A stretch of DNA of 64,000 nucleotides from Acutalibacteraceae bacterium (GTDB taxonomy: Bacteria > Bacillota > Clostridia > Oscillospirales > Acutalibacteraceae): contig JAZNPT010000054.1 of the NCBI GenBank assembly GCA_045589815.1, forward strand, positions 10,723 through 74,722, given 5' to 3'. The translations under genes were made by a program, and so were the position numbers. The notes beneath the pieces were generated by a model, which saw nothing but the letters and a program-made list of their open reading frames with translations, was not told the origin of the DNA and did no database searches. Every line of letters starts with the position of its first letter. The stretch's first letter is position 1. Positions 1 through 64,000 of this stretch are shown piece after piece.

Positions 1-391
1 TGCCGAGTATGCCGTTGATAATCAAGCTCCAGATATGGCCGAGCACAATGCCGCCGATGAGATTCGGCATAAAGAACACGGTTCTGAAAAAATTGGTGCC
101 TTTAAGCCCTTTTGTCAGAAGCAGAGCAATTACAAAAGCAATAATATTTATGGTTATAACGGAAACAAACGTAAATTTTACCGTCAGCCAAAGAGAATTC
201 AAAAATGTTTTGTCGGTTGTGAATATTTTGATGTAGTTCGCAAGCCCTACCCACTTGCTTTCGTTAACAACCTTGAATTCCGTGAAGGAAAGGTAAGCAC
301 CCATTGCGAACGGAACTATAAATGATACGGCGAAAGCGGCAAGAGTCGGCAGGGCGAATACGGGAAAATATTTTTTCAGGGTTTTCTGCAT
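1..391 (-). CDS. Carbohydrate ABC transporter permease (5' part; runs off the left edge)
   Basis: Not in the ORF track. Manual translation from ATG at 391 gives MQKTLKKYFPVFALPTLAAFAVSFIVPFAMGAYLSFTEF...FFRTVFFMPNLIGGIVLGHIWSLII, a typical MalF/UgpA-type permease N-terminus, directly downstream of the SBP gene. Confidence 0.9.
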   Translation of the reverse strand, partial: MQKTLKKYFPVFALPTLAAFAVSFIVPFAMGAYLSFTEFKVVNESKWVGLANYIKIFTTDKTFLNSLWLTVKFTFVSVITINIIAFVIALLLTKGLKGTNFFRTVFFMPNLIGGIVLGHIWSLIINGILG

Positions 392-446
392 TCTATCAGC
401 TCCGAAAAATCAGAAGAAAATATTTAAAAGAGAAGAGTGAAAGCTG

Positions 447-471
447 TACGGGCGATTGATAATCGCCCGTA
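447..471 (-). terminator. Intercistronic stem-loop between SBP and permease genes
   Basis: Perfect 11-bp inverted repeat TACGGGCGATT-gat-AATCGCCCGTA just after the SBP stop codon; no immediate U-run. Confidence 0.7.
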
Positions 472-474
472 AAA

Positions 475-1848
475 TTATGCCCCGAATTCATTCTTCCATT
501 CTTCAACTGCAATTTTTTTAACCTCATCCCAGCTTATTGTTCCCTGAGCATATTTGAGAAGCGCAGAACCGAGGCTGTCCTTATAGTTCTGGCTTGGAAA
601 AACAGTGAAATTCCATGGGATGTTGGTGATGTTATCTTTGTTCATCCAGCGGATAACTTCCCTTGCAAGAGGGTCATCGGGAGCTTCAGATTCTTCAAAT
701 GTATCGAACGGCGAAATAAAACCGAGTTTTTGAGTAACAAAATCCTTACCTTTTTCGGAACCGAAAAGCCAATAAAGAAAGTCGGCTGCGGCTTTTTGCT
801 CAGCTTGGCTTGCTTTTGCGTTGATGCACATGAAATTTTCCGTTCCGATGGCAATTCCGATATTTTCTTCGCCGGAAACACCGGTATAAACCGGAAGAAA
901 TTTAATGTCCTCAGCATTAACTTTGTTGCCTGAAACCCCGAGAATCTGCGATGCGCCCCAGTTACCGTTTTGTACCATTGCGCATTTTCCTAACGCAAAC
1001 TCTGCCATTGAAGAGGTAACGTCGAGAGTGCCGAGTTGCTTTTTGTCGGTGGTTGAATTGTTTATATAAAGGTCAAATATATTTTTAAAATTTTCAGCGT
1101 AGGTGAAATCTATTGTTTTATATCCATCACCCGTCAAATCAATCCCTTTGTCTTTAAATTCAAGGGAAAGAGGAATGTTCATCAAATGTGTTTGCCAGCG
1201 CCAGTCCTCGCCTGTTTTGAGTGAGGTTGCGGCGAAAACGCCTTCAATGCCGAGCTTGTCTTTGTTTTTCTGCATATCCTCAACAACAGCCTTGAGTGCA
1301 GCAAAATTTGTTATCTCATCAGCAGAAGTGTAGTCGGTTGCTTTTTCAGGCAGGGCAAAATATGCATCAAGAATTTTGGCATTATAAATAATGCCGTATC
1401 CTTCAACAACATAAGGAATGCCGTAAACGCTGTTGCCGGATGTGACAGCAAGCGATTTGTCCTTCAGATGCTTGTAAATTTCCGTGTCTTTCAAATCTGC
1501 GCAGTATTCAGACCATGATGTGTAGCCTATGGGGCCGTTGATTTGAAAAAGCGTGGGAGCGTCATCTGTTGCCATTCTTGCGGTCAGGGTAGATTCATAG
1601 GTGCCTGAAGCGGCAGTTTCAACTGTCAGCCTGATTCCTGTTTCTTCTTCGTAAGCGGCAGCGATTTCATCATAAACCTCTGCAATTTCGGGCTTGAAGT
1701 TAAGATAACGTATTTCTTTAACGGTTGCCGCAGTGCCTGAATTATTGTTGCTTGATACGGTGTTGTTGCCTGTGTTTCTGTTGCAGGCAGTGAAAATTGA
1801 GGCAACGATGAAAACGGCGGTGATAACCGAGATAAGTTTTTTTGCCAT
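475..1848 (-). CDS. Sugar ABC transporter substrate-binding lipoprotein (SBP_bac_1 type)
   Basis: Lipobox FTAC, Asn/Thr-rich linker, YLNFKPE and YGIPYVVEGYGIIYN motifs, adjacent permease. Confidence 0.92.
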   Translation of the reverse strand: MAKKLISVITAVFIVASIFTACNRNTGNNTVSSNNNSGTAATVKEIRYLNFKPEIAEVYDEIAAAYEEETGIRLTVETAASGTYESTLTARMATDDAPTLFQINGPIGYTSWSEYCADLKDTEIYKHLKDKSLAVTSGNSVYGIPYVVEGYGIIYNAKILDAYFALPEKATDYTSADEITNFAALKAVVEDMQKNKDKLGIEGVFAATSLKTGEDWRWQTHLMNIPLSLEFKDKGIDLTGDGYKTIDFTYAENFKNIFDLYINNSTTDKKQLGTLDVTSSMAEFALGKCAMVQNGNWGASQILGVSGNKVNAEDIKFLPVYTGVSGEENIGIAIGTENFMCINAKASQAEQKAAADFLYWLFGSEKGKDFVTQKLGFISPFDTFEESEAPDDPLAREVIRWMNKDNITNIPWNFTVFPSQNYKDSLGSALLKYAQGTISWDEVKKIAVEEWKNEFGA

Positions 1849-1911
1849 ATAGATTCCCTCCGTTAATAAATTGTGGCAATAGTATTATGTACCTTGAATT
1901 CTCGGTTAATT

Positions 1912-1927
1912 CATTAAACGTTTTCAT
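1912..1927 (-). promoter_or_regulatory. Candidate LacI-family/cre operator upstream of the sugar ABC operon
   Basis: Minus strand TGAAAACGTTTAAT with palindromic core AAACGTTT (1916-1923), close to the LacI/CcpA consensus TGWAANCGNTWNCA. Confidence 0.45.
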
Positions 1928-1930
1928 ACG

Positions 1931-1963
1931 AAAAAAATCCTCCCGTTATTTTCGGGAGGATTT
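1931..1963 (-). terminator. Intrinsic terminator of the M23 gene
   Basis: AAATCCTCCCG...CGGGAGGATTT stem followed by a T-run on the minus strand. Confidence 0.8.
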
Positions 1964-1968
1964 CAGAG

Positions 1969-4008
1969 TTAATATATATAATTTGCCGGGTTTTTGGTTT
2001 CGCCGTGATATATAACCTCAAAGTGAAGGTGAGGGCCTGTTGAGTTGCCGGTTGAACCGACCTTGCCGATGGTTTGTCCGGCTTCAACATAGTCGCCGAC
2101 AGAAACCTTTATGGAGCCTTTAACCATGTGAGCATATCTTGTTTTATATCCGTCACCATGGTTAATCAGAACCATTTGGCCGTAGCCTGAGCTGCTTCTC
2201 TGAACAACCTCAACACGGCCGCTTTTTGAAGCGATAACCGGAGTACCGAGTGCGCCGCCACCGGATTTAACAAGGTCAATGCCGCTGTGCCAGCCTCTGC
2301 TTCGCCAGCCGTAAGGCGAGCTGACATAGTGGCAGCTCGGAGCAGGCCAAAGGAAGCCTTTGTTTGATGCAGAGCCGATGTAAACTCCGTTATAGGATGT
2401 CTTGGTGCCCACAGTAACGATTTCATCAACAGGTTCTTCAAGTGTTTCATAAGAATAGTCTGTATCCTGAAGAACACCGTCAACATAAATTTGGGTTTTG
2501 GTAACACGTTCACTGCCGTTAACGCCTTTTTGAGTAACGCGTCGGTAACCGCTGTATTTTGTAGCGTCACGCTTTTTAACGGTTTCAAACTCGATTTCAC
2601 GGATTTCGGTTGATGTTACGATTTTTTTAATGCTGATAAGCTTTTCAGAAGAATCATCGCTGTCTGAAAGAGCGGCTGAAAGCTCAGCGGCATCCCACAT
2701 AACCGAAGCATCCTCACGGTAAAGACCCTGAATATAATCAATGGTCTGTGCAAAGCTGACAACATAGCCTTCTGCCTGAGCTTCGGCTTCGTAGGGGGCG
2801 AGTATGCTGTCAAACACGGCTTTTGCATCTGCCTCGTTTTTAACTGCGCAGATGAATTTGCCGTCAATATAAATTCCGCAGGCATGTGTAAGATTGTCAA
2901 CGGAATTCTCAATCATTTTGTCCGATATAGTCTGAGCGTCATTAAGCTCATCAAGAGAAACAAGGCTGAGAGAATATCTTGCGTTGAAGTTTGCGGCAGG
3001 CGCCGCAGCAACCGTGGCCTCAATATTTTCGGATGAGTATGCTCCTGAGCTCAAACGGTCTTTAACCAAATCTCTGGCTTCAATATAGACCGCTTCATCG
3101 CTGATATATCCGATGCTTTTGTCATTATAAATAACTTCAAGGGCAAAGGTGACGCTGTTCCAATAGTTGACGGTGATAATCAGTATCATCAGCGATGCAA
3201 TCGGAAGCAGAGTGTTGAAAGCTGTTTTCAGAAGATTGCTGTGGCGTGAAAATGCTTTTCTGACATAGTGGATTATGACAGACGGCAATGACCACGGCTT
3301 TCTTAATGTTCTTTTTATAAATTTAAGTGCATGCTTTATTTCTCCACGGAAATGGATGACTTCCTTAGCTGTTGTATTGAAACGCTTTCTTAATTTGATT
3401 TTTGTGCTCTCTGTCGCTTTGGAAAAAGAACGGTGAAGGCGAACGAAAGGAAATTTGATTATCTTAAATATAAAAGCGAAAACAATTGCAAGAATTCTGC
3501 AAATGCTGTTACCGAAATTGTAAAAAACGGAGTATACAGGATTGAAAGAAGCTGTCTTTGAGATTTTTGCGTTCGCTTTGCTGCCGGATTCAGGCTTCTC
3601 CGTATCTTGAGATATCGGCATTACCGTGTTTGAAGATTTGATGATTTCATCAATTCGTTCAAGCTCTTCCTTTACGGCTTCGCGCTCATCCACATCAGGA
3701 ATGATTTTACTTATGGCAGAACTGTGTTTTTTTGCCTTTTCTGCAGGGTGCGCATTGTTTTGCGCATTCTCAAGCTGCAAAGAATATCTTCTCTCAATAT
3801 CCTCCTTGATAGCCTGCATTTCAAGCTTTCGCCTTTCCTCATCCTTAATGCGAAGCTCTTCCTCACGGCTTTTCGGCACGCTTTTGGGCGGAGTTTCGGA
3901 ATAAAGGCTGGTCAGGTCATAAAAACCGTCCATAATTTCGTCAAATGCCTTTGAATGGCTTTCATCGGACTGAACGCTTCTATTAACTTTTTTGTTTTCG
4001 TTATTCAT
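1969..4008 (-). CDS. Membrane-anchored M23 family peptidoglycan endopeptidase with G5 domain
   Basis: C-terminal M23 motifs HSGID, YAHM and STGPHLHFEV; G5-like segment (TQKGVNG...PVDEIVTVGTK); TM helix near residue 270. Confidence 0.9.
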   Translation of the reverse strand: MNNENKKVNRSVQSDESHSKAFDEIMDGFYDLTSLYSETPPKSVPKSREEELRIKDEERRKLEMQAIKEDIERRYSLQLENAQNNAHPAEKAKKHSSAISKIIPDVDEREAVKEELERIDEIIKSSNTVMPISQDTEKPESGSKANAKISKTASFNPVYSVFYNFGNSICRILAIVFAFIFKIIKFPFVRLHRSFSKATESTKIKLRKRFNTTAKEVIHFRGEIKHALKFIKRTLRKPWSLPSVIIHYVRKAFSRHSNLLKTAFNTLLPIASLMILIITVNYWNSVTFALEVIYNDKSIGYISDEAVYIEARDLVKDRLSSGAYSSENIEATVAAAPAANFNARYSLSLVSLDELNDAQTISDKMIENSVDNLTHACGIYIDGKFICAVKNEADAKAVFDSILAPYEAEAQAEGYVVSFAQTIDYIQGLYREDASVMWDAAELSAALSDSDDSSEKLISIKKIVTSTEIREIEFETVKKRDATKYSGYRRVTQKGVNGSERVTKTQIYVDGVLQDTDYSYETLEEPVDEIVTVGTKTSYNGVYIGSASNKGFLWPAPSCHYVSSPYGWRSRGWHSGIDLVKSGGGALGTPVIASKSGRVEVVQRSSSGYGQMVLINHGDGYKTRYAHMVKGSIKVSVGDYVEAGQTIGKVGSTGNSTGPHLHFEVIYHGETKNPANYIY

Positions 4009-4038
4009 TAACAGCGCTCCGTAAACAATATTTATTTT

Positions 4039-4067
4039 ATTATAATATAAAAAGCGCTGTATTACAA
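4039..4067 (-). promoter_or_regulatory. sigmaA promoter of the M23 gene
   Basis: TTGTAA-17 bp-TATAAT on the minus strand. Confidence 0.65.
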
Positions 4068-4113
4068 GTCTTAAAAAGAATTATAATTACAGCGCAATTA
4101 TATTAATGCTGGG

Positions 4114-4962
4114 TTAACATGAAATATTTCCTTTTAAAAAACGTTCAAGTGCGTTTTGCCAATGCGGAAGTCCGGCGAAGCCGCCGATATCAAGAGATTT
4201 TTTTGAAAGACGCGAATTTGCCGGCCTTGTTGCAACCGATTTATATTCGCTGCTTGGAATAGGTATGATTTGGGTTTTTGAGCCAGAAAGCTCCATTATT
4301 TTTGCGGCAAACTCCGCCCACGAGCAAAATCCCTCGTTGGTTGCGTGATATATGCCGTATTTTTCGCTCATTGCCATTTGACAAAGAAGGGCGGCAAGGT
4401 CTTTTGTGTATGTGGGTGAGCCTATCTGGTCATTAACAACGGTGATTTCATTCCGATCTTTTGAAAGGCGGAGCATTGTTTTAACAAAGTTTTTGCCGTT
4501 TTCGCCGAATACCCATGAAATGCGAATTATAAAAAACTTTTCGCAGTTTTCCATAACCGCTTTTTCACCTGCAAGCTTTGTTTCGCCGTAATAATTGCAG
4601 GGGTTTGTGGGGCTGTCGGTTTCAAACGGAGTTTCGCCGTCACCGCCAAAAACGTAGTCGGTGCTGAGATACAACATTTTTATGCCGTGTTTTGAGCAGG
4701 AGCGTGCTATATTCAATGTGCCGTCAACATTGATTTTTTTGCAGGTTTCACGCTCGGTTTCCGCAATATCAACATTGGTAAAGGCAGCGCAGTGGATAAC
4801 GGCATCTGCCCGACTTTCGGCGATGAAATTTTCAACGGCTGCTCCGTCGGTTATATCAAGCTCCGGCAAATCTGTGCCTATTGGTTCAATGCCGTTTTTT
4901 TGAAGCTCAAGCATGACATCGGAGCCGAGCTGACCCTTTGAACCCGTAACAATGATTTTCAT
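4114..4962 (-). CDS. rfbD: dTDP-4-dehydrorhamnose reductase
   Basis: TGSKGQLG, IHCAAFTNVD, STDYVF, YGETK (YxxxK) and DQIGSPT motifs. Confidence 0.93.
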   Translation of the reverse strand: MKIIVTGSKGQLGSDVMLELQKNGIEPIGTDLPELDITDGAAVENFIAESRADAVIHCAAFTNVDIAETERETCKKINVDGTLNIARSCSKHGIKMLYLSTDYVFGGDGETPFETDSPTNPCNYYGETKLAGEKAVMENCEKFFIIRISWVFGENGKNFVKTMLRLSKDRNEITVVNDQIGSPTYTKDLAALLCQMAMSEKYGIYHATNEGFCSWAEFAAKIMELSGSKTQIIPIPSSEYKSVATRPANSRLSKKSLDIGGFAGLPHWQNALERFLKGNISC

Positions 4963-5101
4963 AGCCTAATCCTCCTGCGTTTTTTAGTATTCTATCACAT
5001 TTTTTATGTGTAAACAATATTTTTTTGGTTTTAACTGTTCCTTTTTAAAAAATATGTGGTATTATTATAATGAAACCGATGCAAATAAAGGAGTAACGGC
5101 A

Positions 5102-5920
5102 ATGGCATTCAAAAATCTTATAGATTTGCATACGCACACAGACAATTCTTTTGACGGCCATCATTCAACAATGTTTCTTTGCGAAACTGCCTGTATGAAA
5201 GGGCTTCGTGCGATTGCGTTCACAGACCATCTCGAAATGGATGCCTTTTTTAAAGGGAATTTTGACCGAACTGCAATTCAGTCATATTTTGAGGTTGTCA
5301 AAGCACGTTCTGCCTTTAGCGGCAAGATGCTTGTCTGCGTTGGTGCTGAGCTTGGCCAGGCGGTTTATAATAAGCCTGTTTCGGAAAAGCTTCTTGAAAC
5401 AATGAAATACGATTTTGTTATAGGTGCAATACATAATCTTCCCGAAATTGAAGATTTTTATTATATGAATTTTGACGACGAAAGCATTGACTACATGGCT
5501 TTGCTTGAGCAGTATTTTGAATGGGAGCTCAGGCTTGCGGAATGGGCAAAGTTTGATACGCTTGCTCATCTTACATATCCTCTGCGTTATATCGTCGGCA
5601 AATACAAAAAGTCGGTTGACATGTCAAAATTTGACGAAATTATTGATGAGATACTTGTTACCCTTATCAAAAACAAAAAGGCGCTTGAAATCAACACGGC
5701 AGGTCTGCGCCAGCCAATCGGAGTTACTTCTCCGGATGAACGCATTATCAGACGATATAAGGAGCTTGGCGGTGAGCTTATAACCATCGGCTCCGATGCG
5801 CATTATGCGGAGCATCTCGGTGCAGGGATTGACAAGGGCTATGAGCTTGCACTTAAGTGCGGCTTTGATAAGATAGCGGTTTATCAGGACAGAACACCCA
5901 CCCTTATACCGATTGAGTAA
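5102..5920 (+). CDS. Histidinol-phosphatase, HisJ/PHP family
   Basis: DLHTHT, FTDH, LEINT and GSDAH PHP motifs; start moved to ATG 5102 behind RBS AAGGAG. Confidence 0.85.
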   Translation: MAFKNLIDLHTHTDNSFDGHHSTMFLCETACMKGLRAIAFTDHLEMDAFFKGNFDRTAIQSYFEVVKARSAFSGKMLVCVGAELGQAVYNKPVSEKLLETMKYDFVIGAIHNLPEIEDFYYMNFDDESIDYMALLEQYFEWELRLAEWAKFDTLAHLTYPLRYIVGKYKKSVDMSKFDEIIDEILVTLIKNKKALEINTAGLRQPIGVTSPDERIIRRYKELGGELITIGSDAHYAEHLGAGIDKGYELALKCGFDKIAVYQDRTPTLIPIE

Positions 5921-5931
5921 AGGAGCGAAAT

Positions 5932-6795
5932 ATGAAAATTACTGTTGATGCCCCTGCAAAAATAAACCTTTTCCTTGATATTATCGGCAAGCTCGATAAC
6001 GGATATCACAGCCTGTTTATGGTTATGCAGTCAGTCGGCCTTTCGGATAGAATAATTCTTGAAGAAAGCGAAGAAAACGGAATTTTTTTGAGTTGCTCAG
6101 ACGAACGGCTGCCGAGCGATGAACATAATATTGCTTATAAGGCGGCCGCAGCCTTTTTCAAAAAAAATAATATTGAGCCTAAAATAAAAATCAGTATTGA
6201 GAAACATATTCCTTTTGCTGCAGGCCTTGCAGGCGGCAGTGCGGATGCAGCGGCGGTTATAGTCGGCTTGAATGAGTTTTTTAAAACTCAGCTGAGTATG
6301 GCAGAGCTTTGCAAAATAGGGCTTTCTGTCGGCAGCGACGTTCCTTTTTGCATTGTCGGCGGCACCTGCCTTTCTCAAAACACAGGCGGTGTACTTTCTG
6401 CGCTTGAACCGCTCAAGGATTGTTTTGTTATTCTCGCAAAGCCCGAGGCCGGTGTTTCAACTGCAGAGGCTTATGCTGCGGCGGACAGCGCTCATCTTTA
6501 CAGACCGGACAGTATGCGTATGCTTGATGCCTGCGAAAAAGGTGATTTTGACGGTATCTGCAAATATGCCGGCAATGTTTTTGAACAGGTTATTGAGGTT
6601 GCGGACCGTGTGGAATTCAAACGCATCATGCGAAAGCACGGTTGCTCGCTTTGTCAGATGAGCGGCAGCGGACCAACGGTTTTTGCACTTTTTGAAAAAG
6701 AAGAAAATGCGAAAGGCTGCGCAGAAGAACTGAAAACCATTTGTCCGAATGTGTTTTTAACTGTTCCCGTTGCACACGGTGCAGCAGTTGAATAA
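5932..6795 (+). CDS. ispE: 4-diphosphocytidyl-2-C-methyl-D-erythritol kinase
   Basis: APAKINL, IPFAAGLAGGSADAAA, GSDVPF and MSGSGPTVF GHMP-kinase motifs. Confidence 0.95.
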   Translation: MKITVDAPAKINLFLDIIGKLDNGYHSLFMVMQSVGLSDRIILEESEENGIFLSCSDERLPSDEHNIAYKAAAAFFKKNNIEPKIKISIEKHIPFAAGLAGGSADAAAVIVGLNEFFKTQLSMAELCKIGLSVGSDVPFCIVGGTCLSQNTGGVLSALEPLKDCFVILAKPEAGVSTAEAYAAADSAHLYRPDSMRMLDACEKGDFDGICKYAGNVFEQVIEVADRVEFKRIMRKHGCSLCQMSGSGPTVFALFEKEENAKGCAEELKTICPNVFLTVPVAHGAAVE

Positions 6796-6801
6796 AGTTT
6801 T

Positions 6802-6835
6802 AAGCCCCGTCAGAACCATTAATCTGACGGGGCTT
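6802..6835. terminator. Bidirectional terminator between ispE and MATE
   Basis: AAGCCCCGTCAGA...TCTGACGGGGCTT perfect 13-bp stem between convergent genes. Confidence 0.85.
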
Positions 6836-6838
6836 CCT

Positions 6839-8182
6839 TTAAGTTGGTTTTATGTTTTTCTTTCTTGAATTGCGGTTCATTGCATAAAAGAATACCGATA
6901 TGACCGTGCAGGTCAGCCAGCCGATAGGCCATGCCGCCCATATTCCGTTTGTGCCGTGAACGGGGGAGAGAATATATGCGAAAATAACACGCAGAATCAA
7001 ATCTGCAAAGGTTGTTACCATAAATGCTTTCATCCAGCCTGTGCCGCGGAGAACGCCGTCAGCAAGAATTTTGAAAGCGATTGGGCAATAGAAGGGCGAT
7101 GCAATTTTTAAAAACTCTTTTCCGATTTGCAACGCATCTGCATTGCTGTCCTCAAGGAAAAGCATAATCAGCGGTTCTCCGGCAAAGAAATACGCAACGG
7201 AAAACGGCACGGTGATTAAAAGTGACATAATAAGCCCTGCGCCGAAGCCCGAATCAATTCTTGAAAGCTTGTTTGCGCCAACGTTTTGAGCCGTGTAGCC
7301 CGAAACACCGTTGCCGAGAGTGGTGATGCTTGTTATGCAGAAGGTGTTCAGTTTGATTGCGGCCGAATAGCCCGCAACAACCGATGAACCGAAGCTGTTA
7401 ATAAGCCTTTGTATAAACAGATTGCCAACAGAAACGAAGCTTTGCTGCAAAATGCTTGGAACTGCAACAATGCATATTTCCCAAAGTGTTGAAAAAGAGA
7501 ATTTTTGGTGTTTCCCGCTTACCTTTATTTCCTTTATTCTGATCGAAACGGTGATAAGTGCCAAAACGCATGCAGTTCCCTGTGCAATAAAGGTTGCCCA
7601 TGCAACGCCTGCAACTCCCCAATGGAGAAATTTAACAAATGCATAGTCAAGAACAATATTTCCGACCGATGAGCATACAAGGAAAAACAAAGGCGTTTTT
7701 GAATCGCCGACCGAAACGAATATCGCCGTGGCTATATTATAAAGAAAAAGGAAAGCAAAGCCCCCAGTGTATATTTTAAGATAAAGTGAAGAATCATTAA
7801 AAATATTTTCGGGAGTATTTAGGAGCTGCATTATCGGCTTGCATGTTGCAAGACCAACCGCCGTCAGCAGCACCGAAGAAATAACGGCAGAAATAACCGT
7901 TGTTGAAATTGCGGTTCTCGTGCGAGTGAAATCGTGTGAACCGAAAATCTTTGCAATAACAACGGAGCTGCCGATGTTGCAGCCGATAGCTATTGCATTG
8001 AAAATCATGGTTACGGGGTATGATGCACCGACAGCCGCCAAAGCATCCTCGCCTGCAAACCGGCCCGCTATAACGGAATCCGCAATGTTATAAAGCTGCT
8101 GAAAAATAACACTGAGAAACATCGGTATGGTGTAGCTCCAAAGAACCTTTGAAGGTTTGCCCGAGGTTAAGTCTTTAACCAA
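6839..8182 (-). CDS. MATE family efflux transporter
   Basis: MVKDLTSGKP start, FQQLYNIADSVIAGRF and GEDALAAVG motifs, about 12 hydrophobic segments. Confidence 0.93.
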   Translation of the reverse strand: MVKDLTSGKPSKVLWSYTIPMFLSVIFQQLYNIADSVIAGRFAGEDALAAVGASYPVTMIFNAIAIGCNIGSSVVIAKIFGSHDFTRTRTAISTTVISAVISSVLLTAVGLATCKPIMQLLNTPENIFNDSSLYLKIYTGGFAFLFLYNIATAIFVSVGDSKTPLFFLVCSSVGNIVLDYAFVKFLHWGVAGVAWATFIAQGTACVLALITVSIRIKEIKVSGKHQKFSFSTLWEICIVAVPSILQQSFVSVGNLFIQRLINSFGSSVVAGYSAAIKLNTFCITSITTLGNGVSGYTAQNVGANKLSRIDSGFGAGLIMSLLITVPFSVAYFFAGEPLIMLFLEDSNADALQIGKEFLKIASPFYCPIAFKILADGVLRGTGWMKAFMVTTFADLILRVIFAYILSPVHGTNGIWAAWPIGWLTCTVISVFFYAMNRNSRKKNIKPT

Positions 8183-8741
8183 TTTTATCCTCTCCGATAT
8201 GTTTTTTATTTCTGAATCTGATAAGTCCGATTATTATTGAAATTTCGCTTAAAATCTCGGTAAGAGTTCCCGAATATGAATTGCAGATTATGTTATAAAT
8301 CAGCCACATCAACGAAGTCGGAAGCGTTAGCGCTCGAAGCTCCTGCGTTTTGGGGTTCCACATAACAAATGATGATATCATCATTGCCGCCATAGGCAGA
8401 AGAGAAACAGGGGATGTGTAGGTGATAAGTCCGCCGAGGCCTGCAAGAATTGCAAAAACAATGGGGCAGAAAATGCTGTCCGCAAATTTGGATTTGCCTC
8501 TGAAGCAATATACTATGCTGCGAGTAAAGCCGATAATATTGCCAACCATTCCTTCATAAGCGCCAAGCATAAAATATTGAAGCGCAAAAAGCAGGCCGGA
8601 GCAAAACTGCATGGCAACGATGCGCCTGTGGGTACGCTGCTGAAAAGAGAAAAGAAGAAGAGCGGCGGCAATGAATCCGATAATCTGAGATATTATAAAT
8701 GTGGTGTCGTTATTTGTGAAAAAAGATGTTATAAAATCCAT
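8175..8741 (-). CDS. YgjV family inner membrane protein
   Basis: SQIIGFIA...SFQQRT...LFALQYFMLGAYEG pattern typical of YgjV; overlaps the MATE start, suggesting translational coupling. Confidence 0.75.
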   Translation of the reverse strand: MDFITSFFTNNDTTFIISQIIGFIAAALLLFSFQQRTHRRIVAMQFCSGLLFALQYFMLGAYEGMVGNIIGFTRSIVYCFRGKSKFADSIFCPIVFAILAGLGGLITYTSPVSLLPMAAMMISSFVMWNPKTQELRALTLPTSLMWLIYNIICNSYSGTLTEILSEISIIIGLIRFRNKKHIGEDKIG

Positions 8742-8769
8742 AAAAACCTCAAATTTTGTGTTTTTGTTT

Positions 8770-8798
8770 ATTATATCTTTTTTGTGATTTTATAACAA
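8770..8798 (-). promoter_or_regulatory. sigmaA promoter of ygjV-MATE
   Basis: TTGTTA-17 bp-TATAAT on the minus strand. Confidence 0.6.
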
Positions 8799-8812
8799 TG
8801 CTTAAAATGAAG

Positions 8813-8839
8813 AAAACCCCGCTGCTCAAGCGGGGTTTT
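8813..8839. terminator. Intrinsic terminator downstream of the PPTase gene
   Basis: AAAACCCCGCT-gctca-AGCGGGGTTTT. Confidence 0.8.
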
Positions 8840-8879
8840 TTGTATATTTCAAACATTGAAAGAAAATCGGAATAAATTA

Positions 8880-9470
8880 TCAAAGCTTTTCGCAAACCGA
8901 GCAAATATATTTATTGTCAATTTTAAGGAACGAACACTCAAATCCGCTTTCGGAGCAAACAATGCTTTTTTCACCAATTTTGAAAGAAACATTTTTGATG
9001 TCTGCACCAAGACCCGTGCCAATGCATTTGAAATACGCTTCCTTCAAGGTCCAGATATTAAAGAATCCGTTTCCTTCGGAGCGGATATATTCAAGCTCAT
9101 CGGGGCTGGCAAATTTTTCGGCTGCTCTGAAATTGAACGGGCGGATTTTTTCAATATCAATGCCGATTTCTCTATCTGAAACAGCACAAACCACCAAGTC
9201 ACCGCTGTGACTGATGTTAAAATAAACATTAATTCCTACTGCAAAGGGCTTACCCTTTTCGGAAAGGGCGAATTCAATGGAGTTGGGAGCAATGCCGCAG
9301 AATTCGGCTATTGCCGAGCGGCAAAGATGGTCGGCAGCGATTTTTGCTTTTTGTTTTTTTGAGTTCTGCAGACGGATTACGCTTTGTCGGCGGTCACAGC
9401 TCATCTCACGAAACCATAATTCAAGCTCCGAATCGGTTGCTTTTGTTAAGTTGAAAGAATATATTTTCAT
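8880..9470 (-). CDS. Sfp-type 4'-phosphopantetheinyl transferase
   Basis: GKP...FNISHSG, IGIDIE and WTLKEAYFKCIGTGL motifs. Confidence 0.92.
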   Translation of the reverse strand: MKIYSFNLTKATDSELELWFREMSCDRRQSVIRLQNSKKQKAKIAADHLCRSAIAEFCGIAPNSIEFALSEKGKPFAVGINVYFNISHSGDLVVCAVSDREIGIDIEKIRPFNFRAAEKFASPDELEYIRSEGNGFFNIWTLKEAYFKCIGTGLGADIKNVSFKIGEKSIVCSESGFECSFLKIDNKYICSVCEKL

Positions 9471-9485
9471 AATCAGCCTCTAAAT

Positions 9486-9514
9486 AAAAAGCCGCCGGAA
9501 TAATATCCGTCGGC
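9486..9514 (-). terminator. Terminator-like hairpin between DUF212 and the PPTase gene
   Basis: Minus strand GCCGACGGA-tattat-TCCGGCGGC followed by TTTTTATTT. Confidence 0.55.
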
Positions 9515-9527
9515 ATAAGTTGAAATA

Positions 9528-9983
9528 TTAGAAAAGTCCGGAAAATTTAACCATGAAAACAGAAACACACAGGCCGACAATGAAGCCGCCGATGATTTCA
9601 GGGATGGTGTGACCTTCAACCTTCTTAACGTCTTGGGCTTCCTTGCCGCAAACCTTGCCTTGAAGTCTGTTGAACGCATCGGTCAGCCTGCTGATGGGGA
9701 GCCTGACTTTTACGGCATCAAACATAACAATAAAAGCAAAAACGCCGCATGCGGCAAAAATATCCGAATCAAAGCCGTTGCGAAGCGCAATGCAGCCGCA
9801 AAGGGCGATAACGGTTGCCGTGTGGGAGCTGGGCATTCCGCCGAGCTTAAACAGGGTTTCAATTGTCACTTTTCCTCGTGCAAGACCTTTTCTTTTGCCG
9901 TTGTAGTATTTAACCGTATTGATAATAACTTTAATTAATTGGGCAATAAACCAAGCAATAAGGCAAACAATAAATATTTTCAT
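9528..9983 (-). CDS. Divergent PAP2 family protein (DUF212/YuiD-like)
   Basis: GGMPSSH, VMFDA and GHT..E...G motifs; hydrophobic. Confidence 0.88.
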   Translation of the reverse strand: MKIFIVCLIAWFIAQLIKVIINTVKYYNGKRKGLARGKVTIETLFKLGGMPSSHTATVIALCGCIALRNGFDSDIFAACGVFAFIVMFDAVKVRLPISRLTDAFNRLQGKVCGKEAQDVKKVEGHTIPEIIGGFIVGLCVSVFMVKFSGLF

Positions 9984-10058
9984 TATAAAAATAACTCCTC
10001 ATAAAACACAATTCAGTTAATTGTACAATATTGACTGACAAAAAGCAATACTTTTTTC

Positions 10059-10088
10059 TTGAAAAAAGTGAGTCATTTGTGTTAAAAT
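10059..10088 (+). promoter_or_regulatory. sigmaA promoter of the acyl-CoA ligase gene
   Basis: TTGAAA-18 bp-TAAAAT with a TGn extension. Confidence 0.55.
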
Positions 10089-10140
10089 GTCGATATTCGG
10101 TTTTAAGCGCAGAAAAAATAAAATATTAACGGGGGTTAAT

Positions 10141-11778
10141 ATGAAAAAAAAGAAAACAAATGCGGCAAACGCAAATTCACCAACATACTCAACCGTTAAA
10201 GAAATTATCGTTACCGGCGCAAAAAAAGGCGGGGACAAAAGACAGTATGTTTTCCTTGATAAGAATAAAAAAGAGTGCGAAAGAACCTTCAGGCAGACTT
10301 GGAATGAGATAAACGCAATCGGAACATATTTCTATCTCAAAGGTCTTAACGGCAAAAAGAAGATTGCGATTATCGGTGAGAACTGCTTTGAGTGGATGAT
10401 TGTATATTATGCTACCCTTGTCGGCGGTAATATAACAGTTCCTATGGATTGCAAGCTTCCTGCTGAAGACCTTGCAGACCAGCTTATCCGCTGCGACTGC
10501 GATGCGTTGGTTTATACGGGCAAGTTCGTCAATATGGTTGAAGAATTCAAGGCTGATCCCAACATGCCTGAAATGCAGTATTTCAACATAAGCGATGATT
10601 ATGAGGCATTTATCAGCGAAGGCAAGGCTGCTGTTGATGCGGGCGACACTTCTCTTGTTGATGCTGTGGTTGAACCCGAGGATCTCGCATGCATTGCTTA
10701 CACATCCGGAACAACGGCAAAGAGCAAGGGTGTTATGCTCACTCATAAGAACATTGCAAGCAACTGTTCATCCGCTTGCCGTGCGCACACCGGCAGACAC
10801 GCCATCGGCTTCCTTCCTCTTAACCATACTTATGCATGGGTAAGCGCACTTTTTTCATCTTATATTTTGACCGAATGGGGTTACCTCTGCGACGGTATCG
10901 GTAACATTCAGGGCGATCTTAAAAAATATCATCCCTACAACTTCTCGGGCGTTCCCCTTGTTGTTGAAACCATCTATGACCGTATCTGGAAAACGGCAAG
11001 AAAAACAGGCAGAGAGGAAATTCTTAAAAAAGGTCTTAAAATCAGCAAAACCCTTATGAAATTGGGAATTGACAGAAGACGTAAGATATTCAAGACCATT
11101 ATTGATAATCTCGGCGGCAACCTCAACATGATTGTTTGCGGCGGTGCAAACCTTGATCCCAAATATGAAGAAGGTATGCATGATTTCGGCATCGAAATCT
11201 ACAATGGCTATGGCATGACCGAGTGCTCTCCCGCAATAACATGCAACCGCCCGGGCAAATTCAAGTTCGGAAGTGTCGGAACTCCGCTTGATTGCTGCGA
11301 AATTAAAATCAACAACCCCGATGAAGACGGTGTTGGCGAAATTTATGTTAAGGGCGACAATGTTATGGCCGGTTACTACGGTGAACCCGAAGCAACAGCG
11401 GCTGCGTTTGACGGCGAGTGGTTCAAAACAGGCGACCACGGCAGAATTGACAGGGACGGCTTCCTCTTTATGGTTGGCAGAAAGAAAAATCTCATCTGCC
11501 TTTCCAACGGCAAAAACGTTTCTCCCGAAGAGCTTGAAGACAAGCTCTCAAGAATCGACTATGTTAAAGAAGTTCTTGTTTATGAAGAAGATGAAAGAAT
11601 TGTTGCCGAGTTTTTCCTTAACGAAGAGGACTATCCCGATGCAAGGGACAGAATAAACGGCGATGTTCAGGAGTTCAACCGCAACATGCCTTTGTTTAAA
11701 AACATAAACAAGGTTAAAGTACGCGATGATGAGTTTCCTAAGACAACAACCCTCAAGATTGCAAGAAACTATAATTAA
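10141..11778 (+). CDS. Long-chain fatty acid-CoA (or acyl-ACP) ligase, AMP-binding family
   Basis: YTSGTTAKSKG, GYGMTE, FKTGD and GRKKNLI motifs; start moved to ATG 10141 behind a GGGGG RBS. Confidence 0.9.
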   Translation: MKKKKTNAANANSPTYSTVKEIIVTGAKKGGDKRQYVFLDKNKKECERTFRQTWNEINAIGTYFYLKGLNGKKKIAIIGENCFEWMIVYYATLVGGNITVPMDCKLPAEDLADQLIRCDCDALVYTGKFVNMVEEFKADPNMPEMQYFNISDDYEAFISEGKAAVDAGDTSLVDAVVEPEDLACIAYTSGTTAKSKGVMLTHKNIASNCSSACRAHTGRHAIGFLPLNHTYAWVSALFSSYILTEWGYLCDGIGNIQGDLKKYHPYNFSGVPLVVETIYDRIWKTARKTGREEILKKGLKISKTLMKLGIDRRRKIFKTIIDNLGGNLNMIVCGGANLDPKYEEGMHDFGIEIYNGYGMTECSPAITCNRPGKFKFGSVGTPLDCCEIKINNPDEDGVGEIYVKGDNVMAGYYGEPEATAAAFDGEWFKTGDHGRIDRDGFLFMVGRKKNLICLSNGKNVSPEELEDKLSRIDYVKEVLVYEEDERIVAEFFLNEEDYPDARDRINGDVQEFNRNMPLFKNINKVKVRDDEFPKTTTLKIARNYN

Positions 11779-11784
11779 CATAAC

Positions 11785-11815
11785 AAAAGACGGCTGCAAT
11801 TGCGGCCGTCTTTTT
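11785..11815. terminator. Bidirectional terminator
   Basis: AAAAGACGGCTGCA-at-TGCGGCCGTCTTTT between convergent genes. Confidence 0.85.
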
Positions 11816-11820
11816 CTGTA

Positions 11821-12324
11821 TCATATATCAATAATTTTTGGTGTTATATTCAGCGCAGGGAGCATTTTTTCAGTTAAATCGCTTGTTTTGATTTTTAAGG
11901 TTGCAGTATTGTCACTCGGATGACAGCACAGAAACTCGTTGTCCAATATCTCGCTGTCAATCGCTAAAAAAACACTTTTTTCTTTGTCAAAAACAAGGCT
12001 TGTAACGCTAAGAGAACCGGGCGAGGTGTTAAGGATATTTTCCATAGCCTCAGTGCCTGCAAAAGAAAGCCTTGATGTTCCGAGTTTTTTTGAAACGTCC
12101 CCGGTAACAAATTTTTTGTTTCCCTTAATCATCAACAGATATCTTACGCTTCCCGAGGTTGTTTGCAAAAACAGATTCTTGCAGATTTCTCCGCCGATAA
12201 GATTCTCTATTTTTTGACATTCTTCAATTGTGAAAGCAGCAGTATGTGAGAAAATCTCAAATTTAATGCCGATATTGTTAAGAAATTCGCAAACAGTGGT
12301 TGCTTTTTTGCTTAAATTGTTCAT
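11821..12324 (-). CDS. YbaK/ProX (PrdX-like) aminoacyl-tRNA editing protein
   Basis: CKNLFL, RLSFA, PGSLS and CCHPSDNT motifs; start moved to ATG 12324. Confidence 0.88.
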   Translation of the reverse strand: MNNLSKKATTVCEFLNNIGIKFEIFSHTAAFTIEECQKIENLIGGEICKNLFLQTTSGSVRYLLMIKGNKKFVTGDVSKKLGTSRLSFAGTEAMENILNTSPGSLSVTSLVFDKEKSVFLAIDSEILDNEFLCCHPSDNTATLKIKTSDLTEKMLPALNITPKIIDI

Positions 12325-12325
12325 A

Positions 12326-13180
12326 TCAATTATAAAATGCGGATTCATAGCTTGCGGTATCAATTTTAATGGATTTCCATGGTCCGCTGCTGCAATCCTC
12401 ATGAGTCAGAATTCCGTCCTCAAAGATGTGAATGTTGGAAAACTGCGATTTACCTTTTGAAAGCACCCATTGCCTACCGATTGATTCCTCGGGAATCGGG
12501 AATATGCTTTCTTCGATTGAAAATGCGCCGTTTCTCAGTTCTCCGCATGCAAAATAAACTATTTTACCATCGCTGTCAAACTCAATATAACAGCGGGTTG
12601 TGTTGCTTTGAATGATATAGGCGCCGTTTTCCGCTTTTAAAAATTCAAGGAATTCTTTAATGTGTTCGCCTTCGCCATCCTCGGTTTTGAAAACATAGCG
12701 AAAGCTGTCAGCCTTTTTATTGTATTCAGCAGAATACGCTTCAGTCAGCTCTTCTGAAACAAACTTAAGGGAAAAGCTCGTTTCACCGTCGGATTCAAAA
12801 ACAATATCTGCTCCGTTGCTCATAAGCTTATAGAAGTTTTTAGCTTCTTCATCGGTCATATCCGAACGAAAGCCCTCTGTGATTTCAAACGAAGAAACAA
12901 CAAACGGTTCAAAAGCTGTGTGAATATAATCGTTTTCAAGAAAATATTCATCGGGGTTTTGAACTCTGATTGCTTTGTTATGCCCGCTTTCGGGCACGCT
13001 GACCTTTGCTTTCATGGCTGAAATTACGCTTGAAAATCTTTCAAGGCTGCCTGCAAAGGTTTTTTCTGTGTTGGTTATGTTAAGCATATCTGCGGTTATT
13101 ATTTTTCTGCTGTCGTCATTGCTTGAGCAGGAGCACAGCAAAAAAACAAGAACTGCAATCAGACATAAGCATTTTTTCAT
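12326..13180 (-). CDS. Hypothetical lipoprotein (284 aa)
   Basis: MKK start with lipobox LCSC; fills the gap between nrdR and proX; no family recognised. Confidence 0.7.
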   Translation of the reverse strand: MKKCLCLIAVLVFLLCSCSSNDDSRKIITADMLNITNTEKTFAGSLERFSSVISAMKAKVSVPESGHNKAIRVQNPDEYFLENDYIHTAFEPFVVSSFEITEGFRSDMTDEEAKNFYKLMSNGADIVFESDGETSFSLKFVSEELTEAYSAEYNKKADSFRYVFKTEDGEGEHIKEFLEFLKAENGAYIIQSNTTRCYIEFDSDGKIVYFACGELRNGAFSIEESIFPIPEESIGRQWVLSKGKSQFSNIHIFEDGILTHEDCSSGPWKSIKIDTASYESAFYN

Positions 13181-13184
13181 CGTT

Positions 13185-13640
13185 TTATTTTTCCTGGAGC
13201 AGCTTTGCAAGTTCGTCCATAAAGGTGTTGATATCCTTGAACTGTCTGTAAACTGAAGCAAAGCGAACATAAGCAACCTCATCAAGATCCCTGAGCTTAT
13301 CCATTGCAAGTTCGCCGATATGAACGGAGGTTACTTCTCGGTCAAGTGAGTTTTGAAGAGTTGCTTCTATTTCGTTGACGGCGGTTTCAAGCTTTTCAAG
13401 AGAAACCGGTCTCTTTTCACAAGCCCTGAGCATGCCGTTAAAGAGCTTGTTGCGGTCAAAAACTTCTCTTGACTTGTCTTTTTTAACAACGATTACCGGA
13501 ACACTTTCAATAACCTCATAAGTGGTGAAGCGCTTCTGGCAGCTTATGCATTCTCTGCGGCGGCGGATGCGCTCGCCCTCATCAGTTGGTCTTGAATCGA
13601 TAACCTTGCTTTCTTCACAGCCGCAAAACGGACATTTCAT
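13185..13640 (-). CDS. nrdR: Transcriptional repressor NrdR
   Basis: MKCPFCG...[17 protein letters not shown] zinc ribbon, ATP-cone, [14 protein letters not shown]. Confidence 0.97.
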
Positions 13641-13660
13641 AGCTAAAACACTCCTTATGT

Positions 13661-14398
13661 TTATTGTTTTTTGATTCCTGTTTGTTTGATTTTTTTGCCG
13701 CAAAGCTCAATGCTTTTTCTGGCAAGCGTAACGAGCGAATCCACAATGGTTTCGTCGGCGATGCTGTAGTCACGGTAGATTATTGAAAGCTCGGTGCAGC
13801 CGAGCACAACGCAGTCGCACCCTCTTCTTTTAAGATTGTTTATTATTCGCCAAAAGCTTTCAATATCAACGCTTTTACCTGCTTTAACCTGGTTATAAAT
13901 TATTTCCATGAGGATTTCGGTGTCCTCATCATCGGGAACGGCATAGTCAAGGCCGTGCTTTTGAAGCATGGTTTGGTATGCACCTGAAACAAGTGTTCCC
14001 TTTGTGGCAAGTATGCCAACCTTTTTTGCATTGGGAACGGTGTTCTTTATGTAAAGAACCGTTTCTTCGATTATGTTGATTATGTGAGTATCGACCGCTT
14101 TTTGGATTTCATCATAGAAAAAATGAGCAGTGTTACAGGGGATAACAATGTAGTCCGCACCGGCCTTCTGCAGGGTTTTTGCATCCTCAATCATCTGCGG
14201 CAGAGGGTTCGGCTCGCTTGGGTCAAGTATGTAATTGGTGCGGTCATGTATTGCGGCATGGTTGAGAATAATCATTGAAACATGCTGCTGGTCGGTTTCG
14301 GCGTCGGTGAGCCTTATAACAAGCTCGGCAAAATATATGGTTGCAAGAGGACCGACTCCTCCAAGCACGCCGAGCTTTAACTCTTTGTTTTCGCTCAT
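13661..14398 (-). CDS. Aspartate racemase (Asp/Glu racemase family, RacD-like)
   Basis: [15 protein letters not shown] and LGCTEL two-cysteine racemase motifs. Confidence 0.9.
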
Positions 14399-14405
14399 TT
14401 AATCA

Positions 14406-15617
14406 CTATCCGTAAATTTTGTATTTTCTGATTTGATTATAGAAAACGGCGTTGGTATAGAAAATTCTTTTCGGGTTTTTATCTGCCTTGTATTTTATCG
14501 GGAAGGTCCAGTTGCCTTCTTTCATTAGTTCGAGGGCTCTGTTTTTCAATTCTTCGTCGTGAACATAGTTCTTGATAACATATTTCGGAACGAGAGAGAA
14601 GAGATGTTCCTTATTCGCAACGGTATATTCAAGGTCTTTTTCATAAATTAGGTCATCAACAATCCATTTAACGGTGTTGAAGCCGCTGGCGGTAACATAA
14701 AAATTGCTTCTGCCGAGGCGAACATTAATTTCAAAGAATTTGAATTTGCCGTCTCTTGTATCATATTTTATGTCAAAATTTGCAAAACCGGTGTATCCGA
14801 TATGTTCAAGAAATTTTGTTGCGGCGGCAACGATTTGGTCATTAACTTCGTTAATGATGACAACGGGGTTTCCGATTGCCGAGGGGGTGTGATCCTCCAG
14901 CAAAACGTGGCCGAGTGAGGCGAATTTAACCTTTGAATTTCTGTCACAGTAGCAGGTGAGAACTCTCATGTAAGTGTCATCACCGGGAATGCAGTCCTGA
15001 ATCAGGAATTTGTAGTTATAGTCTGTTTTTTCAAGCTTGGCAAGCATATCGTCAAGCTCTTGCCTTGTTTTGAATCTGAAAACCTTGCGCTTGCCGTCAA
15101 ATTTTGCATAATGATACATTGCGCTGTTGGCGGGCTTTGCAATAATCGGATATTCAAAATCGAAGTCCATCGCGTTTTCTTCGCCGCAGTTATAAACGTA
15201 AGTTCTCGGGTAATCAATGCCGAGTTCTTCGCATATTTCATAAAACTTGTCTTTAAGAACAATTTTGTTAAGAAGCTCCTCGTCGATATAAGGAATAACA
15301 TAGTATTCGCTGAGAACGGGTTTGTTTTCAATAAGGATTCTGACATACCAGTCTCCGCAGCCCATAACAATCAGCTTCTTTTTGCCCTTGAACTCTTTGC
15401 CGACTTCAATAAGGGTTTGAACAAGTGTATCCTTATTTTCAAGGCCGGGGAATACGCGGTTTTCAATGATGTCGCTGTTGGCGATATATTCGCATTTTTT
15501 CATGCTGAGAACAAGGGATTTTATTTTATATTCTTCATGAAAGCTTCTTGCAAGGCTGTACGCAGTAAAATCCGCACCCAGAATAACAGGCAAAAACTCT
15601 TTTTCCTCAAACTCCAT
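14406..15617 (-). CDS. ATP-grasp carboxylate-amine ligase, D-aspartate ligase (Asl/YxbA-like)
   Basis: PVILGAD...YSLARSFHEEY, KPANS, Q.CIPGDD and FFEINVRLGRSNFY motifs; adjacent Asp racemase. Confidence 0.85.
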   Translation of the reverse strand: MEFEEKEFLPVILGADFTAYSLARSFHEEYKIKSLVLSMKKCEYIANSDIIENRVFPGLENKDTLVQTLIEVGKEFKGKKKLIVMGCGDWYVRILIENKPVLSEYYVIPYIDEELLNKIVLKDKFYEICEELGIDYPRTYVYNCGEENAMDFDFEYPIIAKPANSAMYHYAKFDGKRKVFRFKTRQELDDMLAKLEKTDYNYKFLIQDCIPGDDTYMRVLTCYCDRNSKVKFASLGHVLLEDHTPSAIGNPVVIINEVNDQIVAAATKFLEHIGYTGFANFDIKYDTRDGKFKFFEINVRLGRSNFYVTASGFNTVKWIVDDLIYEKDLEYTVANKEHLFSLVPKYVIKNYVHDEELKNRALELMKEGNWTFPIKYKADKNPKRIFYTNAVFYNQIRKYKIYG

Positions 15618-15648
15618 TTTTTACAACTCCATATACAAACTTATAATC

Positions 15649-15677
15649 ATTATATTACATTTAAAGCCGAATTGCAA
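15649..15677 (-). promoter_or_regulatory. sigmaA promoter of the D-Asp ligase-racemase-nrdR operon
   Basis: TTGCAA-17 bp-TATAAT on the minus strand. Confidence 0.7.
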
Positions 15678-15695
15678 GGTTGCCGCAACCGATTT

Positions 15696-16469
15696 TTATA
15701 AATTTTCAATATACTTAAGAGCTTCTGCCAAGTCTTTGCTGCTCTCAAAATTGCTGCGATAAAGTTCGATTATATAATCGCCTTTGTAGTTTGCCGAGCT
15801 CATAACGGAAAACAGCTTTTTGAAATCGAAATTTCCTTTGGCAGGCGGCAGACAGTCGTTGCAGGAATTGTGGTCGCTCAAATGAATGTGAACTATGCTT
15901 TCTTTGAATTCTTCCGCAAAGGCAATGGGTGAATAACCGGCCCTGAATGCCTGCTTAACATCAAATATCAGCTTGAACTCACTGCCGAGAGCAGCTCTCA
16001 TTTTTCTTAAAAAATCGGGGCTTTCGCTGAAGTGACGGTTAACGTTTTCCTGCCCAACGGTAACCCCGAATTCCTTGCCTGCTTGCGAAAGCTTCATGAA
16101 ACGCTCAAAATATTCGTTATCCGTAATTTTACCCGGAAGCAAAGAACCGTGTATAACGGAGAATTCGGCTCCGACGGCGCTTGTTACCTCAAAGCTGCGT
16201 TTGTAAAAATCCAGCATATCGTCAAAACGCCTTTTGTATTCGCTGAAAAGCATGTAAGTTTCGGCAAATGATGAAAAAGGATGAACAGAAACTATTTTCA
16301 TTCCGTATTCATCAGATATTCTGTTGAGAATTTTTGCGAATTCAAGGGTTGTTTCACTCGGCGAATTCAAAAAAACCTCGCAGGTTTTAACGCCGAGCTT
16401 TGCAAGCTCTTCAAGCGATTTTTCGGTTTCTTGCGGGTAAAGGCACGATGTTGAAATTCCGAAAGCCAT
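15696..16469 (-). CDS. Sugar phosphate isomerase/epimerase (AP endonuclease 2 TIM barrel)
   Basis: QENV, IFDVKQA, HIHLSD and DYIIELY metal-site motifs. Confidence 0.85.
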   Translation of the reverse strand: MAFGISTSCLYPQETEKSLEELAKLGVKTCEVFLNSPSETTLEFAKILNRISDEYGMKIVSVHPFSSFAETYMLFSEYKRRFDDMLDFYKRSFEVTSAVGAEFSVIHGSLLPGKITDNEYFERFMKLSQAGKEFGVTVGQENVNRHFSESPDFLRKMRAALGSEFKLIFDVKQAFRAGYSPIAFAEEFKESIVHIHLSDHNSCNDCLPPAKGNFDFKKLFSVMSSANYKGDYIIELYRSNFESSKDLAEALKYIENL

Positions 16470-16502
16470 TTTATCAAATCCTTGGTTGGTAATATTTTAG
16501 GT

Positions 16503-16531
16503 TTGAACACGGCTGAACCGTGATGTATAAT
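16503..16531 (+). promoter_or_regulatory. sigmaA promoter of the small membrane protein gene
   Basis: TTGAAC-17 bp-TATAAT. Confidence 0.6.
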
Positions 16532-16552
16532 CTGCATATAAGGAGGTCAGCC

Positions 16553-16804
16553 ATGAAAGCGATATTTAAGGGACTTCACCGCCCTGCACGCAGAACATTC
16601 GTTATCGGGTGGTTGATAGTTGCCGCCGTTGTTGCCGCCTCGACTGTGCTTTACATAGGGGCAGGCAGGGTGTTCGATTATTATTCTTCCGTTGAAATCA
16701 GCGAAAAGCTGCTTGCGAGCGCAAGACCTGTTTCGATAGGTGTTTGCGTTTCAGCGCTCGGCTTGGAGTATTATTCTAAACGAAACAAAAGCTCAACACG
16801 CTGA
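16553..16804 (+). CDS. Small hypothetical membrane protein (83 aa)
   Basis: AAGGAGG RBS 5 nt before ATG 16553; one clear and one possible hydrophobic segment; has its own promoter and terminator. Confidence 0.7.
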   Translation: MKAIFKGLHRPARRTFVIGWLIVAAVVAASTVLYIGAGRVFDYYSSVEISEKLLASARPVSIGVCVSALGLEYYSKRNKSSTR

Positions 16805-16834
16805 ATTATACCACAGCGATATTTTTATTTCAAG

Positions 16835-16872
16835 AAAGTCGGGAAAAACGTGAGTTTTTTCTCGACTTTTTT
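16835..16872 (+). terminator. Terminator after the small membrane gene
   Basis: AAAGTCGGGAAAAA...TTTTTCTCGACTTT stem followed by a T-run. Confidence 0.65.
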
Positions 16873-16936
16873 ACTTTAATGTGTTATGATACCCTTGTAT
16901 TAATGCGGTATTGCCCGTGTAACAGGAGGAATTGCT

Positions 16937-17932
16937 ATGCTCAAAGTTGCCATGCTTTCAAAATGGCATGTCCACGCAGAAGGATATGCCCGTGATTTTC
17001 TAAAGACTAAAAAGGCGGAAATAACCGCTGTTTGGGATGAAAAGTCCGAAAGAGGAGCATCCTGGGCGGAAAAGCTTGGCTGCGATTTTGAAGCTGATCT
17101 TGATGCTCTGCTTGCAAGAGAAGATGTTGACGCAGTTTGCTGCTGCGCACCGACAACCATGCACAAGGAAGTGCTTATCAAGGCTGCCAAGGCAGGAAAG
17201 CATATTTTTACCGAAAAAACACTTGCATGCACGGTTGAAGAGTGCCGCGAAATCGCAAAGGCAGTTGAGGAAAACGGTGTAACCTTTACTATTTCGTTCC
17301 CCCATAAGGCTTGGCCTGCTGTCAGATTTGCAAAAGAACATATTGAAAGCGGCGATTTCGGCAAAGTTACAAACGTCAGAATCCGCAATGCCCACAACGG
17401 CGTCAGCGGAAAGTGGCTGCCCGAATATTGGTTTGTTAAAGAGGATTGCGCAGGCGGTGCAATGATGGATCTGGGCTGCCATCCGATGTATCTTTTATCC
17501 TATCTCTGCGGCAAGCCCAAGAAAATAACGGGCATTGCAAATTCCGTTTTCGGAACTCCCGTTGACGAAAATGCAATTTCGGTTATCGAATTCGAAAACG
17601 GTGCCATCGGAGTTTCAGAAACCTCGTTTCTCGCCTTTTCATCACCCTATACCATTGAGGTTCACGGCACGGAAGGCATCTTCCTTTGGCGCGGCAACAA
17701 TGATATGAAATATAAGACCGTTGAAACCGCAAAGCTCAACAAGGGCTTCATCACGCCCGATGTTATGCCTGATGACGGCGGATATCCGATAGACCTTTTT
17801 GTTGATGCCTGCATCAACGGCACGGGGTCGCCCGACGGCTTGGGAATGCAGGATGCCATTGAGCTTGCCTGCCTTCTTGAAAATTCTTATATAGCTTATG
17901 AAACAGGAAAAACTGTTGAAGTTAAGGAGTAA
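16937..17932 (+). CDS. Gfo/Idh/MocA family oxidoreductase
   Basis: APTTMH, AGKHIFTEK and GGAMMDLGCH motifs. Confidence 0.92.
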   Translation: MLKVAMLSKWHVHAEGYARDFLKTKKAEITAVWDEKSERGASWAEKLGCDFEADLDALLAREDVDAVCCCAPTTMHKEVLIKAAKAGKHIFTEKTLACTVEECREIAKAVEENGVTFTISFPHKAWPAVRFAKEHIESGDFGKVTNVRIRNAHNGVSGKWLPEYWFVKEDCAGGAMMDLGCHPMYLLSYLCGKPKKITGIANSVFGTPVDENAISVIEFENGAIGVSETSFLAFSSPYTIEVHGTEGIFLWRGNNDMKYKTVETAKLNKGFITPDVMPDDGGYPIDLFVDACINGTGSPDGLGMQDAIELACLLENSYIAYETGKTVEVKE

Positions 17933-17938
17933 AAAACA

Positions 17939-19312
17939 ATGAGAACAACGCTTCACTATTATGATATATTTCCCAAGGTTTTCCCTGCAGGGAAAGAAGT
18001 TACAATAACAATCAAGCCTTTGGGAAGCCACGCCGAGTGCAAAGACCCTGAAAAGATTTATCTTGCAATTTACGGCCTCGATGACGGCAACCCCAGAGAT
18101 TATCCCCACAGAAAGAACGGCGCACAGGTTCCGTTTGTGTATGACGGCGAGCTTAGATTTACATATACTTTTCCTCGTGAACAGCAATACTATGTCAGGA
18201 TTTTTGATAAAGAAACAAATAAGAGGCTTCTTCAGATGAGCGTTTATGCCCTTGATGAGGACCTTTGCGGAAGATATCCGCTTATCGGTGATTTGCACAT
18301 GCATACCTGCCGTTCAGACGGCAGACAGTCGCCTCCGATAGTTTGCGCAAACTACAGGAAACATGGCTACGATTTCTTTGCAATAACTGATCATCACCGC
18401 TATTATCCATCGCTTGAAGCGATTGAGGCATATAAAGATGTTCCCATTGAGTTTAACATCTGCCCCGGCGAAGAAGTTCATCTTCCCGACCTCTCGCCTG
18501 ACCATATCAACGATGTTCACATCGTGAATTTCGGCGGAAAATATTCGGTCAACGGAATTCTCAAGGATGAATATGCCGAAGAGTTCGGCAATGACATTGA
18601 TAAGCGCCGATTCGAAGGTTTTCCTTGCCCCGAGGCAATAACCGAAGATGAATACAGAAAAGAAGTTGATGCGCTTGCTGCGACTCTTGATATCCCTGAA
18701 GGGATTGAGCCGTTTACTTACGCAAGCTGCGTGTGGGTGTTTAACCACATCAGAAAGGCGGAGGGCCTTGGCATTTTCTGCCATCCTTATTGGCTTTCAA
18801 ATGTTCATCAGGTGCCCGAAAACATAACTGATTATATGCTCAAGACACATCCGTTTGATGCGTTTGAGGTTCTCGGCGGCGAAAATTATTATGAGCATAA
18901 CGGCTTCCAGACCCACAAATATTATGAAGTGCTCGCAAAGGGATATGAAAAATTCCCCATTGTCGGCAGCACGGACAGCCACAGCTCTGTTAACAACGAA
19001 AATGCCTATGTTGCTTCAACAATGGTATTCTCACCTGCTAATGAAAGAGAGGCAATTATAGATTCAATCAAGAATTTTTATTCGATTGCCATTGACGGCA
19101 TAAGCAAAGAATTCCGTCTTGTCGGTGATTTCAGACTCGCACGTTATGCAACCTTCCTTCTTCAGGATTATTTCCCGCTTCATGACGACCTTTGCTATGA
19201 AGAAGGCAGGGCAATGAAAGATTATGTCTGCGGCATCGAAGGTGCAAAGGAAACTCTTGAGTTTATCAGCGGCAGAGTTCAAAAGCAGAGAGAAAAATAT
19301 TTTGCATTTTAA
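17939..19312 (+). CDS. PHP-domain metallohydrolase with N-terminal extension
   Basis: GDLHMHTCRSDG, AITDH, GEEVH, CHPYW and GSTDSH motifs. Confidence 0.85.
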   Translation: MRTTLHYYDIFPKVFPAGKEVTITIKPLGSHAECKDPEKIYLAIYGLDDGNPRDYPHRKNGAQVPFVYDGELRFTYTFPREQQYYVRIFDKETNKRLLQMSVYALDEDLCGRYPLIGDLHMHTCRSDGRQSPPIVCANYRKHGYDFFAITDHHRYYPSLEAIEAYKDVPIEFNICPGEEVHLPDLSPDHINDVHIVNFGGKYSVNGILKDEYAEEFGNDIDKRRFEGFPCPEAITEDEYRKEVDALAATLDIPEGIEPFTYASCVWVFNHIRKAEGLGIFCHPYWLSNVHQVPENITDYMLKTHPFDAFEVLGGENYYEHNGFQTHKYYEVLAKGYEKFPIVGSTDSHSSVNNENAYVASTMVFSPANEREAIIDSIKNFYSIAIDGISKEFRLVGDFRLARYATFLLQDYFPLHDDLCYEEGRAMKDYVCGIEGAKETLEFISGRVQKQREKYFAF

Positions 19313-19338
19313 AGTAATAAACACATGGAGGTAATGTT

Positions 19339-20802
19339 GTGGAAAAACAGCGTGCACTTGATGCCGAGTTTGTTCATCCGAATAAAATCGGTTTCAAAGA
19401 CGGACTGGGATATGCGTTCGGTGATGCGGCGAATTTGTTCGTTCTTACTTATGTTTCGTCATATCTTAAAGTCTTTTTTACAGATATTCTCAAGGTTGCC
19501 GAAAGCAAAATAACAACACTTTTGCTTATTGCAAGGCTTTGGGATGCGATCAATGACCCGTTGTGGGGCAATATTGTTGCAAAGAAAAAACCTAACAAAG
19601 ACGGCAAATACAGACCTTATATAAAATGGTTTGCCATTCCTTTGGGTATTATGGCTATGCTTTGCTTCGTGAATTTCAGAAACTTCACATCAAGCGAAAC
19701 CGTTGTTGTTGCTCTTATGTATATAACATATATCGGTTTTGGTATGATGTATACAACAATCAATATTCCTTACGGCTCGCTTGCTTCTGTTATTACCGAT
19801 GACCCCGAGGGAAGAACGCTTCTGTCAACCTTCCGTTCAATCGGTGCAGGTTTGGGCGGTGCTGTGCCCCTTCTTATCGGTCCTATGATTATTTATACCG
19901 TAACGGGCACTAACAGCGAAGGCAATGCTGTTAAGGCGGCTGATGCGGGAGGAATGCTCAAATTCGGTGTGATTATGGGTGTTCTTTCAATAATTTTCTT
20001 CTTCCTTTGCTTTAAAACAACAAAGGAAAGAGTTGCTTCCGAGGAAGAACCCAAGGTGGATATCAAAGGCATGTATCTCGGAATGCTCAAGAGCAGACCC
20101 TTTATTGTGGCTGCGCTTTCGGGTATTCTTATCAGCGGTCAGCTTCAGTTCGGTTCACTTAATCAGTATCTTTATAAGAACTATTTTGAAAATACAGACC
20201 TTTCCATTATCGGAACAATTGCAAACTACCTTCCCATGGCGGTTATGATTTTCTTCATGCCCAAGCTTGTTAAGAAGTTTGGCAAGCAGGAGCTTTGCAG
20301 CGTCGGAACTCTTTTCTCTGCTGTTGCTGCAGTCCTCATGTTCTTTGTTGTTCCGCATTGCCAGAGAACAGGCAGCGCTCCTGTTGTGTTCATGATATTC
20401 ACATTTATCATCGGCTTCGGTTATTCGTTTGTAAGCATCACAAACTGGGCCATTATTACCGATGTTATCGACTATCAGGAATATAAAACGGGTATCCGCA
20501 GCGAAAGCGCGGTATATGCTGTTTACACCTTCTGCCGCAACCTTGGCCAGACAATAGCTGACGTTGGCGGAATGAAGCTTCTCGGCAGCGTTGCGGGCTA
20601 TGACGGCGCAGTTCACGGCTCGGCAGGCTATGTTGAGGGCGTTGGTGAGGGAATACTTTTTGTTTGCACGGTTATCCCTGCAATAGTTTATACTCTTGTG
20701 TTTATTCTCTTTAAGTTTGGTTATCCTCTTAACAAATCAAGGCTTGAAACCATGTATGCAAGCCTGAGAGAAACCAGAAGCGCAGGCGAGGAAAGCCTTT
20801 AA
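19339..20802 (+). CDS. Glycoside-pentoside-hexuronide (GPH/MelB-like) cation symporter
   Basis: GYAFGD, RLWDAINDP, GKYRPY, NIPYGSL and DVIDYQE...RSES motifs; GTG start. Confidence 0.92.
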   Translation: MEKQRALDAEFVHPNKIGFKDGLGYAFGDAANLFVLTYVSSYLKVFFTDILKVAESKITTLLLIARLWDAINDPLWGNIVAKKKPNKDGKYRPYIKWFAIPLGIMAMLCFVNFRNFTSSETVVVALMYITYIGFGMMYTTINIPYGSLASVITDDPEGRTLLSTFRSIGAGLGGAVPLLIGPMIIYTVTGTNSEGNAVKAADAGGMLKFGVIMGVLSIIFFFLCFKTTKERVASEEEPKVDIKGMYLGMLKSRPFIVAALSGILISGQLQFGSLNQYLYKNYFENTDLSIIGTIANYLPMAVMIFFMPKLVKKFGKQELCSVGTLFSAVAAVLMFFVVPHCQRTGSAPVVFMIFTFIIGFGYSFVSITNWAIITDVIDYQEYKTGIRSESAVYAVYTFCRNLGQTIADVGGMKLLGSVAGYDGAVHGSAGYVEGVGEGILFVCTVIPAIVYTLVFILFKFGYPLNKSRLETMYASLRETRSAGEESL

Positions 20803-20827
20803 AGTAATTGTTGGTGTTTTATAAGCG

Positions 20828-20853
20828 GCGGAGGCAGCGTTTGCTGCCTCCGC
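20828..20853 (+). terminator. Hairpin ending the Gfo-PHP-GPH operon
   Basis: GCGGAGGCAGC-gttt-GCTGCCTCCGC perfect 11-bp stem. Confidence 0.75.
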
Positions 20854-20959
20854 TTCAAAATTTATTTTTTCTTTCACTTGATTTGACGGCGCAGGTGTTA
20901 TATAATAAATAAGTTAGTTCTACAAAATCCGCAGTGTTTGTGCCTTTTGCGGTGAAGGG

Positions 20960-22456
20960 GTGTTGAAATTGAAGAAAATCGGTTTTGACAATGCGGCTTA
21001 TATCAGCAAGCAGTCTGAGCAGATAAGCAAACGAATCAATGAATTCGGCGGAAAGCTTTATCTTGAATTCGGTGGCAAGCTTTTTGATGATTTTCATGCT
21101 TCAAGGGTTCTTCCGGGCTTCGCACCGGACAGCAAGCTGCAAATGCTTAAAAGCATTGCCCATGATGTTGAGGTTGTTATTGTTATCAATTCCGGCGATA
21201 TCGAGAGCAATAAGATGCGCCGTGACCTCGGCATAACTTATGATGCGGATGTTTTGCGCCTTATCGATGCTTACAGGGGAGCGGGCCTTTTTGTCGGCAG
21301 CGTTGTTCTTGCTCAATATAAAGAACAGCCCGCAGCCGAGGCTTTCAAAACCAAGCTTCAGCAGCTTGGCGTCAAGGTTTTCACTCACCGCAATATCGAC
21401 GGCTATCCTTATAACGTTTCTCATATCGTCAGCGATGAGGGCTTTGGCAAAAACGAGTTTATTGAAACCGAAAGACCTCTCGTTGTTATCACCGCACCCG
21501 GTCCCGGCAGCGGAAAAATGGCAACCTGCCTTTCTCAGCTGTATCATGAGAATCAGCGCGGCAACAAGGCGGGATATGCCAAGTTTGAAACCTTCCCCAT
21601 TTGGAATTTGCCTTTGAAGCACCCTGTAAACCTTGCTTATGAGGCAGCAACAGCAGACCTTAACGACGTTAACATGATTGATCCCTATCATCTTGATGCT
21701 TACGGTGTAACAACTGTTAACTATAATAGGGACGTTGAGGTTTTTCCTGTATTAAATGCAATATTTGAAAAAATTGAGGGTGTCAGTCCTTACAAATCTC
21801 CCACGGATATGGGCGTTAATATGGCCGGTTATGCTATATGTGATGACGAAGCAACAAGAGAGGCTTCTAAGCAGGAAATTCTTCGCCGTTATTTTGCAGC
21901 ACTTTGCGATTTTAAAATGGGCAGAGGCAAGCAGGAGGCCGTTGATAAAATAGTCAGCCTGATGAATCAGGCGGGAATCAGCGTTGAGGACAGGAGGGTA
22001 ATCAAGGCTGCTGTTGACAGAAGCAATGAGACAGATGGTCAGCCTGCGGTTGCAATTGAGCTGCCTGATGGCAGAATTGTTACGGGTAAAACCTCCAATC
22101 TTCTCGGTGCTTCGAGTGCCGCTCTTCTTAACGCAGCAAAGCATCTTGCGGGGCTTCCCGATGATTTGCTGATGATTTCTCCGTCAATAATAGAGCCTAT
22201 CCAGAAGCTTAAAACAGGAATTCTCAAAGGTCACAATCCCAGGCTTCATTCAGATGAAACCCTAATTGCTCTTTCAATGAGCGCCAACACAAATCCTGTT
22301 GCAAACAAAGCGCTTGAGGCAATTGAGGGCCTCAAGGACTGCGAGGCTCATTCAACGGTTATCCTCTCTCAGGTTGATATGGATGTTTACAGGAAACTCG
22401 GAATAAATCTTACCTGTGAGCCCAGATATCAAACAAAAAAGCTTTATCATAAATAA
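20960..22456 (+). CDS. DUF1846 (UPF0371) domain protein
   Basis: KLYLEFGGKLFDDFHASRVLPGF, GPGSGKMATCLSQLYHE and YKSPTDMGVNM motifs; upstream TTGATT-17-TATAAT. Confidence 0.9.
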   Translation: MLKLKKIGFDNAAYISKQSEQISKRINEFGGKLYLEFGGKLFDDFHASRVLPGFAPDSKLQMLKSIAHDVEVVIVINSGDIESNKMRRDLGITYDADVLRLIDAYRGAGLFVGSVVLAQYKEQPAAEAFKTKLQQLGVKVFTHRNIDGYPYNVSHIVSDEGFGKNEFIETERPLVVITAPGPGSGKMATCLSQLYHENQRGNKAGYAKFETFPIWNLPLKHPVNLAYEAATADLNDVNMIDPYHLDAYGVTTVNYNRDVEVFPVLNAIFEKIEGVSPYKSPTDMGVNMAGYAICDDEATREASKQEILRRYFAALCDFKMGRGKQEAVDKIVSLMNQAGISVEDRRVIKAAVDRSNETDGQPAVAIELPDGRIVTGKTSNLLGASSAALLNAAKHLAGLPDDLLMISPSIIEPIQKLKTGILKGHNPRLHSDETLIALSMSANTNPVANKALEAIEGLKDCEAHSTVILSQVDMDVYRKLGINLTCEPRYQTKKLYHK

Positions 22457-22462
22457 AATTTT

Positions 22463-22490
22463 TGCCGCGCTTAATGCGCGGCATTTTTTT
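22463..22490 (+). terminator. Intrinsic terminator of DUF1846
   Basis: TGCCGCGC-ttaat-GCGCGGCA followed by TTTTTTT. Confidence 0.85.
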
Positions 22491-22498
22491 GTGTTGTC

Positions 22499-22546
22499 CA
22501 ATGTTACATTTGTAACATTGATATTATTTTTATAATATAATAAAAT
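22499..22546 (+). promoter_or_regulatory. Perfect 22-bp palindromic operator overlapping the -35 of a sigmaA promoter
   Basis: CAATGTTACA-tt-TGTAACATTG (22499-22520) overlaps TTGATA(22518)-17 bp-TAAAAT(22541). Confidence 0.7.
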
Positions 22547-22580
22547 AACTATGAAATATTCTTTGAAAGGATATAGACAG

Positions 22581-23900
22581 ATGGGTAAAAAGATAATTGT
22601 TGCAGGTCTCGGCCATGGCGGAATTGCGGCGGCGGCGCTTATTGCAAAAGCAGGTTTTGATGTTACCGTTTATGAACAGAAAAAGGAAGGCACTCTCGGC
22701 TATGACTGGACCGATATTTTTGCTCCGGGTGCGCTTGCTGTTGCGGGCATGGAAATGCCGCCGGAGGATAAATATGAGTATAAAGAAGATATGACTTTCT
22801 TTGGCCCTTCAATGAGTAAGGGTCTGCGCCAGCATGTCCCCGAGGAAAAGCTTGAAATAAAAATGGAACGCCGTGATATTTACGAGCATTTTATTAATTA
22901 TGCTCTTGAATGCGGTGTAAAAATTGAATATGAATGTGAAGTTCTCGGTCCGATTATCCTCGGCAGCCGGGTTGTGGGAATTAAAACAAGCAAGGGCGAG
23001 TTTTACGGCGACCTTGTTATCGATGCCTGCGGCATGAATTCTCCCGTTCGCCGCAATTTGCCCGATTCATTCGGCATTGAAAAAGAGGTTGACAGAAAAG
23101 AAAAGATTTCGATTTACAGAGCTTTTTATAATGTTGCGAGCGATGAAGATGTTCAGGCAAAATTCAAGGTTATTCTTTTTGCCGACGGCAAACTGGGTGT
23201 GAGTTGGATTGCATCTGAGGAAGACCACACAGATTTGCTTATCGGCAGATTTGAGGCTTTTGATATGGATGAGGTTGAACGCTTCTCGGATTATCTTCGC
23301 CAAACAAATCCCAGGCTCGGCAAAGAGGTTCTCAGGGGAGGGCAGTTTGTTGAAATTCCCGTGCGTCAACCGCTTTCGGTGATGATTGCCGACGGTTATG
23401 CCGCTATAGGTGACAGTGCATTCATGACGGTTCCGCTCATTGGTTCAGGCATCGCTAACAGCCTCAAAGCTGCAAGAATTCTTGCTGATACGGTGATTGC
23501 GGATAAGCATTGCTCATTTACTGCCGAAACTCTTTGGAAATATCAAATGGGATATTATAAGGAACTTGGAGCGGGGCTTGCTCCGCTCGCATGCGGCAAG
23601 CTGCTTTTGCTCGGCCTTACTCCCGAGGATGTTGATTATGTTTTTGAAAAAGGAATCATTACTGAGGATTTAATGACTATCGGTGCGGATTTCACGGGCC
23701 TCGGAAACGTGAATATTGACCCCAAAGCTTTAATTAATCAGGCTAAGCAGGTTTGCCACGATCCCGAACTTCTTAAAAAGATTATAGCCTGCGGTGTTCG
23801 CATGGGTAAAGCGATGGCAGCCTGTGCAATGATGCCAAAACGCTGGAATGCAAGCAGGGTCCGTTCGTGGTCAAAGGTTTATGAGTTTGTATTTAAATAA
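22581..23900 (+). CDS. FAD-dependent oxidoreductase, geranylgeranyl-reductase-like
   Basis: AGLGHGG dinucleotide-binding motif, VIDACG, GDSAFMTVPLIGSGIANSLKAA; start moved to ATG 22581. Confidence 0.8.
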   Translation: MGKKIIVAGLGHGGIAAAALIAKAGFDVTVYEQKKEGTLGYDWTDIFAPGALAVAGMEMPPEDKYEYKEDMTFFGPSMSKGLRQHVPEEKLEIKMERRDIYEHFINYALECGVKIEYECEVLGPIILGSRVVGIKTSKGEFYGDLVIDACGMNSPVRRNLPDSFGIEKEVDRKEKISIYRAFYNVASDEDVQAKFKVILFADGKLGVSWIASEEDHTDLLIGRFEAFDMDEVERFSDYLRQTNPRLGKEVLRGGQFVEIPVRQPLSVMIADGYAAIGDSAFMTVPLIGSGIANSLKAARILADTVIADKHCSFTAETLWKYQMGYYKELGAGLAPLACGKLLLLGLTPEDVDYVFEKGIITEDLMTIGADFTGLGNVNIDPKALINQAKQVCHDPELLKKIIACGVRMGKAMAACAMMPKRWNASRVRSWSKVYEFVFK

Positions 23901-23907
23901 AAAGGCA

Positions 23908-23940
23908 CCGCCGAAGTTCAAAGAACTTCGGCGGCTTTTT
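23908..23940. terminator. Bidirectional terminator
   Basis: CCGCCGAAGTTC-aaa-GAACTTCGGCGG with flanking A/T runs between convergent genes. Confidence 0.85.
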
Positions 23941-23945
23941 GCATT

Positions 23946-26900
23946 TTATATAACTCTGAATGTTTTGACCTCAAATGGTTTGATATCAAACTCAAATCCG
24001 TTTTCGGAGCATTCGATTTCACGCTTATCTTCCTCAATCATGTTGCACTCATAAACCTTTTCAAAACCGAAATTAAGTTTTACGCAATGAGTGCCTCTTC
24101 TTTGCTCTTCTTCAACAAAGCGGATAATATATCCTCTGCCGTCCTGAGCTTTTTTGATTGCATCAACGGCAATGTTTTCGCCTGTCCCTTCAACAAACTT
24201 GATTTCGCAGGGAATATTGCCGCTGACAGCTTCTGCATTATAGACTGCAACGGGAGCAACGTTGAAGGCAATTGCATGCTGAACAGTGCCGTTTCTCCAG
24301 TCACCGTCATGAGGATAAAAGGCATATTTGAAGGTGTTTATGCCATGGTCGCCTGTTCTGTCAGGGCAGGTGGGGGCACGCATGAGTGTTATTCTTACAT
24401 GACTGTTGTGGATGTCATAGCCGTATTTGCAGTCATTGATAATGCTGCAGCCGTAGCCGCCTTCGGAAAGGTCTGCCCATTTGTGTGCAGCAACCTCAAA
24501 TCTTGTGAGGTCATAGAGAGTGTTCCAATGGGTTGGACGCTTTGTTGCACCGTGGGCAATGTCATAGGTTGCATCTGTGTCAATAACTGCGGCGTCAAAG
24601 CCTGCTTTAAGGACTTTGTCGCTTTCGTGCCAGTCAACTGTTGTGTCAAAAACAACGGTTTCGCCGTTTTGATAGAGAATAACATCCTGTGTTATTGTTG
24701 ACTTGTTGAAACTGTATTTAACTCTTACAACGCCTCTGACGGCGTTGCTTTCAACAACCTCAATGCTGTCTGCCTTAAGCTCCCACATTTTCTTCTGATA
24801 GTTAAGCTCAAGGTTCCATGCGGTTTCGTGAACGCATTTGTCGAGCGAAATTGTGAGAATATTGCCCCTGCCGTCAAGAGCTTCTCTTTGGTTAACTTTA
24901 TCATATATGCTTGTGATTATTCCGTTTTCGTCAAAAGTAACAGCAAGATTTGCATTCTCGATATAGGTGGTATCCGCCTCAACGGGAGCATAGATGCATT
25001 CACCCTCGTGCAGATTAAATGTCTTGCAGCTCATGGGTTCAAGGCAATCGGGGATGAACATGAATTTGCCGTTAATATATGCGCAGGGGAGCGATAAACC
25101 GTCTGAAGTTGCAACATACATTCCATCGGGAACACCTTCAACCTCAACAGGCTCATAGCTGCTTGCGTTCGTGAGGTTCCAAACGGTGATGCTGTTTTTA
25201 TCAGCGGTAACAGCTCCCGAAAGAGCCTTTAAAGCGCCGTTATAGATATCCTCGCCGATTTTGTTCATTACGGCATAATCTCTGCGGCAGTCCTCAAAAA
25301 CTTCGTGTATGGAAGAACCGGGAAGAATATCGTGAAACTGGTTAGTCATGAGAATACGCCAGCCTTTTTCAATTTCTTCCTTGGGATATTCCTTGCCCAA
25401 AAGTTTTTCTGCAAAAACAGAAAGCATTTCGGCTCTTGTGAAAAGATATTCGCCCTTGCGGTTGTTCTTTTTAACAAAAGCCTGGCTGGTGAAGGTTCCT
25501 CTGTGGTTTTCATAGAACATTTCGCCGTTCCATACGGGAAGCTCATCTTCGTGACCGCTGTATGTTTCAAAGAAATCGTCAACATGGCCGATTTCGGTTT
25601 TGGGCAATCCGGGGAAATTCTGAAGCCTTCTGCCTCTTTCAAGCATGTTGCGTGTCGGGCCGCCGCCGCCGTCACCGTAGCCATACATGCTCATTGCGGT
25701 GTTCAACTCGTTTTTATTGTTGCATTCTTCATCAACCGTCATGATTTCTTCAACATTGAAGTGGCAGTTGTATGCGGGGCGCATAAGATGAGCGCGCACT
25801 CTGTCGCCGTTGTTGCCCTGCCACATAAACATGCTGTAGGGGAATTTTGTGGTGTCGTTATATGAAAGCTTTGAGGTGATGAAGTTCTGCATTCCGCAGC
25901 CGTTGATGATTTGGGGAAGCGCCCATGTGAAGCCGAAGCAGTCGGGCAGCCAGTATGTTTTTGAAACTTTGCCGAATTCCTTTTTGAAGAATTCGGTGCC
26001 GTAAAGCACCTGTCTGATAAGAGCTTCGCCTGATGCAAGGTTTGTGTCCGCCTCAACCCAAACGTTGCCGCAGATATCCCATTGACCTGATGCAACCTTT
26101 TCTTTAATTTTTTCATATATTTCGGGATAGTGGTCCTTCATCATCTGGTAAAGCACCGCCTGGCTTTGACCGAAGGTCATTTCGGGATAAACATCCATAA
26201 GCGAAGTAACATTCATGAATGTTCTTGCGCTCTTTCTGATGCTTTCCTGAATTCTCCAAAGCCAAGCGACGTCAATGTGGCTGTGGCCTGTAAGAATAAC
26301 CTTGCTCTGTGCCGACCAGTCAATTGCGGCAATCTTTGAAAGGTAATATTTTCTTGCTTCTTTAATGGATTCTCTTACTCTTGCCTCATCAAAATCATAG
26401 TCAACAATATGCATGCTGTCATCAACCGCAGCATAAACTTTTGCCTTGATATGCTCGTCTTTTATGTAATCAAGAGCCTGGAATGCAACCTGAAGGTCGA
26501 TATAGTAACCCTCGCATTCCTTGTCAACAACAAAAATGCAGGTTTCGCCGAAACGGCATTCAGCATGCTTTGCGCCATCCATGGCGGCATCGCAGAAGCT
26601 CATGGAGTCAACCGTTGCTTCGATTTCAAATTCAAGAACTTCGCCTGCTTTATGAATTCCGAGAGCAACTTCGGTTCTGTCCGGAATGCTGTCTCTTGAC
26701 GCGCAGCCTGAAATATATTTGCCGTTGCATTTAACGAGCGCTTCGCCTCCGACTGCGAATTTTGCACGCAACTCAAGGCCGTCCATTTCTTCGGGAACGG
26801 TAACGCTTGCTTTGAAGAAATGAGCGGAATCATAGCCTGCATACCAGATGTCGCCGCCTTTTATTTCACCCTTAAAATCTTCCATTTCGTATCTGTCGCC

Positions 26901-27017
26901 AAGGAACATTCCGCGAGTGTATTCCCAAACGGGTATTTCTTTTTTGTACAGGATGCAGTATAGCTTTAACTGCTTATACATATCATCTTTAAGTATTTGA
27001 GGTTTTATGGTGTGCAT
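23946..27017 (-). CDS. Alpha-mannosidase, glycoside hydrolase family 38
   Basis: GHSHIDVAWLW, WLPDCFG..., GYGDGGGGP, HRGTFTSQ, NQFHDILPGS and KWADLSE motifs. Confidence 0.95.
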   Translation of the reverse strand: MHTIKPQILKDDMYKQLKLYCILYKKEIPVWEYTRGMFLGDRYEMEDFKGEIKGGDIWYAGYDSAHFFKASVTVPEEMDGLELRAKFAVGGEALVKCNGKYISGCASRDSIPDRTEVALGIHKAGEVLEFEIEATVDSMSFCDAAMDGAKHAECRFGETCIFVVDKECEGYYIDLQVAFQALDYIKDEHIKAKVYAAVDDSMHIVDYDFDEARVRESIKEARKYYLSKIAAIDWSAQSKVILTGHSHIDVAWLWRIQESIRKSARTFMNVTSLMDVYPEMTFGQSQAVLYQMMKDHYPEIYEKIKEKVASGQWDICGNVWVEADTNLASGEALIRQVLYGTEFFKKEFGKVSKTYWLPDCFGFTWALPQIINGCGMQNFITSKLSYNDTTKFPYSMFMWQGNNGDRVRAHLMRPAYNCHFNVEEIMTVDEECNNKNELNTAMSMYGYGDGGGGPTRNMLERGRRLQNFPGLPKTEIGHVDDFFETYSGHEDELPVWNGEMFYENHRGTFTSQAFVKKNNRKGEYLFTRAEMLSVFAEKLLGKEYPKEEIEKGWRILMTNQFHDILPGSSIHEVFEDCRRDYAVMNKIGEDIYNGALKALSGAVTADKNSITVWNLTNASSYEPVEVEGVPDGMYVATSDGLSLPCAYINGKFMFIPDCLEPMSCKTFNLHEGECIYAPVEADTTYIENANLAVTFDENGIITSIYDKVNQREALDGRGNILTISLDKCVHETAWNLELNYQKKMWELKADSIEVVESNAVRGVVRVKYSFNKSTITQDVILYQNGETVVFDTTVDWHESDKVLKAGFDAAVIDTDATYDIAHGATKRPTHWNTLYDLTRFEVAAHKWADLSEGGYGCSIINDCKYGYDIHNSHVRITLMRAPTCPDRTGDHGINTFKYAFYPHDGDWRNGTVQHAIAFNVAPVAVYNAEAVSGNIPCEIKFVEGTGENIAVDAIKKAQDGRGYIIRFVEEEQRRGTHCVKLNFGFEKVYECNMIEEDKREIECSENGFEFDIKPFEVKTFRVI

Positions 27018-27076
27018 ATCAACACTCCTTTAATATCAGATGATTTTATAATAGCAGATGACGTTATAAAAAGCAA

Positions 27077-27105
27077 CAAAAAACCGCCCGATTTCAGGCG
27101 GCTTT
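27077..27105 (-). terminator. Terminator of the ECF/anti-sigma operon
   Basis: Minus strand CCGCCTGA-aa-TCGGGCGG followed by TTTTTT. Confidence 0.7.
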
Positions 27106-27116
27106 TATAAAATCAT

Positions 27117-28487
27117 TTAAAATTGAAATGCCAAGTCATTCCCGGTAATCACAACTTCTTCGAGCATGGTTGCTGTTTCGATTGTTGTGTGGTTCCCTGT
27201 AAGAGTTCCCGTGTGAGTAATTCTCACAAGCTGACCTTTCTTTAAAAATCCGCTTATGATATATCGCTTGATGTTCATATTGTTTGCAATAACCGTGAAT
27301 TCAATTCCGTCATCGGGGTTTTTCATCATAATTGCGTCATTAACTTTGATATAATCCTCACCTATCTCGGTTACATTGCCGATTATATATTGCTTGTTGT
27401 CTGCGATTTCACCCGCTTTATGCTCCAACGCATAGTTGGCAATTTCATTGACAGCATCTTCTCCGATGTAGTATTCGTAGGCGTAGCCGTCGATATTTGT
27501 TCTGATATAGCCGTTGTCGGACAGCCCCCATGAGAGATTATCTGAACCGAGTTCTTCAGAAACAATCACAAAAGAGAGCTTCTTTTTGCCGCTTGGTATA
27601 GGCTTTGCTTCAAGTGTTTCGGCATCGGCGTGCTTTAAAAACATGCTCCACAATGCTTCGCTGTCGGCTTCGGTTAAGCCGTAAAGCTTTGAGTTGTGAT
27701 AAATTGTTGTTAATGGGAATGTTTCTGTTAAATTCAATGCCGTAATTAAATCGCCGAGAGTGGCGGGCGGATTGTAATAATGGCGCATATTGAAAACATA
27801 ATATCCGGCATGTCCCTGATATTTAACCGCGATAAATCTTGTCGAATCAACGCCTTTGATTTCATATATTCCGCAAGTTGTTGTGTGGGTTTTGTCCTCA
27901 TATATGTCATATCCCCGTAATGTTGCCGTGCAAAGCTTTTTACCTACTTTATCCTTTGAAAGCGTGTTGTGTGAGCGGATTGTGTATGTTCTGTCATTAT
28001 ATTCAACAAAGGTGAATTGCTCAAATATCTCTTTGCAATTCCATGGCCATTCTCTGGCGCTCGCTTGTGACATTATGTTTATATTTTTGTTGCGCTCTCT
28101 TAGGTCTGCCCATTGGCACGGCAGGTGAGTCACCGGAGGAATTACGGTTGCAGGCTCCGTTAAAGTGCTATTCTCGGTTGAGTTTTCCGCAGTTTCTGAA
28201 ACGGGAGGCGGAGCAAGAGTAATATTTGTGCTTTCGTTTGTTGATTGCGGCAATGTTGCTGCGGTTGTTGGCGGGTCTGTGAGAATGAAGGCTTCATCAA
28301 GACCGATTTTGATAAGCTTTTTGATGTTGCTCAAACCGAACACACATGCTGCAGCAATGCAAAGGCATGCCGCCAGAGAGGCGGCAGTTATCCAAATTTT
28401 TTTATCGGTTTTCGGTTTTGACCTTGCATCCTTTATGCATTCGTCGTCAACCTTTCCGACAGCATCCAAAATATCGTCAGGTTTCAT
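27117..28487 (-). CDS. Putative membrane-anchored anti-sigma factor
   Basis: N-terminal ILDAVGKVDDECIKDA typical of clostridial ECF partners, one TM helix, Pro/Thr/Ser-rich linker, extracellular domain; ATGA overlap with the sigma gene. Confidence 0.7.
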   Translation of the reverse strand: MKPDDILDAVGKVDDECIKDARSKPKTDKKIWITAASLAACLCIAAACVFGLSNIKKLIKIGLDEAFILTDPPTTAATLPQSTNESTNITLAPPPVSETAENSTENSTLTEPATVIPPVTHLPCQWADLRERNKNINIMSQASAREWPWNCKEIFEQFTFVEYNDRTYTIRSHNTLSKDKVGKKLCTATLRGYDIYEDKTHTTTCGIYEIKGVDSTRFIAVKYQGHAGYYVFNMRHYYNPPATLGDLITALNLTETFPLTTIYHNSKLYGLTEADSEALWSMFLKHADAETLEAKPIPSGKKKLSFVIVSEELGSDNLSWGLSDNGYIRTNIDGYAYEYYIGEDAVNEIANYALEHKAGEIADNKQYIIGNVTEIGEDYIKVNDAIMMKNPDDGIEFTVIANNMNIKRYIISGFLKKGQLVRITHTGTLTGNHTTIETATMLEEVVITGNDLAFQF

Positions 28488-29041
28488 TTTAAGCCCTCCT
28501 TTTCCAATCGGGCGCGAAGCTTTTGTCGGATTCTGTAAAGCATAGATTTAATCTTGCTCTGCGAATAGCCGAAGCGCGCAGCTATTGATTCAATGGAATC
28601 CATATAAAAGTAGCGGCAGAGGAATATATGACGTTCTTTATCTGACAAAGCTTTAACGAATGAATTTATAACATCGGCAAGCATTTGTGTTTCAACCGTA
28701 TGCTCGATGCTGCTTTTATCGGATATGCATTCCGAAAGCTCATCCAAAACAACCGCAGTTTGTCCGCCGCCGCGCTTTTCCGCGCCGTTTTTTCTCCATT
28801 TATTAATAGAGATGCGCCGAGTGATTTTGCCCAGAAATGTTGACAGGACAGACGGACGGTGCGGAGGCATGCTGTTCCATGCGCTCAAATATGTGTCGTT
28901 AACGCATTCCTCGGCATCAGCACGGTTATTGAGAATATTGTTGGCAACGGAAAGACAGTAGCTGCCGTATTTTGCGGCAGTTTCATTTATTGCTTTTTCA
29001 TTTCGTTCCCAATATAAATCCACAATTTGCTTATCATCCAT
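28484..29041 (-). CDS. ECF RNA polymerase sigma factor (sigma-70 family)
   Basis: MDDKQIVDLYWERNEKAI, DAEECVNDTYL, LGKITRRISIN and region-4 HTH; start moved to ATG 29041 behind GGAGG. Confidence 0.93.
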   Translation of the reverse strand: MDDKQIVDLYWERNEKAINETAAKYGSYCLSVANNILNNRADAEECVNDTYLSAWNSMPPHRPSVLSTFLGKITRRISINKWRKNGAEKRGGGQTAVVLDELSECISDKSSIEHTVETQMLADVINSFVKALSDKERHIFLCRYFYMDSIESIAARFGYSQSKIKSMLYRIRQKLRARLEKEGLK

Positions 29042-29080
29042 CCGTAACACCTCCTTTTCAAATGAAAAGCTTTTCACCCA

Positions 29081-37281: not shown

Positions 37282-37923
37282 ATGAAAATAACACAGCTGC
37301 AGCTTGAGCATGAGATTTTTGCAAACTGCTTTTTGCTTGTTGACGATGCAACAAATGAAGCGGCGATTGTTGACCCGGGTTGGCACGGCGATATAATCAA
37401 AAATGCTCTCAAAACAGAAAATGTTGATTTAAAATATGTTTTGCTTACTCACGGCCATTTTGACCATATATTGGGTGTTTACGGCTTGCAAAAGGAAACG
37501 GGTGCAAAGGTTGTTATTCACGAATGCGATGCAGGCCATCTTATTGACCCCTGCAAGAGCCTTTGTGAGGGCAACTTCCCCGAACTGCAGTATCCGGTCA
37601 ATGCCGACATAACCGTAAAAGACGGCGATACTATTATGCTTGGCAAAACCGAAATTAAGGTCATGAGCACTCCCGGCCACACCAACGGAAGTGTTTGCTA
37701 TATTATTGAAAATGAAAAAGTTATTCTCAGCGGAGACACTCTGTTTTGCATGACTGCGGGAAGAACGGATTTCTTTGACGGCAGCGATGAAAAAATGATT
37801 GCTTCCCTTAAAAGACTGATTGCCCTTGACGGTGATTACAGGGTTTTGCCCGGTCATAACAGAGAAACAACCCTTGAAAGCGAAAGAAAACGCAATTGGT
37901 ATATACGAAGGATGGTAAAATAA
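37282..37923 (+). CDS. MBL-fold metallo-hydrolase (glyoxalase II-like)
   Basis: LTHGHFDHI, TPGHT, SGDTLF and PGH motifs; start moved to ATG 37282. Confidence 0.92.
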   Translation: MKITQLQLEHEIFANCFLLVDDATNEAAIVDPGWHGDIIKNALKTENVDLKYVLLTHGHFDHILGVYGLQKETGAKVVIHECDAGHLIDPCKSLCEGNFPELQYPVNADITVKDGDTIMLGKTEIKVMSTPGHTNGSVCYIIENEKVILSGDTLFCMTAGRTDFFDGSDEKMIASLKRLIALDGDYRVLPGHNRETTLESERKRNWYIRRMVK

Positions 37924-39393
37924 GTGATATTAAGAATTTTCGGGCATGATTTTCATTATGAATGCGAAAATCTTTGCAGGGTTTATTATCCCAACGAAAA
38001 AATTAATATAGTTTACGGCGATGACGGTGAGGATGCCAAAACCGTTATTACTCGCTGTTCGCAGATTGGCGGAGGCAATTTTATTGAGGTTGAGGCTCAT
38101 GTTGACGGAGTTTCGTGTTCAGCAGAGGCAAATGTAACTGCGTCTGCCGATGAGCTTCGAGATAAGAGCGAGCTCAAAATGGCGCAGCTTATTTTTGCTC
38201 TGCTTTCGGAGATAACGGGTTACACTCCGCCATGGGGAGTTCTGACGGGTGTGCGCCCTTCGAAGCTTATGCTCAGGCTCATTGACCAAATGGGTGCTGA
38301 CGGTGCAAAGCGTTATTTCACCGAAGATTTGTTGGTGAGCGAAGAAAAAACAAGCCTTGCCCAAACCGTTGCCGCAGCAGAAGAAAAAATCGTTGCTCTT
38401 TCAAAAAACGATTCATTCAGTCTTTATGTTTCAATTCCGTTTTGCCCCACAAGATGCAGCTACTGCTCTTTTGTTTCGCACTCTATTGCAAATTCCAATG
38501 CACGCAAGCTTTTGCCCGAATATCTGGAAAAGCTTGCAGAAGAAATAAAAATAACAGGTGAAATTGCAAAGGAACTTAACCTTCGCCTTGAAAGTATTTA
38601 TTTCGGCGGCGGAACTCCCGGCGTTCTTGAAGCGCCGCAGATGGACAGGCTGCTTGGCGCAATTGAAAACAGCTTCGACCTTTCAACTCTAAGGGAATAC
38701 ACCGTTGAGGTTGGCAGGCCTGATACCGTAACACCCGAAAAGCTGAGAATATTAAGGCTCCACAATGTTGGAAGAATCAGCATAAATCCGCAAACGTTCA
38801 ATCAGAAAACCTTGGAGCTTATCGGCAGAAATCACAGCGTTGAACAAGCCGTGAAAGCATATCAGCTTGCCAAGGCATACGGCTTTGACAGCATCAACAT
38901 GGATTTGATAGCGGGTTTGCCCGATGAAACATTTCAGGATTTCTGTGCAAGTGTTGACACCGCTGTGTCGCTTTCACCCGAGAATATAACAGTACATACC
39001 CTTGCATTGAAACGCTCATCGGAGCTTAATGCTTCCGGCGCAGGGGTTTCAGGCGGAAACGAAGCGAAAAAAATGCTTGAATATGCTTCCGAAAGGCTTT
39101 ACGGCAGCGGATATGAGCCTTATTATATGTATCGCCAGAGCAAATGTGTCGGCAATCTTGAAAATGTCGGCTGGTGCAAGACGGGCACGGAATGCCTTTA
39201 TAATGTGTTTATGATGGAAGAATGCCACACGGTTCTTGCCGTTGGCGCAGGCGGCGTGACAAAACTTTGCGAACCGGGCACAAATAATGTTGAACGCATT
39301 TTTAATTATAAATATCCTTATGAATATATTTCCGGTTTTGACAAAATAACCGAACGCAAAAACGGAATAAAGAGTTTTTATTTGTCATACTAA
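37924..39393 (+). CDS. hemZ: Radical SAM protein HemZ (coproporphyrinogen dehydrogenase-like)
   Basis: PWGVLTGVRPSK, IPFCPTRCSYCSF (CxxxCxxC) and PYYMYRQ; usual position after dtd/MBL. Confidence 0.92.
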   Translation: MILRIFGHDFHYECENLCRVYYPNEKINIVYGDDGEDAKTVITRCSQIGGGNFIEVEAHVDGVSCSAEANVTASADELRDKSELKMAQLIFALLSEITGYTPPWGVLTGVRPSKLMLRLIDQMGADGAKRYFTEDLLVSEEKTSLAQTVAAAEEKIVALSKNDSFSLYVSIPFCPTRCSYCSFVSHSIANSNARKLLPEYLEKLAEEIKITGEIAKELNLRLESIYFGGGTPGVLEAPQMDRLLGAIENSFDLSTLREYTVEVGRPDTVTPEKLRILRLHNVGRISINPQTFNQKTLELIGRNHSVEQAVKAYQLAKAYGFDSINMDLIAGLPDETFQDFCASVDTAVSLSPENITVHTLALKRSSELNASGAGVSGGNEAKKMLEYASERLYGSGYEPYYMYRQSKCVGNLENVGWCKTGTECLYNVFMMEECHTVLAVGAGGVTKLCEPGTNNVERIFNYKYPYEYISGFDKITERKNGIKSFYLSY

Positions 39394-39413
39394 ATCTTAT
39401 AGGGTGATGAAGT

Positions 39414-40331
39414 ATGGACGATAAATATACCTACAGCAAAATTAACAATCTTGCTCTTGCGCCGAAAGAGTTCCTTGAAAATTGCTCAAAGGCCTATCAT
39501 GCCAAGGTTGCCAAGGTTGCACGAGAGGTTTTTGACGATGCAAGCAAAAAAATAGTTATGCTTGCAGGGCCGTCATCCTCGGGCAAAACAACAACGGCAA
39601 CTTTGATTTCAAGAGGAATAGAATTCATGGGCGGCAAGGCATACACCGTTTCGCTTGATGATTTCTATTTACCTCACAGTATCGGATATCCGCTTGATGA
39701 AAACGGGAAACCCGATTATGAGTGCATTGAAGCTCTTGATGTTGAGCTTATTCATCTTTGCCTCGGTGAGCTTATCAGAAAGGGTAGCAGCAGCTTGCCT
39801 GTTTTTGATTTCACAACGGGCGAGAGGATAAACAACGCAAAAAATATTTATCTTGAAGAAAATGATGTGATAATAGTTGAAGGCTTGCATGCCCTCAACC
39901 CTGTTATTACGGACACACTTAACAAATCAAATTTGTATAAAATATATGTCAGCGTTTCTTCGCGTGTTTATGAAAATGACGGGAGCGTGCTGCTTTCAAA
40001 GCGCGATTTGCGATTTGTTCGCAGAATGGTCAGGGACTACAGCTTCCGTTCAACATCGGTAGAAAAAACCTTTGAAGTTTGGGAGAGTGTTATGCGAGGG
40101 GAGGATAAATATCTTTTCCCGTTTGAAGATTTGGCTGATATCAAGCTGGATTCGTTCCATCCATGCGAACCGTGCGTGTTGGCTGAGCGTGCAATCGCTT
40201 TGCTGAAAAGCGCACTTGGAGGAAAAAATAACAAAAAGGCATCCTTGATGATAAATAAGCTTGACCTTTTTAAAAATATAGATTATTCTGTTCTTCCGAA
40301 GGATTCGCTTTTGCGGGAATTTACCGGATAG
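39414..40331 (+). CDS. Nucleoside (uridine/cytidine) kinase family protein
   Basis: AGPSSSGKTT P-loop, SLDDFY, VEGLHALN and RRMVRD motifs. Confidence 0.88.
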   Translation: MDDKYTYSKINNLALAPKEFLENCSKAYHAKVAKVAREVFDDASKKIVMLAGPSSSGKTTTATLISRGIEFMGGKAYTVSLDDFYLPHSIGYPLDENGKPDYECIEALDVELIHLCLGELIRKGSSSLPVFDFTTGERINNAKNIYLEENDVIIVEGLHALNPVITDTLNKSNLYKIYVSVSSRVYENDGSVLLSKRDLRFVRRMVRDYSFRSTSVEKTFEVWESVMRGEDKYLFPFEDLADIKLDSFHPCEPCVLAERAIALLKSALGGKNNKKASLMINKLDLFKNIDYSVLPKDSLLREFTG

Positions 40332-40352
40332 TCAGAACTACCTTAAAGGAGT

Positions 40353-42185
40353 GTGAGCCTGTTGGCTACAGAAAAAAAGCAGTCTGTTTTAAACGGCGCA
40401 ATGATGCTTATGTTTGCCGTTTTGTTGGTTAAGGTTATCGGTCTTTTATTTAAAATACCGCTTACTGACATGATTGGTGCGGCGGGCAGAGGCTATTTTA
40501 ACTCTGCTTATGAAATTTATACCCCAATTTTTGCGATTTCTATGGCAGGTCTTCCTGTCGCCGTTTCAAGAATGGTGGCTGAAAATGTTGCTTTGGGTAA
40601 CTACCGCGAGCCCAGAATGATTCGCAAGGTTTCGGAGCGCCTGTTCATTCTTGTCGGCATTATCGGAACTCTTGTTTTGCTTGTGTTGGCATATCCTTAT
40701 GCAAAATTTGTTGCGGATGAGCGCAGCCTTCCTGCTGTTTTGTGCGTTGCCCCGTCAATCTTTTTCTGCTGTTTTATGTCAACCTACCGCGGCTACTACG
40801 AAGGCTTGCGAAACATGACTCCGACTGCCATTTCTCAGGTGGTTGAAGCCTTGGGCAAACTTGTGGTCGGTCTTGTTCTTGCTAAGCTTGTTATAACGGT
40901 GGGAACCTCGCAGTATGAAAGCGGCATGCTTGCTTCCGGCAATGTTTCTGCGGTTGTTTTCGGCAATGAAGTAACAAGCCTTGCCGAAGCAAACGGCGTC
41001 ATAAGACCCTGGGCAGCCGCAGGTGCGGTTATGGGTGTTACGGTTGGTTCCGTTGCCGCTGCAGTATTTCTTGCGATATACTATAAAATAAAGGGCGACG
41101 GCTTCACACGCGTTCAGCTTGTTAACTCTCCGAAATCTGCTCCTTCAGATGAACTTGCAAAGAAAATGGTTAAGATAGCCATCCCGATGGTTGTCAGCGC
41201 CCTTATTCTTAACATAACTAATCTTGTTGATACCGTAACCATTCAGTCACGCCTTGCAGCCGCAATTGAAACGGATTTGACAACCGTTTTGCAGATGCAT
41301 ACCGAAGCGATTAATGAAGCGGTGAGCCTTTCAAGGCTTAATCTTAACGATTCCAACGAGATTGTTAAATATCTGTGGGGCTCTTACGGCATGGCTCTTG
41401 ATTTCAGAAACCTTATCCCCAACCTCACTTTGCAGCTCGGAATCAGTGCACTTCCCGCTCTTGCAGCCGCATGGGCTGTTAAGGACAGAAAGGGTATTAA
41501 ATCAACAATTGAAATGGTTTTGAGAATATGCATGCTTATAGGCCTGCCTGCCGGTTTTGGCATGGCAGCGCTTGCAGAACCGCTTCTTACGGTTATCTAT
41601 GGCAGAGGCTTAAGCTCGGATGCTATTCCCGTTGTTGCACCTATCATGGTTGTTTACGGCATAGCAACAGCACTTATGGCGGTTTCAACGCCTATCACCA
41701 ACATGCTCCAGGCAATCGGAAGAACGGATATTCCCGTCAAATCCGTTGTTGTGGGAGCAATCTGCAAAATAGTTTGTAATTTTATCCTTGTAGGAAATCC
41801 CAAAATCAATGTTTACGGCGCTGTTGCGGGAACGGTTTTGTTCTATGCGGTTATTGTTACCTGCAATCTCACATCGCTCCTTCGCATATCAAAGGTTAAG
41901 GTTAACTGGGGTTCAATTCTTGTTAAGCCTTTAATCAGTGCGGCTCTCTGTGCTGTTACCGCATTTGCGGCATACGGATTACTTTCGAGAATATTCCCTG
42001 CAGGCAACACCGAAAGCCTGCTCAATATGGGCACGGTTTCAACCGCTGTTGCCGTTGGTCTGGCAGTTGTTGTTTATGTTATTTCGCTGCTTCTTTTGAA
42101 AGGAATTGCACGTGAAGACGTGTCTGTTTTGCCAAAAGGAGAAAAAATTGCAAAAAAGCTTGAAAAATACGGACTTTTAGGTTAA
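40353..42185 (+). CDS. Polysaccharide biosynthesis/flippase protein (SpoVB/YabM-like)
   Basis: GLPVAVSRMVA, YRGYYEGLRNMTPTAISQ and LQAIGR; multiple TM helices; position before mazG matches yabM. Confidence 0.9.
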   Translation: MSLLATEKKQSVLNGAMMLMFAVLLVKVIGLLFKIPLTDMIGAAGRGYFNSAYEIYTPIFAISMAGLPVAVSRMVAENVALGNYREPRMIRKVSERLFILVGIIGTLVLLVLAYPYAKFVADERSLPAVLCVAPSIFFCCFMSTYRGYYEGLRNMTPTAISQVVEALGKLVVGLVLAKLVITVGTSQYESGMLASGNVSAVVFGNEVTSLAEANGVIRPWAAAGAVMGVTVGSVAAAVFLAIYYKIKGDGFTRVQLVNSPKSAPSDELAKKMVKIAIPMVVSALILNITNLVDTVTIQSRLAAAIETDLTTVLQMHTEAINEAVSLSRLNLNDSNEIVKYLWGSYGMALDFRNLIPNLTLQLGISALPALAAAWAVKDRKGIKSTIEMVLRICMLIGLPAGFGMAALAEPLLTVIYGRGLSSDAIPVVAPIMVVYGIATALMAVSTPITNMLQAIGRTDIPVKSVVVGAICKIVCNFILVGNPKINVYGAVAGTVLFYAVIVTCNLTSLLRISKVKVNWGSILVKPLISAALCAVTAFAAYGLLSRIFPAGNTESLLNMGTVSTAVAVGLAVVVYVISLLLLKGIAREDVSVLPKGEKIAKKLEKYGLLG

Positions 42186-42188
42186 AAT
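42160..42188 (+). promoter_or_regulatory. sigmaA promoter for mazG embedded in the 3' end of yabM
   Basis: TTGAAA-17 bp-TAAAAT spanning the last codons (LEKYGLLG*). Confidence 0.65.
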
Positions 42189-42218
42189 ATTAGTTGCGTA
42201 TATTTGGGAGTGTGAAAA

Positions 42219-43019
42219 ATGGTTGACTTCGAGTTCAAAAACAGTTATACTGTACAGGATCTCGTTGAAATAATGCGTCTGCTTCGTGAGCCGGGCGGAT
42301 GCCCTTGGGATGCCGAACAAACTCATATAAGTATTAAAAAGAATCTCATTGAAGAAACTTATGAGGTTATAGAAGCCATCAACAAAGACGATAAGGCTCT
42401 GCTTTGCGAGGAACTCGGCGATTTGCTTATGCAGGTTGTTTTTCATGCTCAGATGGAAAAGGAACTCGGAGTTTTTGATTTTGACACGGTTTCAGACGGT
42501 GTATGCAAAAAGCTGATTGAGCGCCATCCTCATGTTTTCGGTGAGATTGCTGTTTCAGGCGTTGATGATGTTTTAACAAACTGGGACGACATAAAAAGAA
42601 AATCCAAGGGCCAGAAGAATACAACCGAGTCAATGCTCAGCGTTCCGCGTGAGCTTCCCGCTTTGATGCGTGCATCGAAGCTTCAAAAAAAGGCTGCCGA
42701 TGTCGGGTTTGACTGGAGCGATGTTTCCGGCGCACTTGACAAGCTTGAGGAGGAAATAAAAGAACTCAGGCAGGCAATTGATAAAAACGACAGTGCAAAT
42801 GCGCAGGAAGAACTCGGCGATGTTTTGTTTTCTGCCGTTAATGTTTCAAGATTTATCAAGGTCGATGCCGAAGAAGCCTTGACTGCTGCGAGCGACAAGT
42901 TTCTTGCAAGGTTTTCAACAGTGGAAAAGCTTGCCGCAGAGCGCAGAATTAATATGAATTCTTCAAGTCTTGAAGTTTTGGATAAACTTTGGGATGAAGC
43001 AAAGGCTAACGAAAAGTGA
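42219..43019 (+). CDS. mazG: Nucleoside triphosphate pyrophosphohydrolase MazG
   Basis: GGCPWDAEQTH, EETYE, EELGDLL, RHPHVF and a second EELGD motif. Confidence 0.95.
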   Translation: MVDFEFKNSYTVQDLVEIMRLLREPGGCPWDAEQTHISIKKNLIEETYEVIEAINKDDKALLCEELGDLLMQVVFHAQMEKELGVFDFDTVSDGVCKKLIERHPHVFGEIAVSGVDDVLTNWDDIKRKSKGQKNTTESMLSVPRELPALMRASKLQKKAADVGFDWSDVSGALDKLEEEIKELRQAIDKNDSANAQEELGDVLFSAVNVSRFIKVDAEEALTAASDKFLARFSTVEKLAAERRINMNSSSLEVLDKLWDEAKANEK

Positions 43020-43027
43020 ATATGAAT
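43003..43027 (+). promoter_or_regulatory. Possible sigmaH promoter for hup
   Basis: AGGC-17 bp-GAAT, one mismatch to the AGGA-N17-GAAT pattern. Confidence 0.3.
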
Positions 43028-43074
43028 ACCTTGTGTATTTATAAAATAGAAAACAAAAAGATTGGAGTAAAAAA

Positions 43075-43350
43075 ATGAATAAGACAGAACTCGTAAATGC
43101 TATCGCAAAGAACGAAGGCATTGAAAAGAAATGTGCAGAAAAGGCAGTTAACGCAGTGTTCGCTGCTGTTGCAGATGCTCTTGCAGCAGGCGAGAAGGTT
43201 CAGCTTATCGGTTTTGGTACATTTGAAGTTCGTGAGCGCGCTGAGAAGCAGGCTCGCAACCCCAGAACAGGTGAAACAATCACTGTTGCTGCAACAAAGG
43301 CTCCTGTTTTCAAGGCAGGTTCAGCTCTTAAGGCTAAGGTTGCAAAATAA
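43075..43350 (+). CDS. hup: DNA-binding protein HU
   Basis: MNKTELV...VQLIGFGTFEVRERA...RNPRTGE. Confidence 0.98.
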   Translation: MNKTELVNAIAKNEGIEKKCAEKAVNAVFAAVADALAAGEKVQLIGFGTFEVRERAEKQARNPRTGETITVAATKAPVFKAGSALKAKVAK

Positions 43351-43364
43351 GTTTACCCATAAAC

Positions 43365-43393
43365 AGGCTGCCTTTTCGGCAGCCTTTGTTTTT
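43365..43393 (+). terminator. Terminator after hup
   Basis: AGGCTGCC-ttttc-GGCAGCCT followed by TTGTTTTT. Confidence 0.8.
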
Positions 43394-43413
43394 GCGCAAG
43401 AGGAGGGGAGAAA

Positions 43414-43653
43414 TTGAGACTCGATAAATATCTGAAGGTTTCCAGAATTATAAAAAGAAGAACTGTTGCCAACGAAGCCTGTGATGCAAAGCATGTTACG
43501 GTTAACGGCAAGGTAGCGAGGGCGTCTTATGATGTTAAGGTTGGCGATATTATAGAAATCACCTTCGGTTCAAACACAAACCGCTTTGAGGTTTTGAATG
43601 TTTCCGAGCATGCAACAAAAGAAACTGCGGCTATGATGTTTAAACCGCTTTAA
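43414..43653 (+). CDS. rqcP: S4-domain RNA-binding protein YabO/RqcP
   Basis: RLDKYLKVSRIIKRRTVANEACD; TTG start behind GGAGGGGAG; synteny. Confidence 0.92.
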   Translation: MRLDKYLKVSRIIKRRTVANEACDAKHVTVNGKVARASYDVKVGDIIEITFGSNTNRFEVLNVSEHATKETAAMMFKPL

Positions 43654-43682
43654 TCATAAACAAGCCTCCCGAAGCATATCAT
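43654..43682 (+). promoter_or_regulatory. sigmaE promoter of yabPQ
   Basis: TCATAAA-14 bp-CATATCAT matches the sigmaE consensus; yabPQ is sigmaE-controlled in Bacillus subtilis. Confidence 0.75.
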
Positions 43683-43715
43683 TGAATGAATCAATGATTA
43701 ACGGGAGGTTTTTTT
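43662..43715 (+). terminator. Terminator hairpin containing the sigmaE -10 and the yabP RBS
   Basis: AAGCCTCCCG pairs with CGGGAGGTTT; inner ATCATTGA pairs with TCAATGAT; followed by a T-run ending at the yabP ATG. Confidence 0.7.
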
Positions 43716-43997
43716 ATGCAGGAAGAAAGAAAAATGCCGTCAATGCCGCATAATATTGTTCTTGAGGACAGACGAATGCTTACAATTTCGGGTGTGTCGG
43801 ATGTTGACAGCTTTGATGAGGAAACCGTAATAGTTTTTACGGATTTGGGAGAATTGACAATAAGGGGCTCCAATCTTCATATTAACCGCTTGAGCGTTGA
43901 AGTGGGGGAATTAACTGTTGAGGGCAGCATTGCGGCTCTGATATATTCCGATGAAGCGCCGAAAAGCGGCGGATTTTTCAGCAAGGTGTTCAGATAA
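43716..43997 (+). CDS. yabP: Sporulation protein YabP
   Basis: HNIVLEDR...ISGVSDVDSFDE...GFFSKVFR. Confidence 0.95.
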   Translation: MQEERKMPSMPHNIVLEDRRMLTISGVSDVDSFDEETVIVFTDLGELTIRGSNLHINRLSVEVGELTVEGSIAALIYSDEAPKSGGFFSKVFR

Positions 43998-44525
43998 ATG
44001 GAGTATATTCAGGGGCTTTCGGTTCAAACGGAAATTTTTCTTTATGCTCTCGGATTCGGCTTTTTGCTCGGAATACTTTATGATATTTTCCGAACCGTTC
44101 GCATGATAATTTCAAACTCAAGAGCTTTTGTTCTCTTTATGGATTTGCTCTATTTTGCGGTTTGTGCCTTTTTGCTTTTCTGTTTCAATATGATTGTTGA
44201 CAGCGGATATATCAGAGTTTATGTTTTGCTGGGCGAATTGCTGGGATGGCTGATATATTATTTTTCTTTTGGTGCAATTGCTGTGAAAGCAGCTAATGCC
44301 GTGACAGGCTTTTTCAAAAAGCTCTTTTCTGCGATTTTTAAGCCGTTTGAAAAGCTTGTAAGGCGAACGGTGAGAAAAATACAAAAAAGAGCCGGAAATT
44401 GCAAAAAAATAATGAGAAAAAACGAAAAAAAAACAAAATTTATCTTGCAAAAGTATAAGAACATAGTGTATAATCTTAATAGTTATATTGAAAATAGTGT
44501 TTTTAAAAAACAGAAGGAAGAATAA
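43998..44525 (+). CDS. yabQ: Spore cortex biosynthesis protein YabQ
   Basis: GFLLGILYDIFR...MDLLYF...GYIRVY motif; synteny. Confidence 0.9.
   Translation: MEYIQGLSVQTEIFLYALGFGFLLGILYDIFRTVRMIISNSRAFVLFMDLLYFAVCAFLLFCFNMIVDSGYIRVYVLLGELLGWLIYYFSFGAIAVKAANAVTGFFKKLFSAIFKPFEKLVRRTVRKIQKRAGNCKKIMRKNEKKTKFILQKYKNIVYNLNSYIENSVFKKQKEE
44445..44474 (+). promoter_or_regulatory. sigmaA promoter for divIC embedded in the yabQ 3' end
   Basis: TTGCAA-18 bp-TATAAT inside the codons LQKYKNIVYN. Confidence 0.55.
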
Positions 44526-44822
44526 ATGGCAGCAGTTAAGGTTAAAAACAGAAAACACAGCGTCATACTGGCGGTGCTTTTTTGCGCGCTGGTGTGTTAC
44601 TTCGTTGCAACCTTAATCAGCCTGCAGTCAAAGGTTCGCGCTCAGGAAAATGCTGTTGCGGATTTAAAGAGTCAGTATCAGCAGCAGGTTGAAGATAATG
44701 AAGAGCTTAAGCAGATAATTGCCGAGGGCAGCGAGGCGGATTATATTGAACGCATAGCAAGGGAACAATACGGCTATGCAAAGCCCGAGGAAAGAGTGTA
44801 TTACGATTCATCGGTATATTAA
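44526..44822 (+). CDS. divIC: Septum formation initiator DivIC/FtsB
   Basis: TM helix, coiled coil, YIERIAREQYGYAKPEERVY. Confidence 0.9.
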   Translation: MAAVKVKNRKHSVILAVLFCALVCYFVATLISLQSKVRAQENAVADLKSQYQQQVEDNEELKQIIAEGSEADYIERIAREQYGYAKPEERVYYDSSVY

Positions 44823-44880
44823 ACTGTTTTTCAGTTTGTTTTATAAATTTTAATTTTTTACGGAAGGATTTTTTTGTTGT

Positions 44881-45348
44881 ATGCAGTTTGAAGAAGGTGC
44901 AATCGTAAGCGGAAAGGTTACGGGCTTAACCGATTTTGGAGCTTTTCTGGAGCTTGAGGGCGGAAAAACAGGTATGATACATATTTCCGAGGTAGCCTCA
45001 AACTATGTTAAAGATATCAGAGAGCATATTTCGGTTGGCCAGGAAGTCAAAGCAAAAATTATTTCGGTTTCTCCCGAAGGGAAAATCAGCCTTTCAATCA
45101 GAAAGCTTAATGACCAGCCTAAGGAGCAGCAGCGTCCTCAGCGTCCGCAGAAGCCCAGAAGCGAAAGACGCCCTGCAAATGTTTGGAACGGCCAGAAGAG
45201 CAGTGCTCCCGCAGCAGGCGAGAAGCAGTCTTTTGAAGATATGATGGCAAGATTCAAGCAAGTCAGCGATGAAAAGATGACTGACCTCAAAAGAGCAAGC
45301 GACTCCAAGAGAGGCAGCGCCGGTTATTCCCGCAGAGGTGCAAAATAA
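44881..45348 (+). CDS. S1 RNA-binding domain protein (YabR-like)
   Basis: GKVTGLTDFGAF, GMIHISEVA, KISLSIR and SFEDMMARFKQVSDEK. Confidence 0.92.
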   Translation: MQFEEGAIVSGKVTGLTDFGAFLELEGGKTGMIHISEVASNYVKDIREHISVGQEVKAKIISVSPEGKISLSIRKLNDQPKEQQRPQRPQKPRSERRPANVWNGQKSSAPAAGEKQSFEDMMARFKQVSDEKMTDLKRASDSKRGSAGYSRRGAK

Positions 45349-45354
45349 TTATTC

Positions 45355-45380
45355 AAACGGGGGCAGTGCCTCCGTTTTTT
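45355..45380 (+). terminator. Terminator after yabR
   Basis: AAACGGGGGC-agt-GCCTCCGTTT followed by TTT. Confidence 0.75.
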
Positions 45381-45411
45381 GATGTTAACGCATTTATGTT
45401 GGAGGAAAGTT

Positions 45412-46254
45412 ATGCGCTGTGTTGATGTTTCAAAAATTGAGCAGGCTGTGCGTGATATGTGCATTAGTGCCAACAAGCGTCTGCCCGAGGACCTTGAACA
45501 AAGAATTAAATATTGTGCAGGCTGCGAATGCGATGAGCTTCCCGCAAGCATTATGAAATCGCTTGAGGATAATATTGAAGCGGCAAAGCAGCTTGATATT
45601 CCTGTTTGCCAGGATACCGGCATGGCAGTTGTTTTTGCCGAAATCGGCCAGGAGGTTCAGCTCGTTGGCGGCGGCTTTGAGGCGGCTGTGAATAAAGGTG
45701 TTGCAAGAGGATACACAGAGGGCTTTCTTCGCTGTTCTGTGGTTAAAGACCCGCTTCGCCGCGTTAACACAGGCAACAATACTCCCGCAGTTATTCACAC
45801 AAGAATTGTCGACGGCGATAAGGTGAAGATAACGGTTGCGCCAAAGGGATTCGGCAGCGAGAATATGAGCAGCCTCAAGATGTTCACTCCCTCGGCAACC
45901 CGTGAAGATATAATCAACTATGTTGTTGACGCCGTTAAAACGGCTGGCAGCAATCCCTGCCCTCCGATGGTTCTCGGTATCGGAATCGGCGGAACATTTG
46001 AGCAATGCGCCCTGCTTGCCAAAACAGCGCTTTGCAGAAATATCAGCGAACCGAATGCAGACGAATATTATTCCTCAATGGAAAGTGAAATTCTTGAAAG
46101 AGTCAATGCTCTTAATATCGGCCCTCAGGGCTTTGGCGGCAAAACCACAGCGCTGAGTGTTGCCATTGAAGCACGCCCCACTCACATTGCGGGGCTTCCG
46201 GTTGCAGTTAATGTTGGATGCCATGTTACCCGCCACATAAGCATGGTTATCTGA
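45412..46254 (+). CDS. Fe-S fumarate hydratase (class I), alpha subunit
   Basis: PVCQDTG, PKGFGSEN, GSNPCPP, GPQGFGG and NVGCHVTRH; start moved to ATG 45412 behind GGAGG. Confidence 0.93.
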   Translation: MRCVDVSKIEQAVRDMCISANKRLPEDLEQRIKYCAGCECDELPASIMKSLEDNIEAAKQLDIPVCQDTGMAVVFAEIGQEVQLVGGGFEAAVNKGVARGYTEGFLRCSVVKDPLRRVNTGNNTPAVIHTRIVDGDKVKITVAPKGFGSENMSSLKMFTPSATREDIINYVVDAVKTAGSNPCPPMVLGIGIGGTFEQCALLAKTALCRNISEPNADEYYSSMESEILERVNALNIGPQGFGGKTTALSVAIEARPTHIAGLPVAVNVGCHVTRHISMVI

Positions 46255-46368
46255 ATAGATTTTATACAAATTATGAAAAATTTCAAAAACCCCTTTACAT
46301 TTTTTGTGCATTTGTGCTACAATATAATTGAAGTTAAACACTTCAATAGCTAAAAAGGGGATGACTAC

Positions 46369-46896
46369 ATGAAAATCACAATTACAGGTCGCAAGTGCTC
46401 ACCGAGAGAATCCTTCAAAGAACATGCAGAGAAGAAGCTCGCCAAAATTGAGCGCTTTTTCGGCTCCGATGCGGAGGCGAAAGTTACGGTAACTGTTGAG
46501 AAGTCATCACAATCGGTTGAAATCACCGTCAACAATAACGGTATGATTTTCAGAGCTCAGGAGAGAGCGGAAAACATGAACGAAGCTCTCGACAAATGTG
46601 TTGACACCCTTATCAGACAGATCAGAAAAAACAAAACCCGCATTGAAAAGAAAATTCGTGCAGCAAGCTTTGACGCTTTTGCCGATGAGGATGAGGTTGC
46701 GGAAGAAGTTGAATTCGATCTTGTAAGGAAAAAAACCGTAAATCTCAAACCCCAGTCTGTTGATGAAGCAATTCTTCAAATGAATCTGGTTGACCACAAT
46801 TTTTATGTTTTCATTGAAGAATCAATCGGCGAAGTTTGCGTTGTTTATAAGCGCAATGACGGAGGCTACGGTCTTATCACACCTGAGATTGAATAA
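46369..46896 (+). CDS. raiA: Ribosome hibernation promoting factor (long HPF/RaiA)
   Basis: MKITITGR...EKKLAKIERFF...QIRKNKTR, C-terminal EEAILQM-like region and DGGYGLI. Confidence 0.95.
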   Translation: MKITITGRKCSPRESFKEHAEKKLAKIERFFGSDAEAKVTVTVEKSSQSVEITVNNNGMIFRAQERAENMNEALDKCVDTLIRQIRKNKTRIEKKIRAASFDAFADEDEVAEEVEFDLVRKKTVNLKPQSVDEAILQMNLVDHNFYVFIEESIGEVCVVYKRNDGGYGLITPEIE

Positions 46897-46928
46897 ATCA
46901 GCCCGATTGAATAAAATCAGTTAATTTT

Positions 46929-46963
46929 GGCGGGAATCAATTGGTGGTTCCCGCCTGTTTTTT
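46929..46963 (+). terminator. Terminator after hpf
   Basis: GGCGGGAATCA...TGGTTCCCGCC followed by TGTTTTTT. Confidence 0.75.
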
Positions 46964-46985
46964 GGTAATAAACAGGAGATATGTA

Positions 46986-48101
46986 ATGAAAATTGATTTT
47001 GTAATACCATGCCTTCTCGGCATGGAATCACTCATTGCAGGCGAGCTTAAAGAATTCGGAGCGGAAAACGTTGCGGCAGAAAACGGCAGGGTTTTGTTCA
47101 GCGGCGATGAAAACATGCTTGCAAGGGTTAATATCTGCTCCCGCTTTGCCGAAAGGGTTCAAATTCTTGTCGGTTCTTTTGAGGCAAGAAGTTTTGAGGA
47201 GCTTTTTCAGGGTACGAAGGCTCTGGCGTGGGAAGAATGGATAGGTTCGCTCGATGCTTTTCCCGTTAAGGGGTATTCGATTAATTCGGAGCTTTTCAGC
47301 ACCCGTGACTGCCAGGCAATAATTAAAAAAGCGGTGGTTGAACGGCTCAAGTCAAAATATCATATCGAATGGTTTGAGGAAACGGGCCCCGTTCATCAAA
47401 TTCAGTTTTCAATTATGAAGGACAAGGTTTCTCTCCTTATTGATACATCCGGCATGGGATTGCACAAAAGGGGCTATCGCATTGATGCAAACGATGCACC
47501 GATTAAGGAAACGCTTGCTGCTGCGCTTTGCAGCCTGTCACATCTCAGACCTTATCACAAGCTGTATGACCCTATGTGCGGTTCCGGAACAATTCTTATC
47601 GAGGGCGCTATGATGGCGGCCAATATGGCTCCGGGAATTAACCGCAGTTTTTCTGCTGAGCGTTTCGGTGTTATCCCGAGAAATGTTTGGGAGGAAGAAA
47701 GAGAAAGAGCGCGCAGTCTTGTCAGACCGTGCGACGATTTTATGGCATTTGGCTCTGATTTAGATGCCAAGGCAATCGAAATTGCCAAGGTCAATGCTCA
47801 GAGGGCAGGGGTCGGCGATAAAATCAGTTTCAAGGTTGCAGATGTTGCAAAGTTCTCGCCTTCAACAGACAGAGGAACCGTTATCTGTAACCCGCCTTAC
47901 GGTGAGAGGCTGCTTGACCTTAGCGAATGCGAAGCTATATATAAATCCATGGGCAAGGTTTTTGAACAGAAGAAGGGCTGGTCATACAGCATAATAAGCC
48001 CTGATGAAGAATTTGAAAAAGCATTCGGCAGAAAAGCAGATAAGAGAAGAAAGCTTTACAACGGCATGATAAAATGCCAGTTGTTCATGTATTTTAAATA
48101 A
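46986..48101 (+). CDS. THUMP-domain SAM-dependent rRNA methyltransferase (RlmL/YpsC-like)
   Basis: LHKRGYR, APIKETLAAA, DPMCGSGT and NPPYGER; start moved to ATG 46986. Confidence 0.92.
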   Translation: MKIDFVIPCLLGMESLIAGELKEFGAENVAAENGRVLFSGDENMLARVNICSRFAERVQILVGSFEARSFEELFQGTKALAWEEWIGSLDAFPVKGYSINSELFSTRDCQAIIKKAVVERLKSKYHIEWFEETGPVHQIQFSIMKDKVSLLIDTSGMGLHKRGYRIDANDAPIKETLAAALCSLSHLRPYHKLYDPMCGSGTILIEGAMMAANMAPGINRSFSAERFGVIPRNVWEEERERARSLVRPCDDFMAFGSDLDAKAIEIAKVNAQRAGVGDKISFKVADVAKFSPSTDRGTVICNPPYGERLLDLSECEAIYKSMGKVFEQKKGWSYSIISPDEEFEKAFGRKADKRRKLYNGMIKCQLFMYFK

Positions 48102-48121
48102 TAACGGAAGGATGTTCGGTT

Positions 48122-49060
48122 ATGAAACACATTTTTGTTATCAATCCTGCAGCAGGTCAGGGAAAATCACTTGATTTTATTAAGGCAAAAATTGAAGCAA
48201 CAGCAAAAAAATATTCGCTTGATTATGAAGTATATATTACTGAAAAAAAAGGCGACGGCATTGAATTTGTTGAAGAAAGAGCTAAAAGCGGTGAAGAACT
48301 TCGTTTCTATGCTTGCGGAGGCGATGGAACTCTCTATGATGTTGTTAACGGAGCTTACGGCTATAAAAACGTTCAGGTTGCGGTTGTTCCTCTTGGCTCG
48401 GGTAACGATTTTATCCGCCTTTTCGGCACTCAGGAGGAATTCCTTGAGCTTGATGACCAGATAAATGGCGTTCCCGTTGAGCTTGACCTTATCAAATGCG
48501 GAACCGAAATCGCAATCAACCAGTGTTCGATGGGTATGGACGCTGAGGTATGCGCAATGCAGGGCAAAATCAAGAAATTCCCTATGGTAACAGGCGAAGG
48601 GGCATATTATATCGGTTGTCTTTATGCGATTATGAGGAAGTTCCATAACAGATTTACAATCACAATTGATGATGAAGAAGTTATTTCAAAAGACTGCCTT
48701 TTCTGCTTCTGCGGCAATTCAAGATGGTATGGCGGCGGATTCATGGCTGCTCCTTTGGCTCAGCCTGATGACGGTTTGCTGGATTTTGTTATTGTTGAAG
48801 CAAATATAAGCAGAGCGAAGCTTGTAACCCTTCTCAATAAATATAAGCGCGGCGAACATCTTGACTGGGATATCACCACTTTCAAGAGAGGCAAGAAGCT
48901 GACTATTCACAGCGATTCACCTGCAGCCGTAAATGTTGACGGTGAGTGCAAGTTTATAACAGACACATCGTTTGAACTTATCGAAAAGGGTATGACTTTT
49001 GTTGTTCCCAGAAAGTCGCAGTTCCTTGTTGAAAGAGAAAAACGATTGGCAGCAAAATAA
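48122..49060 (+). CDS. Diacylglycerol/lipid kinase family protein (YegS/BmrU-like)
   Basis: INPAAG, ACGGDGT, PLGSGNDF, YGGG and NVDGE motifs. Confidence 0.92.
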   Translation: MKHIFVINPAAGQGKSLDFIKAKIEATAKKYSLDYEVYITEKKGDGIEFVEERAKSGEELRFYACGGDGTLYDVVNGAYGYKNVQVAVVPLGSGNDFIRLFGTQEEFLELDDQINGVPVELDLIKCGTEIAINQCSMGMDAEVCAMQGKIKKFPMVTGEGAYYIGCLYAIMRKFHNRFTITIDDEEVISKDCLFCFCGNSRWYGGGFMAAPLAQPDDGLLDFVIVEANISRAKLVTLLNKYKRGEHLDWDITTFKRGKKLTIHSDSPAAVNVDGECKFITDTSFELIEKGMTFVVPRKSQFLVEREKRLAAK

Positions 49061-49081
49061 TTTGTAAAGGTCGGTTTTGAT

Positions 49082-49585
49082 ATGAAATACTGTGCATCAT
49101 GCGGAAACACCATTGAAGACAGCGCAAAGTTCTGTTCCGTTTGCGGAGCAAAGGCAGATAACGGAGCGGCACAGGCTGAATATCAGCCTGATAATCATCA
49201 AAAGTCAGAAAGTGCCAGCAAACTGGATGAGGTTGTTAATAAGTTTACGAACACGGCAGACACAACGGCAGACTATGCTCAGGATGATATTGATAAAAAT
49301 CGAGTTATGGCTGTTCTTGCTTATCTTGGCTTGCTGTTCCTTGTTCCTTTGTTTGCCGCCAAGGAATCGCCTTTTGCAAGATTTCACACAAACCAGGGCA
49401 TTTTGCTGTTTATTTTTGAAATGGTTGGCAGCATTGCAGCAAGCTTGATTCCCTGGATAGGCTGGGTAGTAGGCACTTTGGTCGGAATAATCGGATTTGT
49501 TATGCTTATTCTCGGTTTAATTAACTCCATTAAGGGGGAAGCAAAAGAACTGCCCTTTATCGGAAAATTCAGAATACTTAAATAA
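49082..49585 (+). CDS. Zinc-ribbon plus DUF4870-like membrane protein
   Basis: YCASCG...FCSVCG zinc ribbon; MAVLAYLG...FARFHTNQG...KELPFIG. Confidence 0.85.
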   Translation: MKYCASCGNTIEDSAKFCSVCGAKADNGAAQAEYQPDNHQKSESASKLDEVVNKFTNTADTTADYAQDDIDKNRVMAVLAYLGLLFLVPLFAAKESPFARFHTNQGILLFIFEMVGSIAASLIPWIGWVVGTLVGIIGFVMLILGLINSIKGEAKELPFIGKFRILK

Positions 49586-49613
49586 CGGTTAGCGCAGCCG
49601 CAATGGTTGCGCT

Positions 49614-50771
49614 ATGCCTTTTTGGGGGATGAAAATGAAAAACACAAATGCAATAAAATTCAATTCTTCAGGCAAGCTTGTGATTATGCAGGTTAGTGAC
49701 CCGCAGGATATGAAATATGTCCGCAAGGCTATGGTTAAAATGCTGGACAATGCCTATGATAAACTCAAGCCTGACCTTGTTCTTTTTACAGGTGACAATA
49801 TTCTCGGCAACCATCTGCTTGATGCGCGTTTCGGGGACCGCCAGATAGCAAGCGGCAAGGCGGCAACCATGCAGATTATGAAAGAGTCGATTCACCATAT
49901 CTGCGCCCCTCTTGAAAAAAGAAAAATACCCTTTGCGATGATTTACGGAAATCATGACGACATGAATCTTGTTTCAAAGGACGAGCAGGCGGATATTTAC
50001 CGCAGCTATTCAATGTGTTTGCCAATGAATAACCGTAACGGCAAGGTTGATTGTGATACATACAATATCCCGATTTATTCAAGCAACGGAGAAAAGGTTG
50101 TTTTTAATCTCTGGATGCTGGACAGCGCATGGTATGACCGCAAAGAGGATAAGTGCCATGAGGCGATAAAGCCCGAAACTGTTGAATGGTATAAAAAAAC
50201 CTCTGCCGAGCTTAAAGAGCAAAACGAAGGCGAGGTTGTTCCGTCGCTGATGTTTGCGCATATTCCTTTGCCCGCCATAACAAATCTCATTGAGCAGTGC
50301 GGCGAGAATGATGTAGGTGCGGTTAAAACTCATAAAATGGGCTGGTGCAGGCTTCGCCCTGACCTTGCACGCGGAACTATGCTTGAATATCCGAGCATTC
50401 TTGAAGATGATGCAGGCCTCTTTGAAGCCGTACTTGAATGCGGAGATGTTAAAGGCATTGTTTCAGGCCATGACCATGTTAATTGCTTTGAGGGCAAATA
50501 TAAAGGCATAGAATTTATTCAGACCTCCTGTGCATCCTTCCGCTGCTACGGCGGCGAAATGCGGGGTGTGCGTATTTTTGAAATTGATGAAAGAGACCCT
50601 GAAGGATATCAGACATATTTCTTTAATTATGCCGATTTGTGCGGCAGGGGTGCGATTTCAAAGCTCAGATATTTCTGGGATGCCGACGAAATGGAAAAAA
50701 CCAAAACAGCTCTTTTGGCAGGCACAGCCGTTGCTGCAGGTGTTATAACCGCAATAGCGAGAAAGAAATAA
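49614..50771 (+). CDS. Calcineurin-like metallophosphoesterase (Dcr2/PAP-like) with C-terminal hydrophobic tail
   Basis: SDPQD, TGDN, GNHDD, FAHIP and GHDHVN motifs; C-terminal ALLAGTAVAAGVITAIARKK. Confidence 0.88.
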   Translation: MPFWGMKMKNTNAIKFNSSGKLVIMQVSDPQDMKYVRKAMVKMLDNAYDKLKPDLVLFTGDNILGNHLLDARFGDRQIASGKAATMQIMKESIHHICAPLEKRKIPFAMIYGNHDDMNLVSKDEQADIYRSYSMCLPMNNRNGKVDCDTYNIPIYSSNGEKVVFNLWMLDSAWYDRKEDKCHEAIKPETVEWYKKTSAELKEQNEGEVVPSLMFAHIPLPAITNLIEQCGENDVGAVKTHKMGWCRLRPDLARGTMLEYPSILEDDAGLFEAVLECGDVKGIVSGHDHVNCFEGKYKGIEFIQTSCASFRCYGGEMRGVRIFEIDERDPEGYQTYFFNYADLCGRGAISKLRYFWDADEMEKTKTALLAGTAVAAGVITAIARKK

Positions 50772-50787
50772 CTTCGGAGGAAATAAT

Positions 50788-51498
50788 ATGAAAAAAATAT
50801 GCAGAAATTTTGTTGCTTGTTTATTGGCAACGCTTATGGCATTCAGCTTTTCTTTATCAGGCTTTGCTTTTGAAGCGGAAGAAACAACCGTGGCAAGTGT
50901 TCCCGAGATTCCAGAAGAAACAGTTGAAGATACTGCTGATAATAATGAGGATGAAATCGTTGCAACGGTTTCTCTCTGTTCAGTTGTTTATGTTTGGCCG
51001 ATTTCCGGGCACACATTTATTTATGTTCACAACAACTCCGACGAACCAATACAGGTCGGTCTTTATGAAGTTCCTGTCGGTCAGGGCGTTTCCATTGGTG
51101 CTTTTTCATTTTCTGTTCATGACGGCTGGGGTATCTATTACAATATCGAAGGCTTCAAAGAAAACACAAAGGGACGAATGGACAAGGTTTGGTCAAAGTC
51201 AAAGGAACTTAACGCAAGCGAGCTTGAAAAGCTGACAGCAGAGCTTAAGGCTTATCCTAATTATTGGGGCTTTGTTGCCAACTGTGCCACATTCGCATTT
51301 GCAATGTGGAATTCGGTTTCGGGTGACCACTTCTTTTCGCTTTTGATTCCTGCCATATCTCAGTTTATGCTTATGGTCGGCGGCGGGAAAAAGGGAGTTT
51401 TGGAGATGTATTGCCCTGAGAGAGAGCAGATACTCAGGCAAAAGGGTTTCGGCAGCGAGGCTCATCTTGAGATTGCAAGTGACGGCACAATAAGCTGA
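50788..51498 (+). CDS. Secreted hypothetical protein, probable permuted papain-like (His...Cys) hydrolase/acyltransferase
   Basis: Signal peptide and acidic linker; GHTFIYV (H75) precedes YW..ANCATFA (C166). Confidence 0.65.
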   Translation: MKKICRNFVACLLATLMAFSFSLSGFAFEAEETTVASVPEIPEETVEDTADNNEDEIVATVSLCSVVYVWPISGHTFIYVHNNSDEPIQVGLYEVPVGQGVSIGAFSFSVHDGWGIYYNIEGFKENTKGRMDKVWSKSKELNASELEKLTAELKAYPNYWGFVANCATFAFAMWNSVSGDHFFSLLIPAISQFMLMVGGGKKGVLEMYCPEREQILRQKGFGSEAHLEIASDGTIS

Positions 51499-51522
51499 TA
51501 ATCTGTATCGGGGGGTGGCATT

Positions 51523-52851
51523 TTGAAAACCAACGCTGTTAAAACAACAAAACTCGGATTTAAGCTCTGGCTTTCCGTTATTATTTTTGGCCTTATCGGG
51601 CAGATTGCCTGGATAGTCGAAAATATGTATTTTTCAAAATTTGTTCAGAATAATATTGAACCCGAGGCTTATGCAACAACAATAATGGTTGCTTTTTCCG
51701 CAATTGCGGCAACGCTTGCAACCGTTATCGGCGGCGCTCTGTGCGATAAGCTTGGCAAGCGCAAGTCAATCATTTGCTGGGGATATATACTCTGGGGAAT
51801 TTCCACCATGGCTTTCGCCTTTATTCCCCTTGATTTTGCCCCCGATGCAAAATTAAAGCTCGTTGCCGTTGTTATCATCATGGACTGCGTAATGTCCTTT
51901 ATCGGCGCAACTGCAAATGATGCGGCTTTCAATACATGGGTGTCTGATATTTCGGATACCACCAACAGAGGCAAAATTGACGTTGTTCTTGCGATAATGC
52001 CGGTTGCGGCAATGGGCGTTGTTTTTGTGGGCCTTGATTCGCTCACAAGCACAAGCGAGCATTGGGGAGATTTCTTCATGCTTCTCGGCGCAGTTCCGAT
52101 TGTAGGCGGTATTCTCGGATTTTTTATGCTTAAAGATGCACCGCATGTTAAAAAGCAGGATACAACAGGTTATTGGAGCAATGTTTTCTACAGCTTTAAG
52201 CCTTCTGTTATCAAAGAGAATAAGATGCTTTATGTATGCCTTCTCGGCAGCATGTGCTCAGGCGCATCAATTCAGGTCTATCAGTCTTATCTGATTAACT
52301 TTGTTGAAAAAACTCTTGGCATAACGGATTATGTTATTCCGCTTATTGTTATTGTTCTCGGTTCAGCTGTGCTTTCTGTGGTTATGGGAAATCTGATGGA
52401 TAAATACGGCAAGGAAAAGTTTTATTATCCCACGATTTTTGTTAATATTCTTGGCGCTTTGATAGTTTATTGCTTGAAGTTCGTGCTTGGTGACACAACC
52501 AAAATGATGGTGCTTATCATGGTTGGCGGTGTTATGGTTATGGGTGCTTCGCTCGTTATGGCCGGCCTTTTCCTCGGCGCCTTCCGCGATTATATTCCCC
52601 ATGGCAAGGAAGGCTCCTTCATGGGCATGAGAATGTTCCTTTTTGTGCTTCTTCCCATGCTTATCGGCCCGGGTGTTGCGCAGTTCACAATCAATTCAGT
52701 CAATATGAGAACGGCAGACGGCATGATTCTTTATCCTCCCGAACTGTTCCTTGCAGGCGCTGTTGTGGTTGCTTTTGCGTTTATCCCTGCTTATTTTGTT
52801 AAGAAAAACGATAAGGTAATCAGAGCAAAGCTCATTGCTGAAAGGAAGTAA
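51523..52851 (+). CDS. MFS transporter
   Basis: GQIAWIVENMYF, CDKLGKRK (motif A-like), ANDAAFNTWVSD; about 12 TM helices; TTG start. Confidence 0.9.
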   Translation: MKTNAVKTTKLGFKLWLSVIIFGLIGQIAWIVENMYFSKFVQNNIEPEAYATTIMVAFSAIAATLATVIGGALCDKLGKRKSIICWGYILWGISTMAFAFIPLDFAPDAKLKLVAVVIIMDCVMSFIGATANDAAFNTWVSDISDTTNRGKIDVVLAIMPVAAMGVVFVGLDSLTSTSEHWGDFFMLLGAVPIVGGILGFFMLKDAPHVKKQDTTGYWSNVFYSFKPSVIKENKMLYVCLLGSMCSGASIQVYQSYLINFVEKTLGITDYVIPLIVIVLGSAVLSVVMGNLMDKYGKEKFYYPTIFVNILGALIVYCLKFVLGDTTKMMVLIMVGGVMVMGASLVMAGLFLGAFRDYIPHGKEGSFMGMRMFLFVLLPMLIGPGVAQFTINSVNMRTADGMILYPPELFLAGAVVVAFAFIPAYFVKKNDKVIRAKLIAERK

Positions 52852-52855
52852 TAAC

Positions 52856-53035
52856 ATGGCAAAAGAAAAGCGTTTTGAAAAAACATATTCTCAGGATTTG
52901 GGCTCAACAATAATTTATGTTGACAAGGAAACAGGCGTAAATTATTTGTTTGTAGCAAACGGTTATGCCGGCGGTTTAACACCGCTCCTTGACCGTGAGG
53001 GTAAGCCTGTAATAACACCGGTTATCAATAAATAA
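52856..53035 (+). CDS. DUF6440-like small protein
   Basis: VDKETGVNYLFV..GYAGGLTPLLD.EGKPVI; start moved to ATG 52856 behind AAAGGAAG. Confidence 0.8.
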   Translation: MAKEKRFEKTYSQDLGSTIIYVDKETGVNYLFVANGYAGGLTPLLDREGKPVITPVINK

Positions 53036-53041
53036 AAACTT

Positions 53042-53077
53042 AACCCCCGAAAAGATAAAAATTTCTTTTCGGGGGTT
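53042..53077. terminator. Bidirectional terminator
   Basis: AACCCCCGAAAAGA...TCTTTTCGGGGGTT perfect 14-bp stem. Confidence 0.88.
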
Positions 53078-53090
53078 CCTTTATATGTTT

Positions 53091-54254
53091 TTAAAGTTTT
53101 GCGAGAGTTTCCATAACGTAGTTGCCGAACTCCTCGCAGGTTGCGCCGTTATCTCTGCCTGTAATCTGAAGCTTCTTTTCTTCATACATGCAGATATCAA
53201 GGGCTCTTTCAAGCTTGTCTGCTTCTTCCTGCTTGCCAATGTGTGAAAGAAGCATAACTGCCGCACGGAGCATTGAGCAGGGGTCTGCATACTTGCCTCT
53301 GCCCTCTCTCATCATTCTGGGAGCAGAGCCGTGGATAGCTTCAAACATAGCGTATTTCTTGCCGATGTTTGCGCTGCCTGCAGTGCCTACGCCGCCCTGG
53401 AATTCAGCAGCCTCGTCGGTGATGATGTCGCCGTAAAGGTTGGGGAGAACAAAAACCTTGAAGTCTGTTCTTCTTTTTTTATCAATAAGCTTTGCGGTGG
53501 TGATATCAATATACCATTCATCGGTTGTGATTTCAGGATAATCTTTTCCGATTTCCTTGCAAAGATTAAGGAATTTGCCGTCTGTGGTTTTGATAACGTT
53601 TGCTTTCTGGATGATGGAAACTCTGTCCTTCTTGTTTCTTCTTGCATAGTCATAAGCAAGCTTTGCAATTCTCTTTGTGCCCTCCGTGGTGGTAACAACA
53701 AAGTCCATTGCAAGGTCATCGGTAACGTTGATGCCCTTTGAGCCGACAGCATAAGCGCCTTCGGTGTTTTCGCGGAAGAAGGTCCAGTCAATGCCTTCGT
53801 CAGGAACCTTAACGGGGCGAAGATTTGCAAAAAGGTCGAGCGCCTTTCTCATTGCAACATTTGCGCTTTCGATGTTGGGCCACGGGTCTCCGGCCTGGGG
53901 TGTGGTTGTGGGGCCTTTAAGGATAACGGGGCATTTCTTGAGTTCCTCAAGAACATCGTCAGGGATAGCTTTGTTAACAGCAACACGGTTTTCAATGGTC
54001 AGGCCGTCAATGGTCTTGAACTCGATTTTGCCTGCTTCAACATCCTCTTTGAGAAGGAATTCAAGAACTCTTGCAGCTTCGTTTGTGATGATGGGGCCAA
54101 TGCCGTCGCCGCCGCAAACGCCGATTGTGAGCTTGTCAAGAGTTGAATAGTCAACAAAATCGCCCTGCTGCTTAATTGCTTCGCTTCTTGCATCCTGTTC
54201 CCTTATAAGAGCTTCAAACTTTTCAACAGCGGCTTTAATTTGTAATTCTGTCAT
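53091..54254 (-). CDS. icd: Isocitrate/isopropylmalate dehydrogenase family enzyme, likely isocitrate dehydrogenase
   Basis: GDGIGP, LKGPTTTP, FRENTEG, KANVIK, NLYGDI and FEAIHGSAP; directly downstream of aconitase. Confidence 0.82.
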   Translation of the reverse strand: MTELQIKAAVEKFEALIREQDARSEAIKQQGDFVDYSTLDKLTIGVCGGDGIGPIITNEAARVLEFLLKEDVEAGKIEFKTIDGLTIENRVAVNKAIPDDVLEELKKCPVILKGPTTTPQAGDPWPNIESANVAMRKALDLFANLRPVKVPDEGIDWTFFRENTEGAYAVGSKGINVTDDLAMDFVVTTTEGTKRIAKLAYDYARRNKKDRVSIIQKANVIKTTDGKFLNLCKEIGKDYPEITTDEWYIDITTAKLIDKKRRTDFKVFVLPNLYGDIITDEAAEFQGGVGTAGSANIGKKYAMFEAIHGSAPRMMREGRGKYADPCSMLRAAVMLLSHIGKQEEADKLERALDICMYEEKKLQITGRDNGATCEEFGNYVMETLAKL

Positions 54255-54266
54255 ATCTGTTTCTCC

Positions 54267-56201
54267 TTATTTGCCTGTGTTCTTCGTGTAGTTAAGCAGT
54301 CCGCCGTCAAGAATCATAGCGGTCTGTCTGTCTGAATAGTCATAATTAAGCTCGTATTTCTCGCCCTTGGTTATGTTTTCAAGAACAACCTTTGCGCCGT
54401 TCTTGATGTTTTCTCTGATTCCGTTAAGTGCGAGCATATCGTCTGTTTCAATTTTGTCATAATCATCGGGATTTGCAAAGGTGAATGGCATAATGCCTGC
54501 GTTGATGAGGTTGGCACAGTGGATTCTTGCAAAAGATTTTGCGATAACAGCCTTGATTCCGAGATAAAGGGGAACGAGTGCGGCATGTTCTCTTGATGAG
54601 CCCTGGCCGTAGTTTGCGCCGCCGATGATGAAGCCCTTGCCTGCTGCCTTGCAGCGCTCTGCAAAGTGTTCGTCACACTGCTTGAAGCAGAAGTTTGAAA
54701 GGAAGGGGATGTTTGAACGGTAGGGAAGAATCTTTGCGCCTGCGGGCATAATGTGGTCGGTTGTGATGTTGTCGCCAACCTTGAGAATTGCAGGGGCTTC
54801 GATATCTTCGGGAAGCTCAACGCTTGTGGGGAAGGGCTTGATGTTGGGGCCGTATTTGATTTCAACGCTGTCAGCCTCTTCAACAGAAGCGGGATGCTCA
54901 ATCATGTTATCGTTAATGATGAAGCGCTCAGGCATTGTGATTTCAGGCATCTCGCCGAGAGTTCTCGGGTCTGTGAGATAGCCTGTGATTGCCGATGCTG
55001 CAGCAACCTCGGGGCTGACAAGATAAATGCCTGCGTCTGCCGTGCCTGAACGTCCTTCAAAGTTGCGGTTAAAGGTTCTGAGAGAAACGCCTTTAGATTG
55101 TGGTGACTGACCCATGCCGATGCAGGGGCCGCAGGAGCATTCAAGAAGCCTTGCGCCTGCGCAGAGAATGTCTGAAAGAGCACCGTTGAGTGAAAGCATG
55201 TTAAGAACCTGCATTGAACCCGGAGAGATTGTGAGGCTGACGTTGGGGGCAACCTTTTTGCCTTTGAGAATAGCCGCAACCTTCAGAAGGTCAAGCAGAG
55301 AGGAGTTTGTGCATGAGCCGATGCAAACCTGGCTGATTTCAATATTGCCGATTTCTTCAACAGTTTTAACGTTATCGGGCATGTGGGGCATAGCTGCCAT
55401 GGGTGCAAGCTTGCAAAGGTCGATATCAATAATTTCGTCATACTGTGCGTCAGCATCGGGAAGAAGCTCTGACCAGTCCTCCTCGCGTCCCTGCGCTTTA
55501 AGAAAAGCTTTGGTAATTTCGTCTGAGGGGAAAACAGAGGTTGTTGCACCGAGCTCAGCGCCCATATTTGTTATGGTTGCTCTTTCGGGAACGGAAAGGG
55601 TCTTAACGCCCTCGCCGCCGTATTCGATAATTTTGCCTACGCCGCCTTTAACGCTCATGATACGAAGCACTTCAAGGATAATATCCTTTGCGCCAACCCA
55701 AGGGGAAAGCTTGCCGGAAAGGCGGACAAGGGTCATTTTAGGCATTGTTGTGTAGTATGTTCCGCCGCCCATAGCAACAGCAACGTCGAGGCCGCCTGCT
55801 CCGATTGCAAGCATGCCGATTCCGCCGCCGGTGGGGGTGTGGCTGTCAGAGCCGATAAGCGTTTTGCCCGGCTTGCCAAATCGCTCAAGGTGAAGCTGGT
55901 GGCAGATTCCGTTGCCGGGTTTTGAGAAAAGAAGGCCTCGTTTCTTTGCAACGCTCTGAATAAATCTGTGGTCATCTGCATTTTCAAATCCGTTTTGCAG
56001 AGTATTGTGGTCGATATATGAAACCGAAAGCTCTGTGCGAACTCTTTCAACGCCCATAGCTTCGAATTCGAGATATGCCATTGTGCCTGTAGCATCCTGT
56101 GTTAATGTTTGGTCGATTTTGAGACCGATTTCGGTTCCGGGTATCATTTCTCCGCTGACAAGATGGCTTTTAATAAGCTTTTGGCCGATTGTCATTCCCA
56201 T
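54267..56201 (-). CDS. acnA: Aconitate hydratase
   Basis: QDATG, GICHQ, GSDSHT, GSCTN, CGPCIG, NRNFEGR, TTDHI and GSSREHAA; upstream TTGACA-18-TACAAT. Confidence 0.93.
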   Translation of the reverse strand: MGMTIGQKLIKSHLVSGEMIPGTEIGLKIDQTLTQDATGTMAYLEFEAMGVERVRTELSVSYIDHNTLQNGFENADDHRFIQSVAKKRGLLFSKPGNGICHQLHLERFGKPGKTLIGSDSHTPTGGGIGMLAIGAGGLDVAVAMGGGTYYTTMPKMTLVRLSGKLSPWVGAKDIILEVLRIMSVKGGVGKIIEYGGEGVKTLSVPERATITNMGAELGATTSVFPSDEITKAFLKAQGREEDWSELLPDADAQYDEIIDIDLCKLAPMAAMPHMPDNVKTVEEIGNIEISQVCIGSCTNSSLLDLLKVAAILKGKKVAPNVSLTISPGSMQVLNMLSLNGALSDILCAGARLLECSCGPCIGMGQSPQSKGVSLRTFNRNFEGRSGTADAGIYLVSPEVAAASAITGYLTDPRTLGEMPEITMPERFIINDNMIEHPASVEEADSVEIKYGPNIKPFPTSVELPEDIEAPAILKVGDNITTDHIMPAGAKILPYRSNIPFLSNFCFKQCDEHFAERCKAAGKGFIIGGANYGQGSSREHAALVPLYLGIKAVIAKSFARIHCANLINAGIMPFTFANPDDYDKIETDDMLALNGIRENIKNGAKVVLENITKGEKYELNYDYSDRQTAMILDGGLLNYTKNTGK

Positions 56202-56315
56202 AATCCATCCTCCGTAATTTTAAAACAATGATATTTAATTGTATTGCAAATCACATCTGTTTGTCAAGTGTAAAATAATATAATATTAATGTTTTTATAT
56301 ACTAAATAAATGTAA

Positions 56316-56347
56316 ATCCCGCCAATGGATTATTCCACTGACGGGAT
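56316..56347 (-). terminator. Terminator after asnS
   Basis: Minus strand ATCCCGTCAGTGGA-ataa-TCCATTGGCGGGAT. Confidence 0.75.
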
Positions 56348-56359
56348 AGCTTTTTAAAA

Positions 56360-57754
56360 TTAAAAATCTGCCGAGCCTGTTGTTCTGGGGAAGGGGAGAA
56401 CGTCGCGGATATTTGAAATGCCGGTTAAATACATAACAAGCCTTTCAAAGCCCAAGCCGAATCCGCTGTGCTTGACACCGCCGTAACGGCGAAGGTCAAG
56501 ATACCAGCTGTAATCATCGGGGTTAAGGCCAAGCTCTTTGATGCGTGCTTCAAGCAGCTCAAGGCGTTCCTCTCTTTGGCTGCCGCCGATGATTTCACCG
56601 ATGCCCATAACAAGGCAGTCGCAGGCGGCAACGGTTTTTCCGTCATCGTTAAGGCGCATATAGAAGGCTTTGATTTCCTTGGGGTAGTCTGTAACAAAAA
56701 CAGGCTTTTTGAAAATCTGCTCCGTAAGATAACGCTCATGCTCGGTCTGCAAATCGCAACCCCAGCTTACCTTATATTCAAATTCGTCATTATGCTCTTC
56801 AAGCATTTTAACAGCATCTGTGTAGGTTACTCTGCCGAAATCTGAATTTGCAACGGTTGTGAGTCTTTCAATAAGCTCTTTATCAACAAATTTATCAAGG
56901 AATTCAAGCTCCATGGGGCAGTTATCAAGAACATATCTGATAACATATTTTATCATGCCTTCGGCAACATCCATATCATCGCTCAATTCCGCAAAAGCCA
57001 TTTCCGGCTCAATCATCCAGAATTCCGCAGCGTGGCGCTGAGTATAGGATTTTTCTGCTCTGAAGGTGGGGCCGAAGGTGTAAACCTTGCCGAAAGCAAG
57101 TGCCATTGTTTCGGCCTGAAGCTGGCCTGAAACGGTCAGATAAGCGGGCTTCTGGAAGAAATCCTCGCTGTAGTCAATCTTTCCGTCCTCTGTTTTGGGC
57201 AGGTTCTCCATATCAAGGGTTGTAACTCGGAACATTTCGCCTGCGCCTTCACAGTCGCTGCAGGAAATCAGCGGAGTGTGCGCATAAACAAAGCCTTGCT
57301 CCATGAAAAACTTATGAATTGCATAGGCTGCAACCGAGCGGATTCTGAAAGCTGCGTTAAAAAGATTTGTGCGCGGTCTGAGATGGGCAATTGTTCTCAA
57401 AAACTCAACCGAATGTCTTTTCTTTTGCAAAGGATAATCGGGAGTTGAGGTTGCCTCAATGGATATTTCATCAGCGTTGATTTCAAAAGGCTGATTTGCC
57501 TGCGGAGTGAGCAAAAGCTTGCCCGTAACCTTGACCGCAGCGCCAACGTTAAGCTTTGCGATGTCTTTATAATTTTCAAGCTTTGCCGCTTCAAAAACAA
57601 TCTGAACACCCTTGAAGCAGCTGCCGTCATTAAGTTCAATAAAACCGATTGCTTTTGAATCCCTGAGGGTTTTAATCCAGCCGTAAACCGTAACGCTTTG
57701 GTCGGCATATTTATCGGGAGCTTCAAAAAGCTTTTTAATTTCAAGTCTTTCCAT
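56360..57754 (-). CDS. asnS: Asparagine--tRNA ligase
   Basis: [40 protein letters not shown] and GFGLGFER. Confidence 0.97.
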
Positions 57755-57794
57755 ACGGAAAACCTCCTGTGTACTTAAACAAAAATAAAAAGCA

Positions 57795-58145
57795 CTAAAC
57801 TGTTATAGTGTCAATATTCTTTTCTAATGTTGCGGTGCTTATGCCGCTGATGTTTGTCAGTTCATCAACGGTTCTGAACGCGCCGTTTTTCTCTCTGTAG
57901 TCAATAATAGCCTGTGCTTTTTTTGCGCCAATGCCTTCAAGCTGCGAAAGCTCGTCTGCATCGGCGGTGTTAATGTTGATTTTGCCGATAGGAGCAGTTG
58001 TTGTTCTTTCTGCCCGGGTCGTTGTTATAACCGAAGCTTCAAGGCTGTTATATTTAGGTGAATCAAACACCGAATACAGCAGAGCTGCTATTGTTATAAC
58101 AAGCGCTGCGGCAATCAGCAAAAGTTCATGCTTTTTTTCGCTCAT
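57795..58145 (-). CDS. ComEA-like helix-hairpin-helix DNA-binding protein
   Basis: N-terminal TM helix; [18 protein letters not shown]...AIIDYR..NGAF...L..ISGI; start moved to ATG 58145. Confidence 0.9.
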
Positions 58146-58147
58146 AA

Positions 58148-58492
58148 TCAGAAATTCGAGCCGTTCCAGCCCCAATGCTCTGCTTCTTCATATTTTATAT
58201 AAATGTTGGCTCTGTCAATGCCGAGTTCTTCGTTAACGATTTCTGAAAGTGCGGCGGTGAGCCTGTCATAAGCAGCATCGGAGGTTGAGCCGAAAAGGCT
58301 GACCTCAAGATATGCATAATCCTGAGTATTATCTCCTTTAAAATACATGTCAATATTATCTTCAAAGGCAAGCATGAGCCACGCCTCGCTTTTGCCTGGG
58401 ATAAGGGCGATTGCTTCGCCAAGTTTAGCTTTGAGATTATCTTTATTTTTCTCGGTGAGTTCTTTGCTGACTGTTGTTCTGATATACGGCAT
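58148..58492 (-). CDS. MIF/phenylpyruvate tautomerase-related protein
   Basis: N-terminal MP (catalytic Pro), [15 protein letters not shown] and WGWNGSNF. Confidence 0.88.
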
Positions 58493-58508
58493 GTGTTTAT
58501 CCTCCTAA

Positions 58509-60761
58509 TCAATTCACTCTCAAGAAATCTCTTGCCTCAACAATAACGCCGAGGGTTGAAAAATCGTTGTTTGTGTAGTTAACATAAATTCTTGCGCCTG
58601 TATCATATTCGGTGCAGAAAATTCCGTCCTGCACCTCATAATGGTCGGTTATTCTTGCGTCTCTCAAATCGTTGAGAGCTTCGTTTGCTCCGGTATAAAA
58701 TTCCGCAGCTGTATTAATGGTGTTGTCATAATAGAATTTATCTGATTCGGTTTGCCCCGTGACCGGTTCATAGTTCCACTCGAAATGTGGGCAAGCACCG
58801 TATTCGATATATTTGAGCAGGGTTTCCTGCAGATTGATATCCGTGTTTATCGGTTCTCCCGCATAGTCAACAATTCCGTGCAGAACAAGCTGAATGAAAG
58901 GCACGGCAAGGTATGCGCCGCTTTCTGAAATTGTTGTTTCAAGAGGAATGTTGATAACGGAATCAATGTTTTTCAACATATAGAAATTGCCCGTTACAGC
59001 CATTGTGGAGTGGCCTGTTGAAAGGGGCACAATAGCCTCGCTGATTGCGCCGGCAGCGTCTTCACGCAAAACTCCTCCCAAAGAAAAATCGGAATAGAGA
59101 ACGGAGCCGACATCATTGAGGCAATAGCCTGAAAAGCCGTAATAACGGGTGTCGGTCAATACGGAAGAAACAACTTTTTTGAGCTTGCTGATATTTCTGA
59201 ACTGTCTTTCGGCAACCGTTTCGCCCATATAATCAACAAGCTTGCTGTCAGGAGTGTATGAACTGGTGTTCTTTTGAATATCGGTTGCGTTTATGCCTGA
59301 AAAACCTGTTGAGGAGGAAAGCAGATTAACATCAAGAAACAGACTCATTTTTTGCGCTGTGATGTATGCATGAAGCTCATCAAGCTTTTCTGTTCCTCCA
59401 AGCCTGCGTAAAACGGAGGCGTCATTTATATCTTTTGAATCAAGACCGCCGCTGAAGATTCCCGCATAGCGGATGCTGACATTGTTAATACCTTTGTTTT
59501 TCATTCTTATGAGCATATCTTCAGCCTGTTCAAAGGTTGTGAGCTTTGAAAGGTAGTTTATCGGGCCGAATGACTTTTTTGCTGCTCCGGTAAGAGTGAG
59601 ATAAAACGGCATATAGTCGCTGATTTCAACGGCTTTTGTTGAAAGAACAGAATTTCTGATAAGCTGTTCGCGGCATGCCGAAGCAAGGCCTGCATAGGTT
59701 GCGTTGTTGCCTGTAAGGAATCGGTAACAAAGTGAAATTTCGTTCACTGAGGAGGCTTTGGAAATATAAAGAGTGTTATCTCGATAACTTATTGGCGTGA
59801 TATTGAAGCTTGGATGAACGGTGTTGTATTCACTTATGCCTGTTGCTTTCTGAGCATTTATTGATGCAACAGCATCGCCGTTTTCAATCAGAGAAACGAA
59901 GGCGGAGTTGCCGTGCTTGATTCCGAAAGCGGGAATAACTGCGCTGCCTGAAGAATCCGATTCGGTTGATGGGTCCTGTCCGTACACATCAAACGAAAGA
60001 GACTCAAAAGATTCATCATAAATTGAAGTTTTGATTATAGCGCCGCAGCCGTCCGGAACAAGCAGAAAATCACCTTCCGCTGTGTCATTATAAGCTCCGA
60101 AGTAATTGAGAAGGTCAATGTCTTCAATAAAAGCATCAGGATTTCCTGTTATGTTTTCATAGCTGCAGGAAACATTCATGCTTCCGTCCTTCAGAGTCAC
60201 GGTAAGGATGGCTCGGAATCCGATGTCGCTTTTTTCAAAGCTCTGCTTTGCGGCGGTTTTTTCGTCGGTAAACATGTCAAATGTGAAAACAGCGCCGTTT
60301 TCAATCAATGAATGGGATGACTTGCCGTAAGCAACAGAGTTATCCTGAGAATTCAAATAATAAATATCCGTTCCGCCGATAATCTTCAGCGAAACCATGC
60401 TTGCCCGGCTGACAAGAGCTTCGCCTTGAGCAATGCCGTCAAGCAGGGGAAGAACACTCCAAAGCTGCCCTTGAGAAGTTTCTTTGATTGCAAAAGAATC
60501 GGTTGATGGGTCGATATAAAGCTCGATAAGCCCTGATGATGCAGCTTTTTCTGCAAATGCAGCGGCATTTGCGGAATAATGAACAGAGCTGTCAGCGGCG
60601 GGATTGGTTATGCTGTTCCTTGCGGGAACGGATTTGATAACCTTAACGCCTGATTCTTCCCTTGAACCGCATGCAGTCAGAATTCCTGATAAAACGACGA
60701 AGCATAGCAGGACAGAAAGCGTTTTGAGAAATATTCTTTTCGAATTACTGTTTGTTTTCAT
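58509..60761 (-). CDS. DUF5696-like large extracellular lipoprotein
   Basis: Lipobox LTAC; GDFLLVPDGCGA, GNANLY-like GNFYML, AVPFIQLVLHG..Y and YDTGARIYVNY; start moved to ATG 60761. Confidence 0.75.
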   Translation of the reverse strand: MKTNSNSKRIFLKTLSVLLCFVVLSGILTACGSREESGVKVIKSVPARNSITNPAADSSVHYSANAAAFAEKAASSGLIELYIDPSTDSFAIKETSQGQLWSVLPLLDGIAQGEALVSRASMVSLKIIGGTDIYYLNSQDNSVAYGKSSHSLIENGAVFTFDMFTDEKTAAKQSFEKSDIGFRAILTVTLKDGSMNVSCSYENITGNPDAFIEDIDLLNYFGAYNDTAEGDFLLVPDGCGAIIKTSIYDESFESLSFDVYGQDPSTESDSSGSAVIPAFGIKHGNSAFVSLIENGDAVASINAQKATGISEYNTVHPSFNITPISYRDNTLYISKASSVNEISLCYRFLTGNNATYAGLASACREQLIRNSVLSTKAVEISDYMPFYLTLTGAAKKSFGPINYLSKLTTFEQAEDMLIRMKNKGINNVSIRYAGIFSGGLDSKDINDASVLRRLGGTEKLDELHAYITAQKMSLFLDVNLLSSSTGFSGINATDIQKNTSSYTPDSKLVDYMGETVAERQFRNISKLKKVVSSVLTDTRYYGFSGYCLNDVGSVLYSDFSLGGVLREDAAGAISEAIVPLSTGHSTMAVTGNFYMLKNIDSVINIPLETTISESGAYLAVPFIQLVLHGIVDYAGEPINTDINLQETLLKYIEYGACPHFEWNYEPVTGQTESDKFYYDNTINTAAEFYTGANEALNDLRDARITDHYEVQDGIFCTEYDTGARIYVNYTNNDFSTLGVIVEARDFLRVN

Positions 60762-62262
60762 AATACTTAGAATCCTTTGAAACTTCAAAAGTGAAAATTA
60801 CGCCGTTTTCAATGTTTTTAACGCCATGCTTGCACAGGTGATTTTTCATAATGCCTTTAACGATTGAAAGGCCGAGACCAAATCGGCTTTCGCTCCTGCC
60901 GTGTGCTTTGTCAGCTCTGTAGAAGCTGTCCCATATTTCGGGCAAATCCTGCTGCGAAATATGCTCGCCTGTATTGAAAACACCGATTTCATAGAGAGTA
61001 TCTGTTTCGTTAAGGCGAAGTTCAATTCGCTTTTCGCCTGAACAATGAGAAACTGCATTTGTTATGTAGTTTTTCAGAACGATTTCGATTTTATCCTCCT
61101 GCGCATAGCAAACAAGAGGAGAGGGGATTTGATTGACAACCGTGATTCCGTTCTGCTCGAAAAGGAGGGAAAGGTGATTCAAAAGAGAATTAATTTTTTG
61201 ACCGAGATCGAAATAGTCGGGCGTGAAAGGCTGAGCACCGCTTTCAAGCTTTGAAAGCTCAAGAAGCTCAACAACCAGAGCGTTCATTTTCTGACTCTCA
61301 TCATTGATAATCTGACAGTATTCCTTGATAACCTCAGGGTCATCGCTGATGCCCTCGCAAAGGCCTTCGGCATAGCCGGAAATGATTGCAATGGGTGTTT
61401 TCAATTCGTGGGAAACGTTGTTAATGAAAGATTTTCTTGCATTGTCAAGAGCATGACGTCTTTCTATATCTTTTTCAAGCTGCCCGTTTTTATCCTTCAA
61501 ATCCATAAGGGTGGCATCAAGTGTTGTTGAAAGTGTGTTGATGCTTGTTCCGAGTTCGCCGATTTCGTCATTACCGTAGTTGCCGCATTTTCTGTCGAAA
61601 TTCAGAGAGGCCATGTCCTTGGTTATATCGTTCATTTCAACCAGAGGTTTTGTGAACTTTGCAACAAGCAGATAAAAAATTGCTGACATAAGAATTATGA
61701 GTGAAATGCTGATAAACGAAAAAACCTTTCCGGCAACTTCAACAATATTTTCAACATCGGCAACCTCCGAATAAAGGTGAACGGTTTCTCCCGTGTCAAT
61801 TGTTGTGGAATAAACAAAATATTCTGTGTTGGTTACCGGTTTTTTCATAATCGCAAAGTTTTCATAATTAATTGCCGGGTAGTTATCACTCGGCTTTAAG
61901 CTTGCATAATCGGATTCAGAGGAGCTTGATGATGCGAAATGGTCGCTTCCGAAAACAGAGCTTCCGTTTTTTGTTGTGTATGCGATTGAGCCGTCAGGGT
62001 TAATCATTTCAAAATCAACGTTATCATTTGCGGCAATTGAATATAAGTCAAAATAATAGGCAGCAGAGCCGGGAAGGCAAGCATTGATTTTTGTTGCAGT
62101 TTCGCACATCTCATTGTAGGTATGCATCGAAAATGTTCTGAAAAGCACCGGAGTACTGAAAACCGTGATCAGAATTACAAAAAGAACAAGAACGGCAAGA
62201 ATGGTTGCAAAAAGCTTTATTCTTATTCTTCGAAGCTTCAGTTTTGAAAAAAAGTGTTTCAA
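60745..62262 (-). CDS. HAMP-domain sensor histidine kinase
   Basis: Two TM helices, HAMP, NVSHELKTP H-box, FYRADKA and GLGLSIV. Confidence 0.95.
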   Translation of the reverse strand: MKHFFSKLKLRRIRIKLFATILAVLVLFVILITVFSTPVLFRTFSMHTYNEMCETATKINACLPGSAAYYFDLYSIAANDNVDFEMINPDGSIAYTTKNGSSVFGSDHFASSSSSESDYASLKPSDNYPAINYENFAIMKKPVTNTEYFVYSTTIDTGETVHLYSEVADVENIVEVAGKVFSFISISLIILMSAIFYLLVAKFTKPLVEMNDITKDMASLNFDRKCGNYGNDEIGELGTSINTLSTTLDATLMDLKDKNGQLEKDIERRHALDNARKSFINNVSHELKTPIAIISGYAEGLCEGISDDPEVIKEYCQIINDESQKMNALVVELLELSKLESGAQPFTPDYFDLGQKINSLLNHLSLLFEQNGITVVNQIPSPLVCYAQEDKIEIVLKNYITNAVSHCSGEKRIELRLNETDTLYEIGVFNTGEHISQQDLPEIWDSFYRADKAHGRSESRFGLGLSIVKGIMKNHLCKHGVKNIENGVIFTFEVSKDSKYYENKQ

Positions 62263-62945
62263 GACCTTTCCACCTCAATTTTATATCCGACTCCGTAGAC
62301 TGTTTTGAGATGATTTTCACCCCAAGAGCCAAGTTTTGTTCTGAGTCTTGCAACGTGAGAGTCAACAGTTCTTGGGTCACCGATAAAATCAACACCCCAA
62401 ATGCTGTCGAGAAGCTGCTCTCTTGAATATATTCTGCCGCAGTTTCCTGCAAGTTTAACAAGGATATTATGCTCCTTAATGGTTAATTCAACGGCATTGC
62501 CGCTGTTTGTAACGGTGTGGGCAGGGATATCAATAATAAGGCCGTCGATTGCAATTATTTCGCCTGATGCATTGTTTCTGCCCTGAGATCTTTTGAGAAG
62601 CGCTTCAACTCGTTTAACAAGAACACTCGGGCTGAACGGTTTTGTGACATAATCGTCTGCGCCGCTTTCAAAAGACATAAGTTCATCAAACTCCTGGCTT
62701 CTTGCTGTGAGAACAAGAATGGGGACAGCGCTTGTTTCGCGGATTTTTTTGCTGACCTCCCAGCCGTCTGCTTCTGGCATCATTATGTCACAGATAACAA
62801 GGTCGAATTGACCGGCAGAAAGAAATTTTTCAATAGCATCTTTTCCGTCAACAGCTTCAACGGTTTCGTAACCTGCATTTTTTAAAAAGTCACAGACAAG
62901 CCTTCTGATTAAGGCTTCGTCATCTGCAACAAGAATTCGTTTCAT
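62259..62945 (-). CDS. OmpR/PhoB family response regulator
   Basis: ADDE, CDIMMP, LTAR, DDYVTKPF, DSHVARLRTKL and TVYGVGYK; start moved to ATG 62945. Confidence 0.95.
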   Translation of the reverse strand: MKRILVADDEALIRRLVCDFLKNAGYETVEAVDGKDAIEKFLSAGQFDLVICDIMMPEADGWEVSKKIRETSAVPILVLTARSQEFDELMSFESGADDYVTKPFSPSVLVKRVEALLKRSQGRNNASGEIIAIDGLIIDIPAHTVTNSGNAVELTIKEHNILVKLAGNCGRIYSREQLLDSIWGVDFIGDPRTVDSHVARLRTKLGSWGENHLKTVYGVGYKIEVERS

Positions 62946-63182
62946 ATTTTCACACTGCTTTCGCATTGGATTTTTAAACAATATATCAATTTATAATAAC
63001 ATACTTTATATATATAAATCAATAGCCAAACTTTTAAAAATAGCTTTTGCTGTTTCGGCAAATACTTTGCGAATTAAAAAAACTAAAATTTTTATAAAAA
63101 CTATTGTTTTATGCAATCAAATTTAGTATAATATTTCAGTATTTATTCTGGGTCTTAATGGCCTTCTGAAAGGTGTGGTTTA

Positions 63183-63917
63183 ATGCTCGGCAAATATGTC
63201 AGAGTCAGGGTTACCAACCCAATCCGCTCCGTAAACAGACAGTTCGGTTTTGTCTATCAGCTTAATTTCGGTGCAATTGAAGGCAAAAAACGATATGACA
63301 GCAATTCTCACGGCGCCTATATCATGGGAATCAATCATCCCGTCAGAACTTTTGACGGCAGGGTTATTGCTGCAATTAAAAGAGGGGACGGAAGCCCTAC
63401 TGTTTACGTTGTTGCTCCTAAGAGCATGCGTTTTATTTCCTATCAGATTGAGGATGCAATTGCTTTTGCGGAAAAGGGCAGAAATTATAAGCTGGAGTGT
63501 CTTTATGAGCGCTCTTGCGGTGCTGTTGTTTACAGAATCATCAACGACGAAGTCAGATATCTTCTCATTAAAAACCGCCGAAGCACTCACTGGGGATTCC
63601 CGAAAGGTCATATTGAAAAGGGCGAAACCTATGAGCAGACAGCGATTAGAGAGGTGCTTGAAGAAACCGGTATCCACATTCAGATTTTGCCGCAGTTTGC
63701 ATCAAAATCCGAATATACAATTCAGGGAAGGGTGGAAAAATCGGTAACGATTTTTCTTGCCAAAACCAAGGATACTCAAACAACAATTCAGCGCGAAGAA
63801 ATCGAAGATTATATCTGGCTTAATTTCGAAAAGGCGATGGATACTTTGAGGTTTATCAATGACCGAAATATTCTTCAAAGTGCACATGACTTTTTGATTG
63901 AGCAAAATATCGTCTAG
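63183..63917 (+). CDS. Nudix hydrolase (Ap4A-hydrolase-like) fused to an N-terminal degenerate inorganic-pyrophosphatase-like domain
   Basis: Nudix box GHIEKGETYEQTAIREVLEETGI with WGFPKG; N-terminal 105 aa align by eye to the short clostridial PPase family. Confidence 0.8.
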   Translation: MLGKYVRVRVTNPIRSVNRQFGFVYQLNFGAIEGKKRYDSNSHGAYIMGINHPVRTFDGRVIAAIKRGDGSPTVYVVAPKSMRFISYQIEDAIAFAEKGRNYKLECLYERSCGAVVYRIINDEVRYLLIKNRRSTHWGFPKGHIEKGETYEQTAIREVLEETGIHIQILPQFASKSEYTIQGRVEKSVTIFLAKTKDTQTTIQREEIEDYIWLNFEKAMDTLRFINDRNILQSAHDFLIEQNIV

Positions 63918-63932
63918 AGAAAGGGCAGTTTA

Positions 63933-64000
63933 AATGACTGAAGCCATTACGGATTATCTGGTGGGTGTGTTTCAAGGCACTATTCCCAAGGAGCTTATAA
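63933..64000 (+). CDS. Start of a CDS truncated by the window edge (MTEAITDYLVGVFQGTIPKELI...)
   Basis: ATG behind RBS GAGAAAGGG; too short to assign, possibly a small multidrug-export (COG2426-like) membrane protein. Confidence 0.5.

Follow-up and report, generated by a model that had tools for sequence, protein, structure and literature searches.

An Asl-family ligase and aspartate racemase pair in an Acutalibacteraceae genome as a probable peptidoglycan D-aspartate branch module, with diaminopimelate as a candidate acceptor

The closest described systems are those of the D-Asp/D-isoAsn cross-bridge pathway, RacD-AslA of Lactococcus lactis and Rac-Aslfm of Enterococcus faecium, together with AsnH, and D-Asp bridges are described for lactobacilli in general (PMC4155827). 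A second precedent is the A4-gamma peptidoglycan, in which mDAP is combined with an interpeptide bridge of D-Asp or D-Glu, as in Dermabacteraceae such as Brachybacterium (PMC3035206, PMC6090031). The pairing of a DAP stem with a branch made of a dicarboxylic D-amino acid is the chemotype that we predict for the organism studied here, with the difference that in the Dermabacteraceae it is known only as wall chemistry, in Actinobacteria, whereas for the present lineage it is predicted from genes. To our knowledge, no genes have been assigned responsibility for A4-gamma walls.

The locus compared here lies in a 64-kb window (the whole stretch of DNA analysed), which is part of one contig of a 2.6-Mb, 92%-complete metagenome-assembled genome (MAG). 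As in RacD-AslA and Rac-Aslfm, an ATP-grasp ligase adjoins a PLP-independent aspartate racemase; the ligase falls, over its full length, in the family of the lactobacillus asl-like genes, which are stand-ins defined by synteny; and close relatives of the window organism also hold an AsnH-like amidotransferase in the cluster. The differences are that the ligase precedes the racemase, that the only MurE is of the mDAP type, making the acceptor probably DAP rather than L-Lys, that no AsnH-like gene occurs in the genome or in the flanks of the locus in its genus, and that the genome has two FemX-like transferases and an nrdR gene appended to the operon. The gene pair itself is known and widespread, and it is DAP as the acceptor that probably marks a departure from the Lys-D-Asp systems.

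The promoter and all three genes lie on the minus strand of the window. The ligase gene (14406..15617, 403 aa; called from its ATG start, homology, the tree and an AF2 model) is separated by 78 nt from its upstream neighbour, which encodes a xylose-isomerase-like TIM-barrel protein (16469..15696, minus strand). This intergenic region contains a GGAG sequence 10 nt 5' of the ligase ATG at 15617 and a sigma-70-type promoter, TTGCAA-17 nt-TATAAT (15649..15677), first read from the sequence and matching the consensus at 10 of 12 positions in a scan. Promoter-like matches are frequent in this AT-rich window (20 observed against 10.7 expected in the consensus scan), but we trust the call since the -35 element (CTTGCA), the -10 element (TGTAATATAAT), their spacing and the GGAG Shine-Dalgarno sequence are invariant across eight same-genus sequences, while the remaining intergenic DNA diverges around them. 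The racemase gene (13661..14398, 245 aa) starts 8 nt after the ligase stop, and nrdR (13185..13641), encoding the ribonucleotide reductase repressor, follows after a gap of 19 nt with AAGGAG preceding its ATG. The start of nrdR is placed at 13641, as the program-listed open reading frame start at 13703 is too far upstream; the product has the expected Zn-ribbon and ATP-cone (PF22811, PF03477) and scores 219 bits with TIGR00244 against a cut-off of 125. Minus-strand terminator-like sites were not found between the three genes, the one weak site lying within the ligase reading frame, and co-transcription of nrdR with the ligase-racemase pair is therefore plausible.

Searches of Pfam, NCBIfam and PDB sequences did not assign the ligase to any specific family and gave only weak, generic ATP-grasp matches, and no curated Asl profile model exists. 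Homologs are abundant (2964 matches in 90% clusters, and 389 50%-clusters below 1e-30) and include proteins 70-97% identical in Acutalibacteraceae MAGs, with three of those at 70-76% identity carrying the automatic JGI name 'D-aspartate ligase'. The NCBI names seen for family members are all generic ('carboxylate--amine ligase', 'ATP-grasp domain-containing protein', 'hypothetical protein'), and the ESM Atlas matches are likewise confined to generic 'carboxylate--amine ligase' clusters. To represent the characterised Aslfm of E. faecium and AslA of L. lactis, we took asl-like genes of three lactobacillus species, recovered by tblastn against PLSDB from chromosome-sized 'plasmid' records, which are orthologs by synteny only. 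The window ligase aligns with them over 94-99% of its length at about 34-39% identity: 35.5% for Latilactobacillus curvatus (gene order aspS-racemase-ligase), 38.9% for Lactobacillus crispatus (asnB-ligase) and 34.4% for Limosilactobacillus fermentum. The neighbourhoods in L. curvatus and L. crispatus agree with the racD-aslA operon and asnH pathway of lactic acid bacteria (PMC4155827).

A quick maximum-likelihood tree built from 99 sequences (IQ-TREE, SH-aLRT support only) nests the lactobacillus genes within the ligase family, far from a Priestia ATP-grasp outgroup that sits on a branch of 9.9 substitutions. The window ligase occupies a well-supported 38-row clade of Acutalibacteraceae-type MAGs, a different subclade from that of the lactobacillus genes. 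The ATP/Mg residues K161, D282, E296, N298 and R300 (the last three forming E296-x-N298-x-R300) are invariant in 34 homologs. By homology, then, the window ligase is a member of the Asl (D-aspartate ligase) family that includes the asl-like genes of Lys-D-Asp lactobacilli, as the sequence-only reading had proposed.

The AF2 model of the ligase (pLDDT 94.7) has an ATP-grasp fold, and its top PDB matches in Foldseek are all ATP-grasp ligases. Among solved structures it comes closest to L-amino-acid ligases and to PylC: BL00235 (3vot), RizA (4wd3), BacD/YwfE (3vmm, 3wo1) and PylC (4ffl) share the fold and the nucleotide/Mg site at E-values of 1e-13 to 1e-16, but with only 12-17% identity and a TM-score of about 0.55 they represent different subfamilies. 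No Asl-family structure was among these Foldseek PDB matches. PylC acylates the epsilon-amine of lysine with a D-amino acid.

The identity of the racemase as a RacD-type aspartate racemase, also part of the sequence-only reading, is borne out by PF01177 (Asp_Glu_race, 142 bits), by TIGR00035 (220 bits) and by similarity to 1jfl, the aspartate racemase of Pyrococcus horikoshii (E=1e-48). The two motifs with the catalytic cysteines are both present, PCNTAH and GCTE aligning to Cys82 and Cys194 of 1jfl, and the position of Cys82 was confirmed through the 2dx7 mutant.

The linkage of the two genes is conserved well beyond this genome. A racemase homolog occurs in the ligase flank in 59 of 80 loci from a genome scan with a 10-sequence alignment, and in 57 of the 80 it lies immediately downstream on the same strand. 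Such loci span Acutalibacteraceae, Oscillospiraceae, Lachnospiraceae (Bariatricus), Bacilli (Viridibacillus) and Eggerthellaceae (Adlercreutzia), as well as the actinomycetote genera Phycicoccus, Cellulomonas, Isoptericola and Xylanimonas. Natural ligase-racemase fusions also exist (P0122 and P0123, of 649 and 677 aa, which share 56% and 53% identity with the window ligase), and FemAB-domain fusions are found among the cluster representatives of the ligase family. In Candidatus Fimenecus, the next nearest relative after the same-genus MAGs (ligase about 74-75% identical), the order is ligase-racemase-AsnB-like (614 aa)-glmU-pth, which is a full Asl/RacD/AsnH triad beside a peptidoglycan-precursor gene within the ligase clade of the window. 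AsnB-like genes flank 32 of the 80 related loci and 8 of 13 loci in the family sample. Family homology, racemase linkage, the fusions and the AsnH-like and glmU neighbours together argue that the pair is likely a peptidoglycan D-Asp branch module of the ordinary, widespread RacD/Asl type. The impression that such a pair is unusual for Clostridia does not hold, since it recurs in Acutalibacteraceae, Oscillospiraceae and Lachnospiraceae, and A4-type walls are recorded for Eubacterium and Anaerococcus (PMC11382707).

It is also important to consider which residue would accept the D-Asp. The window genome encodes one MurE (530 bits; the next-best Mur ligase scores 73 bits), which carries TSDNPR and GKGQE, the mDAP signature, although a second MurE or an asnB gene could be missed in a MAG that is 92% complete. 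A single DNPR MurE is found in all seven sampled genomes of the ligase clade of the window (the window genome and six more), most of which are 93-99% complete, and a single R-type MurE also accompanies the 61%-identity ligase clade (one with DNSR), an Oscillospiraceae MAG, Eggerthellaceae, Phycicoccus and an Ornithinibacter MAG. The other ligase clade (lactobacilli, Viridibacillus, Bhargavaea, Bariatricus, Catenibacillus and five other Acutalibacteraceae genera) often comes with a second MurE that lacks the arginine (DNPD, EDPG, EDPQ, EDHG), and in genomes G040 and G053 this second MurE directly adjoins the ligase, which is the classical Lys/Orn arrangement. The clade of the window thus appears set apart by the absence of a Lys-type MurE.

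As the sole MurE is of the mDAP type, D-Asp is most likely joined to DAP and not to Lys. That the acceptor is indeed the epsilon-amino group of DAP, which would give an A4-gamma-like wall, we would put at about an even chance, and since the clade has uncultured members only, this acceptor is a prediction from genes. The sequence-only reading had left two options, an atypical Lys-D-Asp wall or another target of D-Asp ligation, and had proposed the MurE specificity residues as the check; these turned out to be DNPR, the opposite of Lys-type, so that the first option loses out and the second becomes the better reading, with the DAP epsilon-amine as the likely target. A DAP-linked D-Asp branch is at present the best-supported, if unproven, alternative to Lys-D-Asp. 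A literature search gave no record of the A4-gamma chemotype for Clostridia and nothing usable on the wall types of Acutalibacteraceae, Ruminococcaceae, Phycicoccus or Catenibacillus. The entries for Ruminococcaceae and Oscillospiraceae are mostly blank in current tables (PMC11382707).

Two further traits of this genus would shape the branch. An AsnB/AsnH-like amidotransferase was not found in the 92%-complete window genome (best TIGR01536 score 26 bits against a cut-off of 267), and tblastn with the AsnB-like protein of Ca. Fimenecus gave no match in that genome or in the seven same-genus loci; D-Asp is therefore probably left un-amidated here. The window genome also has two FemX-like genes (353 and 343 aa), both stand-alone and in housekeeping surroundings, and at least one FemAB gene is present in 4 of 4 same-genus genomes and in none of Ca. 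Fimenecus. The two FemX-like transferases may extend the D-Asp branch or act in parallel to it.

In the mechanism that we propose, the racemase would convert L-Asp to D-Asp, and the ATP-grasp ligase would convert the beta-carboxyl of D-Asp into an acyl phosphate and couple it to the free side-chain amine at position 3 of the UDP-MurNAc-peptide precursor, after which the alpha-amino group of D-Asp would serve as the acceptor in transpeptidation. The side chain acylated would be that of DAP, yielding an A4-gamma-like wall in which D-Asp stays un-amidated and the FemX-like enzymes extend or parallel the branch, and nrdR would merely ride on the same transcript in this genus. Taken as a whole (a RacD/Asl branch module with DAP as acceptor, un-amidated D-Asp and nrdR as a passenger), we assign this proposal a probability of roughly 0.6. 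More tentatively, and with odds somewhat short of even, the whole Asl-ligase clade of uncultured gut Acutalibacteraceae, and probably also the ligases of Oscillospiraceae, Eggerthellaceae and Intrasporangiaceae, may acylate mDAP and not Lys, the present genus being one in which tRNA-dependent FemX-like enzymes would further elaborate an un-amidated D-Asp.

Among the alternatives, the one that survives best is that the ligase places D-Asp not on the stem peptide of peptidoglycan but on another target, for instance a small peptide, an amino sugar or a secondary wall polymer. In Adlercreutzia rubneri ResAG-91 the ligase (45% identical) and the racemase occur together with an AsnB-like gene and a MurE of the DNPR type, and yet the wall of this strain was typed as A1-gamma (direct mDAP) by the DSMZ, with A. 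equolifaciens listed as 'A1-gamma or A4-gamma' (PMC8549271). The same gene set with an A1-gamma wall argues against a DAP-linked D-Asp branch; either the typing of A. rubneri overlooked the branch, or the branch is not expressed there, or the module has another target in DAP-type organisms. Another target would also suit the generic NCBI names of family members and the fusions to DegT-type sugar aminotransferases within the ligase family (P0133, P0139, P0159, P0250), but the identity of these fusions to the window ligase is no more than 34-41%. The relatives are instead linked to AsnH-like and glmU genes, a second MurE and FemAB domains. Most of the named cultured carriers, moreover, belong to genera with A4-type walls, as D-Asp or D-Glu bridges occur in Isoptericola, Xylanimonas, Cellulomonas, Viridibacillus and lactobacilli. 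Weighing these points, we consider a target outside the stem peptide unlikely.

A classical Lys-D-Asp (A4-alpha) wall, in which the DNPR MurE adds L-Lys or a Lys-type MurE is hidden in the unassembled 8% of the genome, fares less well and seems improbable. In favour of such a wall, it is in Lys-D-Asp organisms that the ligase family is best known, the Isoptericola ligase carriers have a DDPH MurE, and prediction from the motif is imperfect, given that Cellulomonas, an L-Orn genus, keeps ENPR. Against this, the sole MurE has both DNPR and GKGQE exactly, as is the case throughout the seven clade genomes, and a second MurE would be detectable, for divergent second paralogs score 307-460 bits in other genomes. 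Far less probable still is a role of the pair in sulfonate metabolism, with a cysteate racemase (CuyB) in place of the aspartate racemase: NF052483 (CuyB) does score 217 bits on the window racemase, above its cut-off of 190, but it gives 202-244 bits on all eight ligase-linked racemases tested, including those of Isoptericola, Cellulomonas and Viridibacillus, and 185 bits, just under the cut-off, on the racD-like gene of L. curvatus, so that the model does not separate CuyB from RacD-type enzymes and the label was rejected, while TIGR00035 scores slightly higher on the window racemase and no sulfonate gene adjoins the pair.

If the DAP-linked branch is correct, a DAP-accepting Asl would supply a gene for the long-known A4-gamma chemotype, as its first assignment, and the first such wall in Clostridia. 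Muropeptides from the gut are signals to the host through NOD1 and NOD2, and D-Asp-substituted DAP would alter the iE-DAP-type fragments shed by these gut bacteria and would change how sensitive the bacteria are to lysozyme, to endopeptidases and to cationic peptides.

The occurrence of the ligase across the family was surveyed in one genome for each of 81 Acutalibacteraceae genera. An Asl-type ligase is present in 14 of the 81 genera and FemAB in 18, with the window genome as the sole overlap; the other 80 genera divide into 13 with the Asl type, 17 with FemAB and about 50 with neither, the last of which presumably use direct cross-links. The lack of any overlap in those 80 genera is an event of about 4% under independence, uncorrected for phylogeny, and suggests, though only weakly, that the two systems are alternatives for branching the stem peptide. 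Three or more wall solutions thus seem to exist within Acutalibacteraceae (neither system, FemAB, Asl type), which makes the family useful as a set of markers from which peptidoglycan types can be predicted in metagenomes.

The nearest public relatives of the window genome are Acutalibacteraceae/Clostridia MAGs with ligases 95-97% identical, three of them from deer gut. The GC content of the pair is 0.40-0.44, and both GC and GC3 match the genome (0.427) and the neighbouring reading frames. Recent horizontal transfer, which the sequence-only reading had thought worth checking, is rejected on this native base composition, although the ligase tree conflicts with taxonomy in its deeper branches and has two ligase clades within Acutalibacteraceae.

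The association of nrdR with the pair, which had been noted from the window sequence, is real in that the genes share a strand, but among the 80 loci it is confined to seven from this genus. We reject a functional link of nrdR to the pair, as the synteny is within the genus only, and the linkage carries no evident functional meaning. The TIM-barrel gene, a downstream 284-aa reading frame and a YbaK-like gene likewise flank the pair only in these seven loci.

The genome that carries the window encodes two FemX-like proteins of the FemAB family, both from stand-alone genes (contig C36:74324-75385, minus strand, equivalent to 7324-8385 of extracted locus L129; and contig C10:87465-88497, plus strand, equivalent to 7466-8497 of L130), and its MurE complement is exclusively of the DAP type. 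Across 80 other genera of Acutalibacteraceae, FemAB is found in 17 and an Asl-like ligase in 13, with 0 having both together; the window's genus is the exception.

Within the ligase clade of this family to which the window ligase does not belong, an Asl-like ligase adjoins a divergent MurE paralog in two genomes (G040:C111:8692-11308 and G053:C3:131328-134039; loci L161, L164, L128 and L124), and these paralogs carry EDPQ and EDHG where the DAP signature DNPR is expected. This pairing suggests a two-gene unit that alters the third residue and its branch together. A FemAB gene lies directly downstream of a second MurE paralog lacking the DAP arginine (DNPD, DDPD) in two ligase-negative Acutalibacteraceae genomes (G014:C1:2341880-2344391 and G024:C26:3131-5809; loci L114 and L115), which looks like a portable cassette for an alternative diamino acid plus Fem branch.

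All of the ligase-linked proteins of aspartate-racemase type that were tested (loci L027, L062, L068, L071, L079, L090, L092 and L133) score 202-244 bits against NF052483, the NCBIfam equivalog for the cysteate racemase CuyB (cut-off 190). The label "cysteate racemase" is probably to be expected from automated annotation of RacD-type racemases, a naming problem that concerns the window protein (13661-14398, minus strand).

Four ligase-family representatives (P0133, P0139, P0159 and P0250) have an N-terminal DegT/DnrJ-type aminotransferase fused to the ligase, with an additional C-terminal FemAB domain in P0133. These fusions hint that the substrate acylated by some relatives is an amino sugar, not the stem peptide. 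Two ligases on contigs binned as Bacteroidota (L050 and L053, labelled Bacteroidaceae / Sangeribacter) cluster with Oscillospiraceae sequences, reflecting either mis-binning or cross-phylum transfer.

Downstream of nrdR, an ORF of roughly 284 aa (12326-13180, minus strand) has no match in Pfam or NCBIfam, with 60-68% conservation across every same-genus locus extending far enough; a YbaK/aminoacyl-tRNA-editing-domain gene follows (11821-12402).
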